Source of the DNA: a virus | Lineage: Duplodnaviria > Heunggongvirae > Uroviricota > Caudoviricetes | IMG/VR virus record: IMGVR_UViG_2657244943_000008 | Location: 1 to 10,588 of that record | DNA: 10,588 nucleotides | Reading direction: 5' to 3' (one strand) | Shown: positions 1 to 10,588 of the stretch, one piece after another | Position numbering within the stretch: position 1 is the first letter of the stretch | How the letters are laid out: each line of letters starts with the position of its first letter | The notes under the pieces: generated by a model | Databases searched by the model: none | What the model was told of the DNA's origin: nothing | Seen by the model: the letters and a program-made list of their open reading frames with translations, nothing else | Program-made: the position numbers and the translations under genes

Positions 1-366
1 TGATGCATATGATGGCATATCAGGTATCTGATTTTCCCCTGTTCCCACATTTCGTTTTGCCGCTTCTCCCAAACCAAGGTTTTCGAGAGCCGTTTTCACC
101 GTGCCATCCGATTTGATATCGCCAAACGGATTCTTGCGGCTTAACAGCAGCGCACGAAGCGCTGTAAGCAGCTGGTCATGCCGCCCCTTCTCTAGGCTGG
201 CACCGGATGCCTCCACAACACTGCAAAGTTCCTCCTGCAACATGTCAAAGTAGTCATCATCCAGATCGGTGGCAGGTGTGCCGGTCTGGGGGTTACCACG
301 GGTAAAACCGTTCTTACCCGCGCCGAACTTATCCTTCTGCGCGGTTTTCGTGTCTATACGATGCAT
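1..366 (-). CDS. Phage tail-fibre-like protein, N-terminal ~122 aa; gene continues beyond the left edge of the window
   Basis: Open minus-strand frame from ATG at 366-364 to position 1 with no stop (so absent from the complete-ORF track). GGAG lies 6 nt upstream of the ATG. Translation begins [55 protein letters not shown] and contains ...[25 protein letters not shown], a Gly-rich motif I recall as typical of enterobacterial phage tail-fibre proteins. Family assignment is from memory only. Confidence 0.45.
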
Positions 367-478
367 GGATTACTCCGGATACCCGGGCAGGAAGCGCCCC
401 GTCGTCATACTCACCGGCCTGAATGACCTCAACACGCATACCGTCCGGTGACCATTTCAGATCTTGTTTCAGGATCAT
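332..478 (-). CDS. Small hypothetical ORF (48 aa) between the Rz-like gene and the tail-fibre-like gene
   Basis: ATG at 478-476 preceded by GGTGA; translation [49 protein letters not shown]; overlaps the start of the 1..366 gene by about 32 nt in another frame. No recognisable family. It could be real, or the frameshifted 5' part of the downstream gene. Confidence 0.2.
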
Positions 479-500
479 GATTCTTCACCCGTCAGAACAG

Positions 501-520
501 GGGGCGCGGTTCCGCGCCCC
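501..520 (-). terminator. Perfect GC-rich hairpin (GGGGCGCGG-TT-CCGCGCCCC) 7 nt downstream of the Rz-like stop codon
   Basis: 9-bp perfect inverted repeat seen directly in the sequence. On the minus strand it is followed by CTGTTCTGAC, which is only a weak U-tract, so intrinsic-terminator function is uncertain. It could also be a protein-binding palindrome. Confidence 0.35.
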
Positions 521-527
521 TGAGTGA

Positions 528-878
528 TTACGCCGCTGCAATCTTCAGCAGTTTGATGGCCTGCGAATCGACCAGCATCCCGCCGGTGCGCTTGGTGGTA
601 TAAAAACCGACAAACGGTTTATTGGTGTACGGGTCACGCAGAATGCGGGTGCCGATACGGTCAACGATGGTGTAACCCCGTTTGAAGTTACCAAATGCAA
701 TGGCTTTCGCATCAGCGGCGATATCCGGCATCTGTTCGTTTTCAGCGATACCGTAACCCGCCAGAGAGGACGGCTGCCCCAGCTCCAGCCCCGGACGCCA
801 CAGATAGTTAACCGCCCATGACAGACAGACGATGATGCAGATAACCAGAGCGGAGATAATCGCGGTTAATCTGTTCAT
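528..878 (-). CDS. Rz-like inner-membrane protein (i-spanin-like N-terminal anchor with a divergent C-terminal domain)
   Basis: The ATG at 878 overlaps the TGA of the endolysin gene (ATGA), which is the lambda R/Rz arrangement. The first ~24 aa (MNRLTAIISALVICIIVCLSWAVN) closely match the lambda Rz N-terminal TM anchor as I recall it. The remaining ~90 aa (…GYGIAENEQMPDIAADAKAIAFGNFKRGYTIVDRIGTRILRDPYTNKPFVGFYTTKRTGGMLVDSQ…) do not resemble the Rz coiled-coil domain. Confidence 0.6.
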   Translation of the reverse strand: MNRLTAIISALVICIIVCLSWAVNYLWRPGLELGQPSSLAGYGIAENEQMPDIAADAKAIAFGNFKRGYTIVDRIGTRILRDPYTNKPFVGFYTTKRTGGMLVDSQAIKLLKIAAA

Positions 879-1351
879 ACCTCAATCTCTCTGACCATTC
901 CGCCCGCTTCTTTGAATTTTGCAATCAGGCTGTCAGCCTTATGCTCGAACTGACCATAACCAGCGCCCGGCAGTGAAGCCCAGATATTGCTGCAACGGTC
1001 GATAGCCTGACGAATATCACCGCGATCAATCATCGGTAAAGCGCCACGCTCTTTAATCTGTTGCAGTGCCACAGCGTCCTGGCTTTTCGGAGAGAAGTCT
1101 TTCAGGCCAAGCTGCTTGCGGTAAGCATCCCACCAGCGTGAAAGAAGTTGATAACGGCCTGCAGCTGTTGATTTGAGTTTCGGGTTTAGCGTGACAAGTT
1201 TGCGAGGGTGATCGGAGTAATCAGTGAAGAGTTCTCCACCGACAATAACGTCATAACCGTGGTTACGTGTCGGTTGTCGCCCGTTATCCGTTCCCTCTGA
1301 CCATGCCACCATATCCAGGAAAGCTTTACGCTGGGAATTTAGTACCTGCAT
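875..1351 (-). CDS. R: Endolysin, lambda R-type lytic transglycosylase (158 aa)
   Basis: Translation MQVLNSQRKAFLDMVAWSEGTDNGRQPTRNHGYDVIVGGELFTDYSDHP…REIEV is nearly identical over its full length to lambda gpR as I recall it (same 158-aa length, catalytic Glu in the WSEGT motif). A strong AAGGAG RBS lies 6 nt upstream of the ATG, inside the end of the holin gene. Confidence 0.92.
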   Translation of the reverse strand: MQVLNSQRKAFLDMVAWSEGTDNGRQPTRNHGYDVIVGGELFTDYSDHPRKLVTLNPKLKSTAAGRYQLLSRWWDAYRKQLGLKDFSPKSQDAVALQQIKERGALPMIDRGDIRQAIDRCSNIWASLPGAGYGQFEHKADSLIAKFKEAGGMVREIEV

Positions 1352-1354
1352 AAA

Positions 1355-1681
1355 TTACTCCTTAGAGCCACCAAACTTGTTACCGATTACTCTCATTGCA
1401 GCCCCACGAATAGCATCAACACCGATCAGCCCCACCCCACCACCAATGGCAACAGATAGTGATTTAGGCCATCCGACATACTCAAGAGCGGATGCAAAAG
1501 TCAGCGTCAGAGCGCCACAGAGTAGAATTTCGAGTGTTTTTCGCTTCCAGCCGCCACCACCGCCAAAATAGGCAATACGTAAACCAGCCATAACAATCGA
1601 CATAATCACTGCGCCCAGCGGTGTGTCTCCACGCCACCAGCTCTGGACCAACTCCAGCCATGTATTTGGGTTATGAGGCAT
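1355..1681 (-). CDS. S: Holin, class I with three predicted TM segments (108 aa)
   Basis: Sits immediately upstream of the endolysin on the same strand. Three hydrophobic stretches (GAVIMSIVMAGLRIAYF, LEILLCGALTLTFASALEYV, LSVAIGGGVGLIGVDAI) and a charged C-terminus, the same architecture as lambda S. GAGGTGAGAG lies upstream of the ATG at 1681. Sequence similarity to lambda S is modest. Confidence 0.75.
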   Translation of the reverse strand: MPHNPNTWLELVQSWWRGDTPLGAVIMSIVMAGLRIAYFGGGGGWKRKTLEILLCGALTLTFASALEYVGWPKSLSVAIGGGVGLIGVDAIRGAAMRVIGNKFGGSKE

Positions 1682-1822
1682 TTGTAGTTATCTCTCACCT
1701 CGCTGATACAGCAGGTGCAAATTGAGGAAACATCATGTACCGCAAATCAGAAGCGGAAACGTCAAAGAAGCCGAGTCAATGGATAACTGCGGGATAGGCT
1801 AGGACCAAGGAATCCCCAGACC

Positions 1823-1855
1823 CAGAAACGACAAAACCCGCTCGATGGCGGGTTT
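1823..1855 (-). terminator. Intrinsic-terminator-like hairpin oriented on the minus strand (possible tR'-like late-operon terminator)
   Basis: Plus strand shows AAACCCG-ctcgatgg-CGGGTTT at 1834-1855. On the minus strand the stem is followed by TTTTGTCGTTTCT. It lies ~150 bp upstream of the holin start, at the boundary between ~50% GC phage DNA and the AT-rich cassette. Confidence 0.45.
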
Positions 1856-1900
1856 AAGCTGTGTGGCGAAGTAAGCACACTTAACAGATTACGATATTTT

Positions 1901-1929
1901 TTGCGTACGCGTTAGTGTTTTGATAGAAT
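1901..1929 (+). promoter_or_regulatory. Sigma70-like promoter for the two-gene cassette (TTGCGT, 17 bp spacer, TG-n-TAGAAT extended -10)
   Basis: -35 TTGCGT at 1901-1906, 17-bp spacer, TG at 1921-1922, -10 TAGAAT at 1924-1929. This would give a ~37-nt leader to the ATG at 1973, which has GGGA 6 nt upstream. Motif match only, no experimental support. Confidence 0.45.
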
Positions 1930-1972
1930 TTTCAGCCACATAAAAATTCATTCTTATAATTCGGGATATATA

Positions 1973-3148
1973 ATGGATATAACTTGTTTAGAATGTGGCA
2001 ATGTTCTTGACGACCCAACTGTAGCTTGCGATAAATGCGGTGCCACGCCTCATGTTGTAGTGCTGGGCAAACAATCGTACTTTCCTATTGGTGCTGTAAC
2101 AGCAAATCTTGAAAAAAATGATTCAAGAGCATTTGATTATCGATTAGGTGAAGTTTGGGATCTAAAAAATGAAGTCACATCTGAATTCATAACCAGAATT
2201 GAGAAAAAATTTAGCCGAAAAAACAAATTTCATAACTTCCTAGACTCAGATCACAACCCTTCATCCATTCCTACGATCCTAAAAAAATACATTAATAAAA
2301 ATAATGAATTCATTGATTTATCTAGAGCTATAATAGAGAAGCTTAAACATAATGCTAATAACGAATCGAGAGTTGCCCAACTTCAGGGGGGGAGCGTTGT
2401 TTTCATCCACTATAAGTCTACCGAACCAGAGGATTTGGGGAAACTTCTAATCGTAATGGTTGATAAACAAAGCGCCTATGACTTTGATTCGGATAAGTTG
2501 ACCCCAACAAGATTAAATCCAATTAATACCGATGCCTTACGGCAGGCTGCGATGTTCGATTTAACTTTATTCGAAGCCAGTTATCCAGAAAACAAGGGTG
2601 ACTCATATGTACATTTCTTGCAAGGTAAATCTAAAAGCGATTTTTTCAAAGACTCATTAGGTTGCCGACATGATTCGGACAATAAAAGAAGCATTCAGCA
2701 ATTATTCAGTGCTATAGATATTTTTGCTAGTAAAAACTCACTCGGTCGTGTACTGCGTGATACTATTGACAATGAAGTTAAATCCTTACTGGAAAAAAAA
2801 TCAAAAGATAAACACGGAAATAAGTCCGTTAAGATAGAGGATATTTCAAAAATAATTGACTCATGCCTGACTGATTCACACAAATGTAAGGGAACGTTTG
2901 TCGATTTTGTTAATCTTAATGGTTTCCAGATTGACCCTCAATTTGAACCAACTCCTAAAGCAGCTGAAAGCGCGCTTACAATTGAAGTGGCAGATAACGA
3001 CAATAATTTTAAGTTGAAAATAATGCGTGGAGCTATTGGAGACGAAAAGTCAAATAAGCCTGTAATTCTCACTGACAACAAATGCGAAATTGTGATAAAA
3101 TTGAGTCAGGCAAATTATGATGAACTCAAAAGATATAGAGACAGCTAA
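1973..3148 (+). CDS. Zinc-ribbon plus NdpA/YejK-like nucleoid-associated-domain protein (391 aa); cassette gene 1
   Basis: N-terminal CxxC…CxxC (CLECGN…CDKCG). The central and C-terminal region aligns by eye to E. coli YejK/NdpA as I recall it: GGSVVFIHYKS…LLIVMVDKQ versus GGIVLFCHYRY…LLVAVLNN, and YVHFLQGKSKSDFFKDSLG versus [22 protein letters not shown]. About 30% GC against ~50% in flanking phage genes. Confidence 0.6.
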   Translation: MDITCLECGNVLDDPTVACDKCGATPHVVVLGKQSYFPIGAVTANLEKNDSRAFDYRLGEVWDLKNEVTSEFITRIEKKFSRKNKFHNFLDSDHNPSSIPTILKKYINKNNEFIDLSRAIIEKLKHNANNESRVAQLQGGSVVFIHYKSTEPEDLGKLLIVMVDKQSAYDFDSDKLTPTRLNPINTDALRQAAMFDLTLFEASYPENKGDSYVHFLQGKSKSDFFKDSLGCRHDSDNKRSIQQLFSAIDIFASKNSLGRVLRDTIDNEVKSLLEKKSKDKHGNKSVKIEDISKIIDSCLTDSHKCKGTFVDFVNLNGFQIDPQFEPTPKAAESALTIEVADNDNNFKLKIMRGAIGDEKSNKPVILTDNKCEIVIKLSQANYDELKRYRDS

Positions 3149-3150
3149 TA

Positions 3151-4365
3151 ATGACAATTGCTGATGACTTATCAAGATTAGCGCAGATTATTAACGGAGC
3201 CTCAAGCAGAGTTGAGGGCTACTACACTGTCATAACTCTTGAAGAAAGCATTGTTATTGTAAATAGTTCTGAAATAATTAGACTGTTACAATCTATAGGT
3301 TATAAAAAGGCAACAACCTGCATCGAAAATAATGAAATTTGGCTAGATCGCCAAGCTTCATCTTGGGATGATGCTATAATTTATGAGAATGTTGAGTCTT
3401 TTTGGTCTAGAGTAAACACCCAAAACGCTCTTCCGAAAAATTATATCATCGGAACGCCGTTAATACTCCCTACTTCTAAGAATGAAAGCATCGAAAAAAT
3501 CCATATTTTCTTTATGTGGAAAGATATCCTTTCATTAATTTCTGATCATCATAACAGTGACTGCTCTGTCTTATTTTTCACCAATGAAGACAAAAGTTAT
3601 ACAGTCGAACTCACGCATTTTTTACAATATAGCGAGATTAATCGCTTATCGAACTCGTCTCTTAAATATGAAATTATAAAGGAGCTTCTCGACACAATAA
3701 AAATCAATGATTTACACAAAAGCGAGCGCAAGCTCGTTATACGCTCAGCCATAAACGAAGTATTTAAAGCAAATGGTACGTTCAATTTCTTTGACTTGCT
3801 TAACTCTACTGAACTCGTCAGGAAAAAATATGATGAACTATATGAGATTTACACAAAGAGGTTTTCTGTAAATAAAATTCTTAACGAACTCGATGAGAAA
3901 AATCTTGAGTTCACGAGTAAAATTAACGAATTCATATCATCTAATCAGACAAAAGCATTGACTATTCCCGGTGCATTAATAGCAGCTGGTGGCTTAGTGA
4001 AGGCTAATGAAACAACCGAAGCAATATTGATTATCGCAGGACTTTGGATGATAAAAAAAGTCAATTACATTTCTATTGAGATATTCAATGAAACATTCGA
4101 CAACTTACGTTCTCGAGTGGAGTCCGCTTTCGATAAGTATTTAAAGTTTGAAGAAAATAAAGAAATCAAAGATAATGCAGATAGTATTAAGAGTAGCATT
4201 ACAGGTTTGATTGATAAAGCTAAAAAAAGGATGAGAACTGTTAAATATCTCGCATCAGCCATGTTTTATGGAGGCCTTATTTACGTTGGATATAAACAGT
4301 TCCCAGTCTTTTTTGAAAAATCGGCAGTAAATCTATTTTATTTTTTATGCCATACTATAAGCTAA
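3151..4365 (+). CDS. Hypothetical protein with C-terminal hydrophobic (membrane-anchoring) segments (404 aa); cassette gene 2
   Basis: ATG at 3151 is 2 nt after the gene-1 TAA (TAATAATG), indicating translational coupling. The N-terminal ~260 aa are soluble with no motif I recognise. The C-terminal part has hydrophobic stretches ALTIPGALIAAGGLV, AILIIAGLWMI and VKYLASAMFYGGLIYVGY. Its 3' end overlaps the Q gene convergently by 21 nt. AT-rich. Confidence 0.6.
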   Translation: MTIADDLSRLAQIINGASSRVEGYYTVITLEESIVIVNSSEIIRLLQSIGYKKATTCIENNEIWLDRQASSWDDAIIYENVESFWSRVNTQNALPKNYIIGTPLILPTSKNESIEKIHIFFMWKDILSLISDHHNSDCSVLFFTNEDKSYTVELTHFLQYSEINRLSNSSLKYEIIKELLDTIKINDLHKSERKLVIRSAINEVFKANGTFNFFDLLNSTELVRKKYDELYEIYTKRFSVNKILNELDEKNLEFTSKINEFISSNQTKALTIPGALIAAGGLVKANETTEAILIIAGLWMIKKVNYISIEIFNETFDNLRSRVESAFDKYLKFEENKEIKDNADSIKSSITGLIDKAKKRMRTVKYLASAMFYGGLIYVGYKQFPVFFEKSAVNLFYFLCHTIS

Positions 4366-4701
4366 CATTGCTAAACAGCCATCAACAAACCCCATTGCAG
4401 TTTGCAGTTCCTTCCTAATTGTGCCATCAGAGCATTTTCTCTTCTTCGCAATAGTGCGTAATGAGATACCGATAACAAAGTGGGCGATGATGAGCTCATA
4501 TTCATCTGGTTTATACCTTCTCAACCGAGCCACACAACTGTCTATCATGATGCCTTCGTCATCATCACACTGAATCCGTGACTTTTTGCCATGAGGTAAA
4601 AGTCCCTTGAAACCAGCCGCTATCGGCTGCCAGTCCACTCCGCTATTGTCTGAAGCAGCCCAAGCTCCCCAACGATCCATTACTTCATACATATCACGCA
4701 T
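4345..4701 (-). CDS. Q: Late-gene antiterminator Q, short QuuD-like family (118 aa from the ATG at 4701)
   Basis: Translation [35 protein letters not shown]…CDDD… resembles DLP12 QuuD as I recall it ([35 protein letters not shown]…CDDD…). The track ORF begins at a TTG at 4716; the ATG at 4701 with GGAGAAAG upstream is the more likely start. Confidence 0.8.
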   Translation of the reverse strand: [118 protein letters not shown]

Positions 4702-4887
4702 CAACTTTCTCCACAAAATCAGGCCAGCACACCAATTGCCAGCGCACGATCGATAAGACCAGGGACAATTACTGACTCTTGCCGGTGAGCCTGACGGAAA
4801 ACTCCGCGCAGCAGGTCATTAATATCGTTCTTAATTAACTGATTATTTATCTCATCACTGAATATCTTTATATAGTGAGGACTTATT

Positions 4888-5712
4888 ATGTCTCAGAACT
4901 TAGACGCAACCGCAATTAATCAAATCCATGCCCTTATTTCTGCTCAGGGTGTTAATGAAATTATCAGTAAGATTGGTGCCGACGCAGTGGCATTACCTGA
5001 AAATTTCCGCATTCATGATCTGGAAAAATTTAATTTAAATCGCTTCCGTTTCCGTGGCGCGCTTTCCACTGCCTGCATCGATGACTTTATCCGTTATTCT
5101 AAAGATCTTGCAGATGAAGGCACCCGCTGCTTTATCGATGCCGATAATATGCGTGCCGTCAGTGTTCTTAACCTGGGTACTATTGATGAACCAGGTCACG
5201 CAGATAATACCGCCACTCTCAAACTGAAAAAGACAGCACCGTTCTCTGCACTGTTGTCTGTTAACGGCGAGCGTAACTCCCAGAAGTCACTGGCAGAATG
5301 GATTGAAGACTGGGCCGACTACCTTGTGGGCTTTGATGCTAATGGTGACGCCATTCAGGCAACAAAAGCGGCTGCGGCAGTCCGTAAAATCACAATTGAA
5401 GCGAACCAGACTGCTGATTTTGAAGACAATGACTTCAGCGGCAAACGCTCCCTGATGGAGTCTGTCGAAGCGAAGACCAAAGACATTATGCCAGTGGCAT
5501 TTGAATTTAAATGCGTTCCGTTTGAAGGTCTGAAAGAACGTTCTTTTAAATTACGCCTCAGCATTATCACTGGCGATCGTCCTGTACTTGTTCTGCGCAT
5601 TATTCAGCTGGAGGCTGTGCAGGAAGAAATGGCTAACGAATTTCGCGATCTGCTTGTTGAGAAATTCAAAGACAGCAAAGTAGAAACCTTTATTGGTACT
5701 TTCACCGCCTGA
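4888..5712 (+). CDS. yfdQ: DUF2303-family prophage protein, YfdQ-like (274 aa)
   Basis: Length and N-terminus ([14 protein letters not shown]…) match my recollection of E. coli CPS-53 YfdQ. It is followed by a YfdR-like HD-domain gene, as in CPS-53. GAGG RBS 8 nt upstream. Function unknown. Confidence 0.6.
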
Positions 5713-5724
5713 TTTGATTACTGC

Positions 5725-5747
5725 AAATGCCCCTGCGGGGGCATTTA
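5725..5747 (+). terminator. Hairpin AAATGCCCC-tgc-GGGGCATTT followed by AT, between the yfdQ-like and yfdR-like genes
   Basis: 9-bp perfect inverted repeat with a 3-nt loop, 13 nt after the yfdQ-like stop. The U-tract is short (ATTTAT), so it may be a partial terminator or attenuator. Confidence 0.4.
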
Positions 5748-5840
5748 TGGAAACGTAATTAACTCAATAATCGCCGGATGGTGAGGGCTTCCTTTTACCA
5801 GAATTCAGTGCGGTGCAGCGCAAATAACGTGGAGAACAAA

Positions 5841-6377
5841 ATGTCATTTATTAAAACTTTTTCTGGGAAGCATTTTTATTATGACAGGATAAATAAAGAC
5901 GACATCGTTATTAACGATATCGCGGTTTCCCTTTCAAATATCTGTCGCTTTGCAGGACATCTTTCACACTTCTACAGCGTCGCCCAACATGCGGTGCTTT
6001 GCAGCCAGTTGGTGCCGCAGGAATTTGCTTTTGAAGCGTTAATGCATGATGCAACAGAAGCATATTGCCAGGATATCCCCGCACCACTGAAACAACTTCT
6101 TCCTGACTATAAACGGATGGAAGAAAAAATAGACGCCGTAATCCGTGAGAAATACGGGTTACCTCCTGTTATGAGCACGCCTGTGAAATATGCCGATCTC
6201 ATTATGTTGGCAACCGAGCGTCGCGATCTCGGGCTTGATGATGGCTCTTTCTGGCCTGTGCTGGAAGGTATCCCGGCAACAGATATGTTCAAAGTTATTC
6301 CACTGGCACCGGGCCATGCCTACGGGATGTTTTTGGCACGCTTTAAAGAGTTACATACGATACATAAACAATCCTGA
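5841..6377 (+). CDS. yfdR: HD-domain phosphohydrolase, YfdR-like 5'-deoxynucleotidase (178 aa from the ATG at 5841)
   Basis: H…HD motif (HLSHFYSVAQHAVL…ALMHDATEAY) typical of the HD superfamily. The ATG at 5841 has GGAG 8 nt upstream and gives 178 aa, matching the YfdR length I recall. The track ORF starts earlier at 5778 without an RBS. Confidence 0.7.
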   Translation: MSFIKTFSGKHFYYDRINKDDIVINDIAVSLSNICRFAGHLSHFYSVAQHAVLCSQLVPQEFAFEALMHDATEAYCQDIPAPLKQLLPDYKRMEEKIDAVIREKYGLPPVMSTPVKYADLIMLATERRDLGLDDGSFWPVLEGIPATDMFKVIPLAPGHAYGMFLARFKELHTIHKQS

Positions 6378-6432
6378 CAGTGAAATTAACCAGTGAAATA
6401 GTTTTGTAGCAAAAGAAATGAGGTTATCAAAA

Positions 6433-6678
6433 ATGCTTCAAATGCTGACACTTGAAGAATGGGCTTCTGAAAAATACAGAAGTAATCCTCCAAGTGTGTC
6501 CACATTGCGTCGTTATGCTAAGCAGAATTTATTTTGTCCACCGGCCATGAAACAAGGCCGGTTATGGCGAGTGCGTGAGGACGCCGAGTTAGTTGGAGAG
6601 CTGGTAACACCAGTAATTAAGAAAAATGACTCATTACTTTTGCAACGGATTTTGAGTGATGGCAGCCAGACCGCGTAA
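6433..6678 (+). CDS. xis: Excisionase, lambda Xis-like (81 aa from the ATG at 6433)
   Basis: MLQMLTLEEWASEKYRSNPPSVSTLRRYAKQNLFCPPAMKQGRLWRV parallels lambda Xis (…LTLQEW…RSLETVRRW…FPPPVKDGREY…). GAGG lies 9 nt upstream of the ATG at 6433; the alternative start at 6418 has no RBS. Overlaps the int start by 20 nt as in lambda. Confidence 0.75.
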   Translation: MLQMLTLEEWASEKYRSNPPSVSTLRRYAKQNLFCPPAMKQGRLWRVREDAELVGELVTPVIKKNDSLLLQRILSDGSQTA

Positions 6679-7786
6679 AAATAATGTTTCGGTCCCTAAC
6701 TTATATCCGCTTTATAGTAGGAAAGTAAATAAAGTCTATTGGCGGTATAAGCATCCAGTAACAGGGAAATTTCATGCGCTAGGAACGAACGAAACCGAAG
6801 CCATCGCTATTGCCACTGAAGCCAATACGCGACTGGCTGAACAAAGAACTCGGCAGATTCTGGCCATCAGTGACAGGATAGCAACCAGCAAAGGGAAAGC
6901 AATCACAACGTCAACCTGGTTAGATCGCTACCAAGCGATCCAGGATGACCGACTGAAAAGTGGTGATATAAGACTCAACACTTATAAGCAGAAAGCCAAA
7001 CCAGTATCCTTACTTAGGGAACGAGTAGGAATGAAGTTGATCTCAGCCGTTGATGTCAGAGATATAGCACAATTGCTTGACGAGTATATCGCTGCCGGGC
7101 AGCCGAGAATGGCGCAAGTCGTAAGGTCTGTATTGATCGATGTATTTAAGGAAGCACAGCATTATGGCGAAGTTCCGCCAGGGTATAACCCTGCTCTTGC
7201 GACGAAGCAACCCAGACGGAAAATCACCCGTCAACGCCTCAGCCTCGAAGAATGGAAAAAAATCTTCGATATCGCAGATGCCAGTCATCGTTACATGGGA
7301 AATGCCATGCTCCTAGCATTGGTCACTGGACAGCGTTTGGGGGACATATCTAAAATGAAATTCAGCGATATTTGGGATGACCATCTACATGTCGAACAGG
7401 AAAAGACTGGAAGCAAAATCGCAATTCCTCTTTCTCTTCGCCTCAATACGATTAACTGGAGTTTACGCGATATAATAGCCCGCTGCCGTGACTATGCAGT
7501 CAGTCCATACCTAGTGCATTTTTTCCGTTCAACTTCACAAGCAGAACGTGGGGCACAGGTTAAATCCAATACATTGACGATGAACTTTAGCAAAGCGCGA
7601 GACTTGGCCGGAATTGATTGGGGTGATGGAACTCCAGCAACTTTCCATGAACAAAGATCTTTATCTGAGCGCCTTTATAGGGAACAAGGGATTGATACGC
7701 AAAAACTACTCGGACATAAATCTCCTAATCAGACAGCTAGATATCATGATGATCGTGGAAAAGATTGGGTAACTCTAGCAATTTGA
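6659..7786 (+). CDS. int: Tyrosine integrase, lambda Int family (375 aa from the ATG at 6659)
   Basis: Full-length similarity to lambda Int as I recall it, including the catalytic signature: R in LALVTGQRLGD, H-x-x-R in FHEQRSLSERLY, and H plus Y in LLGHKSPNQTARYHDDRG. The track start at 6656 is a GTG; the adjacent ATG at 6659 is more likely. Confidence 0.92.
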   Translation: MAARPRKNNVSVPNLYPLYSRKVNKVYWRYKHPVTGKFHALGTNETEAIAIATEANTRLAEQRTRQILAISDRIATSKGKAITTSTWLDRYQAIQDDRLKSGDIRLNTYKQKAKPVSLLRERVGMKLISAVDVRDIAQLLDEYIAAGQPRMAQVVRSVLIDVFKEAQHYGEVPPGYNPALATKQPRRKITRQRLSLEEWKKIFDIADASHRYMGNAMLLALVTGQRLGDISKMKFSDIWDDHLHVEQEKTGSKIAIPLSLRLNTINWSLRDIIARCRDYAVSPYLVHFFRSTSQAERGAQVKSNTLTMNFSKARDLAGIDWGDGTPATFHEQRSLSERLYREQGIDTQKLLGHKSPNQTARYHDDRGKDWVTLAI

Positions 7787-7871
7787 TTTTTATATTTTTA
7801 TTAAAAATTAAAAAATTCAGACGCATCATATCAAAAATTTATTAGTAAAATAGATAACTAATATTTTTCTT

Positions 7872-7888
7872 GGGGGGAGGAGCCCCCC
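7872..7888. other. GGGGGG-aggag-CCCCCC palindrome embedded in an AT-rich region between the int stop and the convergent membrane-protein gene
   Basis: 6-bp G/C stem with a 5-nt loop; a T-tract lies upstream on the plus strand and no clean U-tract follows on either strand. It could be a weak bidirectional terminator or part of the prophage attachment region, which is expected within ~100-150 bp of the int stop. Confidence 0.3.
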
Positions 7889-7920
7889 GCACATTATATT
7901 GAAGATTAATAACTGATATA

Positions 7921-8886
7921 TCATTTCTTAAATTTAAGAATTTCTTTTAAGGCTTCTACTATATTTTTATCCCCATCCATGCTAATTTTCTCCTTCTCAA
8001 GAGAAACCGTAGTCTGCCCTTTTTCAAGAACAAAATTACGTTCTGTAGCCATGAGATTTTTAATAACCTCACCCATTAAGTCTTCGTTTCTAATGCCCTT
8101 AAGAAACTTTATCGCCAAAACTTTGGAATCGATATTGGTAAGCTCATTTTGAAAATACTTGACCTCATCAAAACCATTTTTGTACAACTTCAAGAAGAAA
8201 TAAGCAAATAGTTCAACGACAATTACAAATGATAATTTGGGGGCCATGTGAAGTATATATTCAAGCTTATCATTTGTGTTAATAGCATTTGTAACTGAAT
8301 ATCCAAGGTAAAGTATCCCACCAAAAGCAATAAATGCACCTAAAACCAGATTAACCCCACCACGTCTATTTAATCTATTTATTTCATTTTCTAAACGATA
8401 TACAATATCATTATAGTGTTTACTAATTTCTATTTGATTTCTAAACGAATTTATATCATTTTTCAAACTTAAATCTGCAGCCAAGAGAGTATTGCCTACA
8501 ATCTTTTTTTTAGCATTATCGATCAACTCTTGCCTTTCTTTTGATGTGAGTAAAACACCATTTAAATCTTTCGAATCATTTGTAACTAGTTGATTAAACT
8601 CTTGCTTTAAGGAGTCTAATTCTGACTTTAACTCTTCATATGAGTTAACATTCTTGTTTTTACTTTCACCTATTCCTTTATTAACATAATTTAATAAAAA
8701 TGCTGCCATAAAAGTTAAAATCAGAGTTGCAATAAAGAAACTATTTTCATCTTGAAGTATTTTAGCAACAGTGGAAAAATAACTTACGAGAAGAGGCTGA
8801 GCATTATAAAGCCCCATTCCTAACAAAACTGCAATTGCCGTACCTAAAACGAACCTTACTTCTTGTCTTTTTAGTAACCTATTCAT
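7921..8886 (-). CDS. Four-TM membrane protein with central coiled-coil and C-terminal soluble region (321 aa); candidate membrane effector
   Basis: Hydrophobic segments VRFVLGTAIAVLLGMGLY, FFIATLILTFMAAFLLNYV, VNLVLGAFIAFGGILYLGY and LSFVIVVELFAYFFLKLY. The linker between TM2 and TM3 (ELKSELDSLKQEFNQL…RLENEINRLNRR) is heptad-like. About 28% GC. Weak GGTG RBS. No confident family assignment. Confidence 0.6.
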   Translation of the reverse strand: MNRLLKRQEVRFVLGTAIAVLLGMGLYNAQPLLVSYFSTVAKILQDENSFFIATLILTFMAAFLLNYVNKGIGESKNKNVNSYEELKSELDSLKQEFNQLVTNDSKDLNGVLLTSKERQELIDNAKKKIVGNTLLAADLSLKNDINSFRNQIEISKHYNDIVYRLENEINRLNRRGGVNLVLGAFIAFGGILYLGYSVTNAINTNDKLEYILHMAPKLSFVIVVELFAYFFLKLYKNGFDEVKYFQNELTNIDSKVLAIKFLKGIRNEDLMGEVIKNLMATERNFVLEKGQTTVSLEKEKISMDGDKNIVEALKEILKFKK

Positions 8887-8970
8887 TATGACACCATATG
8901 TTATTATTTAACGTTTTATTAAATTCAAAATACTGCCCGAGATTTTAATACTCATAACAAAATAAGAATT

Positions 8971-9000
8971 AATATACAAAATTTTTCATACTACAAGCAA
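8971..9000 (-). promoter_or_regulatory. Candidate sigma70 promoter for the 4-TM gene (minus strand: TTGCTT, 18 bp spacer, TATATT)
   Basis: Minus-strand -35 TTGCTT (plus 8995-9000) and -10 TATATT (plus 8971-8976) with an 18-bp spacer, about 85 nt upstream of the ATG at 8886. AT-rich context, so motif matches are weak evidence. Confidence 0.3.
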
Positions 9001-9004
9001 GGCT

Positions 9005-9090
9005 TTGATAAATTGTTTTGATAACGATTTGATAACCGTTAGAAATCTAATAATAAAAACGGGAGCCATCAGACTTCCGTTTTTGATAAC
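9005..9090. repeat. Four direct copies of TTGATAA(C) upstream of the 4-TM gene promoter
   Basis: TTGATAA at 9005-9011, TTGATAAC at 9018-9025, 9029-9036 and 9083-9090; the middle pair is spaced 11 bp (one helical turn). One copy on the minus strand reads tATCAAatcgTTA, matching the IHF WATCAANNNNTTR consensus. Possible operator or architectural sites. Confidence 0.4.
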
Positions 9091-9448
9091 CCGGAGCCTA
9101 GATTTGGCTACCCCAGCAGGAAGATGCAACGTCCACGATTGTCACAAATCAGGCTGGCTCGAGGCAGAATGGCGACTGTGAGGGAGAAACGAAAGTTCAC
9201 ACTCGTTCTCACTGCTGATGGGGGGTTCACTAACAATCTCAAGCACTAATTAATGGACGAAACTCTACACAAAGCCCCATTTTGTAGGAAAACTGGTAAC
9301 GGATTAGTAATACTACCCGGCCAGAACATGACCGACCGGGTAAAAAAATATCCTGACGCTACTAAGCCTTTAAGATTTGACTAACCTAGTGCTTACATTA
9401 TAGAGAACTGCTTATGCCTTCTAAATTATAGAGTAAAAATACTCACCA

Positions 9449-10588
9449 CTAAAATACAACTTGCTTCCTTAGTAAATCACCTCTAGCATTTGAGTAATAT
9501 TCAGTCGAATTGCCAGTAACTTCCCGGAGTACTTCTGTTACAAGGTTATTTAGTATTCCCGTAAGTTTAAGAAACTCTCCATATGAATTAGGTTTCTCAA
9601 ATATCTTTCTGGTACCGTTCGGCACATCGAGCTGCATTGCAGCATCATGATCCTGGGCTAAGTGATTTAGCCAGCGGTGAGTCTCAACAAGTACAGCAAG
9701 TTCATAGTATGTACTATGACGGAGATTATTAGCATCTGCATGGTACATTAGTGAAGCAATATCATAGCTGCTTAGATCAATACTCGAACCTTCGTCTCCA
9801 CTGTCTGCTTTCAGGGTTTTGAGCATGCGAATTGATTTTCTTAATCCACCATTGCATTGATCGCATTTGTCTTTGATACGTTGCATGTGGAGGAACGGTT
9901 CATTGTAGATACGCTCTCGTTTGTTTTTATCAATTATGGTAACTCCACGATGTTCTTCTTTTTTTGTGAGTTGGTACTCTTTCGTATCCCACCATATGCC
10001 TGGCACTACATCAACTTCTCTTTGAAGACTCCCCCCCGTTATTCTCAAGGACTTGGCGTTATTATCGTCAACCTGAGCAGCAGGAAATGTCATTTTTAGA
10101 GCATCTCGAGCTGCACGCCTAAGTTCAATGATGACGTCTCGGCCATCTTTCTCAGCTGCACTATAGCTGCCAACTCCACCGCTATCATACATAAGCATCT
10201 GAGTATCAATAATTAAAAGATCTACATCACTGAAACCTTTGATATGGATATCTAGGGGAACAGAACCTTGTACCCGAAAATCTAGGTTTAGGTCTAATTT
10301 CTTAGTCAGCTGATTTTCAATACGATACGCGGTTTCGAATGAGATCTCTGTATAGCGGGGGTCAACTGGTTGCATCGCACCAATGACATACCGGATAGCT
10401 GAATCGTCTCTTCCTCTAGACTCCCAACTTTCATTAAGCTCAAGAGCATCTTCAAGCAATGCATATTTTTCAAGGCCATCATATCTTTGATTACTCATTG
10501 ATTCTGTGGCTACTCGCAACTGATCATATGTCCCTTTACGACGTGACTTCATGCGTTCAATACGCGAACTATATGATGAATTAGACAT
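9449..10588 (-). CDS. Pol-beta-superfamily nucleotidyltransferase with cGAS/DncV-like (CD-NTase/SMODS-like) active-site motifs (at least 379 aa; start at the window edge)
   Basis: GS…D-x-D motif (RVQGSVPLDIHIKGFSDVDLLII) and a downstream third acidic motif REVDVVPG, resembling the [DE]hDhhP of OAS/cGAS/DncV-type enzymes. About 42-48% GC. The ATG coincides with the last base of the window, so the true N-terminus may lie further upstream. Confidence 0.55.
   Translation of the reverse strand: MSNSSYSSRIERMKSRRKGTYDQLRVATESMSNQRYDGLEKYALLEDALELNESWESRGRDDSAIRYVIGAMQPVDPRYTEISFETAYRIENQLTKKLDLNLDFRVQGSVPLDIHIKGFSDVDLLIIDTQMLMYDSGGVGSYSAAEKDGRDVIIELRRAARDALKMTFPAAQVDDNNAKSLRITGGSLQREVDVVPGIWWDTKEYQLTKKEEHRGVTIIDKNKRERIYNEPFLHMQRIKDKCDQCNGGLRKSIRMLKTLKADSGDEGSSIDLSSYDIASLMYHADANNLRHSTYYELAVLVETHRWLNHLAQDHDAAMQLDVPNGTRKIFEKPNSYGEFLKLTGILNNLVTEVLREVTGNSTEYYSNARGDLLRKQVVF

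Follow-up and report, generated by a model that had tools for sequence, protein, structure and literature searches.

The closest described counterparts of this locus are the Rz/Rz1 spanin pair of phage lambda on the one side and the e14 family of prophages on the other. The lambda i-spanin gene Rz, which carries the gene for the o-spanin Rz1 embedded within it, lies directly after S and R and overlaps the latter by an ATGA. The Rz protein has an N-in/C-out topology and requires both its coiled coils and an exact C-terminal length for function; loss of its last two residues abolishes activity, lysis is defective with nonsense alleles at positions 151 and 152, and the protein is proteolysed when Rz1 is missing (PMC5295617). 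The cryptic prophage e14 of E. coli K-12 has SfV and SfI among its relatives, and the e14/SfV/SfI group as a whole consists of lambdoid myophages (PMC3636060). Both e14 and the intact e14-like prophages, such as those of E. coli MDR_56 and S88, occupy the icd site with a duplicated 3' fragment of that gene, and they share intE/xisE, pinE, mcrA and an invertible tail-fibre segment. The major capsid proteins of this type belong to the Pfam family PF05065.

The window, by which we mean the whole stretch of 10,588 nucleotides analysed here, is 100% identical to sequence in E. coli ARS-C301 (NZ_CP132983.1). In the RefSeq annotation it belongs to an element that occupies the e14 site, between icd and a duplicated icd fragment, one end of it bearing intE/xisE and the opposite end pinE and mcrA, and it shares the invertible tail-fibre segment with e14 and its intact relatives. 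The element is a defective e14-like prophage: it is integrated at icd and shows internal deletions relative to an intact relative, with three junctions mapped against the intact prophage that occupies the same site in MDR_56 (NZ_CP019903.1). The genes of the latter run in the order Q, two opposite-strand genes, S, R, Rz, iss, HNH, TerS, TerL, ymfR, portal, protease and capsid (401 aa), followed by a 66-aa gene, connector, sheath, tube, tape measure, baseplate, ymfQ and the tail fibre. The remnant is distinguished from e14 and the intact e14-like prophages by its own set of three deletions (6.9, 11.2 and 7.8 kb) and by the retention of Q, S and R, which, to our knowledge, are absent from the K-12 e14.

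In this remnant, the place of an i-spanin gene, downstream of the holin and endolysin genes and on the same strand, is taken by an ORF of 116 codons (528-878, minus strand; MNRLTAIISALVICIIVCLSWAVNYLWRPG...KLLKIAAA). Its ATG start overlaps the stop codon of the endolysin gene (ATGA, 875-878) and is preceded by a GAGG Shine-Dalgarno motif. We put the probability at about 95% that this ORF is a fusion pseudogene, generated by a single illegitimate (microhomology-mediated) deletion in an e14/SfV-like lambdoid prophage at icd, and nothing that we observed contradicts such an origin.

The first of its two parts is the start of Rz. Residues 1-24 are identical to lambda Rz (NC_001416) at 22 of 24 positions and to the Rz of an intact E. 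coli prophage at all 24, and at the DNA level the identity to the MDR_56 Rz gene is 100% down to base 808, beyond which the two diverge. The PHROGs profile for the "Rz-like spanin" (PHROG 13) likewise covers only residues 1-25, and a Pfam search with the whole ORF returned no Rz or spanin family at E<=1. RefSeq labels positions 804-878 as "lysis protein, incomplete, missing C-terminus". The sole hydrophobic peak of the protein spans residues 5-23 (Kyte-Doolittle 19-residue mean of 2.6), which, together with the identity to intact Rz, gives it the single N-terminal transmembrane domain of an i-spanin; by analogy to lambda Rz, a type II (N-in, C-out) topology is expected. When residues 25-116 were aligned with lambda Rz and with the intact prophage Rz, no similarity was found. 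The fusion protein is accordingly devoid of the two coiled-coil helices and the o-spanin-binding C-terminus of i-spanins; in terms of the lambda pair, it shares the cytoplasmic tip and transmembrane domain and the position after S and R with the ATGA overlap, but lacks CC1, CC2, the linker, C99, C152 and the Rz1-binding C-terminus, as well as the embedded Rz1.

The second part is the end of a major capsid protein. The Pfam Phage_capsid profile (PF05065) matches residues 24-113 over its positions 187-280 of 280 with 96.2 bits (E=3e-27; cut-off 24.2 bits), and the PHROGs "major head protein" profile matches residues 24-116 (E=3e-43). Over the same residues 24-116, all 93 positions are identical to residues 309-401 of the MDR_56 capsid protein, which is 401 aa long, and a structure match aligns residues 24-115 with residues 294-385 of the 386-aa RcGTA capsid protein (PDB 6tb9, E=2e-25). 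In RefSeq, positions 528-809 are described as "phage major capsid protein, incomplete, missing N-terminus", such that the ORF is already annotated there as two pseudogene fragments. What survives is only the last 23% of the protein; in contrast to the e14/SfV/SfI-type capsid proteins, the fusion has no N-arm, no E-loop and little of the P and A domains, and it sits behind a membrane anchor. The head-module genes that would accompany a working capsid gene, namely those for the portal, protease and terminase, are missing from the window but are encoded by the intact relatives. The native stop codon and the hairpin downstream of it have been retained from the capsid gene. This GC-rich hairpin (approximately 498-521, -22.4 kcal/mol) was considered as a special feature in its own right and rejected, as it scores only z = -1.6 against shuffles and is the native 3' flank of the capsid gene. 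A third domain of some other kind between the two parts was also ruled out, with the Rz identity stopping at residue 24 and the capsid identity starting at that same residue.

A first-pass annotation made from the letters alone had called the ORF chimeric, with a lambda Rz anchor in its first ~24 residues and a remainder unrelated to Rz. This description stands: the anchor is residues 1-24, the capsid C-terminus residues 24-116, and no Rz similarity extends past residue 24. The same annotation had taken the remainder for a periplasmic domain and missed its capsid origin; the Pfam, PHROGs and structure matches and the 93/93 identity instead make it the C-terminus of an HK97-fold major capsid protein. 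As to its question of whether this part might be a known Rz variant, profile and structure searches both give capsid and not Rz. A recombination product, which it had offered as the third of its options, proved to be the right one, in the form of an in-frame deletion fusion for which both parents and the junction were found.

The junction can be read directly from a three-way alignment of the coding strands, in which Rz runs ...GGGCGGTTAA|TCATTACC, the capsid gene ...GCGAGGGTAA|CTATCTGT and the window ...GGGCGGTTAACTATCTGT. From position 808 upward the window has 100% identity to the Rz parent, and from position 810 downward to the capsid parent, with the overlap formed by the shared TAA, and residue N24 of the fusion is encoded by both parents. 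In a BLAST comparison with the intact prophage (L005), window positions 808-1937 correspond to 1130-1 and positions 381-813 to 8500-8069. In MDR_56 the two parents are colinear at the same icd site, and the deletion measures 6,944 bp in the coordinates of that genome; it took Rz codons 25-153, Rz1, iss/bor, HNH, both terminase subunits, ymfR, the portal, the protease and capsid codons 1-308. The size is quoted in MDR_56 coordinates because none of the sequenced genomes examined contains a single intact prophage with both flanks at 100% identity: in MDR_56 the Rz flank is 100% identical and the capsid flank 98.6%, and in 2009C-3133 the capsid flank is 100% identical and the spanin is a different one. 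For the same reason, we infer the exact ancestor of the deletion allele.

Table 1. Gene remnants, retained genes and deletion junctions in the window.
Feature	Position	Strand	Basis
Tail-fibre gene, 5' part (gp53-like); runs off the window and now adjoins the capsid remnant	1..366	-	PHROG 1396, E=3.5e-58; RefSeq
Deletion 2 junction, 1-nt microhomology	380..381		window 381-813 = L005 8500-8069; 63-381 = L005 20000-19682
5' remnant (~32 codons) of the 66-aa post-capsid gene	381..478	-	PHROG 1020, residues 1-36 of the 66-position profile
3' remnant of the HK97-fold major capsid protein gene, codons 309-401 and stop codon	528..810	-	Pfam, identity, 6tb9, RefSeq
Deletion 1 junction, in frame	808..810		3-nt microhomology TAA (coding strand), common to both parents
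5' remnant of the i-spanin gene Rz, codons 1-24 (cytoplasmic MNR and complete transmembrane anchor)	808..878	-	DNA identity, PHROG 13, RefSeq
Endolysin R, intact; lambda R-type transglycosylase, 158 aa	875..1351	-	94% identical to lambda R
Holin S, intact; lambda-family, 108 aa	1355..1681	-	Pfam PF05106, E=6e-25
Late antiterminator Q, retained	4345..4716	-	RefSeq "antiterminator Q family protein"; PF06530 in sister contigs
Deletion 3 junction, yfdQ abuts Q	4755..4759		window 1437-4759 = L011 23001-19680; 4755-7768 = L011 11871-8858

An assembly or sequencing artefact that joined unrelated regions might be suspected from the occurrence of the junction in just one of 5,426 complete E. coli genomes. 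Such an error is, nevertheless, exceedingly improbable: the exact 116-aa sequence is present on 122 contigs (127 index blocks) from NCBI, ENA and Logan, where its source name is "phage major capsid protein", and the gene neighbourhood is the same in all 24 of the contigs that were read. Moreover, in each of four fetched loci a 6.8-kb stretch that includes all three junctions shares 99.94% identity with the window, with the differences amounting to 4 SNPs. The fusion allele is real and marks one lineage, since it recurs on some 122 contigs in the same context wherever this was read, and the 4 SNPs in 6.8 kb point to the sister loci belonging to one clone.

The two other deletions bear on what the remnant could still do. 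Deletion 2, of approximately 11.2 kb, runs from the 66-aa post-capsid gene and the head-tail connector through the sheath, tube, tape measure and baseplate genes to the 3' end of ymfQ. The homology of the post-capsid remnant to intact prophages stops at base 381, and a 49-aa hybrid ORF (329-478, minus strand) crosses this second junction, continuing through the intergenic region between ymfQ and the tail-fibre gene and into the beginning of the latter in a different frame. This ORF was considered as an outer-membrane disruptor and rejected, being the truncated N-terminus of the 66-aa post-capsid gene (PHROG 1020, function unknown) joined to foreign sequence. Deletion 3, of approximately 7.8 kb relative to MDR_56, removed yfdP, ymfI, the LexA-family repressor gene ymfK, the cro-like ymfT, the replication genes, and the genes for a methyltransferase, RusA, a KilA-N protein and a DUF968 protein. 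Together, the three deletions account for about 26 kb of essential phage genes. Judged by its gene content, the remnant cannot produce virions because the terminase, portal, tail, immunity and replication genes have been deleted, and with such losses it would have no need for a working lysis system.

The lysis cassette itself is preserved up to the spanin. The holin and endolysin are identical to WP_001120496.1 and WP_001197765.1, respectively, of the intact prophages. We scanned all six frames from every ATG, GTG and TTG start for lipoproteins, defined by a lipobox Cys at positions 12-35 after a basic n-region and an uncharged h-region, and found no lipoprotein ORF in 300-1000 or anywhere else in the 10.6-kb window, whereas the same script applied to the intact locus recovered Rz1 (lipobox VVGC) and Iss. 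In the intact MDR_56 prophage, Rz1 is a 60-aa ORF embedded in Rz that RefSeq leaves unannotated; in the parent, it starts 220 nt into Rz, which is 150 nt beyond the deletion breakpoint, such that it has been wholly lost. Hence, no cognate o-spanin gene is embedded in, overlaps or adjoins the fusion ORF. The first-pass annotation had likewise noticed no embedded Rz1 and only an alternative-frame ORF without a signal peptide (MRKPLHLVTSNGV..., 545-712, minus strand), and the all-frame search for signal peptidase II lipoproteins that it proposed agrees with it. Its suggestion that the second lysis step is defective gains support at the level of sequence, with the Rz coiled coils, the Rz1-binding C-terminal end and the entire Rz1 gene gone. 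For its other suggestion, that of a different outer-membrane partner, there is neither a candidate partner gene nor, given the capsid origin of the C-terminal part, a periplasmic domain to engage one. Spanin function thus appears to be lost from a cassette in which the holin and endolysin genes are intact.

These observations also bear on whether the ORF could be a genuine variant i-spanin, in which the Rz anchor carries a new periplasmic domain and acts with another outer-membrane partner or alone. It does occupy the canonical i-spanin position, is translationally coupled to the endolysin gene, and is intact and in frame, and its allele persists on about 122 contigs. However, the "new domain" is no different from the C-terminal 93 residues of the phage's own capsid, the window has no lipoprotein ORF, the intact relatives possess a normal Rz/Rz1 pair, and an element without terminase, portal, tail, repressor and replication genes has no virions to release. 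Rz function, moreover, depends on precisely those coiled coils and that exact C-terminal length which the fusion lacks (PMC5295617). We therefore regard a variant spanin as vanishingly unlikely, and the ORF as most likely a non-functional pseudogene left by the deletion.

Under this deletion-fusion origin, a loss of approximately 6.9 kb between Rz codon 24 and capsid codon 309 kept the reading frame by chance (1 in 3), so that the start codon, Shine-Dalgarno motif and membrane anchor of Rz are now followed by the final 93 capsid residues. S, R and the fusion ORF could still be transcribed under the control of the retained Q. Late transcription, if it occurs, would be predicted to yield a 116-aa type II membrane protein that holds the capsid fragment in the periplasm. 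Of the A and P domains, this fragment comprises just the terminal strands and helices, so it should not be able to fold alone; it would probably be degraded, as happens to Rz when Rz1 is missing. Having no spanin activity, the cassette could then destroy the inner membrane and the wall through its holin and endolysin, but not the outer membrane; there would be no selection to repair such a defect, as phage production is precluded by the loss of the tail, immunity and replication genes. Upstream of the cassette, approximately 150 nt before the holin start and on the coding strand, we also observed a terminator-like hairpin (1834-1855, minus strand; AAACCCGC...GCGGGTTT, then a T-run), the position of which resembles that of the tR'-type terminators targeted by Q antitermination.

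A further possibility is that the product has been exapted, i.e., that a membrane-tethered capsid fragment or a spanin-less S-R cassette is kept because it is useful, for example in interfering with incoming phages of the e14/SfV type, as a decoy for capsid-sensing defence or in a controlled release of contents without full lysis. In keeping with this, the frame and the translation signals are preserved, Q, S and R are intact, the allele is identical in many isolates and a CBASS system adjoins the element. However, both flanks of the fusion are 100% identical to intact prophages, which implies that the deletion is recent, and the persistence of the ORF is hence no evidence of selection. The isolates with the allele appear to be members of one clone, and preservation of the frame would be expected in one of three such deletions by chance. 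The topology of Rz would also place the fragment in the periplasm, away from both capsid assembly and cytoplasmic sensors (PMC5295617). Exaptation is thus very unlikely, if slightly less so than a working spanin or an artefact.

A comparable case is offered by E. coli EC31 (NZ_CP095836.1; L002 4148-5698), in which the terminase-to-protease genes have likewise been deleted and an N-terminally truncated capsid pseudogene lies beside the lysis genes. The breakpoints differ from those of the remnant: Rz of EC31 is full length (155 aa), unfused and situated directly before the capsid pseudogene, and the tail genes have been kept. It represents an independent decay event, and the packaging block that separates the lysis genes from the capsid gene therefore seems to be lost repeatedly.

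The fusion ORF is therefore an ordinary scar of prophage decay, one that had already been annotated, and the finding is of little consequence overall. It does illustrate that deletions at short microhomologies can leave in-frame chimeric ORFs that resemble novel domain fusions: gene callers without a pseudogene model give the 116-aa protein the name "phage major capsid protein", and a reader with only the sequence at hand could see a new spanin in it. The locus further exemplifies how a holin-endolysin pair can persist intact after spanin loss, and the junction is usable as a lineage marker.

Several other features of the element deserve mention. In the sister isolates L006 and L009, the sequence to the left of approximately base 63 is replaced, and window positions 1-82 lie about 1.8 kb away in the opposite orientation (L006 8600-8681), with the crossover within 63-82; the tail-fibre ORF of these isolates is 273 aa long versus 207 aa in the window. 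This rearrangement fits inversion of the tail-fibre segment by PinE, in which case the remnant would have kept PinE activity. Between Q and the holin gene lies a pair of genes on the opposite strand (1973-4365, plus strand), coding for a 391-aa NA37/NdpA-type nucleoid-associated protein and a 404-aa hypothetical protein, with the end of the second gene overlapping the end of Q. Neither has a PADLOC match; the pair is a moron of the phage type rather than a product of decay, since the intact MDR_56 prophage has it as well.

At the integrase end, a 321-aa predicted membrane and coiled-coil protein (7921-8886, minus strand; RefSeq "hypothetical protein"), for which a PADLOC search gave no match, is encoded between intE and a gene for a 379-aa protein (9449-10588, minus strand) that continues past the window end (L012 1675-3433). 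The latter, labelled in RefSeq as just "hypothetical protein", is a CBASS CD-NTase (PADLOC Cyclase PDLC00772, E=6e-137), and next to it, immediately beyond the window end, come a gene with a Cap15-family effector annotation and then icd. The 321-aa protein may be part of the same cargo as the cyclase. In MDR_56, the slot between icd and intE holds other cargo, namely a DarT pseudogene, IS50R, an HD-domain protein and a macro-domain protein, and the integrase end of the e14-like prophages looks like a variable slot for defence genes.

Follow-up and report, generated by a model that had tools for sequence, protein, structure and literature searches.

A 933W-type late promoter module probably displaced from Q by a defence cassette in an e14-like prophage

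Positions 1682-1972 of the 10,588-nucleotide stretch of DNA analyzed here (the whole stretch is called the window) most likely form a compact divergent control region, in which a 933W-type late promoter (PR') module has been displaced from the antiterminator gene Q by a defence cassette. In the mechanism that we propose, Q would be produced from a gene at a distance of 2.4 kb and work in trans, binding a palindrome at 1910-1903, loading onto an RNA polymerase that has paused early in the leader, and carrying it through a hairpin at 1855-1823 into S-R. The promoter of the cassette, a predicted DS-1 system, would fire on the plus strand in the opposite direction to PR', and the cassette would sit in a recurrent slot bounded exactly by the Q stop codon and the PR' -35, interrupting nothing. 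The apparent disruption would then be the standard layout, with the late control region intact in form. The control region is ordinary and has a recurrent layout; the slot and the palindromes described below are the more interesting by-product.

The window is an exact match to E. coli ARS-C301 and belongs to a defective lambdoid prophage that resembles e14 and is located at icd. The Q protein (table 1) gave a weak match to the Q21 structures 6P18/6JNX and shares 91% identity with the Stx2a_1447 Q, 47% with the VT2-Sakai Q, and 23% with Q21. The ORF at 528-878 has an Rz-like N-terminus and continues as the C-terminal portion of a major capsid protein of phages (PF05065); this deletion joint, both halves of which are pseudogene fragments in RefSeq, marks the prophage as defective. 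Resemblance to other Q-bearing prophages ends at 4759, beyond which yfdQ/yfdR-like genes lie beside xis and int. The upstream nin/PR context of Q is lost, including the early region that would normally drive it, and deletion has also removed the structural genes; Q may go unexpressed in this remnant, and S and R may be expressed here by basal read-through only. Two further observations concern this setting. A terminator-like hairpin (4743-4723, minus strand) stands immediately ahead of the Q start codon. Between intE and icd, a CBASS-type island (7921-10588 of the window, minus strand; 18622-21908 of locus L009) encodes an oligonucleotide cyclase (9449-10588; PADLOC PDLC00772, 454 bits) and a 321-aa AT-rich protein (7921-8886) that had no match in Pfam, PADLOC, or NCBIfam, with a Cap15-family receptor just outside the window.

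Table 1. Features of the late control region and its surroundings, by position in the window
Feature	Position	Strand	Basis and remarks
Rz fragment fused to capsid fragment	528-878	-	
Endolysin R	875-1351	-	
Holin S, lambda family, first late gene	1355-1681	-	PF05106, 88 bits, and RefSeq annotation; start codon 1681-1679
Untranslated leader, terminator to S	1682-1822	-	92-93% to SfII, ~76% to DLP12/PA-2 upstream of holin genes
Intrinsic-terminator-like hairpin and U-tract (candidate tR')	1823-1855	-	Terminator scan, fold, Sakai homology
Leader hairpin 1 (GUGUG...CACAC)	1861-1879	-	Fold; aligns with Sakai 'putative Q-utilization' segment
Predicted PR' start	1879-1881	-	Homology to Sakai start
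PR' -10 element TAATCT	1886-1891	-	Aligns with Sakai annotated -10 TATCAT; 3/6 consensus
Q-type-specific palindrome GCGTACGC	1903-1910	-	About -31 to -24; candidate Q-binding element
PR' -35 region (CTAACG / TAACGC)	1909-1915	-	Positional homologue of Sakai -35 TTTACG; <=3/6 consensus
Candidate sigma-70 cassette promoter, TTGATA 1920-1925 / AAAAAT 1942-1947	1920-1947	+	16-bp spacer; consensus 9/12
Variable segment between anchors (Q 3' end, PR' module)	1922-4372		Homology breakpoints, GC
DS-1 defence gene A, 391 aa, zinc ribbon and YejK/NA37 nucleoid-associated domain	1973-3148	+	NCBIfam NF053868 DS1_1_antiphage, Pfam NA37
DS-1 defence gene B, 404 aa	3151-4365	+	NCBIfam NF053869 DS1_2_antiphage
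Q antiterminator gene, 123 aa	4345-4716	-	PF06530, E 4e-47, 159 bits (cutoff 26); Q21/933W superfamily

The promoter-leader-terminator module covers ~90 bp at about 1915-1823 on the minus strand and reads CTAACGCGTACGCAAAAAATATCG TAATCT GTTAAGTGTGCTTACTTCGCCACACAGCTTAAACCCGCCATCGAGCGGGTTTT. It is sharply bounded in alignments, likeness to other lineages stopping abruptly just upstream of the -35, and the hairpin is its 3' end. Over ~85 bp, the DNA is homologous, base for base, to the PR'-tR' region of VT2-Sakai/933W (and H-19B), and the Q of VT2-Sakai belongs to the same Pfam family as the window Q. The homologous Sakai stretch is TTTACGATCGTAAAAATCTGCATATCATGATAAGAGTGGTTACATTGCCACGCAGTCGAACCCGCCGATGCGCGGGTTTTTTT, and the features common to Sakai and the window include the -35 position, the A-rich spacer, the -10, the start region AAGAGTGG, the first leader hairpin, and the G+C hairpin with its U-tract. 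The VT2-Sakai record has a 'putative late promoter' at the 3' end of Q, with TTTACG as its -35 and TATCAT as its -10, together with a segment marked 'putative Q-utilization' and a terminator. The Sakai PR' start lies 258 nt before the 3' end of tR' by dRNA-seq and Term-seq (PMC7547250). In the Sakai locus L090, this start corresponds to about 640-642, at AAGAG, 5-7 nt after the -10. Because the block is homologous to an annotated and dRNA-seq-supported promoter, we identify it as the probable PR'.

The original prediction, made from the letters of the window, had proposed a comparison with phages of the same Q family, and it is this comparison that aligned the block with the annotated PR' of VT2-Sakai/933W. 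One of its options, a PR' and Q-utilization (qut) site within 1857-1972 divergent from the cassette promoter, is favored by the conserved module at about 1915-1823, whereas its view of the control region as interrupted did not hold, the hairpin being the end of a conserved PR' module found 3' of Q in relatives. Sakai and the window also differ in several respects. The Sakai module overlaps the Q stop codon, whereas that of the window lies 2.4 kb off, behind an antisense cassette; the Sakai palindrome is ACGATCGT and that of the window GCGTACGC; the -35 and -10 of the window are weaker; and Sakai continues with another terminator, 200 nt further along, and with the stx genes, whereas in the window S follows after 142 nt.

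Within the -10 element, positions 1, 2, and 6 (T, A, T) were invariant and positions 3-5 varied in an alignment of 15 lineages. An alternative -10, TATCGT at 1896-1891, which would leave TAAG as a pause element in the manner of phage 21, was rejected, its hexamer not being conserved in DLP12 and phiP27, whereas that at 1891-1886 is. The predicted leader runs for ~55 nt from the start to the hairpin. Within leader hairpin 1, TACTTC occupies +7 to +12 and is without the final T of a -10-like hexamer, whereas its Sakai counterpart is the better -10-like TACATT; leader hairpin 1 with TACTTC is a candidate sigma-dependent pause or qut region. We infer promoter activity and the pause site from the homology, geometry, and conservation observed, and, as far as its letters go, the PR' module of the window is intact. 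By consensus, PR' is weak in this Q clade; a generic promoter scan of 1300-5000 did not list it and, with 12 sites against 10.7 expected, was uninformative. The A-rich DNA upstream of PR' is semi-conserved, but it doubles as the cassette promoter region.

A minus-strand hairpin with a U-tract had been described ~150 bp before S, and we confirmed this candidate tR', the end of its T-tail standing 142 bp from the S start codon. On the minus strand, the 5' arm AAACCCGC (1855-1848), the loop CATCGA (1847-1842), and the 3' arm GCGGGTTT (1841-1834) make up a G+C-rich stem of 8 bp, with the tail TGTCGTTTCT at 1833-1824. It ranks first among the 8 terminator-like sites in 1300-5000, where 2.9 +/- 2.0 were expected from shuffles, and its predicted fold of -12.5 kcal/mol (z = -2.57; equaled by 4 of 200 shuffles) exceeds chance only modestly for a single sequence. 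A 28-mer over the 5' arm is present in a single copy in the window (0 expected by chance) and was seen again 3' of Q in ~200 related loci, and this conservation is stronger support for the putative terminator than its folding energy.

Of the terminators annotated after the VT2-Sakai PR', the first is homologous to the candidate tR'. Loci L034 and L035 keep the same Q, the DS-1 cassette, the promoter, the palindrome, and the early leader, with the hairpin replaced by 2 unrelated intrinsic terminators; because these analogous, non-homologous terminators substitute for it, a terminator function at this position is supported. The 258-nt PR' transcript of Sakai passes through the homologue of the window hairpin (PMC7547250), and for this reason the hairpin may be an inefficient terminator; its U-tract is short and broken (UUUUGUCGUUU), and the termination efficiency, as deduced from these features, may be partial. 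No second terminator-like site was found by the terminator scan between the hairpin and S, and an Rfam search of 1500-2200 returned chance-level matches only (E >= 0.5). L034 and L035 present a mosaic joint within the leader: from ~+20 onward (9790-10640 of L035, and also in L034), 2 tandem intrinsic terminators are accompanied by a different lysis cassette with membrane proteins of 130 and 93 aa and a 204-aa chitinase-like endolysin.

BLAST searches against phage records showed that window 1921-1682 is 92% identical to the DNA upstream of the holin gene of Shigella phage SfII, and that 1946-1833 alone is found in cdtI phage, phiP27, Stx2a_1447/WGPS2, Stx1 phages, PA-2, and the DLP12 segment of phage 434B. 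The order in those phages is Q, one or two genes, the block, and the late genes, and the intervening genes are antisense, phiP27 excepted. Complete genomes with the window layout include SfII, SfIV, cdtI, phiP27, and the Stx2a_1447 provirus; PA-2, which shares the layout, is a fragment of 2.8 kb only.

In DLP12/PA-2 (quuD - nmpC(lc) - essD), Q is followed by an antisense porin moron, the same module, and a holin gene, with 74-76% identity over window 1909-1696. The cargo there is a porin gene, whereas that of the window is a defence system; moreover, 190 bp with hairpins lie between Q and the porin 3' end, and ~400 bp, holding a separately described RpoE-dependent promoter, lie between the porin start and the module. 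The 190 bp (1470-1660 of L008, the DLP12 segment in 434B) form 4 hairpins from the Q stop codon to the nmpC 3' end and coincide with the region assigned to IpeX RNA, processed from the porin transcript; in SfII, Stx2a_1447, cdtI, and the window, Q abuts the cargo within ~25 bp, unlike DLP12. Two candidate maps of a PR' transcript were rejected in DLP12, namely the IpeX sRNA as a PR' leader, since processing of the opposite-strand porin transcript gives rise to it, and the 'promoter region' of Pasqua et al., whose primers put +1 ~350 bp upstream of the module, which is the RpoE promoter.

We surveyed the arrangement in 2 sets of IMG/VR loci. The first comprised 80 loci picked by Q similarity alone (86-99% Q identity), and in 74 of them the leader core was found 3' of Q on the same strand, at distances of 1.3-3.8 kb that fell into 14 or more size classes; it never adjoined Q. 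Among the other 6, L022, L044, and L081 are probably too short to contain the module, judged from locus lengths, L034 and L035 have the variant leader described above, and L089 has a diverged copy; the module was thus 3' of Q in every related locus with enough sequence to check. The second set comprised 120 further loci picked by an exact 39-mer of the leader, a selection that inflates apparent conservation downstream of the -10. Pooling gave 183 records with both Q and the core, with a few contigs fetched twice. Of these records, 27 had an empty site like that of Sakai, the distance from the Q stop codon to the core being 27-44 nt, and the other 156 had filled sites, their inserts falling into 29 sequence clusters. 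Because the empty-site relatives show it there, the module can be taken as the element that normally abuts Q. All 110 loci with the window type of Q have an insert with the module beyond.

The palindrome overlapping the -35 region varies with the type of Q. It is 8-9 bp long across types, the window having a single 8-bp palindrome. The form found in the window was present in 110 of 110 records with the window/SfII-type Q, GCGGTCCGC in 64 of 66 with the cdtI-type Q, ACGTACGT or ACAATCGT with the DLP12-type Q (3 and 2 records), GGAATTCC with the phiP27 Q (2 records), and the Sakai form with the Sakai Q (1 record). In one lineage pair with identical flanks, the palindrome centre alone differs (TTAAC-GCGTACGC-AAAAATTCTTGTAATCT versus TTAAC-GCGGTCCGC-AAAAATTCTTGTAATCT), and, whatever the palindrome type, the sequence is nearly the same from the -10 on. 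The palindrome follows the Q type and not the cassette or the late genes.

Phage 21, whose Q21-QBE-PR' cassette is represented by structures 6P18/6P1A, has (GenBank annotation OL657228) the -35, the Q-binding element (QBE), the -10, the start, the pause element, and the terminator within ~85 bp directly after Q, with a leader of ~50 nt. This compact element order matches that of the candidate elements in the window, both Q proteins belong to PF06530, and the phage 21 QBE sits in the same -35/-10 interval as the window palindrome. The QBE, however, consists of two directly repeated 8-bp subsites, ATTGAGCA and AATGAGCA, whereas the window interval holds GCGTACGCAAAAAA, and the Q21-type direct repeat is absent from the whole window at up to 3 mismatches. 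The window palindrome is a candidate Q-binding element, and we infer binding from the association of palindrome and Q type seen across the records. Because no insert cluster is shared between Q types in the 183 records, this association could partly reflect linkage and not selection. No Q-binding element annotation for a 933W-type Q was present in the records examined.

We put forward, tentatively and with rather less than even confidence, a joint reading in which the Q stop/-35 junction is a recombination-anchored exchange slot and this Q branch reads a short palindrome. In the palindrome part of this reading, the palindrome may overlap the -35 position and replace a consensus -35. If this is true, binding would be that of a symmetric dimer, unlike the tandem protomers of Q21, and Q could help the promoter to fire as well as antiterminate. 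The 933W-type Q proteins control Shiga-toxin expression, and the Q-type palindromes offer testable predictions for their DNA recognition.

A palindrome in this position could also be the operator of another dimeric regulator, or the block could be kept mainly as a regulatory RNA gene. A structured RNA of ~55 nt is predicted here, and PR' leaders can be regulatory RNAs, StxS deriving from the PR' leader of Stx phages (PMC7547250); further, all variants of the element are palindromic, as opposed to the direct-repeat QBE of phage 21, and the window is devoid of a Q21-type QBE. We nevertheless consider this explanation unlikely, as no Rfam family was matched, the palindrome varies with Q and not with the cassette or the late genes, and an sRNA role would add to the role as promoter and terminator, not replace it.

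A different route to the late genes would be transcription from the early promoter PR, antiterminated by N, running past Q and across the cassette and leaving the block incidental. The original prediction had likewise envisaged, as one option, late transcription crossing 2.4 kb of antisense cassette. Minus-strand terminators between Q and the block are limited to weak matches at 3736 and 3354, and, in established lambda biology, some transcription can read through into the late genes without Q. Such a route leaves the conserved -10 pattern, the Q-type palindrome, and the terminator unexplained, however, and the early region is deleted in the window, so no upstream source of transcription remains. 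The overlap of Q and the cassette leaves no space for a promoter between them, and no relative with the window type of Q has a module beside Q. Passage across the cassette is not supported as the main route, and we regard this explanation as very unlikely.

That the cassette destroyed or displaced the original PR', leaving the late operon uncoupled and the hairpin an orphan or unrelated terminator, is barely credible: the Q stop codon overlaps the cassette with no promoter able to fit between, and the prophage has decayed (the Rz-capsid fusion and the loss of the Q upstream context at 4759), but the window-Q-type loci, complete phage genomes included, uniformly show an insert with the module beyond, the module is homologous to a mapped PR', and empty-site relatives have it at Q. 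The suggestion that the late operon is uncoupled from Q finds no support as a consequence of the cassette, since Q is a diffusible protein and complete phages have the same layout, and it stands insofar as the prophage is defective and the upstream context of Q has been lost.

The slot itself can be delimited. Homology between the window and 15 other cassette classes is lost on the Q side at 4359-4391 and returns on the PR' side at 1915-1931. The Q-side breakpoints fall in the last Q codons, and the C-terminus of Q differs as a result from one cassette class to another. Cassette exchange probably uses the conserved Q 3' end and PR' module as homologous-recombination anchors. The main ORFs are antisense in 28 of the 29 insert clusters, and GC is 0.29-0.46. 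Cargo classes were assigned from PADLOC and NCBIfam and comprise PDC-M53A/B in SfII, PDC-S33 in L085, PDC-S60 in L046, an NsnA/PD-T4-2-like protein with a methyltransferase in L042, PD-Lambda-1 in phiP27, DS-1 in the window, and the porin gene in DLP12 / PA-2. About half of the tested cargo types had no match in PADLOC/NCBIfam. In the slot part of the joint reading, the junction may accommodate at least 29 cargos, nearly all antisense and AT-rich, with the classified ones mostly defence.

Fixed slots with conserved flanks and alternative AT-rich antiphage cassettes have been described in P2-like phages and P4-like satellites (Rousset et al. 2022, PMC9122126). Those hotspots and the slot of the window are alike in combining a fixed position with swappable cargo and differ in phage group and slot; the window-type slot is internal to a regulatory unit, with the regulator gene on one side and the DNA target of the regulator on the other, and its cargo is nearly always antisense to the phage operon. 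We found no described defence hotspot at the Q/PR' slot in the searchable literature, which is not proof of absence. The layout indicates that kilobases of cargo can come between the gene for a regulator and the DNA on which it acts while the circuit stays unbroken. It also provides a recipe for finding cargo, namely a search of the DNA flanked on one side by a short PF06530 Q gene and on the other by the conserved leader GTTAAGAGTGGTTACTTCGCCACACAGCTTAAACCCGCC, and the cassette types without a PADLOC match (about half) are candidate new defence systems.

In the window, the slot is occupied by a two-gene plus-strand cassette (1973-4365) that separates Q from S, with a GC of 0.30-0.39 against about 0.50 in the flanks. 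Genes A and B are on the same strand, 2 bp apart, and the 3' end of gene B overlaps that of Q by 21 bp in convergent orientation, in agreement with the earlier statement that the Q stop codon abuts the antisense cassette. Gene A scored 451 bits with NF053868 (cutoff 330) and gene B 375 bits with NF053869 (cutoff 315). Both models being above cutoff, the cassette is classified as DS-1, and protection by the window copy is predicted. A system with a YejK nucleoid-associated domain is reported as validated in the DefensePredictor study (PMC13092281); the DS-1 assignment follows the NCBIfam model names, the parts of the PMC13092281 text available to us containing no tie between YejK and DS-1. PADLOC gave no match on the window cassette, its database being older than DS-1.

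The candidate cassette promoter is a pattern match only, in a scan whose promoter count is at chance level. It lies within cassette-specific DNA, its -35 being 5-9 bp from the -35 side of PR'. No plus-strand terminator was found after gene B (4345-4420). Cassette transcripts probably run on antisense into Q. Speculatively, they could thereby lower Q activity in lysogens, in the way of the antisense promoter paQ of lambda and phage 21.

A recurrent insert plan was also seen among the cargos. The inserts of L047, L038, L003, L058, L002, L048, L001, L093, and L107 encode a protein of ~270-350 aa and then a multi-pass membrane protein of ~150-195 aa, both genes being antisense. Among such inserts, only the SfII and L048 types match PADLOC (PDC-M53), and the unclassified inserts of this plan may be distant relatives or new systems.

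Follow-up and report, generated by a model that had tools for sequence, protein, structure and literature searches.

The AT-rich two-gene cassette lying between the antiterminator gene Q and the lysis genes in the window (the whole stretch of 10,588 nt analysed here) is, with near certainty, DS-1, an anti-phage system of two genes that lambdoid prophages carry as a moron. The element that hosts it is an e14-like prophage at icd. Our whole explanation, a DS-1 defence moron inserted between Q and a conserved flanking block and acting by a release mechanism of the PANGU type, has in our estimate a probability of about 0.75. The genes and the block that define the cassette are listed here, in window positions.

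1355-1681, minus strand: lambda-family holin gene, first gene of the lysis cassette and boundary of the slot (Pfam PF05106, E 5.7e-25)
1826-1930, minus strand: conserved lysis-side flanking block (alignment with SfII, Stx2a_1447, PhiR49_2 and TUM1226)
1973-3148, plus strand: DS-1A gene, 391 aa, product identical to WP_000355468.1
3151-4365, plus strand: DS-1B gene, 404 aa, WP_057108764.1, anti-phage effector candidate
4345-4716, minus strand: antiterminator Q (Pfam PF06530, E 4.4e-47; the RefSeq start is 4701)

Identity of the cassette and published phage resistance

Identification rests on both proteins. DS-1A shows 0 differences from WP_000355468.1 (100% identity), and DS-1B shares 402 of 404 residues with WP_000150292.1, the two differences, T29S and S131A, both being conservative. 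These two accessions form the transcription unit "D390", which is DS-1 (DefensePredictor, Science 2026, Tables S6 and S11). Cloned with its native promoter on a low-copy plasmid, D390 protects E. coli MG1655 (DefensePredictor, Science 2026). The -log EOP values for DS-1 are 7.6 for Bas1, 2.7 for Bas26, 1.7 for both Bas3 and T3, 1.0 for T5 and 0.9 for T7, and the rows of the table that were examined include none for T4 (DefensePredictor Table S7, Science 2026). The text of that study gives no mechanism for the system (DefensePredictor, Science 2026).

An earlier note on this DNA had proposed a defence module with a sensor-plus-effector logic, and the publication of a near-identical allele as protecting E. 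coli supports this. Its description of the module as uncharacterised and matching no named system is outdated; the system is DS-1, with NCBIfam equivalog models, and newer RefSeq names are 'nucleoid-associated anti-phage protein' for A and 'anti-phage protein' for B. A search of PADLOC-DB v2.0.0 (2023), a check that the note had suggested, returned 0 families at E <= 0.1 for DS-1A and DS-1B; this library predates DS-1. The cassette is therefore no novelty, having been described and tested under the name DS-1: a defence moron was correctly picked from raw sequence, and independent validation of that cassette came in 2025-2026.

Layout, composition and boundaries

Both reading frames lie on the plus strand between the holin and Q genes on the minus strand, in line with the antisense arrangement first noticed in the interval between Q and the lysis genes. 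The gap of 2 nt claimed between them is correct as well: the junction reads gacagcTAAtaATGaca, that is TAATAATG with a 2-nt spacer. DS-1A stands upstream of DS-1B on the same strand with a TAAtaATG junction, which is the transcription-unit layout of DS-1, and the two genes are translationally close-coupled. The 3' ends of DS-1B and Q converge and overlap by 21 nt.

Composition and edges had to be revised. The GC content, put at about 30% by the earlier note, is 34.6% when computed, against 51.7% in the left and 44.7% in the right flank. Instead of breaks near 1885 and 4345, alignments with phages place the homology-defined boundaries at about 1931 and about 4366; the cassette is bordered by the stop codon of Q on one side and by a conserved block of roughly 100 bp (about 1826-1930) on the other. 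Inside this block a terminator scan found, on the late strand, a hairpin resembling a terminator (1855..1834). Phage PhiR49_2, which has no cassette, carries the block immediately after Q. Presumably the block is the late-promoter/terminator region found behind Q where phages lack the cassette; a promoter-consensus search did not place pR' within it. Megablast matches to phages were confined to Q and the flanking block. The Rfam scan of the window gave no RNA family in or adjoining the cassette, and the window contains no tRNAs.

The consensus scan for a cassette promoter returned the following elements.

1920-1960, plus strand: candidate promoter, -35 TTGATA (1920-1925), 16-nt spacer, -10 AAAAAT (1942-1947)
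1955-1960, plus strand: alternative -10 TATAAT
1963-1966, plus strand: GGGA Shine-Dalgarno sequence

Consensus matches to the sigma70-like promoter assigned to the cassette earlier do exist, but such matches (12 found) are not more frequent than in shuffles (10.8 expected). We infer promoter function from the published native-promoter clone and not from the sequence. The promoter region flanking the cassette is identical to that of intact prophages in the phage alignment.

DS-1A, a YejK-like protein with a zinc ribbon

Two parts can be distinguished in DS-1A.

1985-2038, plus strand: CxxC-x10-CxxC zinc-ribbon motif, DS-1A residues 5-22 (sequence)
2162-3100, plus strand: NA37 (YejK-like) core, DS-1A residues 64-376 (Pfam PF04245, E 1.2e-23)

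The motif together with the NA37 (NdpA/YejK) match bears out the view of the first gene as encoding a zinc-ribbon/NdpA-like protein. DS-1A matches NCBIfam NF053868 (DS1_1_antiphage) with 451.4 bits (cut-off 330, E 2.1e-135) over profile positions 3-369 of 369, and a profile of its family finds 9be2_A in the PDB (E 1.4e-20). A housekeeping YejK/NdpA is ruled out, as DS-1A reaches only 81.4 bits against NF001557, whose cut-off is 341. The zinc-ribbon region of the DS-1A model has a low pLDDT of 54-68. In the family alignment its four cysteines are found in enterobacterial homologues and in a small number of others; those of the Pseudomonas type carry an acidic tail in place of the ribbon. DS-1A is a nucleoid-associated protein of the YejK fold, to which a zinc ribbon is added at the N terminus.

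DS-1B, a predicted membrane protein

For DS-1B, the family alignment and an AF2 model (pLDDT 85.3) outline an alpha/beta domain at the N terminus and long helices behind it.

3151-3810, plus strand: N-terminal alpha/beta domain, DS-1B residues 1-220 (AF2 secondary structure)
3826-4002, plus strand: most conserved core, DS-1B residues 226-284, KKYDELYEIYTKRFSVNKILNELDEKNLEFTSKINEFISSNQTKALTIPGALIAAGGLVK (invariant or near-invariant alignment columns)
3949-4077, plus strand: hydrophobic helical hairpin, DS-1B residues 267-309, predicted membrane segment
4237-4308, plus strand: C-terminal hydrophobic helix, DS-1B residues 363-386, predicted membrane segment

DS-1B covers all of NCBIfam NF053869 (DS1_2_antiphage; 375.3 bits, cut-off 315, E 2.7e-112, profile 1-337 of 337) and matches phrog_5023. 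Searches with DS-1B gave no match in Pfam, none in the PDB by sequence-profile comparison and none by tblastn in 50,697 deposited phage genomes. The N-terminal domain is moderately acidic (net charge -8, pI 5.2), and each of the 34 family members has a negative charge there, ranging from -1 to -19. The hairpin, modelled as helices 271-284 and 288-331, attains a family-averaged Kyte-Doolittle hydropathy of up to 2.02, and the C-terminal helix averages 1.82. In the window's own copy the best 19-residue hydropathy is 1.56, below the usual threshold for transmembrane segments, while other family members reach 1.8-2.6. These conserved hydrophobic segments agree with the earlier suggestion that the second protein is membrane-anchored. 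DS-1B combines an acidic N-terminal alpha/beta domain with a helical core that is invariant and with hydrophobic helices that are conserved.

Distribution of the gene pair

The question of conserved co-occurrence, raised in the earlier note, has a clear answer. All eight distant contexts that were examined have the order A then B, as do 17 additional pairs located on one contig each. An NA37 gene directly precedes the B homologue in Pseudoteredinibacter, Pseudoalteromonas, Serratia, Yersinia, P. aeruginosa and two metagenome contigs. Across the 17 same-contig pairs the identities of A and of B to the window correlate with r = 0.99. In the loci examined, A and B always occur together, in this order, and diverge in step. 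AbiEii, AAA_21, BstA_C and integrases are neighbours of the homologous pairs.

The E. coli copies are all prophage-borne (106/106) and at least 99% identical, and in some strains IS insertions break the cassette while the prophage is retained. In SfII the same slot next to Q is occupied by the PADLOC candidate system PDC-M53. The phages compared hold three different cassettes between Q and the late-promoter block, one of them still unannotated, and antisense defence cassettes of two genes may quite generally be exchanged at this slot.

Proposed mechanism and alternative explanations

A mechanism can be proposed by analogy with type II PANGU, a bicistronic operon of E. coli that encodes the YejK-like NAP Pag2A and the membrane effector Pag2B (bioRxiv 10.64898/2026.04.06.716658). 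In PANGU-Ecu both genes are needed, neither single gene nor the pair is toxic, the phenotype is abortive infection, and T4 escapes via denA mutations; T4 is restricted, T1 and T5 are not (bioRxiv 10.64898/2026.04.06.716658). Pag2A-GFP leaves the nucleoid upon infection and the acidic N-terminal domain of Pag2B binds Pag2A with a KD of 19 nM (bioRxiv 10.64898/2026.04.06.716658). In the model of that preprint (April 2026), degradation of host DNA by the phage sets the nucleoid-bound sensor free, which then switches on the membrane effector and leads to abortive infection. A zinc ribbon of Pag2A is not mentioned, the word 'zinc' occurring 0 times in the PANGU text (bioRxiv 10.64898/2026.04.06.716658).

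Transferred to DS-1, DS-1A would be bound to chromosomal DNA in uninfected cells and would be freed upon breakdown of the host chromosome by an incoming phage. Free DS-1A would then bind the acidic, putatively DNA-mimicking N-terminal domain of membrane-bound DS-1B, and DS-1B activated in this way would damage the membrane, so that the infected cell ceases to support phage growth (abortive infection). It seems plausible, and by our estimate slightly better than an even bet, that DS-1 works by such a combination of nucleoid release and membrane effector.

A different trigger has to be weighed against this. DS-1A might sense a phage component directly instead of the loss of host DNA, be it phage DNA, on entry or during replication, or a protein by which the phage attacks nucleoid proteins, with the enterobacterial zinc ribbon adding specificity. 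Two observations speak for such direct sensing: the DS-1 spectrum in Table S7 (Bas1 strongest, then Bas26, T3, T5 and T7) is unlike that of PANGU-Ecu, which acts on T4 but not on T1 and T5, and the CxxC-x10-CxxC extension of DS-1A is absent from many homologues and unmentioned in the PANGU text. However, T3, T7 and T5 are known to degrade host DNA, and therefore the spectrum is also compatible with sensing of genome damage. The ribbon is moreover dispensable across the family, since Pseudomonas-type pairs lacking it keep the same partner, and expression was unequal between the two studies, DS-1 having been driven by its native promoter on a low-copy plasmid and PANGU-Ecu by IPTG induction. Taken together, we regard direct sensing as unlikely, at something like one chance in five. 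Somewhat less probable still is that DS-1 is not simply a type II PANGU and that its zinc-ribbon sensor answers to a cue other than genome degradation of the EndoII type, which would explain why the T1-like Bas1 and T3/T7 are blocked rather than T4. Here placement may matter too. DS-1 comes right after Q, to which it is convergent, and before the late-promoter block: read-through from the early operon at induction could silence DS-1, and the prophage would thereby avoid triggering its own abortive-infection module.

Two further readings give the cassette a different main role or none. The pair could mainly serve the prophage itself, as a moron for nucleoid modulation or lysogeny maintenance or as an addiction module of the toxin-antitoxin kind, with resistance a side effect of expression from a plasmid. 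Its position in a prophage regulatory region, antisense to phage transcription and converging on the 3' end of Q, would suit this, as would the exclusively prophage-borne, highly identical copies in E. coli. Yet homologous pairs extend beyond Q slots into integrase and defence islands near AbiEii, AAA_21 and BstA_C, resistance was seen from the native promoter at low copy, and prophages with IS-disrupted cassettes are not lost. Further, PANGU-Ecu, which matches the architecture, is non-toxic as single genes or as a pair (bioRxiv 10.64898/2026.04.06.716658). On this published non-toxicity and the genomic context we reject a toxin-antitoxin or addiction module, and we consider service to the prophage as the main role very improbable. 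We attach next to no weight to the idea that the composition shift and reading frames are a chance feature or a decayed, functionless remnant. The host prophage is indeed degraded: it lacks morphogenesis genes, and at 528-878 it has an Rz-capsid fusion pseudogene. Both reading frames are nevertheless intact and full length, their products are identical or nearly identical to the tested proteins, and the flanking promoter region is that of intact prophages; the intact frames and the identity to a functional allele refute a functionless remnant.

Comparison with known systems

The published DS-1 is the closest relative. Gene order, spacing and prophage slot are the same in other E. coli genomes, while the copy in the window resides in a degraded e14-like element and not in a complete lambdoid prophage. 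To E. coli YejK/NdpA (PDB 9be2) DS-1A is related by domain; it differs in the added N-terminal zinc ribbon, in being encoded on AT-rich, horizontally acquired DNA and in being always partnered with DS-1B.

Lambda RexAB offers a parallel in organization. It is a two-gene abortive-infection module expressed from a prophage in the lysogen, in which RexA is the cytoplasmic DNA-binding sensor and RexB the membrane effector. It differs from DS-1 in its locus, the immunity region, and in its proposed trigger, and we know of no relationship between the two in sequence or fold.

Type I PANGU consists of the NAP Pag1A and the GRel toxSAS Pag1B (bioRxiv 10.64898/2026.04.06.716658). It shares the YejK-like class of sensor and the principle of a freed NAP capturing the acidic DNA-mimic domain of the effector. 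Its effector, in contrast, is a soluble alarmone synthetase and not a membrane protein, and has no homology to DS-1B. In type II PANGU, compared by its published description, a YejK-like gene is likewise followed by the gene of an effector whose N-terminal domain is acidic and whose C-terminal part holds membrane helices. DS-1A corresponds to the YejK-like NAP sensor and DS-1B, as predicted, to the C-terminal transmembrane effector that characterize this type, and type II PANGU is the only experimental mechanistic model on offer for this architecture.

Results

The cassette consists of two long plus-strand ORFs, here called gene A and gene B, that sit between the holin and antiterminator genes of the minus strand:

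875-1351, minus strand: GH24 lysozyme, a lysis gene
1355-1681, minus strand: lambda-family holin, bounding the cassette on the lysis side
1855..1834, late (minus) strand: terminator-like hairpin
1973-3148, plus strand: gene A, ORF of 391 aa, Pfam NA37 (YejK/NdpA family), E 1.2e-23
3151-4365, plus strand: gene B, ORF of 404 aa, NCBIfam NF053869
4345-4716, minus strand: antiterminator Q, PF06530

The two genes meet at a junction reading TAAtaATG. The ORFs and Pfam matches bear out the layout proposed in the earlier note, a two-gene AT-rich cassette lying antisense between Q and the lysis genes. A drop in GC against the flanks is also present (51.7% left flank, 34.6% cassette, 44.7% right flank), although the cassette itself had been put at ~30%.

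Both proteins can be assigned to a named anti-phage system. Gene A scores 451.4 bits against the NCBIfam equivalog NF053868 DS1_1_antiphage (cut-off 330) and gene B 375.3 bits against NF053869 DS1_2_antiphage (cut-off 315), while no Pfam or PADLOC match was found for gene B. These models explain why newer RefSeq annotations of complete E. coli genomes, retrieved by megablast, call the product of gene A a "nucleoid-associated anti-phage protein" and that of gene B an "anti-phage protein". A full-text search traced the name DS-1 to DefensePredictor (Science 2026, PMC13092281; bioRxiv January 2025), where transcription unit D390 is DS-1 and comprises WP_000355468.1 and WP_000150292.1 (Tables S6, S11; PMC13092281). 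Gene A is identical to the former, and gene B differs from the latter by two residues, T29S and S131A. In that study, MG1655 carried D390 and its native promoter on a low-copy plasmid (PMC13092281). Table S7 gives -log(EOP) values of 7.6 for Bas1, 2.7 for Bas26, 1.7 for Bas3, 1.7 for T3, 1.0 for T5 and 0.9 for T7; in several cases the plaques were also smaller (PMC13092281).

Alignment of the flanks with SfII, Stx2a_1447, PhiR49_2 and one intact E. coli prophage places the ends of homology at ~1931 (left) and ~4366 (right), a few tens of bases away from the boundaries suggested earlier. In the cassette-free PhiR49_2, a conserved block of ~100 bp directly follows the Q stop codon, whereas in the window this block is found at ~1826-1930, between the lysis genes and the cassette, and the terminator-like hairpin is inside it. 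Hence, the cassette lies between Q and the block. The block is presumably the late promoter/terminator region, in which case late transcripts would not traverse the cassette and antisense transcription would come only from Q read-through.

Co-occurrence of the pair in other genomes, one of the checks proposed for the cassette, was confirmed in all loci examined. We inspected B homologues (27-38% identity) from Pseudoteredinibacter, Pseudoalteromonas, Serratia and Yersinia, together with a B-like protein of P. aeruginosa (hhalign E 2.5e-55) and two more remote homologues from metagenomes, and an NA37 gene is immediately upstream of every one, often with an overlap of 4-17 nt. In 17 further A/B pairs on shared contigs the identities to the window correlate (r = 0.99), with B ~9 points more diverged than A. 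Neighbouring genes include AbiEii, AAA_21, BstA_C, integrases and recombinases. In P. aeruginosa, the pair (386-aa NA37 protein and 425-aa B homologue, 17-nt overlap; 5001-7422 of loci L013-L015) directly adjoins Pf-type filamentous prophage genes (Zot, DUF2523), so that a DS-1-like system also moves with, or next to, inoviruses.

An exhaustive profile search gave 767 clusters at 50% identity (E <= 1e-3). Among complete E. coli genomes, 106 of 5,426 carry the cassette, in 107 copies of which one is on a plasmid, all at least 99% identical (window 1973-4344). PHROGs families exist for both proteins (phrog_3767, phrog_5023), and tblastn found no homologue of the gene B product in 50,697 deposited phage genomes; the carriers are prophages never deposited as isolated phages. 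In E. coli H4 (NZ_CP182203.1) ISKpn26 lies inside the matched region, and in H54 (NZ_OZ547033.1) IS1 cuts the gene for the nucleoid-associated protein in two, each part with its own annotation, which suggests that DS-1 is occasionally inactivated by IS insertions in some strains.

Further features belong to the surrounding e14-like element:

528-878, minus strand: chimeric ORF, Rz-like N-terminus fused in frame to a major capsid C-terminus (Pfam Phage_capsid, E 3e-27)
7921-8886, minus strand: 321-aa protein, AT-rich, three clear TM segments, phrog_5157
8936-9091, plus strand: sub-threshold Rfam match to the Hfq-binding sRNA STnc150 (40.7 bits, gathering score 60, E 7e-6)
9449-10588, minus strand: CD-NTase, PADLOC Cyclase PDLC00772, E 6e-137

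RefSeq annotates the chimeric ORF as two pseudogene fragments. A deletion has cost the prophage the whole stretch from spanin to capsid gene, which leaves it defective. The interval from intE to icd contains a CBASS operon (window 7921-10588; 16147-19433 of the annotated record L016), with a Cap15-family receptor (RefSeq annotation) just past the window end. The 321-aa protein had no Pfam, PADLOC or NCBIfam match, and the STnc150-like match is intergenic, between its gene and the cyclase gene. This small element bears three defence functions: CBASS, mcrA and DS-1.

Discussion

The cassette is real, and the guess that it serves in defence was correct, since its proteins are identical to, or two residues away from, those of an experimentally validated system. 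It is not new, because DS-1 has already been described, validated and named and has its own NCBIfam models, and the label "uncharacterised" does not hold.

The same Q-adjacent slot holds further two-gene cassettes in the same orientation in SfII and Stx2a_1447. SfII_50/49 (L003 2768-4382) matches a PADLOC candidate, PDC-M53A/B (E 2e-32 and 3e-54). Stx2a_1447_24/23 (L002 1630-3193; 343 and 179 aa) had no match in any library searched, and this pair, shared with WGPS2, could be an undescribed defence cassette; its 179-aa protein is membrane-like. In Yersinia, a DS-1 pair (DS-1B at 38% identity) is found between Q and holin in another lambdoid phage. The slot next to Q may serve as a hotspot.

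In its main text, DefensePredictor newly ties the "YejK nucleoid-associated domain" to defence and presents DS-1 without a proposed mechanism (PMC13092281). A preprint of April 2026 on PANGU, anti-phage systems based on nucleoid-associated proteins (NAPs), describes a YejK-like NAP as infection sensor; in type II this NAP, Pag2A, is partnered with Pag2B, and the type was tested with a system from an E. coli strain, PANGU-Ecu (10.64898/2026.04.06.716658). Pag2B has an acidic N-terminal "DNA-mimicking" domain, which binds Pag2A with a KD of 19 nM, and a C-terminal transmembrane domain. Both genes are required, no construct was toxic, cultures show abortive-infection behaviour, Pag2A-GFP departs from the nucleoid upon infection, T4 escapes through mutations in denA (EndoII), and the authors state that how Pag2B is activated is not known (10.64898/2026.04.06.716658). 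DS-1 has the same architecture, and by this architectural analogy the type II model is the likeliest one for DS-1 too. The two phage spectra are not alike: T4 is restricted by PANGU-Ecu while T1 and T5 are not (10.64898/2026.04.06.716658), whereas DS-1 acts most strongly on Bas1, with no T4 entry in the rows of Table S7 examined.

Follow-up and report, generated by a model that had tools for sequence, protein, structure and literature searches.

The window, by which we mean the whole stretch of DNA analyzed here (10,588 nucleotides), carries a cassette of two adjacent genes between the antiterminator gene Q and the holin gene of a lambdoid prophage, antisense to the late operon (Table 1). The first gene is an open reading frame (ORF) at exactly positions 1973 to 3148 of the plus strand, which starts with ATG and encodes 391 amino acids, and its product is identical (100%) to WP_000355468.1, the DS-1A protein. 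The gene for DS-1B follows downstream after an intergenic gap of 2 nt, and its last 21 nt (4345 to 4365) are shared with the 3′ end of Q. The DS-1 cassette has a GC content of 34.6%, compared with 51.8% and 44.7% in its flanks, which agrees with the AT-rich prophage moron described in an earlier sequence-only reading of this DNA.

Table 1. Positions of the DS-1 cassette, its domains, and neighboring features in the window
Feature	Position	Strand	Evidence
Lambda-family holin	1355..1681	-	Pfam PF05106, E=5.7e-25
Terminator-like hairpin, AAACCCGC...GCGGGTTT, then T-rich tail	1855-1834	-	Terminator scan; precedes holin
Candidate sigma-70 promoter, TTGATA-16-AAAAAT	1920..1947	+	9/12 consensus match; weak
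DS-1A (probable Pag2A-type sensor), zinc ribbon plus NA37/YejK-like nucleoid-associated protein	1973..3148	+	ORF; NCBIfam NF053868; identity to WP_000355468.1
C4 zinc-ribbon core of DS-1A, Cys5, Cys8, Cys19, Cys22 (C-x2-C-x10-C-x2-C)	1985..2038	+	Cysteine conservation
NA37 (YejK/NdpA-like) domain of DS-1A, residues 64-376	2162..3100	+	PF04245; Foldseek and HMM versus 9be2
DS-1B (probable Pag2B-type effector), 404 aa	3151..4365	+	NF053869; near-identity to WP_000150292.1
Antiterminator Q, convergent with DS-1B	4345..4716	-	Pfam PF06530, E=4.4e-47
321-aa ORF, 28-31% GC, coiled coil and hydrophobic segments	7921-8886	-	No family match
CBASS cyclase, runs past window end	9449-10588	-	PADLOC PDLC00772, E=6e-137

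The prophage and its cargo site

Positions 1700 to 4400 of the window, queried as a 2.7-kb segment, matched E. coli ARS-C301 at 100% identity, and the DS-1 cassette was found at an identity of at least 99% in 106 of 5,426 complete E. coli genomes. The element is an e14-like defective prophage at icd, with intE, xisE, pinE, and mcrA annotated there. An ORF on the minus strand (528 to 878), annotated by PGAP as two partial pseudogenes, fuses the N-terminus of an Rz-like lysis protein to the C-terminal end of the major capsid protein; everything between the lysis and head genes has been deleted, and the prophage is therefore defective. At positions 4345 to 7786, a DUF2303/YfdQ gene, an HD hydrolase gene, xisE, and intE come immediately after Q. 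The absence of repressor, replication, and nin genes between Q and intE in this interval also points to an e14-like element at icd that has been heavily deleted.

A Yersinia homologue of the cassette sits at the equivalent Q/holin site of another lambdoid prophage, and a prophage of E. coli strain 190 (L010), whose holin region is 94% identical to that of the window, carries another cargo of three plus-strand genes at this site. The Q/holin site thus acts as a hotspot for variable cargo. The alternative L010 cargo (4728 to 6455), encoding a TIGR04255-family protein and two hypothetical proteins, may be another defense candidate. Because the homology of L010 to the window ends at approximately window position 1928, the position of the candidate sigma-70 promoter matches the left-hand boundary of the AT-rich cassette; the number of sigma-70-like matches in the region was not above the shuffled expectation. 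The strong hairpin on the minus strand resembles a late-operon tR′, and a late pR′-type promoter, if still present, could only be located within the DS-1 cassette or antisense to it. This cassette separates the hairpin from Q.

In the matching genome, a gene for a Cap15-family cyclic-dinucleotide receptor overlaps the 5′ end of the CBASS cyclase gene, and the CBASS operon lies between intE and icd, within the e14-like element. The ORF at 7921 to 8886 had no match in Pfam, PADLOC, or NCBIfam. Its cluster, WP_057108767.1, was listed as a “predicted novel defense gene” with a log-odds of 10.2 in the DefensePredictor study (DeWeirdt et al., Science 2026, PMC13092281), together with a weak AbiZ/DUF6161-like HHblits match (68% probability, 10% coverage). 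With DS-1 beside the CBASS operon and another predicted defense gene, the region thus forms a small defense island borne by the prophage. At the locus of a Serratia homologue (L009, 8623 to 9534), a gene with a BstA_C domain adjoins the DS-1-like pair. BstA is an abortive-infection protein of prophages, and the presence of the BstA_C gene beside this pair is consistent with a clustering of defense genes.

DS-1A and its partner DS-1B

The DS-1A/DS-1B pair is already known as a validated two-gene anti-phage system that was published in 2026. In the supplementary tables of the DefensePredictor study, the source of the NCBIfam models NF053868 and NF053869, DS-1 (working identifier D390) comprises WP_000355468.1 and WP_000150292.1 (PMC13092281). 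The window has the same gene order and an identical A protein, and its DS-1B shows 2 substitutions over the 399 printed residues of WP_000150292.1. Both equivalog models were passed, DS-1A scoring 451.4 bits against NF053868 (DS1_1_antiphage, cutoff 330) and DS-1B scoring 375.3 bits against NF053869 (DS1_2_antiphage, cutoff 315), and we found no material difference from the published system. At NCBI, the NF053868 family is named “nucleoid-associated anti-phage protein.” The earlier suggestion that the arrangement has no counterpart among characterized systems has accordingly to be withdrawn, the protein being identical to the validated DS-1A.

DS-1 was marked as defensive and replicated (Tables S6 to S8, PMC13092281), and the EOP entries covered here give −log10(EOP) values of 7.6 for Bas1, 2.7 for Bas26, 1.7 for Bas3, 1.7 for T3, 1.0 for T5, and 0.9 for T7. 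The main text of that study counts the “YejK nucleoid-associated domain” among the domains newly validated in defense, and its curated domain table gives only YejK (residues 42 to 382) for DS-1A. DS-1 is absent from the systems dissected there by mutation (PMC13092281). A “ZF” label in the legend of DefensePredictor Fig. 3 was considered as a possible reference to DS-1 and rejected, as the curated domain table assigns ZF to DS-23.

The NdpA/YejK assignment of DS-1A, originally made by eye, was confirmed by both profile and structure comparisons. Pfam PF04245 (NA37) matched DS-1A significantly (84.5 bits, gathering score 24.6; E=1.2e-23), and the alignment covered residues 64 to 376, corresponding to profile positions 27 to 318 of 325. 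A profile built from 33 DS-1A homologues matched the solved E. coli YejK structure 9be2 in the PDB (E=1.2e-19). The AlphaFold2 (AF2) model, made with an alignment of the 33 homologues, had a mean pLDDT of 85 and a pTM of 0.76, and in a Foldseek search of the PDB, it matched YejK 9be2 with E=1.1e-14 and a probability of 1.00, with no other match at E≤0.001. The global TM-score against 9be2 was low (0.42 to 0.48), suggesting that the domains are oriented differently in the modeled DS-1A.

DS-1A shares its fold and Pfam family with the chromosomal YejK/NdpA of E. coli (9be2). However, it is only 19% identical to YejK and falls below the YejK equivalog model NF001557, with 81.4 bits against a cutoff of 341, which agrees with its earlier description as a divergent NdpA copy. 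YejK also lacks the zinc ribbon of DS-1A and has no link to a DS-1B-type gene. By these comparisons, DS-1A belongs to a paralogous branch of the NA37 family and is not YejK proper. When 50,697 sequenced phage genomes were searched by tblastn, no close homologue turned up; the sole matches were NA37 genes of approximately 20% identity in Pseudomonas phages, F116 among them. Prophages and chromosomes, and not the isolated phages of this collection, are thus where the system is known to occur. PADLOC-DB v2.0.0 (2023) had no match for DS-1A or DS-1B, a null result that is uninformative on novelty because this library is older than both the DefensePredictor study and the 2026 preprint on PANGU systems (10.64898/2026.04.06.716658).

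DS-1A had previously been treated as a stand-alone gene, which overlooked its partner 2 nt downstream. A homologous partner of approximately 390 to 446 aa lies directly downstream of the A gene in all six diverse homologue contexts that we compared (Yersinia, Serratia, Pseudomonas, and three metagenomic contigs, one of them from freshwater), and these contexts include A proteins with the ribbon, with an acidic tail, and without any extension. The AF2 model of DS-1B (pLDDT 85.7), whose alignment used rows from protein searches with three locus-derived rows left out, shows an N-terminal alpha/beta domain (approximately residues 1 to 218) followed by long helices. Model and hydropathy together point to a hydrophobic helical hairpin at approximately residues 267 to 312 and a hydrophobic C-terminus at approximately residues 366 to 404; the hydrophobicity of these segments is moderate, with a best 19-aa Kyte-Doolittle mean of 1.56. 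Residues 1 to 218 are mildly acidic, with a net charge of −8. Searched against the PDB by Foldseek, the DS-1B model gave nothing significant (best E=0.53). CorA and alpha-pore-forming toxins were among its matches, from which, all being nonsignificant, we drew no inference.

The N-terminal zinc ribbon

The N-terminus of DS-1A, MDITCLECGNVLDDPTVACDKCGA, has cysteines at residues 5, 8, 19, and 22. Pfam zinc-ribbon models matched it weakly (PF13240, E=0.07; PF12773, E=0.16; PF13248, E=0.28), none of them reaching the gathering score, and the ribbon call therefore rests on the conservation of the cysteine pattern. Low profile scores are usual for motifs of approximately 20 aa. In a search of 5.8 billion proteins, C-x2-C-x10-C-x2-C was present in 48 of 88 full-length DS-1A homologues. 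The four cysteines are invariant in 32 of 32 distinct ribbon sequences, and the 10 spacer columns show 6 to 10 residue types each, a degree of conservation far beyond chance for the aligned cysteine pattern. The sequence-only reading, with its N-terminal CxxC…CxxC ribbon fused to an NdpA-like domain, thus withstands both of the refuting outcomes that it had named, as the NA37 match is significant and the cysteines are conserved. Ribbon-bearing homologues reach down to approximately 36% identity, and the possibility of a miscalled start that would leave the ribbon untranslated was rejected, as the amino acids of the ribbon are conserved over this range. The raw HHpred results in PMC13092281 include a line for NinF/Zn_Beta_Ribbon at DS-1A residues 3 to 26 (86% probability). 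In the AF2 model, the ribbon consists of short beta hairpins of modest confidence (pLDDT 60 to 67) and lies immediately before the NA37 domain's first beta strands.

Of the closest 50%-identity cluster representatives (39 at E≤1e-30), approximately 16 carry the ribbon, some with other spacings, and it was absent from all of the more distant YejK-like representatives found by the search, so that by its distribution in the homologues it is specific to the DS-1A clade. Within the clade, it is interchangeable with a Cys-free acidic tail or with nothing. Pseudomonas-type homologues have a Cys-free extension of approximately 30 aa instead of the ribbon, and homologues of approximately 362 aa have no N-terminal extension, the partner gene being kept in both cases. 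Because homologues that keep the partner may have a Cys-free acidic tail or nothing at this position, the ribbon appears to lie outside the core mechanism. Residues 1 to 28 of DS-1A are acidic (5 D/E versus 1 K), as are the ribbon-less tails (4 to 12 D/E versus 0 to 3 K/R). Being both acidic and dispensable, the ribbon is unlikely to bind DNA, and it is probably an accessory regulatory or protein-contact module rather than a DNA-binding element. Its possible roles may include tuning of DNA affinity, autoinhibition, and contact with the effector.

A proposed defense mechanism and its alternatives

PANGU systems consist of genes for nucleoid-associated proteins (NAPs) resembling YejK in two-gene operons with effectors, and in type II, the NAP Pag2A is paired with Pag2B, which has an acidic N-terminal “DNA-mimic” domain and a C-terminal transmembrane region (10.64898/2026.04.06.716658). 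One tested type II example, PANGU-Ecu, is from E. coli. Defense by type II requires both Pag2A and Pag2B, neither of which is toxic alone, and the outcome of infection under PANGU appears to be abortive. During T4 infection, Pag2A-GFP departs from the nucleoid; Pag2A binds the N-terminal domain of Pag2B with a KD of 19 nM, and T4 escapes through mutations in denA, which encodes EndoII (10.64898/2026.04.06.716658). The detailed PANGU mechanism comes mainly from type I in another species, where the sensor binds only long DNA and a sensor dead for DNA binding makes the system constitutively toxic. For type II, the preprint states that it is unknown how sensor binding activates the effector (10.64898/2026.04.06.716658).

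The ORF at 1973 to 3148 encodes DS-1A, probably the sensor half of DS-1, a system with the type II PANGU (Pag2A-Pag2B) architecture, with the effector DS-1B encoded downstream. Shared with type II are the YejK-like NAP gene and an effector gene within 40 bp (here 2 nt), and the layout of DS-1B may resemble that of Pag2B, with a mildly acidic N-terminal domain and predicted, moderately hydrophobic C-terminal helices. On the other hand, T4 and Bas34 are reported for PANGU, compared with Bas1, Bas26, Bas3, T3, T5, and T7 among the DS-1 entries covered here, and because these phage spectra differ, the trigger may not be identical. Type I PANGU (Pag1A and the GRel toxSAS Pag1B) has a sensor of the same family and the same proposed logic, in which the sensor, freed from degraded DNA, binds the DNA-mimic domain of the effector, but its effector Pag1B is an alarmone synthetase, whereas the DS-1B-type effector is predicted to be a membrane protein.

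By analogy with Pag1A and Pag2A, for which nonspecific DNA binding and association with the nucleoid are reported (10.64898/2026.04.06.716658), the YejK-like protein DS-1A would coat chromosomal DNA nonspecifically. An infecting phage that degrades the host genome would free DS-1A from the nucleoid, and the freed protein would then bind DS-1B, the putative membrane effector, at its acidic N-terminal “DNA-mimic” domain. The activated effector would halt the growth of the infected cell by abortive infection, and the lysogen population would thereby be protected.

The sequence-only reading had guessed that DS-1A senses incoming phage DNA or remodels the nucleoid, which comes near the published model of the class; in that model, however, the PANGU protein is bound to host DNA and signals when this DNA is destroyed (10.64898/2026.04.06.716658). 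A corresponding account, in which DS-1A is a stand-alone nucleoid protein that recognizes incoming or replicating phage DNA through its ribbon and NA37 domain, or remodels the nucleoid for the prophage, could draw on the YejK fold being a DNA-binding fold and on the distant NA37 genes (approximately 20% identity) of F116 and other Pseudomonas phages. Binding to nucleic acids is common among zinc ribbons, which also counts in its favor, but the ribbon of DS-1A is acidic (5 D/E versus 1 K in residues 1 to 28) and dispensable in homologues. Moreover, a homologous effector gene follows the A gene in six of six contexts, type II PANGU needs both genes, and the escape mutations hit a phage nuclease directed at host DNA rather than a feature of phage DNA (10.64898/2026.04.06.716658). 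We therefore consider this account very unlikely. It is unlikely, too, that the ribbon serves as an extra DNA or nucleoid tether strengthening the binding of the sensor to the chromosome: the invariance of its four cysteines in 32 distinct ribbons and its position immediately before the first NA37 beta strands would fit such a role, whereas residues 1 to 28 are net negative, the ribbon-less extensions are strongly acidic (4 to 12 D/E versus 0 to 3 K/R), the opposite of a DNA-binding surface, and the homologues of approximately 362 aa still keep the partner gene with no extension at all.

A classical toxin-antitoxin system, with DS-1B as a membrane toxin held by a labile antitoxin DS-1A and fired when the phage shuts off transcription, would share with DS-1 the two-gene operon, the tightly coupled ORFs, and a second product predicted to be membrane associated. 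Yet neither the PANGU sensor nor the effector is toxic alone, the sensor activates the effector rather than inhibiting it, and escape mutants map to a nuclease acting on host DNA (10.64898/2026.04.06.716658), all of which makes a toxin-antitoxin arrangement extremely unlikely here.

The discovery value of the locus is small, since an identical A protein with a near-identical B protein has already been shown to defend E. coli, the family has been named, and the class has been explained. Its practical value lies in the correct annotation of the pair as DS-1, probably an abortive-infection system of the type II PANGU kind. The conserved but dispensable ribbon offers mutagenesis a cheap and clearly delimited target in an experimental system that is already available. 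The ribbon is not discussed in the main text of either PMC13092281 or the PANGU preprint (10.64898/2026.04.06.716658), and the main text of the latter makes no mention of zinc, cysteine, ribbon, or prophages. As a tentative and somewhat doubtful proposal, the acidic C4 ribbon might provide a distinct regulatory input on the sensor, be it as an intramolecular DNA-mimic plug or as a zinc or redox latch governing exit from DNA or engagement of DS-1B, or might instead present a second sensor surface for a phage protein. If true, either role would help explain why ribbon-bearing, acidic-tailed, and bare N-termini coexist among close relatives, perhaps with different phage ranges.

What the first reader, a model, noticed from the sequence alone, without database searches (positions are those of the whole stretch)
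3151..4365. Membrane-anchored partner protein with no recognisable catalytic motif, translationally coupled to the NdpA-like gene
About 260 aa of soluble N-terminal sequence without motifs I recognise, followed by hydrophobic segments at roughly residues 270-300 and 365-390. This architecture resembles membrane-disrupting abortive-infection effectors, but that is a guess. The last ~7 codons overlap the Q stop convergently, so the C-terminal tail may be partly a junction artefact.
Basis: inference. Interest (0 to 1): 0.6.

Follow-up and report, generated by a model that had tools for sequence, protein, structure and literature searches.

The report
Known anti-phage membrane protein DS-1B

Summary
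The ORF 3151-4365 (+) is real. It encodes 404 aa, starts 2 nt after the stop of an NA37/YejK-like gene (1973-3148), and overlaps the convergent Q antiterminator gene by 21 nt.

It is already known. It scores above the curated cut-off of NCBIfam NF053869 "DS1_2_antiphage", and its partner does the same for NF053868. It is 402/404 identical to WP_000150292.1, and the partner is identical to WP_000355468.1. Together these are DS-1 of DeWeirdt, Mahoney & Laub (Science 2026), which reduced Bas1 plating about 10^7.6-fold.

Its architecture also fits type II PANGU (Li et al., bioRxiv 2026): a nucleoid protein sensor (Pag2A) plus a transmembrane effector (Pag2B). No PANGU sequences were available, so identity with that system is untested.

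What I add:
- The family is large, with 769 clusters at 50% identity.
- Every locus with readable upstream sequence (17 of 17; an 18th is cut by a contig end) has an NA37 gene directly upstream.
- The topology appears to be N-in, three TM segments, C-out.
- Conservation peaks on the helix next to the membrane plus TM1, with an invariant proline.
- The N-terminal domain has no solved-structure relative.
- The junction-derived tail belongs to Q, not to this gene.

Membrane disruption itself has not been shown. The kind is already known; interest is low to moderate.

The parts
3151..4365 (+). DS-1B (Pag2B-like), the finding: 404 aa. It has an N-terminal cytoplasmic alpha/beta domain (aa 1 to ~210), long helices (220-268, 288-331, 337-383), and three hydrophobic segments (269-283, 290-305, 366-383).
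   Evidence: NCBIfam NF053869: 375 bits against a cut-off of 315. PHROG 5023, E 1e-157. 402/404 identical to WP_000150292.1. AF2 model pLDDT 86.2.
1973..3148 (+). DS-1A (Pag2A-like): 391 aa. An N-terminal CxxC...CxxC zinc ribbon (C5, C8, C19, C22) is followed by an NA37/YejK nucleoid-associated domain. This is the presumed sensor.
   Evidence: Pfam PF04245, E 1e-23. NCBIfam NF053868: 451 bits against a cut-off of 330. Identical to WP_000355468.1. PDB 9be2 YejK, E 1e-9. The zinc ribbon is kept in 10 of 12 partner genes.
3146..3153 (+). Gene junction TAA-TA-ATG: a 2-nt spacer between gene 1 and gene 2.
   Evidence: Read directly from the sequence.
1920..1947 (+). Candidate sigma-70 promoter of the cassette (TTGATA-16-AAAAAT), 25 nt upstream of the gene 1 ATG. 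This is a weak consensus match only.
   Evidence: 9 of 12 positions match, and the number of such sites in the region is no higher than in shuffled sequence.
4345..4365 (.). 21-nt convergent overlap between the last 7 codons of DS-1B (stop included) and the last 6 codons plus stop of Q. The recombination junction with other Q alleles lies at about 4366.
1973..4365 (+). The whole low-GC cassette (~34-37% GC against ~45-55% in the flanks), inserted between the holin S gene and Q of an e14-type lambdoid prophage, on the strand opposite the late genes.
   Evidence: The same placement is seen in a second prophage context, and the cassette lies next to Q in Pseudescherichia vulneris.

Best explanation
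The gene encodes DS-1B, the membrane-embedded partner of a two-gene anti-phage system carried by a lambdoid prophage as an accessory gene cassette.

The likely mechanism has four steps:
1. The upstream zinc-ribbon/YejK-like protein (DS-1A) sits on the nucleoid in healthy cells.
2. Phages that destroy or remodel host DNA release it.
3. Free DS-1A binds the acidic cytoplasmic N-terminal domain of DS-1B.
4. That binding is transmitted through a three-helix stalk to a highly conserved helix next to the membrane and a proline-containing TM1. This switches the three-TM module into a state that compromises the inner membrane (ion leak or pore) and stops growth of the infected cell.

What is shown:
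- Identity with DS-1, and DS-1's anti-phage activity (published).
- The obligate NA37 pairing, the three-TM architecture, and the conservation pattern (this work).

What is reported only for a type II PANGU system of unverified identity:
- Both genes are required.
- Neither gene is toxic alone.
- The nucleoid protein binds the N-terminal domain with a KD of 19 nM.
- The nucleoid protein leaves the nucleoid on T4 infection.

What is inferred: that DS-1 is a type II PANGU system, the direction of signalling, and membrane permeabilisation as the killing act.
For: Identity:
- Both NCBIfam equivalog models are passed.
- DS-1B is 402/404 identical and DS-1A 391/391 identical to the cloned DS-1 proteins.
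- Reported -log10 EOP values for DS-1: Bas1 7.6, Bas26 2.7, Bas3 1.7, T3 1.7, T5 1.0, T7 0.9.

Pairing:
- An NA37 gene lies directly upstream, on the same strand, in every locus with readable upstream sequence, down to ~15-20% identity.

Membrane module:
- 94 of 102 members have three hydrophobic segments at aligned positions.
- K+R counts fit N-in/C-out topology: 2.0 before TM1, 1.6 and 3.25 in the cytoplasmic loop, against 1.1 in the TM1-TM2 loop and 0.8 in the tail.
- Some members carry C-terminal bacterial SH3 fusions.
- Conservation peaks at aa 231-280, and P273 is invariant in 102/102. This argues that the TM region is functional rather than a passive anchor.

N-terminal domain:
- It is acidic across the family, with net charge -1 to -19 in 35 members (-8 here) and pI about 5. 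This fits the 'DNA-mimic' domain described for Pag2B.

Context:
- Low GC, prophage and defence-island neighbours such as BstA_C, AbiEii, AAA_21 and integrases.
- From general knowledge, the phages DS-1 restricts (T1-like, T5-like, T7-like) all degrade host DNA.
Against: - No membrane-damage assay exists for DS-1B or Pag2B. The PANGU authors state that how Pag2A engages and activates Pag2B is undetermined.
- The reported host ranges differ. DS-1 has no T4 row in Table S7 and protects against T1-like and T5-like phages. PANGU-Ecu protects against T4, and T1 and T5 were resistant to it.
- In this E. coli protein TM2 and TM3 are only marginally hydrophobic (1.51 and 1.25, the weakest of 102 members).
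- The N-terminal domain's net charge of -8 over 218 aa is only moderately acidic.
Confidence: 0.6

Rival explanations
1. Kiwa-like logic with the roles reversed. The membrane protein DS-1B is the sensor, detecting phage DNA entry or envelope perturbation at the inner membrane. It releases or licenses the DNA-binding protein DS-1A, which is the true effector and coats or blocks phage DNA.
For: The architecture is a TM protein paired with a DNA-binding protein. DS-1A has an extra zinc ribbon that is conserved in 10 of 12 partners. The conserved TM region could equally serve sensing. The PANGU text contains one sentence suggesting that PagB might act as the sensor licensing PagA. DS-1 gives complete protection against Bas1, at 10^7.6.
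Against: YejK-like proteins pair with many unrelated toxic partners such as toxSAS enzymes and lysozymes. This is the modular pattern expected of a common sensor with swappable effectors. Pag2A-GFP leaves the nucleoid upon infection, and cultures arrest at high MOI. PADLOC KwaA matches only 1 of 102 members, at E 0.005. Gene 1 matches only NA37 in Pfam and has no KwaB/DUF4868 domain.
Confidence: 0.2
2. DS-1B is a membrane-tethered enzyme whose N-terminal domain is catalytic, for example a nuclease related to the LAGLIDADG/WhiA fold. The TM segments only localise it.
Confidence: 0.05
3. The protein belongs to the prophage's own lysis or superinfection machinery (holin, antiholin or exclusion protein), as suggested by its position between Q and the holin gene.
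For: It lies in the Q-S interval next to the holin, lysozyme and Rz genes, and it is a membrane protein.
Against: It is on the opposite strand from the late operon and has foreign GC content. It always travels with an NA37 gene. It is also found outside prophage late regions, in integrase and defence islands of Serratia, Pseudoteredinibacter and others. It protects when cloned alone in MG1655.
Confidence: 0.03

Closest known systems
DS-1 (DS-1A/DS-1B) of DeWeirdt, Mahoney & Laub, 'DefensePredictor', Science 2026 (PMC13092281); NCBIfam NF053868/NF053869
   Same: It is the same system. Gene 1 is identical to WP_000355468.1, and gene 2 is 402/404 identical to WP_000150292.1. Both pass the equivalog cut-offs. 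The published TM annotation (269-404) agrees with mine.
   Different: Two substitutions, T29S and S131A, in DS-1B. The paper gives no mechanism, no mutants and no domain for DS-1B.
Type II PANGU (Pag2A-Pag2B), Li et al., bioRxiv 10.64898/2026.04.06.716658
   Same: A two-gene operon with a YejK-like nucleoid protein followed by a protein with an acidic N-terminal domain and a C-terminal TM domain. It is found in E. coli, is anti-phage, and spreads across phyla by horizontal transfer.
   Different: Sequence identity could not be checked because no sequences were held. The reported spectrum differs: T4-sensitive with T1/T5 resistant, against DS-1's Bas1, Bas26, T3, T5 and T7. The zinc ribbon of the nucleoid protein is not mentioned there.
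Type I PANGU (Pag1A + GRel toxSAS Pag1B)
   Same: The same sensor family (YejK-like) and the same proposed logic: a DNA-mimicking domain on the effector captures the released nucleoid protein.
   Different: The effector is a soluble pppGpp-synthesising enzyme, not a membrane protein. DS-1B has no toxSAS domain.
Kiwa (KwaA membrane protein + KwaB DNA-binding protein)
   Same: A membrane protein paired with a DNA-binding protein in a two-gene defence system (general knowledge).
   Different: There is no sequence relationship. KwaA matches 1 of 102 members at E 0.005, and gene 1 carries NA37, not DUF4868. The roles are probably reversed.
SLATT 2-TM effectors and other TM effectors of CBASS/Thoeris-type abortive infection
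   Same: The concept is shared: a small helical TM module serves as the terminal effector of an abortive-infection pathway.
   Different: Not a member. SLATT_fungal matches 1 of 102 members at E 0.003, below the cut-off. This family has three TM segments plus a ~270-aa cytoplasmic domain.

Membership tests
DS-1B / NCBIfam NF053869 DS1_2_antiphage (equivalog) | Whole-protein score above the curated cut-off | tested here: met
   375.3 bits against a cut-off of 315, covering aa 46-378.
DS-1B / NCBIfam NF053869 DS1_2_antiphage (equivalog) | Adjacent partner is DS-1A (NF053868, a nucleoid-associated anti-phage protein) | tested here: met
   451.4 bits against a cut-off of 330. There is a 2-nt gap and both genes are on the same strand.
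DS-1B / NCBIfam NF053869 DS1_2_antiphage (equivalog) | Near-identity to the experimentally validated proteins (WP_000150292.1 and WP_000355468.1) | tested here: met
   99.5% (402/404) to the copy annotated WP_000150292.1, and 100% to WP_000355468.1.
DS-1B / NCBIfam NF053869 DS1_2_antiphage (equivalog) | Confers phage resistance | not testable with these tools
   Reported for the 99.5%-identical clone: Bas1 -log10 EOP 7.6, among others.
Type II PANGU (Pag2A-Pag2B) | Two-gene operon with a YejK-like nucleoid protein next to the effector (<40 bp apart) | tested here: met
   PF04245, E 1e-23 with a 2-nt gap. The pairing is conserved in every locus with readable upstream sequence.
Type II PANGU (Pag2A-Pag2B) | Effector has a C-terminal transmembrane domain | tested here: met
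   Three hydrophobic segments at aligned positions in 94 of 102 members. They are weaker in this protein. DeepTMHMM region 269-404 from the DS-1 paper.
Type II PANGU (Pag2A-Pag2B) | N-terminal acidic 'DMK' domain that mimics DNA | tested here: inconclusive
   Net charge -8 and pI 5.2 over aa 1-218; family range -1 to -19.
Type II PANGU (Pag2A-Pag2B) | Sequence homology to Pag2B of PANGU-Ecu (Cluster 2) | not testable with these tools
   No sequences or accession numbers are held for the preprint.
Type II PANGU (Pag2A-Pag2B) | High-affinity binding of the nucleoid protein to the N-terminal domain; nucleoid protein relocates on infection | not testable with these tools
   Reported for PANGU-Ecu only: KD 19 nM and GFP relocalisation.
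SLATT 2-TM effector domain | Match to a SLATT profile | tested here: not met
   1 of 102 members, E 0.003, 18 bits against a cut-off of 26.5. No match for the window protein.
Kiwa (KwaA/KwaB) | Match to the KwaA model, with a DUF4868 partner | tested here: not met
   KwaA matches 1 of 102 members at E 0.005. The partner matches only NA37. PADLOC gives no hit for either window protein.
CorA/Mrs2/ZntB channels | Fold match with low rmsd and the GMN signature after TM1 | tested here: not met
ClyA-family alpha-pore-forming toxins (AhlB, SmhB, MakA, ClyA) | Significant structural match | tested here: not met
   Foldseek E 0.8-2.7, probability below 0.1.

The most novel reading that the evidence does not exclude
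DS-1B may represent a new class of membrane effector. In this reading it is an oligomeric channel or pore, built from a proline-kinked TM1 and a strictly conserved helix next to the membrane. It would be gated from the cytoplasm when a released nucleoid protein docks on an N-terminal domain whose fold has no solved relative. The marginal hydrophobicity of TM2 and TM3 in the E. coli clade would then reflect conditional insertion, that is, a soluble-to-membrane switch as in alpha-pore-forming toxins.
Probability: 0.3. Interest if true: 0.6.

Novelty: already known. Interest (0 to 1): 0.27.

Why it matters
The cassette shows that a housekeeping-type nucleoid protein family (YejK/NdpA) has been recruited as an infection sensor, and that prophages carry such systems in the Q-S interval. 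That is already published. The open question is how a DNA-binding sensor switches on a membrane protein. This analysis points experiments at specific sites: the invariant P273, the F238/K242/E246/K257/Q266/K268 helix, and the D187-E192-R193 motif of the N-terminal domain. It also shows that the NA37 pairing holds across a family of several hundred clusters.

Tried and rejected
- Pfam, PADLOC and PDB sequence searches with the protein and with family alignments found no consistent family. The isolated hits (SLATT_fungal 1/102, 8xMP 5/102, KwaA 1/102) were rejected as noise.
- Foldseek against the PDB gave nothing better than E 0.6. The recurring ClyA-family toxins are kept only as an analogy.
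- The afdb50 library was unavailable, so I could not test whether the N-terminal domain resembles the DMK domain of GRel toxSAS proteins.
- BLASTP against the neighbouring 321-aa TM protein (7921-8886) found one 49-residue stretch of 24% identity (E 0.011 for this single comparison) at TM3 of DS-1B, which I judge too weak to indicate homology.
- Rfam found nothing in the window.
- The cassette is absent from the deposited phage genomes at megablast level.
- A literature search for '8xMP' was uninformative.
- PANGU sequences could not be retrieved.

Full report
**1. Observation**

The window carries minus-strand late genes of a lambdoid prophage:
- an Rz-like gene at 528-878;
- a lysozyme gene at 875-1351;
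- holin S at 1355-1681 (PF05106);
- the Q antiterminator at 4345-4716 (PF06530).

Between S and Q, on the opposite strand, lies a two-gene cassette of foreign composition, about 34-37% GC against about 45-55% in the flanks.

Gene 1 (1973-3148, 391 aa) has an N-terminal CxxC...CxxC zinc ribbon and an NA37/YejK domain (PF04245, E 1e-23).

Gene 2 is the finding. It runs from ATG 3151 to TAA 4363-4365 and encodes 404 aa. It begins 2 nt after the gene 1 stop (TAA-TA-ATG), and its last 21 nt overlap the 3' end of Q.

The first ~268 residues are hydrophilic. Hydrophobic stretches lie at about 269-283, 290-305 and 366-383.

**2. What it is**

NCBIfam gives equivalog-level matches for both genes:
- NF053868 'DS1_1_antiphage' for gene 1, at 451 bits against a cut-off of 330;
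- NF053869 'DS1_2_antiphage' for gene 2, at 375 bits against a cut-off of 315.

The names come from DeWeirdt, Mahoney & Laub (Science 2026, PMC13092281). Their supplementary tables list transcription unit D390, renamed DS-1, as WP_000355468.1 plus WP_000150292.1. It is marked defensive and replicated.

Gene 1 of the window is identical to WP_000355468.1. Gene 2 is 402/404 identical to WP_000150292.1 and corresponds to WP_057108764.1.

Their Table S7 has seven rows for D390, as -log10 EOP: Bas1 7.6, Bas26 2.7, Bas3 1.7, T3 1.7, T5 1.0, T7 0.9 and SECphi27 -0.15. All 26 occurrences of 'D390' in that file fall in the part I read, so there is no T4 row.

The paper reports only a YejK domain in gene 1. 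For gene 2 it reports a DeepTMHMM region at 269-404 and no HHpred domain. It offers no mechanism for DS-1.

**3. A second relevant paper**

Li et al. (bioRxiv 10.64898/2026.04.06.716658) define 'PANGU' systems. In these, a YejK-like nucleoid protein senses phage-induced genome degradation, leaves the nucleoid, and activates a partner effector.

Type II PANGU pairs the nucleoid protein (Pag2A) with a TM protein (Pag2B). Pag2B has a C-terminal TM domain and an acidic N-terminal 'DMK' domain described as a DNA mimic.

For an E. coli example they report:
- both genes are required;
- neither is toxic alone;
- growth arrests at high MOI;
- the DMK domain binds Pag2A with a KD of 19 nM;
- Pag2A-GFP leaves the nucleoid on T4 infection.

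They also state that how Pag2A engages and activates Pag2B remains to be determined.

No sequences are held for this preprint, and it does not cite DS-1. I therefore treat 'DS-1 is a type II PANGU system' as very likely on architecture but unproven.

The reported host ranges also differ. PANGU-Ecu acts on T4, and T1 and T5 were resistant to it.

**4. New analysis of the protein family**

*Family size.* A word-indexed search found 69 clusters, mostly from Enterobacterales. A profile search of 1.84 billion representative proteins found 769 clusters at E <= 1e-3 and 355 at E <= 1e-10. Nearly all are about 400 aa and match over the full length.

*Pairing with NA37.* An NA37 gene lies directly upstream, on the same strand, wherever the upstream sequence could be read:
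- in 11 of the 12 species-level genome loci; the 12th is cut by a contig end and keeps only the 3' end of the gene, and one of the 11 looks degraded;
- in Serratia and Pseudoteredinibacter;
- in four distant members of about 15-20% identity.

Gaps range from an 8-nt overlap to 18 nt.

*Neighbours.* These include BstA_C, AbiEii, AAA_21, integrases, recombinases and toxin-antitoxin genes.

*Distribution in E. coli.* In E. coli the cassette is in 106 of 5,426 complete genomes at >=99% identity. In the two copies whose flanks I inspected it lies between holin S and Q, and two copies are broken by IS elements.

**5. Architecture**

The AF2 model has pLDDT 86.2 and pTM 0.63. It shows an alpha/beta N-terminal domain (aa 1 to ~210) followed by helices at 220-268, 271-284, 288-331, 337-383 and 385-403.

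Across 102 divergent members, 94 have three hydrophobic segments (Kyte-Doolittle >= 1.6) at the aligned positions. The window protein is the weakest, at 1.89, 1.51 and 1.25.

Three observations support an N-in, three-TM, C-out topology:
- Basic residues are concentrated before TM1 and in the TM2-TM3 loop, and are depleted in the TM1-TM2 loop and the tail.
- Several members carry a C-terminal bacterial SH3 domain.
- The ~60-residue helical hairpin at 306-364 would lie in the cytoplasm.

Conservation is highest at aa 231-280, the helix next to the membrane plus TM1. P273 is invariant in 102/102. Other strongly conserved residues, out of 102, are F238 (92), K268 (89), K257 (87) and E246 (86).

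The N-terminal domain is less conserved. It keeps a D187-x-H/Q-x-x-E192-R/K193 motif and is acidic throughout the family.

**6. Mechanism**

The best-supported reading is that DS-1A is a nucleoid-bound sensor and DS-1B is a membrane effector. DS-1B would be held inactive until free DS-1A docks on its cytoplasmic N-terminal domain. The signal would pass through the helical stalk to the conserved TM1 module, and the inner membrane would be compromised.

Support comes from four lines:
- the published PANGU data;
- the modular pairing of YejK-like proteins with many unrelated toxic partners;
- the concentration of conservation in the TM module;
- from general knowledge, the DS-1-sensitive phages (T1-like, T5-like, T7-like) all degrade host DNA.

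Membrane damage has not been measured by anyone. I put this reading at about 0.6.

The main rival, at about 0.2, is a Kiwa-like reversal in which the membrane protein senses and the DNA-binding protein acts. A catalytic N-terminal domain (about 0.05) and a prophage lysis role (about 0.03) are poorly supported.

**7. The 'junction artefact'**

Other E. coli Q alleles that lack the cassette align to the window only from about position 4366 onward.

Q proteins share '...DGC(L/I)(A/S)ML' and then diverge: AYSMA here, YH in another strain, and ILE in P. vulneris.

DS-1B's tail NLFYFLCHTIS is retained in 85-90%-identical orthologues from Citrobacter, Klebsiella and Raoultella. Those run three residues longer (SKHC); the window has TAA where the in-frame continuation still reads H-C-stop.

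So the overlap belongs to the cassette, and it is Q's last codons that were remodelled. At family level the tail beyond about aa 385 is not conserved.

**8. Verdict**

The gene is an already published, experimentally validated and database-curated anti-phage component. The remaining interest lies in the unknown effector mechanism.

Noticed in passing
window 7921-8886 (-): A 321-aa ORF of very low GC (28-31%) with three strong hydrophobic segments and coiled-coil-like stretches. It matches PHROG 5157 but nothing in Pfam, PADLOC or NCBIfam. Its protein cluster (WP_057108767.1) is listed by DefensePredictor as a 'putative novel defense gene' (log-odds 10.2), with only a weak AbiZ/DUF6161 resemblance. 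It is an untested defence candidate next to the integrase gene.
   Followed up: partly
window 9449-10588 (-), cut by the window end: A CBASS oligonucleotide cyclase (PADLOC PDLC00772, E 6e-137). In NZ_CP132983 a Cap15-family effector gene lies next to it, overlapping its start, and the pair sits between the e14 integrase and icd. The window therefore holds at least two, possibly three, defence loci.
   Followed up: partly
window 4345-4366: The last ~5 codons of the Q antiterminator (AYSMA) are encoded antisense to the 3' end of DS-1B and differ from other Q alleles. Homology to cassette-free Q genes starts at about 4366. Insertion of the cassette remodelled Q's C-terminus.
   Followed up: yes
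window 1834-1855 (-): A strong terminator-like hairpin (AAACCCGC...GCGGGTTT followed by a T-rich tail) on the late-gene strand, between the cassette and holin S. Its position matches that of a lambdoid tR'. If so, the late promoter and the site where Q acts would lie downstream of the cassette, about 2.4 kb from Q.
   Followed up: no
L001 (NZ_OZ547033) 6074-8023; NZ_CP182203 (hit H12): Some E. coli copies of DS-1 are disrupted by insertion sequences: IS1 in gene 1 in one genome, and an ISKpn26-family IS5 element within the cassette in another.
   Followed up: no
window 1985-2041 (gene 1, aa 5-22): The CxxC...CxxC zinc ribbon at the N-terminus of DS-1A is conserved in 10 of 12 partner genes of closer relatives. 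The shorter (352-365 aa) NA37 partners of distant members may lack it, judging by length only. The PANGU preprint does not mention it.
   Followed up: partly
window 4888-7786: A remnant of an e14-type prophage: YfdQ-like DUF2303 gene (4888-5712), HD-family hydrolase gene (5778-6377), an excisionase-like ORF (6418-6678) and a lambda-type integrase gene (6656-7786). In matching genomes the element is integrated at icd.
   Followed up: partly
window 4018-4299 (DS-1B aa 290-383): Among 102 family members, the E. coli protein has the least hydrophobic TM2 and TM3 (Kyte-Doolittle 1.51 and 1.25, against at least 1.6 at all three segments in 94 of 102 members). The reason is unexplained; one possibility is conditional membrane insertion.
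   Followed up: no

Follow-up and report, generated by a model that had tools for sequence, protein, structure and literature searches.

The stretch of DNA analysed here (10,588 nucleotides, hereafter the window) matches the chromosome of E. coli ARS-C301 (NZ_CP132983.1) at 100% and constitutes the larger part of a 15.4-kb element at the e14 prophage site in icd. Comparison of its sequence with relatives makes it very probable that this element is a defective e14/SfV-family prophage that inserted into the icd 3' end and derives from an approximately 41-kb prophage. Approximately 26 kb of the e14/SfV-type prophage is absent through three internal deletions relative to the JB2 and APEC O2-211 prophages; the junctions are here called J1, J2 and J3. 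In overall class the element is an ordinary cryptic prophage remnant in the E. coli chromosome. The first-pass annotation had proposed a cryptic remnant without immunity or replication genes, and the intact same-site relatives bear this out, as they show the deleted blocks between the joined points.

The element is flanked by icd on one side and by mcrA, an icd' pseudogene and iraM on the other (RefSeq annotation). It is bounded by a duplicated icd 3' end, a 218-nt direct repeat of 93% identity (L001 11191-11408 and 26563-26780) whose copies are spaced 15,372 bp apart, with icd and the icd' pseudogene annotated at those positions. This is the icd-site arrangement of the e14 family, in which a phage-borne sequence replaces the icd 3' end and the displaced icd' stands as a direct repeat. 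The recombination genes are also those of the family. The excisionase gene xisE (6433..6678, + strand; 81 aa) and the lambda-type integrase gene intE (6659..7786, +; 375 aa) encode the Pfam domains Exc, lambda Arm-DNA-bind_1 and Phage_integrase, and 79 of 81 and 350 of 375 residues, respectively, are identical to K-12 XisE and IntE. RefSeq annotation places the Pin invertase, the invertible tail-fibre segment and mcrA at the distal end, again as in the e14 family. The right-hand crossover site of the Pin-invertible segment, CTTCTCCCAAACCAAGGTTT, lies at 63..82 of the window and its partner outside it, at L001 13198-13217.

The full-length prophages of JB2 and APEC O2-211 occupy the same icd site, are 99.5-100% identical over most of the window and keep the 26 kb absent from the ARS-C301 element. 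JB2 has the same gene order, 99.5-100% identity across all retained blocks compared, and the same CBASS and DS-1 cargo. It also carries IS5-family and IS1 insertions, of which one lies within the DS-1 nucleoid-protein gene and another separates yfdQ from yfdR. APEC O2-211 shares the gene order but has a DarT and macro-domain pair in the place of CBASS, and its identity is 93% in the right-hand block and 99.9% in the left block. Alignment with intact prophages, which had been suggested as a check, gives three clean deletion junctions relative to JB2 and APEC O2-211.

The J1 junction lies at 4755..4756 (2-bp overlap AA; 7,813 bp absent), and intact icd-site relatives carry 7.8 kb of early genes precisely between the points joined there. 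The deleted genes are most of DUF968, KilA-N, RusA, a LexA-family regulator, a Dam-type methylase, PerC/YfdN, an HTH replication-type protein, DUF4222, YmfL, YmfT (cro), YmfK (cI-like repressor), a hypothetical gene, YmfI and the first 99 codons of yfdP. Because J1 removes the early region, yfdQ-yfdR-xis-int now stands next to Q. The first-pass annotation had recognized both this adjacency and the absence of early genes; Pfam and the open reading frames identify Q (4345..4701, -; late antiterminator, 118 aa, full length; Phage_antitermQ 4e-47), yfdQ (4888..5712, +; DUF2303, full length; 4e-91), a yfdR-like HD-family hydrolase (5841..6377, +; 178 aa by the RefSeq start), Exc and the integrase, with no repressor, cro, replication or nin gene between Q and yfdQ. 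Q differs from that of the intact APEC O2-211 prophage by a single residue change, D66E.

The interval between Q and yfdQ had been described as divergent and 171 bp long. RefSeq and Pfam support the ATG at 4701 as the start of Q in place of the TTG at 4716, and the gap to yfdQ is thus 186 bp. Nor is the interval a native divergent intergenic region, but a composite of two spacers and two gene stubs. It consists of a 17-nt Q-DUF968 spacer (4702-4718), a 3' stub of the DUF968 gene found upstream of Q in intact relatives (4719..4756, -; the last 11 codons, IDRALAIGVLA, and stop), a 3' stub of yfdP (4757..4822, +; the last 21 codons, DQGQLLTLAGEPDGKLRAAGH, and stop) and a 65-nt yfdP-yfdQ spacer (4823-4887). 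Translated, the stubs match the C-terminal ends of the DUF968 protein and YfdP exactly. A 57-codon minus-strand frame with its stop at 4719-4721 reads exactly as first quoted and had been taken for the 3' remnant of a deleted gene. This holds for its last 11 codons, the DUF968 C-terminus, but the other 46 are a chance frame antisense to the yfdP stub and the spacer that follows it.

The other two deletions lie on the left side of the window. J2 (808..810; 3-bp overlap TTA; 6,944 bp absent) removed the remainder of Rz, iss, an HNH gene, the small and large terminase genes, ymfR, and the portal, protease and 5' three quarters of the capsid genes. J3 (381; 1-bp overlap 'A') removed head-completion, tail and baseplate genes, amounting to 11,182 bp relative to APEC O2-211. 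The tail-fibre gene had appeared to follow the lysis cassette directly; this apparent adjacency arises because J2 and J3 left only capsid, Rz and head-gene stubs between them. These are an Rz'-capsid' fusion (528-878), a head-module stub and 12 nt of ymfQ. The fusion is a 116-aa ORF in which the first 23 codons of Rz (spanin; 811..878, -) run in frame into the final 93 codons of a major capsid gene of the HK97 family (528..810, -; Pfam Phage_capsid 3e-27; a RefSeq pseudogene), and the capsid part aligns only to positions 187-280 of the 280 in the Phage_capsid profile. The head-module stub (382..478, -) comprises the first 32 of 66 codons of a gene that in full form lies downstream of the capsid gene, and is cut by J3. 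The ymfQ (baseplate) remnant is the last 12 nt of the gene (370..381, -) and ends at J3. The 5' part of the tail-fibre gene (1..366, -; RefSeq) encodes a gp53-like C-terminal domain (Pfam Gp53-like_C) with 94.8% identity to SfV orf21; the gene runs past the left window end and is apparently complete at 207 aa, compared with 216 aa for SfV orf21.

The lysis cassette itself is incomplete. The lambda-family holin (1355..1681, -; Pfam Phage_holin_3_1 6e-25; WP_001120496.1) and the lambda R-type endolysin (875..1351, -; PDB 1am7 lambda lysozyme, E 1e-100; WP_001197765.1) are full length and identical in the intact APEC O2-211 and JB2 prophages. Only the first 23 codons of Rz remain, and the portion where SfV has Rz1 annotated is gone. 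A GC-rich hairpin followed by a T run (1834..1855, -), approximately 150 nt upstream of the holin gene, is a candidate for the late terminator tR'.

Each of the three retained blocks has a known or candidate defence gene or system, namely CBASS, the DS-1 nucleoid-protein system and McrA. The two DS-1 genes are 2 nt apart. The first (1973..3148, +) encodes a YejK/NA37-like nucleoid-associated anti-phage protein (Pfam NA37 1e-23) that scores 451 bits against the NCBIfam model NF053868 (DS1_1_antiphage; cut-off 330), and the second (3151..4365, +) encodes an anti-phage protein that scores 375 bits against NF053869 (DS1_2_antiphage; cut-off 315). The second gene is convergent with Q and overlaps its 3' end by 21 nt. 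Type II PANGU consists of nucleoid-associated Pag2A and of Pag2B, whose N-domain is an acidic DNA mimic and whose C-terminal domain is transmembrane (bioRxiv 10.64898/2026.04.06.716658). Compared by published description, the nucleoid-protein and partner architecture of the DS-1 pair would fit this system. The N-terminal 265 residues of the DS-1 partner have a net charge of -9, and a crude hydropathy scan of the protein (19-residue window, threshold 1.6) gave no transmembrane segment. On the int side, a CBASS oligonucleotide cyclase gene (CD-NTase; 9449..10588, -; PADLOC Cyclase 6e-137) overlaps the gene of a Cap15 2TM effector (PADLOC 2TM Effector 9e-81), as in type I CBASS. The effector gene lies just outside the right window end and is followed by icd. 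The int-attL gap also contains a gene for a 321-aa cargo protein (7921..8886, -), with about 30% GC and three hydrophobic segments.

K-12 e14 has the same icd attachment site with a duplicated icd 3' end, the same distal end (invertible tail-fibre segment, pinE, mcrA, icd' pseudogene, iraM) and a nearly equal size (15.2 kb, compared with 15.4 kb). However, e14 keeps the ymfK/ymfT immunity region, ymfL/ymfM and terminase, portal and baseplate fragments and is without Q, lysis genes and yfdQ/yfdR, whereas in the ARS-C301 element Q, holin, endolysin and yfdQ/yfdR remain and the immunity region is missing. The int-side cargo is ymfD-ymfE-lit in e14 and CBASS with the 321-aa protein in ARS-C301. 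The two are different decay products. The functional temperate Shigella phage SfV (NC_003444) shows the same layout in complete form: int-xis, homologues of yfdR-yfdQ-yfdP, cI/cro, replication and Q, followed by S-R-Rz, an HK97-type head, a Mu-type contractile tail and a short tail fibre. Its identity is 95-96% across yfdP'-yfdQ-yfdR and the tail-fibre gene. SfV differs in that it integrates elsewhere, carries gtr cargo next to int, has a larger and distinct Q, and encodes a methyltransferase instead of DS-1 between Q and S. Another parallel is the cryptic prophage DLP12 of K-12, a lambdoid remnant that has an integrase and a Q-holin-endolysin block and is not known to have a working immunity or replication region. 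Compared by description, it differs in its argU site, its integrase, the nin-region genes that it keeps and its complete Rz.

Its genes and the alignment to relatives show that the element lacks repressor, replication, terminase, portal, tail and spanin genes as well as a complete capsid gene. Early genes might have been expected elsewhere in a larger prophage, but the icd repeats bound the element at only 15.4 kb and it does not contain them. The ymfK/ymfT immunity genes of APEC O2-211, JB2, SfV and K-12 e14 fall within the segment missing at J1, as do the HTH replication-type gene and its neighbours. Terminase, portal, protease, capsid and tail genes fall within the J2 and J3 deletions, apart from the 93-codon capsid stub, and of the holin, endolysin and spanin required of a functional lysis cassette the spanin is truncated. 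From the missing genes we infer that replication, packaging and normal lysis are impossible for the element, and predict that it can neither be induced nor form particles. By lambda-type regulation, Q would be without an early promoter, and holin and endolysin should stay silent behind the late terminator. A consensus promoter scan was uninformative, with 19 sites compared with 25 expected by chance. Excision of K-12 e14 is SOS-inducible (PMC3105296). In the ARS-C301 element SOS-responsive control of excision should be lost despite the presence of int, xis and both att repeats; with these intact, basal excision may occur.

The frames of int, xis, Q, holin and endolysin were correctly read as intact, and all are full length. 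This would be because the deletions are recent, the divergence from the intact JB2 prophage being about 0.1%. Six retained-block proteins shared with the APEC O2-211 prophage have 0-22 substitutions each and none is truncated. On these comparisons the intact frames reflect the recency of the deletions, not selection or demonstrated function.

The ancestor would be a 41-kb prophage, in round figures, like those found at icd in JB2 and APEC O2-211 today. Three internal deletions, in any order or as one complex event, would have given the element. J1 would have taken the entire early region, with its divergent control region of cI/cro type (ymfK/ymfT) and its replication and nin-type genes, and J2 and J3 the packaging, head, tail and baseplate genes. 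The junctions share microhomology of just 1-3 bp, which points to illegitimate rather than homologous or site-specific recombination. The cargo (CBASS, the DS-1 pair, and McrA with the Pin-invertible segment) would plausibly hold the three surviving blocks in place and may explain which blocks survived, although in three blocks of one lineage such an effect is inseparable from chance.

Only one of 5,426 complete RefSeq E. coli genomes contains any of the three junctions, and a metagenome scan for J1 gave no match. No intermediates with only one or two deletions were found in these genomes or in the public-assembly index. In an index of public assemblies, the junction-specific Rz'-capsid' fusion protein of J2 turns up in 127 blocks, and three contigs (GCA_012485815.1, GCA_054591435.1 and GCA_017725795.1) are collinear with ARS-C301 through all three junctions at 99.99-100%. 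The Pin segment (L001 13198-15082) is inverted in the first of these and not in the other two assemblies, which indicates from sequence that Pin inversion still occurs in an otherwise identical lineage.

The pattern of survival could itself have been selected, the element being a domesticated defence island in which each block is protected by its defence function, with the int/xis/att machinery co-opted, or else the Q-lysis module; we regard this as possible but doubtful. All three blocks have a known or candidate defence function (CBASS cyclase with Cap15, DS-1, McrA), and the ongoing Pin inversion is in keeping with the idea. As an example of co-option, read-through from DS-1 might now drive yfdQ-yfdR-xis-int, since the DS-1 operon is on the same strand and no plus-strand terminator-like site was found in 3355-5488. 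However, the divergence of about 0.1% from an intact prophage is too recent for purifying selection to show, the deletions end inside genes and leave useless stubs, and three blocks are too few to reject chance.

It is very unlikely that the element is a hybrid formed by recombination of two resident lambdoid prophages instead of deletion inside one. Lambdoid prophages are mosaic, the Q-DS-1-holin module is also present in a DLP12-type prophage of strain AF5, where it is preceded by a DLP12-type nin region (ybcN-ninE-ybcO-rusA-ylcG), and identity to APEC O2-211 is uneven (right block only 93%, left 99.9%). Yet in JB2 one prophage at this locus aligns to the sequence on either side of J1 at 99.5-99.9%, with order and orientation unchanged, the J1 overlap is just 2 bp with no stretch of homology, and both ends of the element have normal icd-site flanks. 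Many phage satellites carry defence cargo, and the small size (15.4 kb), intact int, xis and att repeats and defence cargo would also suit a streamlined, helper-dependent satellite of PICI or P4 type that kept int/xis and a late regulator. This is more improbable still, as Pfam and NCBIfam scans of the ORFs gave no satellite-type regulator, primase/replicase or capsid-redirection gene, and each block reproduces part of a full prophage almost identically, with truncated stubs at the joins. That misassembly of the ARS-C301 genome created the junctions, which their occurrence in a single complete genome and the empty J1 metagenome scan might suggest, has next to no probability and is refuted by three independent NCBI draft assemblies of the same structure and the indexed J2 fusion protein.

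The three deletions spared exactly the CBASS, DS-1 and McrA/Pin blocks, and J1 put yfdQ-yfdR-xis-int downstream of the same-strand DS-1 operon. It is conceivable, though improbable, that the result is no inert debris but a selected defence cassette that is still semi-mobile. If so, the HD hydrolase would be expressed, or the element excised, in step with the expression of a defence system and not with the SOS response.

The window matches the chromosome of E. coli strain ARS-C301, from cattle faeces, at 100% identity (NZ_CP132983.1, 3840226-3850813). In the ARS-C301 annotation, read over the window and 15 kb on each side (locus L001), icd is followed by genes for a Cap15 effector and a CD-NTase, a 321-aa gene, intE and xisE, an HD hydrolase gene and yfdQ, a yfdP stub, and Q. 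The order continues with a two-gene cargo, holin and endolysin genes, a lysis-protein stub and a capsid stub, tail-fibre and assembly genes, pinE and mcrA, an icd' pseudogene, and iraM. The element is bounded by a 218-nt direct repeat of the icd 3' end, 93% identical and spaced 15,372 bp apart. The attachment site and end structure are those of the K-12 cryptic prophage e14 (PMC6379469). Judged by sequence, this attachment site, the integrase and excisionase, and the distal pinE-mcrA end place the element in the e14 family. No tRNA or tmRNA was found in the window by ARAGORN, consistent with an attachment site in a protein gene, and no RNA family was found there at Rfam gathering thresholds.

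The gene content described in the first-pass annotation is borne out by the ORF list and the Pfam scan. Antiterminator Q occupies 4345-4716 on the minus strand by its first possible start in the ORF list; the Pfam match and RefSeq start instead at the 4701 ATG, for a product of 118 aa. The YfdQ/DUF2303 gene (4888-5712, plus strand; ORF list and Pfam) is accompanied on the same strand by genes for a YfdR-like HD hydrolase, an Exc-family excisionase and a lambda-type integrase (ORF list, Pfam and RefSeq). To the left of Q lie the low-GC two-gene insert, a lambda-family holin gene and a lambda R-type endolysin gene (PDB 1am7, E 1e-100). Between Q and yfdQ no repressor-, cro-, replication- or nin-like gene is present in the ORF list, Pfam scan or RefSeq annotation.

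Full-length prophages with matching gene order occupy icd in two other E. coli strains, APEC O2-211 and JB2, and the functional Shigella phage SfV has the same order. From yfdP to Q, the APEC O2-211 prophage carries ymfI, a hypothetical gene, ymfK (LexA-family, cI-like), ymfT (cro-like), ymfL, a DUF4222 gene, an HTH replication-type gene, PerC/yfdN, a Dam-type methylase gene, a LexA-family regulator gene, RusA, KilA-N and DUF968. After the endolysin gene come a complete Rz, iss, an HNH gene, terminases, ymfR, portal, protease, capsid and head-tail connectors, then a Mu-type contractile tail and baseplate. The JB2 prophage has the same layout with two IS insertions, and carries the CBASS and nucleoid-protein cargo found in ARS-C301. 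The proposal that the element is a cryptic prophage remnant is thus upheld, since these near-identical intact relatives hold the missing genes.

Alignment to the full-length relatives (blastn and local alignments) placed three deletion junctions in the window. J1 (4755-4756, overlap AA) removed 7,813 bp, a length identical against APEC O2-211 and against JB2. J2 (808-810, overlap TTA) removed 6,944 bp and J3 (381, overlap A) 11,182 bp. Together the losses come to 25,939 bp, so the ancestor would have been approximately 41 kb long. With overlaps of just 1-3 bp, the joins indicate illegitimate recombination rather than homologous or site-specific exchange. Three microhomology deletions, resolved to the base, are the mechanism behind the ARS-C301 element.

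Four pieces make up the composite Q-yfdQ interval. The native 17-nt spacer upstream of Q (4702-4718) is followed by the 3' stub of the DUF968 gene, its final 11 codons and stop (4719-4756, minus strand), then by the 3' stub of yfdP, its final 21 codons and stop (4757-4822, plus strand; a partial gene in RefSeq), and by the native 65-nt yfdP-yfdQ spacer (4823-4887). In APEC O2-211 the DUF968 protein ends in ...FRFIDRALAIGVLA, of which IDRALAIGVLA is retained in the window, and YfdP ends in ...LQEDQGQLLTLAGEPDGKLRAAGH, of which DQGQLLTLAGEPDGKLRAAGH is retained. A 57-codon minus-strand frame with its stop at 4719-4721 had been taken for the remnant of a deleted gene, and its translation reads exactly as first quoted. 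Because the stub C-termini match DUF968 and YfdP, only its last 11 codons, those of DUF968, are a true gene remnant; the other 46 are a chance frame antisense to the yfdP stub and spacer. A promoter scan yielded fewer sites than its shuffled controls (19 versus 25) and offered no support for one at 4702-4887; terminator-like sites were somewhat enriched in the same scan (15 versus 8).

The other two junctions lie between the lysis genes and the tail fibre. The 116-aa ORF at 528-878 (minus strand) consists of the 23 first codons of Rz joined in frame to the 93 last codons of the capsid gene, and its Pfam Phage_capsid match covers only profile positions 187-280 of 280. The frame is preserved at J2 by chance, uniting the signal-anchor N-terminus of Rz (23 aa) with the capsid C-terminus (93 aa). 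Beyond it come the capsid-downstream region, the stub of a small head gene (first 32 codons, 382-478), J3, 12 nt of ymfQ and a short, apparently complete tail-fibre gene starting at 366. With Rz reduced to a 23-codon stub, the lysis cassette is without a spanin.

Among 5,426 complete RefSeq E. coli genomes searched by megablast, J1, J2 and J3 occur in ARS-C301 alone, and J1 had no exact match in JGI metagenome contigs. A single source raised the possibility of an assembly artefact. However, the exact Rz'-capsid' fusion protein is present in 127 blocks of a public assembly collection, and the three NCBI draft assemblies read are collinear with ARS-C301 across J1-J3 at 99.99-100% identity; these independent assemblies rule out an artefact. 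The remnant is carried stably by a lineage rather than by ARS-C301 alone, and intermediates with only one or two of the deletions were not seen.

Full-length copies of int, xis, yfdQ, yfdR, Q, holin and endolysin remain. The holin and endolysin match the intact-prophage versions exactly, and Q differs by one residue from that of APEC O2-211. Because the retained blocks differ from JB2 by only approximately 0.1%, intact frames are uninformative on selection. Under lambda-type regulation, loss of the early control region would have taken the Q promoter with it, and the holin and endolysin genes should remain behind the late terminator. A candidate for this terminator, tR', is a strong GC-rich hairpin with a T run at 1834-1855 (minus strand), approximately 150 nt upstream of the holin start; its position would put the late promoter and Q-utilisation site within the 291-nt holin-cargo gap or immediately past it, a long way from Q itself. 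Replication and packaging by the element would not be possible. In K-12, e14 is the only cryptic prophage with SOS-inducible excision, a 356-fold increase (PMC3105296), and it retains ymfK/ymfT. With this region missing, loss of SOS-inducible excision is predicted for the ARS-C301 element, while basal excision may be possible. The cargo operon (1973-4365) and yfdQ...int share a strand, and a scan found no terminator-like site between them; read-through transcription from the cargo into the integration genes is conceivable.

The two cargo genes (33-37% GC) lie between Q and holin, on the plus strand, opposite to both. They match the NCBIfam equivalogs DS1_1_antiphage (YejK/NA37-like nucleoid-associated) and DS1_2_antiphage. 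The cargo proteins of 391, 404 and 321 aa had no PADLOC (2023) match; the first two of them were then named DS-1 by NCBIfam. The pair agrees with the YejK-domain system that DefensePredictor validated (PMC13092281) and, as a nucleoid-protein gene with a partner, resembles the type II PANGU architecture (bioRxiv 10.64898/2026.04.06.716658); a crude hydropathy scan did not confirm that the DS-1 partner has a transmembrane domain. The same Q-cargo-holin module occurs in a DLP12-type prophage of strain AF5, and the nucleoid-protein gene is IS-interrupted in AF5 and JB2 alike. The attL-int gap, from intE to the icd attachment site (window 7787-10588 and L001 25581-26615), is also a cargo hotspot. 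It holds type I CBASS (CD-NTase and Cap15 2TM effector) with the 321-aa gene in ARS-C301, JB2 and CFSAN061772, DarT with a macro-domain protein in APEC O2-211, and ymfD-ymfE-lit in K-12 e14. The 321-aa ORF (7921-8886, minus strand; 28-33% GC) encodes a protein with a long polar middle and three hydrophobic segments. It matched nothing in Pfam, NCBIfam or PADLOC and is conserved beside the CBASS pair in the three strains.

At the other end, a 1,885-bp tail-fibre segment (window 1-82, L001 13198-15082) is flanked by inverted 20-bp sites, TTCTCCCAAACCAA[C/G]GTTT. In assembly GCA_012485815.1 it has the opposite orientation to that in ARS-C301 and two further assemblies. The remaining remnant is 100% identical, which shows the Pin inversion to be very recent. 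The Pin invertase is probably still active, in an element without a virion to decorate.

A satellite reading was rejected, as Pfam and NCBIfam scans found none of the genes that define one, and a hybrid prophage was considered and rejected. Every testable defining feature of a functional lambdoid prophage is absent. The ARS-C301 element is an ordinary cryptic prophage, as first proposed; within a well-known family it is a decay variant not described before, and RefSeq already marks its gene stubs as partial. K-12 e14 is a different decay product: it retains immunity genes along with terminase, portal and baseplate fragments, and its Q and lysis genes are gone. Strain CFSAN061772 (locus L002, 16677-20008) shows a third route at the same locus; it kept an XRE/cro-type immunity (repressor) region and an intact yfdP-like gene and independently lost all genes from the replication gene to the tail fibre, seemingly by one deletion.

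Alone, one further cryptic lambdoid prophage is of little importance. It is a clean, base-resolved case of e14-type prophage decay, in which three microhomology deletions are read by comparison with an intact, near-identical prophage occupying the same site, and the Rz'-capsid' fusion provides a lineage-specific marker. Phages of the e14 type have two cargo hotspots, attL-int and Q-holin, where defence systems vary by strain. Together, K-12 e14, CFSAN061772 and ARS-C301 present one prophage family taking different decay routes at a single locus.

Follow-up and report, generated by a model that had tools for sequence, protein, structure and literature searches.

A four-helix membrane protein encoded beside a type I CBASS cassette is very likely independent cargo of an e14-like prophage

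A membrane-protein gene that follows a CD-NTase gene in the stretch of DNA analysed here (10,588 nucleotides in full; the window) is almost certainly independent of CBASS, and the CD-NTase belongs to another system, a complete type I CBASS whose two genes encode Cap15 and CD-NTase. We also consider it very likely that the membrane gene is a cargo gene at the end of a prophage. As a single explanation for the locus, we favour, with moderate confidence, a stand-alone moron that encodes an anti-phage inner-membrane protein and that lies next to a separate CBASS. A gene for a transmembrane (TM) protein that follows a CD-NTase gene need not form a CBASS pair with it, and a tempting mis-annotation is corrected here. 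The features of the locus are listed in Table 1.

Table 1 Features at and around the membrane-protein gene
Feature	Position	Strand	Evidence or description
intE, lambda-type integrase of an e14-like prophage at icd	6656..7786	+	Pfam Arm-DNA-bind_1 and Phage_integrase
Spacer between intE and membrane gene, 134 bp	7787..7920	.	Between convergent stop codons; GC 24.6%
Membrane-protein gene (321 aa; WP_057108767; phrog_5157)	7921..8886	-	ORF, hydropathy, AlphaFold2 model, profile match
Own conserved upstream region of membrane gene	8887..9081	-	Homology to Enterobacter, repeats
Filler between CBASS cassette and membrane-gene module, 367 bp	9082..9448	-	GC 43.8%
CD-NTase, type I CBASS cyclase	9449..10588	-	PADLOC Cyclase PDLC00772, E 6e-137

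Results

The CD-NTase has its own effector

A previous reading of the locus from the sequence only had likened the two genes to a minimal type I CBASS or a SMODS-SLATT-like pair, with the membrane protein as the possible effector. The cyclase itself is genuine: a GS...DVD motif is readable in its translation, and its homologues bear the PF26305 CD_NTase_C domain. Its real effector, however, is Cap15, which is concealed by the edge of the window: the 627-bp Cap15 gene lies just outside, directly upstream of the cyclase gene and with an 8-nt overlap with the cyclase start. This Cap15, which also carries that annotation, matches the PADLOC 2TM effector model (E 9e-81) and is ~86% identical to Yersinia Cap15 (PDB 7N34/7N35) over the solved beta-barrel. 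The cassette, flanked by icd and the filler, thus consists of a CD-NTase and one adjacent effector without Cap2/Cap3 or HORMA/TRIP13, which is the composition of a type I CBASS. The cap15-cdn pairing is found in all cyclase homologues that were compared, at 80%, 73%, 62%, and 43% identity in Yersinia, Serratia, Enterobacter, and Achromobacter, respectively; in these four genera, a membrane-family gene is absent downstream of the cyclase, and the downstream genes differ.

The same separation is seen from the side of the membrane gene. A cyclase or Cap15 was present in 3 of 94 membrane-family loci, all three from near-identical E. coli; because these copies are ≥99.9% identical, they count as one event, and a cyclase or Cap15 homologue was detected in none of the 91 independent loci. 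The sequence-only reading had proposed checking whether homologues of the two genes are neighbours in other genomes and had named their never co-occurring elsewhere as a refutation; with no co-occurrence beyond the three E. coli copies, the proposed pair fails by that standard. The borders of homology differ as well, with CBASS homology stopping at 9461 and homology of the membrane module beginning at 9081. The membrane protein had no match in PADLOC, and a search for nucleotide-sensing domains (SAVED, Cap15 beta-barrel, SLATT, or other) gave none above threshold; among 140 family members, the CBASS 2TM model was matched by two, at E ≥ 0.15, and SLATT_1 by two. The four hydrophobic helices do provide the feature expected of a membrane-disrupting protein, a feature that is not specific to CBASS effectors.

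A role of the membrane protein in CBASS under activation by a cyclic nucleotide, whether as the effector that serves the CD-NTase or as a second or accessory one, draws on its gene lying behind a genuine CD-NTase gene in the same orientation, on the common use of TM effectors in CBASS (PMC10419184), on the gap between the two genes, in which no terminator is predicted, and on the joint presence of cap15, cyclase, and membrane gene in all three E. coli genomes that have them. Against it stand a cyclase already translationally coupled to a canonical Cap15, the lack of co-occurrence in either direction beyond one E. coli element, the all-helical structure of the membrane protein without a nucleotide-sensing domain, and the differing module borders. 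We consider this possibility extremely improbable and the reading of the membrane protein as a CBASS effector as close to refuted.

DNA between the two genes

The cyclase and membrane genes are 562 bp apart (8887-9448), in agreement with the ~560 bp stated previously. The part next to the membrane gene (9081-8887) shares ~75% identity with the DNA between icd and the orthologous gene in Enterobacter, and this conservation supports that the membrane gene has an upstream control region of its own. It contains an AT-rich promoter-like stretch, a degenerate hairpin with a T-run that we read as a relic of the icd terminator, and three direct TTATCAAA repeats at 9004-9035. This repeat sequence occurs five times in the window compared with 1.0 expected, and the triple repeat is also found 3' of icd in K-12 e14 and in 343 other E. 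coli genomes. A mini-ORF of three codons (ATGGTGTCATAA, 8897-8886) overlaps the start codon of the membrane gene, and Rfam gave a sub-threshold match to STnc150 over the attL-like block.

The promoter-like motifs that the sequence-only reading had ascribed to the membrane gene fared less well than its conserved upstream region. The gap does contain a single good consensus match, TTTAGA-17-TATAAT (9425-9397, - strand), but the matches in the gap region totalled 2 compared with 7.5 expected from shuffled sequence, so that such motifs on their own are no more than chance would give. With no intrinsic terminator predicted within the 562-bp gap, read-through from the cyclase and, therefore, co-transcription could occur in this strain. 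ORFs in the filler do not exceed 58 aa, and the filler has no homology to the cyclase loci or the membrane-gene loci of other genera; it is present in 3 of 5,426 E. coli genomes, the same three that carry the cyclase and the membrane gene. On the other side of the membrane gene, the spacer to intE is AT-rich with a G6/C6 hairpin, and no consensus terminator was scored in it.

The membrane gene occupies a cargo slot of icd-integrated prophages

In RefSeq, intE and xisE are annotated here, and icd lies at a distance of 5 kb. The membrane gene lies between the icd 3' end/attL and intE and is convergent with intE, which is the arrangement of e14-type cargo; the triple TTATCAAA repeat upstream of the gene is of the attL type. 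The order icd, ~200 bp, membrane gene, ~125 bp, and intE/xis recurs in E. roggenkampii (79% identity), E. cloacae (57%), and Kosakonia (60%), and the short distance from icd to intE in Enterobacter and Kosakonia leaves no room for a partner gene. An E. coli paralogue with 45% identity adjoins the integrase of another prophage, and a further paralogue lies at the right end of a prophage. The doubts raised in the sequence-only reading over the gap and the GC contrast are upheld. So is its alternative of an independent, putative exclusion gene or a part of the prophage end, as regards independence and location, by the same attL-proximal cargo in icd-integrating e14-like prophages of several genera. 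The segment ~7787-9081 emerges as a 1.2-kb stand-alone module that is conserved as icd-prophage cargo in Escherichia, Enterobacter, and Kosakonia.

In our reading, the membrane gene is very likely a single-gene, independent cargo ("moron") that an e14-like prophage carries at icd; its slot extends from the icd 3' end supplied by the phage (attL) to intE, and it has its own conserved upstream region. The cap15-cdn cassette together with the filler lies between icd and the membrane-gene module.

Structure and conservation of the membrane protein

ORF analysis, hydropathy, and structural modelling confirmed that a four-TM protein with long helices is encoded on the same strand downstream of the CD-NTase gene. 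Kyte-Doolittle hydropathy places the TM segments at residues ~12-32, 50-68, 178-198, and 216-236, and the positively charged N-terminus suggests an N-in topology. An AlphaFold2 model calculated from a 140-sequence alignment is all-helical (pLDDT 84.8, pTM 0.68), with a cytoplasmic helix at 80-103, an unbroken helix at 115-199 that leads into TM3, and a helix at 207-262 that extends from TM4. These long model helices and a weak leucine-zipper match are the basis for describing the protein as coiled coil. The GC content of the membrane gene is lower than that of the cyclase gene (30.6% vs 41.1%), a contrast in the direction claimed previously, although its size had been overstated (~28% vs ~45%).

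Conservation is uneven along the protein. The N-terminal TM hairpin is variable, whereas the TM3-TM4 core and the juxtamembrane motifs are conserved; between orthologues, the core (160-297) is 76-91% identical and residues 1-69 are only 20-29% identical. Invariant or nearly invariant positions include R164, N179, L180, G183, P216, E225, F230-Y235, K243, N247, E248, R283, and N284, among which the membrane-embedded Glu225 is nearly invariant (≥90%).

A large family with varied neighbours

The membrane protein belongs to a family from many phyla that comprises, at 50% identity, no fewer than 2,812 clusters. It matches phrog_5157, a phage family without an assigned function, over residues 46-320 (E 4.9e-75), as does the E. 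coli paralogue P0077 (E 6e-185). In a tblastn search, a phage genome collection gave no match to the family, which was thus seen in prophages and chromosomes only. Searches of Pfam, NCBIfam, and PADLOC with the membrane protein and with sets of 27 and 140 members yielded nothing above threshold, and the NCBIfam DS models did not match the membrane protein. The weak matches that recurred among the 140 members were to DUF2207_C (38), MotA_ExbB (14), and LeoBC (8), and look like effects of TM or coiled-coil composition. Sequence-profile searches of the PDB found nothing beyond ATP synthase b, seipin, designed helical proteins, and MotA (the last at E 1.6), and fold searches of solved structures with the model gave only generic helical hairpins.

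Clustering of ORFs across 80 diverse genome loci identified no conserved neighbour family. A tyrosine recombinase lies within 8 kb in 8 of the 80 loci, and in distant taxa the neighbours include TIR, KAP NTPase, PDC-S35, AbiEii-like ATPases, integrases, and transposases. Many distant homologues adjoin ordinary housekeeping genes and, therefore, defence need not be the role of the entire family.

Discussion

The prophage context, the defence-type neighbours in some loci, and a machine-learning score together make an anti-phage role of any sort somewhat probable for the membrane protein. In the DefensePredictor study, WP_001080914/WP_057108767 is listed in Table S10 as a "Predicted novel defense gene" with log-odds of ~10.2, and 45% of the cloned predictions gave defence; the membrane gene lies outside the 94 units assayed there, and its listing is a prediction only (PMC13092281). 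The membrane gene, whose family numbers thousands of members and lacks an assigned function, is thus ranked as highly likely defensive by an independent screen and, if validated, would represent a new single-gene membrane defence family.

As a working hypothesis for the mechanism, the membrane protein may act in superinfection exclusion or abortive infection at the inner membrane. Specifically, the fast-diverging N-terminal TM hairpin and the cytoplasmic helices would be the specificity or sensor part, a signal would travel via the continuous helix 115-199 into the conserved TM3-TM4 hairpin, and this hairpin, which contains Glu225, KYFQNE, and TERNF, would oligomerise and subsequently perturb or permeabilise the membrane. 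Searches of PADLOC, Pfam, NCBIfam, and PHROGs did not link the membrane protein to a characterised exclusion or abortive protein. Because of this lack of similarity and because the fold matches are generic, the pore or permeabilisation step is one that we purely infer, and a specifically membrane-permeabilising abortive mechanism is put forward here as tentative and less likely than not. The divergence of the N-terminal part could result from relaxed constraint rather than from diversifying selection.

P22 SieA, HK97 gp15, and T4 Imm block the genome entry of incoming phages. In a non-abortive superinfection exclusion, the membrane protein would likewise block entry of the incoming phage genome and the host would survive. 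The location at a prophage end, the separate upstream region, and the convergence with int make expression in the lysogen plausible, the protein is integral to the inner membrane, and the N-terminal TM hairpin with its short periplasmic loop evolves fastest, all of which fits this alternative, the last as a contact with the injection machinery. By contrast, the membrane protein has no homology to known exclusion proteins in PHROGs or Pfam, the strongest conservation falls on cytoplasmic juxtamembrane motifs and the membrane-embedded Glu, which is more in line with an effector or gating core than with a passive block, and members of the family are found in many phyla at sites other than prophages. 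On balance, we regard exclusion of this type as unlikely.

Returning to the anti-phage moron that we favour, a wider and speculative version would extend it to the family. In this version, which we consider doubtful as a whole, the large family from many phyla would consist of partner-less, four-TM, self-contained immune sensor-effectors of which the membrane protein would be the founding member; specificity for phages would reside in the hypervariable N-terminal TM hairpin; and the TM3-TM4 core with its buried Glu, reminiscent of ExbB/MotA in architecture but with no B subunit, would destroy the integrity of the membrane or prevent entry. The gene would then be a standard attL-side immunity gene of e14-like prophages in several enterobacterial genera.

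Comparison with known systems

PF01618 proteins (MotA, ExbB, TolQ, and ZorA) are the A subunits of 5:2 ion-driven motors. The membrane protein resembles them in its MotA-like topology (two TM segments, a large cytoplasmic helical insert, two TM segments, and a cytoplasmic tail), in long helices that run through the membrane, and in recurrent marginal matches. Membership in PF01618 was nevertheless rejected: hhalign comparisons with TolQ, ExbB, and MotA, as single sequences and as a three-sequence profile, gave probabilities of 0.2-11%, Foldseek gave E ≥ 0.7, and no Pfam match reached the gathering score. A homologue search for deepening that profile yielded nothing but near-identical TolQ sequences. 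A B-subunit partner (MotB, ExbD, TolR, or ZorB) was also sought, and none is conserved in the 80 loci; the icd-linked loci are too tight to hold one. These results bear on a further alternative, a function outside defence, in which the gene is a lysogenic-conversion or fitness factor or encodes a diverged, partner-less ExbB/TolQ/MotA-like channel subunit and its prophage site is incidental. Besides the low hhalign values and the missing partner, the low GC content, the location in a cargo slot of the prophage, and the high score for defence speak for an accessory role related to phages, and we consider a function outside defence improbable.

The best match of the membrane protein to a known defence protein in the HHblits analysis of the DefensePredictor study is AbiZ, with a probability of 68.2 and a coverage of 0.097 (PMC13092281). 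AbiZ of Lactococcus (DUF6161) is a membrane protein that works with the phage holin to cause premature lysis (PMC13064643), and both are single-gene, membrane-associated candidates. Because the match spans less than 10% of the protein and because AbiZ/DUF6161 is not among the 25 Pfam or PADLOC families most often matched by the 140 members (E ≤ 1), membership in AbiZ is not supported.

The type I CBASS of Y. aleksiciae, with a cyclase 80% identical to the one described here, shares the cap15-cdn order and the 8-nt overlap. This likeness concerns the neighbouring cassette only; the membrane protein lacks the Cap15 beta-barrel.

The closest parallel for the locus itself is the slot in e14 of K-12. 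There, ymfD, ymfE, and lit occupy the position equivalent to that of the membrane gene, and Lit is a classical abortive-infection protease. The gene content is unrelated: the membrane protein has no peptidase and no similarity to YmfE, for which an hhalign comparison with the K-12 protein found nothing. The position, the convergence with intE, and the triple TTATCAAA repeat after icd are common to both loci and, if a defensive role of the membrane gene is validated, the attL slot of e14 would be a defence hotspot that holds lit, CBASS, or the membrane gene depending on the strain.

The membrane gene lies in the attL cargo slot of an e14-type prophage

The window covers the integrase-bearing end of a lambdoid prophage. 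Window 7700-10588 is found at 99.9-100% identity in only three of 5,426 complete E. coli genomes, and in all three the RefSeq annotation gives the order icd, Cap15, nucleotidyltransferase, membrane gene, intE, xisE; the gene between icd and the nucleotidyltransferase is named 'Cap15 family cyclic dinucleotide receptor'. Because this order runs from icd to the integrase and excisionase genes, the prophage is an e14-type element inserted at icd, and the nucleotidyltransferase and the membrane gene are both located between attL and the integrase.

Features of the prophage end (window coordinates unless locus L001 or the E. coli K-12 locus L094 is named)
Feature	Position	Strand	Remark
Lysis genes	528-1681	-	
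Two-gene insert	1973-4365	+	
Antiterminator Q gene	4345-4716	-	
yfdQ- and yfdR-like genes, then xisE and intE	6418-7786	+	
Membrane gene	7921-8886	-	
Gap, membrane gene to nucleotidyltransferase	8887-9448		562 bp
Filler segment between CBASS and membrane modules	9082-9448		367 bp, 43.8% GC
TTATCAAA triple direct repeats	9004-9035 and 9082-9089 (-); L001 12816-12847 (-); L094 1444-1475		spaced 11-13 bp
Nucleotidyltransferase gene	9449-10588	-	379 aa, start codon at the window's last base
Cap15 effector gene	L001 11882-12508, just beyond window base 10588	-	8-nt overlap with cyclase start

Two further features of this prophage end were observed. The two proteins of the insert, a nucleoid-associated YejK-like protein whose N-terminus has a zinc ribbon and a 404-aa partner, match NCBIfam DS1_1_antiphage (2e-135) and DS1_2_antiphage (3e-112); WP_000355468 is the DS-1 gene with experimental validation in DefensePredictor Table S6 (PMC13092281). 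The pair lies on the strand opposite to the Q antiterminator and lysis genes and between them, the classic cargo-gene slot. At window 528-878 (-), a 116-aa ORF begins with an Rz-like signal-anchor N-terminus and finishes as the C-terminus of a major capsid protein, and both parts are incomplete pseudogenes in the RefSeq annotation; therefore, the lysis cassette has been fused to head genes by deletion and the prophage is defective.

The neighbouring CBASS is complete without the membrane gene

The nucleotidyltransferase is a CD-NTase (PADLOC Cyclase, E 6e-137) whose homologues carry a CD_NTase_C domain and whose closest solved relatives are CdnE enzymes. The gene directly upstream matches the PADLOC CBASS '2TM' effector model (9e-81), and its product shares ~86% identity in the beta-barrel domain with Yersinia aleksiciae Cap15, whose structure is solved (PDB 7N34/7N35). 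Cap15, the commonest CBASS TM effector, has two TM helices and a cyclic-dinucleotide-binding beta-barrel, oligomerises and damages the inner membrane (PMC10419184). Because one cyclase and one effector make up a type I CBASS (PMC10419184), the cassette is complete without the membrane gene: the adjacent CBASS is an already-known Cap15 type I system, and the apparent orphan cyclase is a product of the window edge cutting off Cap15. We note that the reference Cap15-CD-NTase cassette of Y. aleksiciae (L096 2206-5140) directly adjoins a P2/186-like prophage integrase and, therefore, is itself prophage-end cargo in another genus.

The sequence-only reading had proposed, with doubts about operon status, that the membrane protein might be the CBASS effector of this nucleotidyltransferase. 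In the forward direction, we took 80 genome loci with membrane-protein relatives and added loci of closer relatives; tblastn with the cyclase and Cap15 gave matches only in the three near-identical E. coli loci among the 94 with a membrane-family gene. In reverse, Cap15 preceded the cyclase homologue with the same overlap in all four loci tested (Y. aleksiciae, 80% identity; Serratia marcescens, 73%; Enterobacter bugandensis, 62%; Achromobacter, 43%), and a membrane-family gene lay downstream in none of the four, where the genes are unrelated. Moreover, the modules are separated by boundaries of nucleotide homology: homology to the Yersinia CBASS ends at window 9461, within the cyclase gene and ~10 bp from its 3' end, and the match to the Enterobacter membrane-gene module begins at 9081. 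The lack of co-occurrence in either direction outside the three E. coli loci is the outcome that the sequence-only reading had itself named as refuting its idea. The effector identity is not supported; the membrane gene is independent of CBASS, and any CBASS role of its product is highly improbable. The other possibility raised from the sequence, that the gene stands alone at the prophage end and serves in exclusion, fits better, with the exclusion function itself being predicted.

The membrane gene is a single-gene module next to prophage integrases

In Enterobacter roggenkampii (79% identity), E. cloacae (57%) and Kosakonia pseudosacchari (60%), icd is followed by ~200 bp, the membrane gene, ~125 bp and convergent intE/xis, and these icd-linked loci have no CBASS and no space for a partner gene. 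In E. sichuanensis (83%), the membrane gene again follows icd and adjoins a TIR-domain gene. An E. coli paralogue, P0077 (45% identity; ~100 complete genomes including UTI89, and 303 blocks of the assembly collection), lies at 7001-7996 in L089-L093 and converges on the integrase gene of another lambdoid prophage, one inserted next to yjjG-rimI-holD, a second, independent case of the family adjoining a prophage integrase; a further paralogue lies at a prophage right end beside invertase and tail-fibre genes. Across 80 membrane-family loci, there was no conserved neighbour; immediate neighbours were housekeeping genes, integrases, transposases and defence-type genes (TIR, KAP NTPase, PDC-S35, AbiEii-like ATPases), and a tyrosine recombinase lay within 8 kb in 8 of the 80. 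We conclude that the membrane gene is a single-gene module in the prophage attL cargo slot.

The gap to the nucleotidyltransferase, noted from the sequence as ~560 bp and measured at 562 bp, is composite. Its last 195 bp (9081-8887) are ~75% identical to the Enterobacter icd-to-gene spacer and contain an AT-rich stretch resembling a promoter, TTATCAAA as three direct repeats, and a degenerate copy of the hairpin and T-run found after icd in Enterobacter. K-12 and hundreds of genomes that carry e14 have the TTATCAAA triple repeat after icd; the window strain has it twice, and its two copies, one after icd and one ahead of the membrane gene, flank the CBASS cassette. The repeats are probably Int arm-type (P') sites, and their duplication is probably the scar of recombination, or of tandem integration followed by deletion, which would have brought CBASS to a position ahead of a membrane-gene module that predates it. 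In Proteus hauseri (L113 5001-7752), a membrane-family gene lies past the tail genes of one prophage, at its right end, and next come an icd fragment of 54 aa and then the integrase and excisionase genes of a second e14-type set; this locus looks like tandem elements at icd and offers a model of how the duplication of the attL block may have come about. The filler, found only in the same three E. coli genomes among the 5,426 and matching nothing outside them, lacks any ORF above 58 aa; its one strong sigma-70-like match (TTTAGA-17-TATAAT, 9425-9397, -) is directed at the membrane gene. Promoter-like motifs of the gene's own had been noted; these are present and no commoner than chance (2 consensus matches versus 7.5 expected in shuffles).

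Separately, a three-codon mini-ORF (ATG GTG TCA TAA; window 8886-8897, -) overlaps the membrane gene ATG with its stop (TAATG). The ATGGTGTCAT string is kept in the Enterobacter orthologues and may be a translational-coupling or ribosome-binding element. An Rfam match of window 8936-9091 (+), overlying the attL-like block, to STnc150, an Hfq-binding sRNA, stays below threshold (40.7 bits versus a gathering score of 60, E 1.3e-6), and K-12 annotation places sRNA C0293 in the equivalent icd-proximal region.

A widespread family with a conserved membrane core

As read from the sequence, the membrane ORF is real, encoding 321 aa with a basic N-terminus and four TM segments by hydropathy (~12-32, 50-68, 178-198, 216-236). 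Its GC content is lower than that of the cyclase gene (30.6% versus 41.1%), a contrast described earlier in the right direction and somewhat overstated in size. The AlphaFold2 model (140 homologues; pLDDT 84.8, pTM 0.68) is all-helical; a continuous helix (115-199) enters TM3 and helix 207-262 exits the membrane as TM4.

The protein has 465 close matches in the 90%-identity collection and 2,812 clusters at 50% identity with E <= 1e-3 (1,486 below 1e-30), in Proteobacteria, Bacteroidota, Acidobacteriota, Planctomycetota and others; the best 150 of the 2,812 clusters are mostly 320-370 aa. Conservation is sharply modular. TM4 and two subsequent cytoplasmic motifs are most conserved (consensus PRLSLV..IE.FAYFFL.LYK, KYFQNELTN, TERNF.L.KGQTT), with R164, L180, G183, P216, K243, N247, E248, R283 and N284 invariant and E225, within TM4, kept in at least 90% of members; conservation is low in the N-terminal TM hairpin and the first helices on the cytoplasmic side. 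Among icd-linked orthologues, identity is 76-91% in the core (160-297) and down to 20-29% in residues 1-69. The product is a protein of the inner membrane with four TM helices; its N-terminus is hypervariable, and its core, made up of TM3-TM4 and the juxtamembrane parts, is conserved.

Predicted function and comparison with known systems

DefensePredictor Table S10 lists WP_001080914 (cluster representative WP_057108767, the protein of the window's source strain) as 'Predicted novel defense gene' with a mean log-odds of ~10.2 (PMC13092281). Because it is in this table and outside the 94 transcription units cloned in that study, the gene is flagged as defensive by computation alone; 45% of the cloned units gave defence, and higher log-odds went with a higher validation rate (PMC13092281). 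We consider an anti-phage function fairly probable. The gene's own upstream region would drive its expression in the lysogen and its product would protect the lysogen against other phages, with the variable hairpin and helices of the N-terminal part possibly providing specificity. The conserved core, which contains the buried Glu, may oligomerise and perturb the membrane, causing abortive infection; such a permeabilising mechanism is possible and rather doubtful. That the core blocks genome entry would be less likely than abortive infection; non-abortive exclusion is unlikely, and a role outside defence more unlikely still. As a finding the membrane gene is not surprising; it makes a clean and inexpensive object for a defence assay.

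The best known-defence match published for the protein is AbiZ, with a probability of 68.2 over 9.7% of its length (PMC13092281); AbiZ itself has no recognisable domain according to a recent review (PMC13064643). AbiZ and its Pfam family, DUF6161, were absent among the 25 most frequently matched families listed in scans of 140 members. The membrane protein matches the uncharacterised family phrog_5157 and no Pfam, NCBIfam or PADLOC family. In K-12 e14, the icd-intE slot is filled by ymfD, ymfE and lit instead of the membrane gene. Lit is the classical T4-exclusion protease. The membrane gene represents a new, uncharacterised family of a familiar kind, the prophage-borne single-gene membrane immunity candidates.

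Follow-up and report, generated by a model that had tools for sequence, protein, structure and literature searches.

A probable relic of the e14/phage 21 attachment-site arm beside a CBASS cassette in a prophage inserted in icd

Background

Between the gene for a 321-aa protein and that for a CD-NTase (CBASS cyclase), the window, that is, the whole stretch of 10,588 nt analysed here, carries repeated TTGATAA heptamers followed by DNA richer in G and C than its surroundings. The initial annotation, made from the letters alone, had treated nt 9005–9360 as a structured intergenic region and had offered for it a regulator-binding array, an ncRNA, an island junction or att remnant, or a decayed gene. 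The region is indeed intergenic, but the true intergenic span is nt 8887–9448, a spacer of 562 bp. The question raised by this locus is what the repeats and the GC-rich segment are, and how they came to lie between the two genes.

The prophage and the genes flanking the spacer

The window carried a xisE-intE pair, intE being the name given by the annotation in three complete E. coli genomes; the arm-type DNA-binding domain PF09003 spanned residues 2–74, at the N-terminus of IntE. The spacer was identical in 3 of the 5,426 complete E. coli genomes, where the gene order was intE, the gene for the 321-aa protein, spacer, CD-NTase, Cap15, and icd, and 10 more assemblies had the identical gene order with 0–2 base differences in the spacer. 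The xisE-intE pair and this gene order therefore identify the window as the int end of a lambdoid prophage of the e14/phage 21 type that is integrated in icd. The next genes past the CD-NTase, just outside the window, are Cap15 and then icd; the window reaches no further than the cyclase start codon, as the matching IMG/VR contig ends there, and the prophage boundary chosen for it splits a CBASS operon in two. Coordinates of the features are given in Table 1.

The nucleotidyltransferase neighbour named in the initial annotation proved to be the CD-NTase. The 321-aa protein gave no match in Pfam, PADLOC, or NCBIfam; its homologues elsewhere are found at prophage ends, adjoining int or att remnants. 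Cargo of the int-to-icd interval was lit, ymfE, and ymfD in K-12, genes for a DUF262 protein and a hypothetical protein in JNEC-KY176, and genes for an AAA ATPase and an HNH endonuclease in E. coli strain PAR.

Table 1 Features of the integrase end of the prophage and of the spacer between the 321-aa protein gene and the CD-NTase gene
Position (nt)	Strand	Feature	Basis or remark
6418–6678		xisE	
6656–7786	+	intE, lambda-type tyrosine integrase	Pfam PF09003 Arm-DNA-bind_1, E 2.7e-37; PF00589, E 5.7e-19
7921–8886	-	gene for 321-aa protein, cargo between int and the fossil P' arm	"membrane gene" is a label of the initial annotation only
9001–9040	+	three phased TTTTGATAA(C) repeats (heptamers at 9005, 9018, and 9029) and CCGTT; fossil P' arm	conservation in 46 loci
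9055–9084	.	weakened hairpin with A-run, stem, and U-run; putative fossil of the bidirectional int/icd terminator	folding, alignment
9083–9089	+	fourth TTGATAA, not conserved	other modules read TTTAACCC or ACAACCC there
9085–9104	+	end of module homology, AACCCGGAGCCTAGATT	alignment with 46 canonical modules
9105–9295	.	orphan GC-rich DNA (48% GC), in place of the phage-borne icd 3' end	no match
9124–9249	+	41-codon ORF, unsupported as a gene	AGGA just 2–3 nt before ATG; no family match, no homologues
9296–9445	-	3' flank of the Cap15/CD-NTase (type I CBASS) cassette	alignment to locus L253
9315–9341	-	strong hairpin in the cassette flank; sense strand has U7 before and no U-run after	-19.6 kcal/mol, z -4.2
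9397–9425	-	promoter-like TTTAGA-17-TATAAT, probably fortuitous	single match in 8700–9600 versus 2.7 expected from shuffles
9449–10588	-	CD-NTase (CBASS cyclase)	PADLOC cyclase PDLC00772, E 6e-137

Repeats, base composition and hairpins

The four TTGATAA copies reported in the initial annotation were all present on the + strand, at nt 9005–9011, 9018–9024, 9029–9035, and 9083–9089, with start-to-start distances of 13, 11, and 54 nt; copies 2 to 4 read TTGATAAC and copy 1 reads TTGATAAA. On both strands of the whole window the heptamer occurred 10 times versus 3.05 ± 1.72 expected (200 dinucleotide shuffles, none of which reached 10), and 4 of these 10 copies lay within 85 nt. The GC-rich segment was likewise found as described, with 48.5% GC in nt 9091–9360 against 22–32% in the flanks, the GC fraction being 0.22 in nt 8887–9000, 0.32 in nt 9001–9090, 0.485 in nt 9091–9360, 0.32 in nt 9361–9448, and 0.31 in the gene for the 321-aa protein. 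The hairpin that had been quoted from this segment, GAGAAACG at nt 9184–9191 pairing with CGTTCTC at nt 9204–9210, exists as 7 bp with a one-base bulge; it is a minor one, the strong hairpins being those at nt 9055–9084 and 9315–9341.

A module conserved between int and icd

A distant blastn search with nt 8887–9100 returned 504 E. coli records, which matched nt 9001–9081 only, and the K-12 match was located directly after the icd stop codon, within e14. The genome holding the window sequence possessed a second copy, adjoining icd (nt 14,626–14,700 of that locus, L001). A scan of one genome per species with the pattern TTGATAAN{4,6}TTGATAACCGTT gave 105 matches, and 46 enterobacterial loci ranging from Escherichia to Proteus, Providencia, Xenorhabdus, Serratia, and Erwinia were aligned; one further match, in Kluyvera (L150), reaches a contig edge about 100 nt past the module, where the far side is unreadable. 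In all 46 aligned loci CCGTT and a hairpin came after the array, with the icd stop codon about 25 nt further on, and the repeats were phased at 11 nt. Repeat cores, CCGTT, and the stem were conserved per column in at least 80–95% of these loci, whereas spacers and loop varied. In at least 15 loci, an IntE homologue (55–87% identity; full or 3'-terminal) stops 25–40 nt before the first repeat. A 15-nt repeat pattern was not specific enough for a search of IMG/VR. An int relic precedes the module in S. arizonae.

Judged by its sequence and position, the module in these 46 loci is the P' arm of the phage 21/e14 attachment site together with the terminator that int and icd have in common. On the attR side, native E. 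coli DNA past the displaced icd fragment has the terminator without the repeats, and host and phage are homologous over 204 nt, between the core ...CATATGGCGCAGCAT and the terminator, which places the repeats immediately beyond this homology, on the phage side. For the P arm, the three e14 variants of CFSAN061772, ARS-C101, and K-12 each have the same 12-mer, GTTTTGATAACC, at attR, 118 nt away from the core. An attP of about 396 bp (128 + 204 + 64) could be reconstructed, which presumably fits the minimal attP of phage 21; the latter is reportedly 366–418 bp, with 209 bp of icd homology and with repeated dodecamers that are said to have been proposed as arm sites.

Repeats that are clustered, proximal to int, and outside the homology, a further copy on the P arm, and an Int with PF09003 are all as known for arm-type sites. 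Given this position, their conservation, the analogy with lambda, and the arm sites reportedly proposed for phage 21, the repeats are probably arm-type Int sites, to which the N-terminal domain of Int would bind. Because the tandem TTATCAA repeats at 11-nt spacing also match the IHF consensus WATCAANNNNTTR, as read directly from the sequence, IHF could be an alternative binder. The regulator-binding array of the initial annotation can thus be kept only as probable Int sites, since nothing was found showing regulation of the gene for the 321-aa protein; similarly, its set of four repeats is reduced to the first three, which belong to the conserved module, the copy at nt 9083 being outside it.

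The copy in the window as a fossil

The copy in the window shared 71% to 76% identity with the functional copies of the same genome and of K-12. Within its genome it starts about 5.6 kb from the start of the working copy, which adjoins icd about 2.5 kb past the window end. Its hairpin, with A5 and U5 runs and one mismatch or wobble per strand, had predicted energies of -12.8 (+) and -13.2 (-) kcal/mol versus -17 and -19.4 kcal/mol for the Klebsiella module; the stem carried two substitutions, the 3' arm reading GACTTCC versus the canonical GGCTCCC, and a consensus terminator scanner made no call. The module homology breaks off exactly at the expected icd stop codon (TTACAT), past nt 9104 no similarity to icd was detected by blastn (word size 7) or by tblastn with Icd, and the core CCATATGGCGCAGCAT was absent from the whole window at up to 3 mismatches, so that no core lies at the proper distance from the arm as in a functional attL. 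With the core missing and no icd-like DNA after the hairpin, the window copy is therefore a fossil and not an att site; it is unable to recombine because the icd/core part has been lost. All three heptamers are intact despite the decayed hairpin, which could mean that they have retained a function.

Among the readings of the initial annotation, an island junction or att remnant was thus right, the repeats and hairpin being the P' arm and terminator of an e14/phage-21 attL, present as an orphan copy. Knowledge of the phage 21/e14 att module dates from the late 1980s and the 1990s, and tandem prophage arrays are well known to contain att fossils; the fossil in the window is a fresh instance of something already known. 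For the spacer as a whole, we regard as likely a composition of fossil P' arm and terminator (nt 9001–9104), orphan filler (nt 9105–9295), and cassette tail (nt 9296–9445).

Composition of the GC-rich segment

The GC-rich island did not hold as a single unit, since the 150 nt on the cyclase side are part of the CBASS cassette. When nt 9296–9445 were compared with the flank of L253, whose cyclase is 77% identical, the local score was 49 against 24–28 ± 3 for the null (z 6.4–7.7). Cassettes with a 68% to 80% identical cyclase were found in a Yersinia P2-like prophage, a Citrobacter phage region, the Serratia chromosome, a Pantoea conjugative region, and several metagenomic or unassigned contigs; a first scan of genome contigs with the cyclase protein gave no relative. 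A conserved third CBASS component after the cyclase was considered and rejected, the post-cyclase DNA being unrelated in the Yersinia, Citrobacter, Serratia, and Pantoea cassettes and in loci L254 and L255, while L253 shares the first 150 nt only. In L253 the counterpart of the hairpin at nt 9315–9341 keeps the 7-nt loop and differs by one G-C to A-U double change, a single one-sided change, and a bulge. The hairpin is without the U-run of a canonical terminator because the U-run of the sense strand precedes it. The -35/-10 spacing of the promoter-like site at nt 9397–9425 was not kept in L253.

The remaining part, nt 9105–9295, had no such relative. Near and distant searches of the 5,426 E. 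coli genomes retrieved only the 3 genomes with the same element; there was no match in phages or plasmids, nor among about 260 fetched loci, and no Pfam or PHROG match. In IMG/VR, three island patterns matched only the two source contigs, and two such patterns gave no match in JGI metagenomes. Several origins were tried and rejected. Derivation of the island from icd was dropped, because neither blastn (word size 7) nor tblastn with Icd gave any match and the DNA is unlike the decayed icd/int relic of strain 268.2 (see below). A possible target-site duplication (nt 9100–9116 and 9373–9389, 14 of 17 positions identical) was discarded, as chance alone would give about 0.6 such pairs in 650 nt and several comparable pairs exist. 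Weak local matches of nt 9105–9295 to L253 (- strand), Pantoea, and L026 (z 3–4.3) were judged to be due to chance. For a tRNA/tmRNA att target or a known RNA family, Rfam (gathering threshold and E ≤ 10) and ARAGORN gave only a partial STnc150 match.

Alternative explanations

That partial match, to Rfam STnc150 (RF01402), was obtained in the permissive scan at nt 8936–9091 (+) with 40.7 bits and an E value of 4e-7, and raises the alternative that the repeats and hairpin are a working + strand STnc150-like sRNA gene, transcribed away from the gene for the 321-aa protein and ending at nt 9055–9084. The same model also matches the modules of S. enterica arizonae (60.7 bits) and Klebsiella (40.8 bits), and in Salmonella STnc150 is expressed, with species of about 90 and 150 nt, between icdA and STM1239 (PMC2515195; PMC10964419). 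However, the score in the window falls short of the gathering threshold (60 bits), about 110 of the 267 model positions are missing, a search of nt 8700–9600 for sigma-70-like promoters returned none on the + strand, and, because this stretch is the 3' untranslated end of int in canonical loci, the match is better taken as shared att DNA than as a dedicated gene; an sRNA gene here is unlikely. The repeats might also serve as operators of a regulator, or as IHF sites, controlling the promoter of the gene for the 321-aa protein, given that they lie 119–150 nt upstream of its start codon (about 200 nt for the fourth, non-conserved copy), on the promoter side of the terminator, and that the tandem arrangement creates the IHF-consensus matches. 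We hold this to be quite unlikely, in that the array occurs between int and icd in 46 other loci without such a gene, and homologues of the 321-aa gene have unrelated upstream regions; accordingly, a conserved upstream region of this gene was rejected, the homologues in UTI89, ARS-C101, and IMG/VR all having unrelated upstream DNA.

For the GC-rich DNA, the initial annotation had named as the only coding candidate a 44-codon ORF at nt 9124–9258. The ATG-initiated + strand ORF is real, but it ends at nt 9249 and has 41 codons plus the stop; that it encodes a small basic peptide, or that this part is a decayed protein gene, is scarcely credible in spite of a GC content like that of coding DNA. 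The spacing of the Shine-Dalgarno sequence is unusable, 8 stop-free stretches gave no Pfam or PHROG match at E ≤ 1, a tblastn comparison with 23,898 ORF fragments from all fetched loci left nothing significant after multiple-test correction, there is no similarity to icd, and none of 10 assemblies has a gene called there. The peptide and decayed-gene readings were accordingly abandoned, nt 9105–9295 being without family match or homologue. An ncRNA, the other reading proposed for this part, was considered on the strand of the cyclase: nt 9105–9445 (-) might yield a functional transcript of its own, of about 340 nt from the site at nt 9425–9397, or a regulatory 3' UTR of the CBASS mRNA ending at the fossil terminator. 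The promoter-like site, the stable hairpin at nt 9315–9341, and the terminator-like hairpin at the end are in its favour, as are a flank partly conserved with one other cassette, including one compensatory pair, and stretches of at least 465 nt without called genes past the cyclase in 6 of 7 other cassette contexts. Set against these, no Rfam match was found in nt 9091–9448 even at E ≤ 10 (the scan suggested in the initial annotation gave nothing at the gathering threshold and, at E ≤ 10, only the partial STnc150 match outside the GC-rich part), and the whole segment folds no better than its shuffles (z -1.8 on the - strand, where 4 of 100 shuffles were as good, and -0.5 on the + strand). Moreover, the promoter spacing is not conserved, six other cassettes have post-cyclase regions without sequence similarity, and nt 9105–9295 are found nowhere else; for a structured RNA there is a single partial homologue (L253, nt 9296–9445) with a single compensatory pair, and none for nt 9105–9295. 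This reading is very unlikely. Highly improbable is the specific form in which the roughly 350 nt from the CD-NTase stop to the fossil terminator act as a functional RNA attached to CBASS; as a long 3' UTR, or as a processed sRNA, this RNA would be organized around the conserved hairpin at nt 9315–9341 and would tune cyclase expression or be a ligand of the CD-NTase. If that were true, the stretches without genes (at least 465 nt) that follow related cyclases would be its fast-evolving counterparts. The STnc150-like sRNA, the minus-strand ncRNA or 3' UTR, and the operator array could each coexist with the fossil reading preferred here.

Comparison with known systems

The layout of an e14/phage 21 att site, as we would reconstruct it, runs from the int stop codon through three phased repeats (P' arm) and a bidirectional hairpin terminator to a copy of about 200 bp of the icd 3' end that reaches the crossover core. 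In lambda, the arm-type sites P'1-P'3 of the P' arm are bound by the N-terminal domain of Int. The two arms are alike in having three adjacent sites of about 10 bp in the same orientation, spaced about one helical turn apart and proximal to int, with more copies on the other arm, and lambda Int carries the PF09003 arm-binding domain as does IntE. They differ in motif, TTTTGATAAC in the e14 type versus C/AAGTCACTAT in lambda, and in that about 200 bp of icd homology and the terminator intervene between the arm, with its putative sites, and the core in the e14 type.

With the attP/attL of phage 21/e14 at icd the window shares the integrase family, the target gene, and the module. In K-12 e14 the module reads TTTTGATAAC-N-TTTTGATAAA-N-TTTTGATAACCGTTAG, then the terminator, directly after icd, with the P-arm copy 118 nt from the core, whereas the copy in the window is internal, without icd or core, about 24% to 29% diverged, and weakened in its hairpin. 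Brody & Hill 1988, Hill et al. 1989, and Wang et al. 1997 are given as references 55–57 on phage 21/e14 at icd in PMC12803456. According to the same paper, the e14 sRNA C0293/co293 is non-coding and located in the K-12 cargo region between icd and the first e14 gene (PMC12803456). It showed no sequence similarity to any part of nt 8887–9448 and lies on the other side of the repeats from the region studied here. Another candidate from that paper, svsR (PMC12803456), was set aside as unrelated, being located in cI. STnc150 shares model positions 177–263, which are the int/icd module, with the window, and the Salmonella gene lies directly after icdA (PMC2515195); the window differs in its lower score, in the missing middle of the model, and in that no promoter-like site was found on the + strand.

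Strain 268.2 and the proposed history of the spacer

A similar arrangement was observed in E. coli strain 268.2 (NZ_CP059947.1, L263), where an internal module has 85% identity with the window copy across its last repeat and hairpin, and in both copies the 3' arm of the stem reads GACT instead of GGCT, a G-to-A change. This fossil is followed by a decayed icd fragment (aa 339–416, 44% identity) and an int fragment (aa 282–370, 70% identity), after which come a cargo gene, the working module, and icd. Thus, in both genomes a fossil lies inside the cargo region from int to icd, with a second, working module adjoining icd; that of strain 268.2 has a single repeat and has kept the icd and int fragments, whereas the window has three repeats and, instead of the fragments, orphan DNA and a CBASS cassette. 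The arrangement in strain 268.2 points to tandem integration followed by deletion.

From these comparisons, the most likely history of the window is of the same kind. Two icd-targeting elements would have integrated in tandem, and a deletion would have taken out most of the icd-proximal one, leaving its cargo, the cassette of Cap15 and CD-NTase, joined to the old junction. The GC-rich island would be the DNA at that joint, made up of the cassette 3' flank and the orphan part. The icd fragment that the tandem-integration model predicts at nt 9105–9295 was not detected by blastn or by tblastn with Icd, with the relic of strain 268.2 included in the comparison. As for its present role, the CBASS transcript would run from nt 9445 to nt 9105 and end at the weakened fossil terminator, which would separate it from the gene for the 321-aa protein; most plausibly, the island would serve only as the untranslated tail of this transcript, and the fossil arm sites would simply lie upstream of the gene at nt 7921–8886.

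Implications

In annotation, the repeats should be labelled as a P'-arm relic of the e14/phage-21 type and not as a candidate regulator array or ncRNA. As the 3' part of the STnc150 model is the same att arm and terminator, an origin of this sRNA from a prophage attachment-site remnant is suggested. More generally, the interval from int to att in icd-targeting prophages may act as a "cargo bay" that gains defence genes through tandem integration and deletion, with att fossils marking the joints.

Defence genes and mosaic structure of the prophage

The type I CBASS cassette consisted of two genes overlapping by 8 nt, with that for the Cap15 effector preceding that for the CD-NTase (the cyclase; window 9449–10588), and this operon was split at the start codon of the cyclase by the boundary of the window and of the IMG/VR provirus. 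Two neighbouring genes of the prophage matched the NCBIfam equivalogs DS1_1 and DS1_2; judged by these matches, the pair is predicted to be a second defence system of the same prophage, besides CBASS. The GC content was 50–57% over nt 1–1900 of the window versus 27–48% elsewhere in it, and this step, together with the minus-strand lysis genes carried by the GC-richer segment, marks the prophage as a mosaic.

Features of the window and of the comparison loci
Feature	Location	Strand	Remarks
Holin	window 1355–1681	-	PF05106; among lysis genes
DS1_1, nucleoid-associated anti-phage protein	within window 1973–4365	+	451 bits
DS1_2, anti-phage protein	within window 1973–4365	+	375 bits
Hairpin preceded by a U-run	window 9315–9341	-	cassette 3′ flank
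Counterpart of hairpin	L253 2836–2862
Cap15 effector	L001 (locus holding the window) 13695–14321		past window end
tRNA 3′-end fragment	L009 5740–5790
tRNA 3′-end fragment	L026 4975–5025
Cap15-to-intE block	L016 (GCA_019493805.1) 444–4973
Module matching STnc150	L219 (S. enterica arizonae) 6149–6233
Module matching STnc150	L208 (Klebsiella) 4782–4854
Cargo: lit/ymfE/ymfD	K-12
Cargo: DUF262 and hypothetical gene	another E. coli locus
Cargo: AAA ATPase and HNH endonuclease	another E. coli locus
Cargo: hypotheticals and int fragment	another E. coli locus

Surroundings of the CBASS cassette

Post-cyclase regions were examined in L020–L025, L253, L254 and L258, plus L255. A stretch of 465–1260 nt without a convincing gene lay 3′ of the cyclase in six of the seven other Cap15/CD-NTase contexts, and these gene-free stretches of related cassettes were unrelated in sequence; the exception was L255, in which a 175-aa gene was found 84 nt past the cyclase. 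The 3′ flank of the cassette contained a hairpin kept in two cassettes, those of the window and L253, with one compensatory base-pair change; it lacked the downstream U-run typical of a canonical terminator.

Homologues of the 321-aa gene were present in L009 (about 52% amino-acid identity) and L026 (about 69% nucleotide identity across 443 nt), each with a tRNA 3′-end fragment just upstream. These fragments show that genes of this type occur repeatedly at the very attachment sites of prophages, with differing integrases. The block comprising Cap15, cyclase, spacer, 321-aa gene and intE was also found in L016, where it followed a sit/Znu-type ABC transporter operon and a predicted gene of 50 aa that occupies the position of the icd 3′ end and may correspond to it. 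Since these stand in place of full-length icd and rluE, a rearrangement or a different flank is suggested.

The intE-to-icd interval and STnc150

Between intE and the P′ arm, the E. coli loci L003, L261, L262 and L263 differed in their content, and this variable cargo bay looks like a defence-gene hotspot. Positions 177–263 of the Rfam model of the Salmonella sRNA STnc150 corresponded to the P′ arm plus terminator found in integrase modules that target icd, and a relic of int (aa 332–374) was located directly upstream of the S. arizonae module. This correspondence and the relic suggest that Salmonella STnc150 was domesticated from the att remnant of a prophage or from an int 3′ UTR.

Follow-up and report, generated by a model that had tools for sequence, protein, structure and literature searches.

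A CdnE-type cyclase gene in a probable two-gene Type I CBASS operon carried by an e14-like cryptic prophage of Escherichia coli

The open reading frame that closes the 10,588-nt stretch of DNA analysed here (the window) most probably encodes the cyclase of a Type I CBASS operon with two genes, Cap15 followed by CdnE. The operon is cargo of a cryptic, e14-like prophage that sits in icd. We give this reading, including its proposed action through a cyclic dinucleotide, Cap15 and abortive infection, a probability of about 0.9. It draws on what this analysis established about the product (enzyme family, modelled fold and catalytic residues) and about the gene (its partner in the operon, its orthology, the purifying selection on it and its place in the genome). 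The locus is closely orthologous to a system already characterised, and standard defence-finder tools would recognise it. Its mildly novel features are confined to the use of the e14 cargo slot, a duplicated element resembling an att arm and an uncharacterised 321-residue neighbour. The locus adds an E. coli prophage-borne orthologue to the well-characterised CdnE-Cap15 type of CBASS with 3'3'-cUA signalling; it leaves the understanding of CBASS unchanged, and its use lies in cataloguing defence hotspots and in choosing a native E. coli system for study. A literature search by four RefSeq accessions found no paper, and a search on CBASS together with e14 and icd found no relevant paper. The coordinates of the main features are collected in Table 1.

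Table 1. Features of the cyclase locus, in window coordinates
Feature	Position	Strand	Basis or remark
CdnE-type CBASS cyclase (CD-NTase, assigned to clade E), complete CDS, 379 aa	9449..10588	-	RefSeq WP_000071977.1
Pol-beta-type active-site codons G108-S109 ... D121-x-D123 (nucleotide/metal-binding loop and first two catalytic Asp)	10220..10267	-	Sequence and conservation
D193 codon, third catalytic acidic residue, in the EVDVVP strand (E191-V192-D193-V194-V195-P196)	10010..10012	-	Sequence and alignment
Cap15 effector gene, final 8 nt with its stop codon, running into the start codon of the cyclase (ATGTCTAA)	10581..10588	-	RefSeq annotation, 3 E. coli genomes
Multi-pass membrane protein gene, 321 aa	7921..8886	-	phrog_5157, function unassigned
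Terminator-like hairpin and U-run, ~370 nt 3' of the cyclase stop	9055..9084	-	RNA fold; diverged copy of the post-icd hairpin

Active site, family and modelled fold of the cyclase

The cyclase reading frame is uninterrupted, and its ATG (10586..10588) is the last codon of the window. An earlier note on this DNA had placed the N-terminus outside the window. The ORF is in fact complete, since the ATG lies at the window edge, the best cyclase profile is matched along its length from position 2, the RefSeq protein has 379 aa, and the orthologue from Yersinia aleksiciae is collinear with it. The same note had read the GS...SDVD and EVDVVP motifs as a pol-beta active site of the cGAS/DncV type, and both were found where it had put them, with Q107-G108-S109 at 10262..10267 and S120-D121-V122-D123 at 10220..10231 (D121 at 10226..10228, D123 at 10220..10222). 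In an alignment of ~33-34 cyclase homologues with 38-80% identity, G108, S109, D121, D123 and D193 are invariant, indicating that the motifs are no chance occurrence. Variation of the Asp residues among homologues, which the note had named as a finding that would speak against its proposal, was therefore absent.

Searches with the PADLOC profiles placed the protein among the CBASS oligonucleotide cyclases, in favour of the proposed membership of the CD-NTases. PADLOC profile PDLC00772 matched with E=6.2e-137, aligning cyclase residues 3-376 to profile positions 2-372 of 375; in all, 13 CBASS 'oligonucleotide-cyclase' models matched, with further E-values of 3.8e-91 and 9.6e-60. Pfam and NCBIfam were of less help. 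A precomputed match to Pfam PF26305 (CD_NTase_C) is recorded for the cyclase in the protein database. Searching a local copy of Pfam at E<=0.1 gave no match to the cyclase, SMODS included, and none to the characterised Y. aleksiciae enzyme (YaCdnE) either, which marks a gap in the library and is no evidence against family membership. The NCBIfam models CBASS_cyclase_a and CBASS_cyclase_b scored 44 and 27 bits, where the cut-off is 200, and DS2_2 was also below threshold; we read CBASS_cyclase_a/b as covering other sub-families.

Structural comparison pointed in the same direction. A sequence search of the PDB returned 6wt9 (E=5.7e-31), 6wt8 (E=1.2e-14) and EfCdnE (E=3e-6). An AF2 model built on the homologue alignment (pLDDT 89.3, pTM 0.89) has a predicted bilobed fold, with an NTase core and a C-terminal helical bundle, nearest to solved CD-NTases. 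When this model was compared with the PDB by Foldseek, ranks 1-14 were all CdnE (E=1e-17 to 2e-10), followed by CdnC, DncV, CdnD, cGLR and cGAS. CD-NTases, cGAS or cGAS-like receptors made up 46 of the best 50 matches, and the other four (MiD51 and an unclear 'Vibrio mutant' cyclase entry) were weak and late, at E ~1e-5. Judged by its nearest characterised relatives in sequence and modelled fold, and by the name of YaCdnE, the cyclase is assigned to clade E. The published EcCdnE01 was considered as the identity of this protein and rejected, as the EcCdnE01 operon is CapV-DisA-like.

The nearest solved structures by both sequence and fold, 6WT8 and 6WT9, are STING-associated CdnE c-di-GMP synthases. 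They have in common with the cyclase model an N-terminal helical extension and an NTase core with a helical lid, but identity over the fold alignment is only ~20-25%, and their receptors are TIR-STING or TM-STING, whereas the receptor at the E. coli locus is Cap15. RmCdnE (6E0K/L), LpCdnE, EfCdnE, ClCdnE and EmCdnE share the fold and catalytic triad geometry of the model (Foldseek E=1e-13 to 1e-10, TM 0.72-0.78 on the target, identity 14-19%); these enzymes are ~290-300 aa long and lack the ~60-90 residue N-terminal helical region of the cyclase. RmCdnE is a cUMP-AMP synthase and makes cUA too.

The pol-beta GS/DxD/D motif is common to several families, and the earlier note had itself named antibiotic nucleotidyltransferases and AbiEii-type toxins as possible alternatives. 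An enzyme of this non-signalling kind (aminoglycoside nucleotidyltransferase, MNT/AbiEii-type toxin or poly(A)/CCA-type enzyme) would share the active site, and the missing Pfam SMODS match might seem to favour one. However, no NTP_transf_2, antibiotic nucleotidyltransferase or AbiEii model in Pfam matched the cyclase at E<=0.1, neither aminoglycoside nucleotidyltransferases nor AbiEii-type toxins were present among the best 50 fold matches, the CBASS cyclase profile match spans the full length, and a Cap15 receptor gene lies beside the cyclase in 73 of 80 loci. We regard this alternative as effectively refuted. The proposal of a CBASS-type signalling enzyme agrees with the PADLOC match, the CdnE matches of the model and the Cap15 partner described below, and the protein is probably such an enzyme.

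The Cap15 gene and the Yersinia aleksiciae system

In all three E. coli genomes with this region, the gene next to the cyclase on its upstream side encodes a 208-aa protein that PGAP annotates as a cyclic dinucleotide receptor of the Cap15 family; the last 8 nt of this gene, stop codon included, are shared with the start of the cyclase. A partner upstream of the window had been anticipated, and all but the last 8 nt of the Cap15 gene do lie past 10588. The full gene occupies 10581..11207 in extended window coordinates, which is 14795..15421 of the locus from genome ARS-C301 (L002; window coordinates are L002 coordinates minus 4214). The window matches this strain, in which both genes with their native upstream region span L002 13663..15470, or 3849674-3851480 of NZ_CP132983. 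The E. coli protein matched Pfam Cap15_CD_rec with 128.9 bits (cut-off 31.2), fell slightly below the cut-off for Cap15_TM (26.2 against 28.2 bits), matched the PADLOC CBASS '2TM' effector with E=8.8e-81 and aligned to the crystallised Y. aleksiciae Cap15 (7N34) with E=4.6e-77; it has two transmembrane helices and a beta-barrel formed by residues 78-208. NCBIfam holds no model for Cap15.

The interval between icd and intE contains only Cap15, the cyclase and the 321-residue membrane protein gene. Extending the view upstream, as had been proposed, thus yielded the effector gene, but the Cap2/Cap3 or HORMA/TRIP13 genes that had been suggested alongside it were not found. Genes for Cap2/Cap3 (type II), HORMA/TRIP13 (type III) or QueC/TGT/OGG-like proteins (type IV) are all missing between icd and intE, and the locus is accordingly Type I.

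The association of the two genes extends to other species. A Cap15 homologue adjoins the relative of the cyclase upstream on the same strand in 66 loci and convergently downstream in 7, which together make up the 73 of 80 given above. Among the seven loci lacking a Cap15 match, one contig (L039) is too short to show the neighbours of the cyclase, and another (L086) shows no Cap15 in a full 4 kb upstream but stops just past the cyclase, so that it may yet have a convergent Cap15 downstream. The other five (L063, L069, L070, L075 and L082), from Betaproteobacteria and other groups, have a cyclase homologue without Cap15, and downstream of it a patatin phospholipase and a second CD-NTase, of SMODS type and ~297 aa.

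The best cyclase homologue from outside E. coli is a collinear 379-aa Y. aleksiciae protein (P0002) with 80% amino acid identity. On its contig the cyclase again stands behind a Cap15 gene, again with an 8-nt overlap, and the locus comprises only these two genes. The Cap15 encoded there is identical to crystallised 7N34 over the crystallised domain, the beta-barrel, which identifies the Yersinia cyclase as YaCdnE. The E. coli and Y. aleksiciae systems therefore have the same genes, order, overlap and protein lengths (379 and 208 aa), and the two Cap15 proteins are 87% identical over their full length. Nucleotide alignment of the two loci by blastn extended over 1796 nt with 80% identity, which is exactly both genes and ~47 nt upstream. 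Between E. coli and Yersinia, dN/dS was 0.10 for the cyclase and 0.08 for Cap15, indicating that both genes have been kept functional.

The Y. aleksiciae CdnE-Cap15 system and the Cap15 structures 7N34 and 7N35 are reportedly the work of Duncan-Lowey et al., published in Molecular Cell in 2021. The operon of Y. aleksiciae, a CdnE CBASS of Type I, signals via 3'3'-cUA and restricts phage T4 lacking Acb1 and Acb2 ~10,000-fold, and purified YaCdnE has been used for making 3'3'-cUA and 3'3'-cUU (PMC11722364). According to a later paper that summarises Duncan-Lowey 2021, Cap15 carries two N-terminal transmembrane helices and a beta-barrel; the barrel is the sensor of cyclic dinucleotides that contain uracil, and activated Cap15 oligomerises and disrupts the inner membrane (PMC10419184).

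From this orthologue we infer the identity of the nucleotide, the activation and specificity of the receptor and the defence phenotype of the E. coli system. Some cue of phage infection would switch CdnE on, and its pol-beta-type site (G108-S109, D121, D123 and D193, with two-metal catalysis) would link two NTPs to give a cyclic dinucleotide; the likeliest is 3'3'-cyclic UMP-AMP, perhaps with c-di-UMP as well. This product would bind the C-terminal beta-barrel of Cap15, which would be held in the inner membrane by its two N-terminal helices. Cap15 would then oligomerise and disrupt or permeabilise the inner membrane, and the cell would probably be killed ahead of the release of phage progeny.

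Since one residue in five of the cyclase differs from YaCdnE, the product specificity could differ as well. A CBASS cyclase with another signal, such as c-di-GMP or another cyclic dinucleotide, would also be in keeping with the nearest solved structures being c-di-GMP synthases and not cUA synthases. We consider such a different signal unlikely: identity to those synthase structures is far below the 80% shared with YaCdnE, the receptor at the locus is a close relative of YaCap15 and not STING, Cap15 is reported to sense uracil-containing dinucleotides in the summary cited above (PMC10419184), and strong purifying selection acts on cyclase and receptor alike.

Position in an icd-integrated prophage and distribution of the cassette

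The window carries a lambda-type integrase at 6656..7786 (Pfam Arm-DNA-bind_1, 2.7e-37; Phage_integrase, 5.7e-19), and the cyclase gene lies 1.7 kb past it. In the ARS-C301 locus, a 218-nt direct repeat with 93% identity between its copies (L002 405-622 and 15777-15994) bounds a 15.4-kb element integrated at the 3' end of icd, with the displaced icd fragment at the far end. The element is arranged like the cryptic prophage e14, and the CBASS pair lies inside it, between the icd-proximal end and intE. A tRNA scan found none, and the att site lies in icd and not in a tRNA gene; the whole window had no match in Rfam. The earlier note had located the cyclase just beyond the prophage integrase, in foreign-composition DNA of the kind that often holds defence islands. 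The place beyond the integrase stood and so did the composition (GC 0.39-0.43 around the cyclase, compared with 0.50-0.55 at the window's left end), but the gene has int on one side and the icd attachment site on the other, still within the prophage. The CBASS locus is prophage cargo instead of part of an island outside it.

The same slot, from the icd attachment site to intE, is occupied in the e14 of K-12 by ymfD, ymfE and the abortive-infection peptidase gene lit. Lit cleaves EF-Tu. Both slots would thus hold an abortive-infection gene, but the proteins and mechanism are unrelated to those of the CBASS pair.

Megablast of 7787..10588 found this region in 3 of 5426 complete E. coli genomes, with 99.9-100% identity. 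The three carriers are unrelated isolates, from Texas cattle, Egyptian cheese and a rabbit farm. When plasmids were included, the cassette was present in 5 of the 5426 genomes, as three chromosomal and two plasmid copies. A 270-kb E. coli plasmid carries Cap15 and the cyclase at 75.6% nucleotide identity, amid IS26 and IS4321. In Yersinia the cassette is in a P2/186-like prophage, in contrast to the e14-like lambdoid prophage in icd of E. coli, but in both hosts it sits at the integrase end. A search of 50,697 phage records with the cyclase by tblastn gave no match. The two-gene Cap15-CdnE cassette is therefore rare in E. coli and mobile between unrelated vehicles, being found in the e14-like lambdoid prophage, in a P2/186-like one and on a large plasmid.

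A cryptic prophage of this size raises the alternative that the cassette is an inert remnant, intact in appearance but silent or non-functional in a decaying element. The prophage is only 15.4 kb long with several truncated structural genes, and a promoter scan upstream of Cap15 gave none that was convincing; counts from the promoter and terminator scans did not exceed shuffle expectation, so that the scans are uninformative. Both ORFs are nevertheless full length, collinear with the functional Yersinia genes and under purifying selection (dN/dS ~0.1), and the sequence is almost unchanged across the three unrelated isolates. Decay to an inert remnant is in our view distinctly improbable.

The spacer and the 321-residue membrane protein

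Downstream of the cyclase, on the same strand, lies the gene for a 321-residue protein. This protein is all-helical: four membrane helices are predicted, along with a long coiled coil. It has 465 homologues, chiefly in Enterobacteriaceae. It matched no Pfam or PADLOC model, and tblastn against the 50,697 phage records gave no match. Its structural model was of low confidence (pLDDT 69.9, pTM 0.39), and Foldseek with this low-confidence model gave nothing significant, the best match being at E=0.37 with scattered TolQ, MotA and PomA at E=0.5-2.

The cyclase and the 321-residue gene are 562 nt apart. Part of this spacer (9001..9066) repeats, in diverged form, an element whose usual place is behind the icd stop codon, and is 82% identical to K-12 1196411-1196477. 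The post-icd element consists of a hairpin with a U-run and then three TTATCAAA repeats at a spacing of 11-13 nt. The TTATCAAA octamer occurs five times in the window against 1.0 expected, and none of 200 shuffles reached five. Across the ARS-C301 locus it is clustered at the post-icd and spacer sites, with single copies near the far prophage end and just before xisE. This position and arrangement suggest that the TTATCAAA repeats serve Int as arm-type binding sites. Since the diverged second element, hairpin and three TTATCAAA repeats together, separates the two cargo units, the CBASS genes may have been captured when two icd-integrating elements recombined, a route with which such a doubled arm would agree.

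The hairpin in the spacer aligns with the post-icd hairpins of K-12 and of ARS-C301. RNA folding of 8990-9100 on the minus strand gave -25.6 kcal/mol (z=-2.7), and only 1 of 200 shuffles was better. We tentatively take this hairpin as the end of the Cap15-CdnE transcription unit; a simple terminator scan made no call at 9055..9084, and the assignment is tentative for that reason.

The membrane protein might be a second CBASS effector or regulator, which would make this a three-gene system. Its gene has low GC, lies downstream of the cyclase on the same strand and is present in all three E. coli genomes with the cassette, and many CBASS effectors are, like it, multi-pass membrane proteins. However, the spacer, with its terminator-like hairpin and att-arm-like repeats, divides it from the cyclase, and the protein is one that PADLOC does not match. 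Neither the cassette of Yersinia nor the plasmid copy in E. coli includes the gene, and a 45%-identical homologue stands alone beside int in other lambdoid prophages without a CBASS. These last two observations led us to reject the protein as a CBASS component, and a three-gene system is highly unlikely. We treat the gene as an independent prophage cargo gene on the same two grounds, and the operon as the Cap15-CdnE pair.

Joining these observations, we suggest as a speculative possibility, with the odds against it, that the int-proximal end of icd-integrating e14-like prophages is an exchange site for defence cassettes. In this locus lit and ymfDE would have been replaced by Cap15-CdnE and the 321-residue gene, the CBASS pair would have been captured between two icd-integrating elements, and the membrane protein, whose family phrog_5157 is widespread beside int in lambdoid prophages, might itself be the product of a new stand-alone phage-exclusion gene.

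Other defence genes were observed in the same prophage. The segment 1973..4365 encodes a two-gene DS-1 system, with NCBIfam DS1_1 at 451 bits (cut-off 330; a YejK-like nucleoid-associated protein) and DS1_2 at 375 bits against an equivalog cut-off of 315. The DS names come from the DefensePredictor study, in which the YejK nucleoid-associated domain is among the newly validated defence domains (PMC13092281). At the far prophage end lies mcrA. With mcrA, DS-1 and CBASS, this small cryptic prophage holds at least three recognised defence functions, and a single 15-kb element can thus stack McrA, DS-1, CBASS and a candidate membrane protein.

An e14-like prophage whose cargo differs from that of K-12 e14

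The prophage in E. coli ARS-C301 is a 15.4-kb e14-like element bounded on each side by a repeat of icd. In K-12 e14 the cargo slot is occupied by ymfD-ymfE-lit, whereas in the present strain it holds Cap15-CdnE, the Type I CBASS effector and cyclase genes, together with the gene for a 321-aa protein. At the opposite end, mcrA and pinE are still present, as in K-12 e14.

An element consisting of a hairpin and three copies of TTATCAAA usually lies at the int-proximal prophage end, immediately 3' of the icd stop codon. Here it is duplicated, a hint that recombination between two icd-integrating elements brought in the CBASS cassette. The window contains five copies of TTATCAAA against 1.0 expected, a count reached in none of 200 shuffles, and from their position and arrangement these are probably Int arm-type sites.

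Features of the prophage and of related loci. L002 is the ARS-C301 locus (window coordinate = L002 coordinate minus 4214).
Feature	Position	Strand	Remarks
Two-gene DS-1 pair	window 1973..4365	+	NCBIfam equivalog matches
YfdQ-family DUF2303 and YfdR-like HD hydrolase genes	window 4888..6377	+	5' of xis/int
321-aa all-helical protein	window 7921..8886	-	adjoins int; phrog_5157
Hairpin + 3x TTATCAAA, diverged second copy	window 9001..9089	-	spacer between cyclase and 321-aa gene
Hairpin + 3x TTATCAAA, other copy	L002 15729..15808		directly after icd stop codon
icd repeat marking prophage ends	L002 405..622 and 15777..15994		218 nt, 93% identical
Cap15-CdnE cassette	L090 5990..7745 (E. coli plasmid pMB18183_1)		75.6% nucleotide identity
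Two-cyclase arrangement	L063, L069, L070, L075, L082, ~3900..7000		other Proteobacteria

Further genes in the prophage

Two genes of low GC (0.32-0.37), flanked by the lysis genes and the Q antiterminator gene, encode products that matched the NCBIfam models DS1_1 (451 bits; a nucleoid-associated, YejK-like anti-phage protein) and DS1_2 (375 bits), both above the equivalog cut-offs. The pair is DS-1, a defence system named in the DefensePredictor study (PMC13092281), and it is the second defence system of a cryptic prophage that also carries CBASS.

The 321-aa protein contains a long coiled coil in addition to four membrane helices, and it has 465 homologues. Pfam and PADLOC searches returned no match; a fold search with its AF2 model, itself weak (pLDDT 70), gave only TolQ/MotA-like matches, none significant. 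A homologue with 45% identity occurs by itself next to int in other lambdoid prophages. We regard the gene as a candidate for exclusion or defence in its own right.

The YfdQ-family protein matched DUF2303 with E=4e-91. The same YfdQ/YfdR-like pair was also found in the other lambdoid prophages with the homologue of the 321-aa protein.

The cassette and cyclase relatives elsewhere

A Cap15-CdnE cassette is also carried by pMB18183_1, a 270-kb plasmid from an E. coli blood isolate, where its neighbours are IS26/IS4321 and a HepT-MNT toxin-antitoxin pair. Cap15 is absent beside a homologous cyclase of 360-380 aa at five loci in other Proteobacteria; 3' of this cyclase are a patatin-like phospholipase and a second CD-NTase, of SMODS type and ~297 aa, which makes a two-cyclase arrangement.
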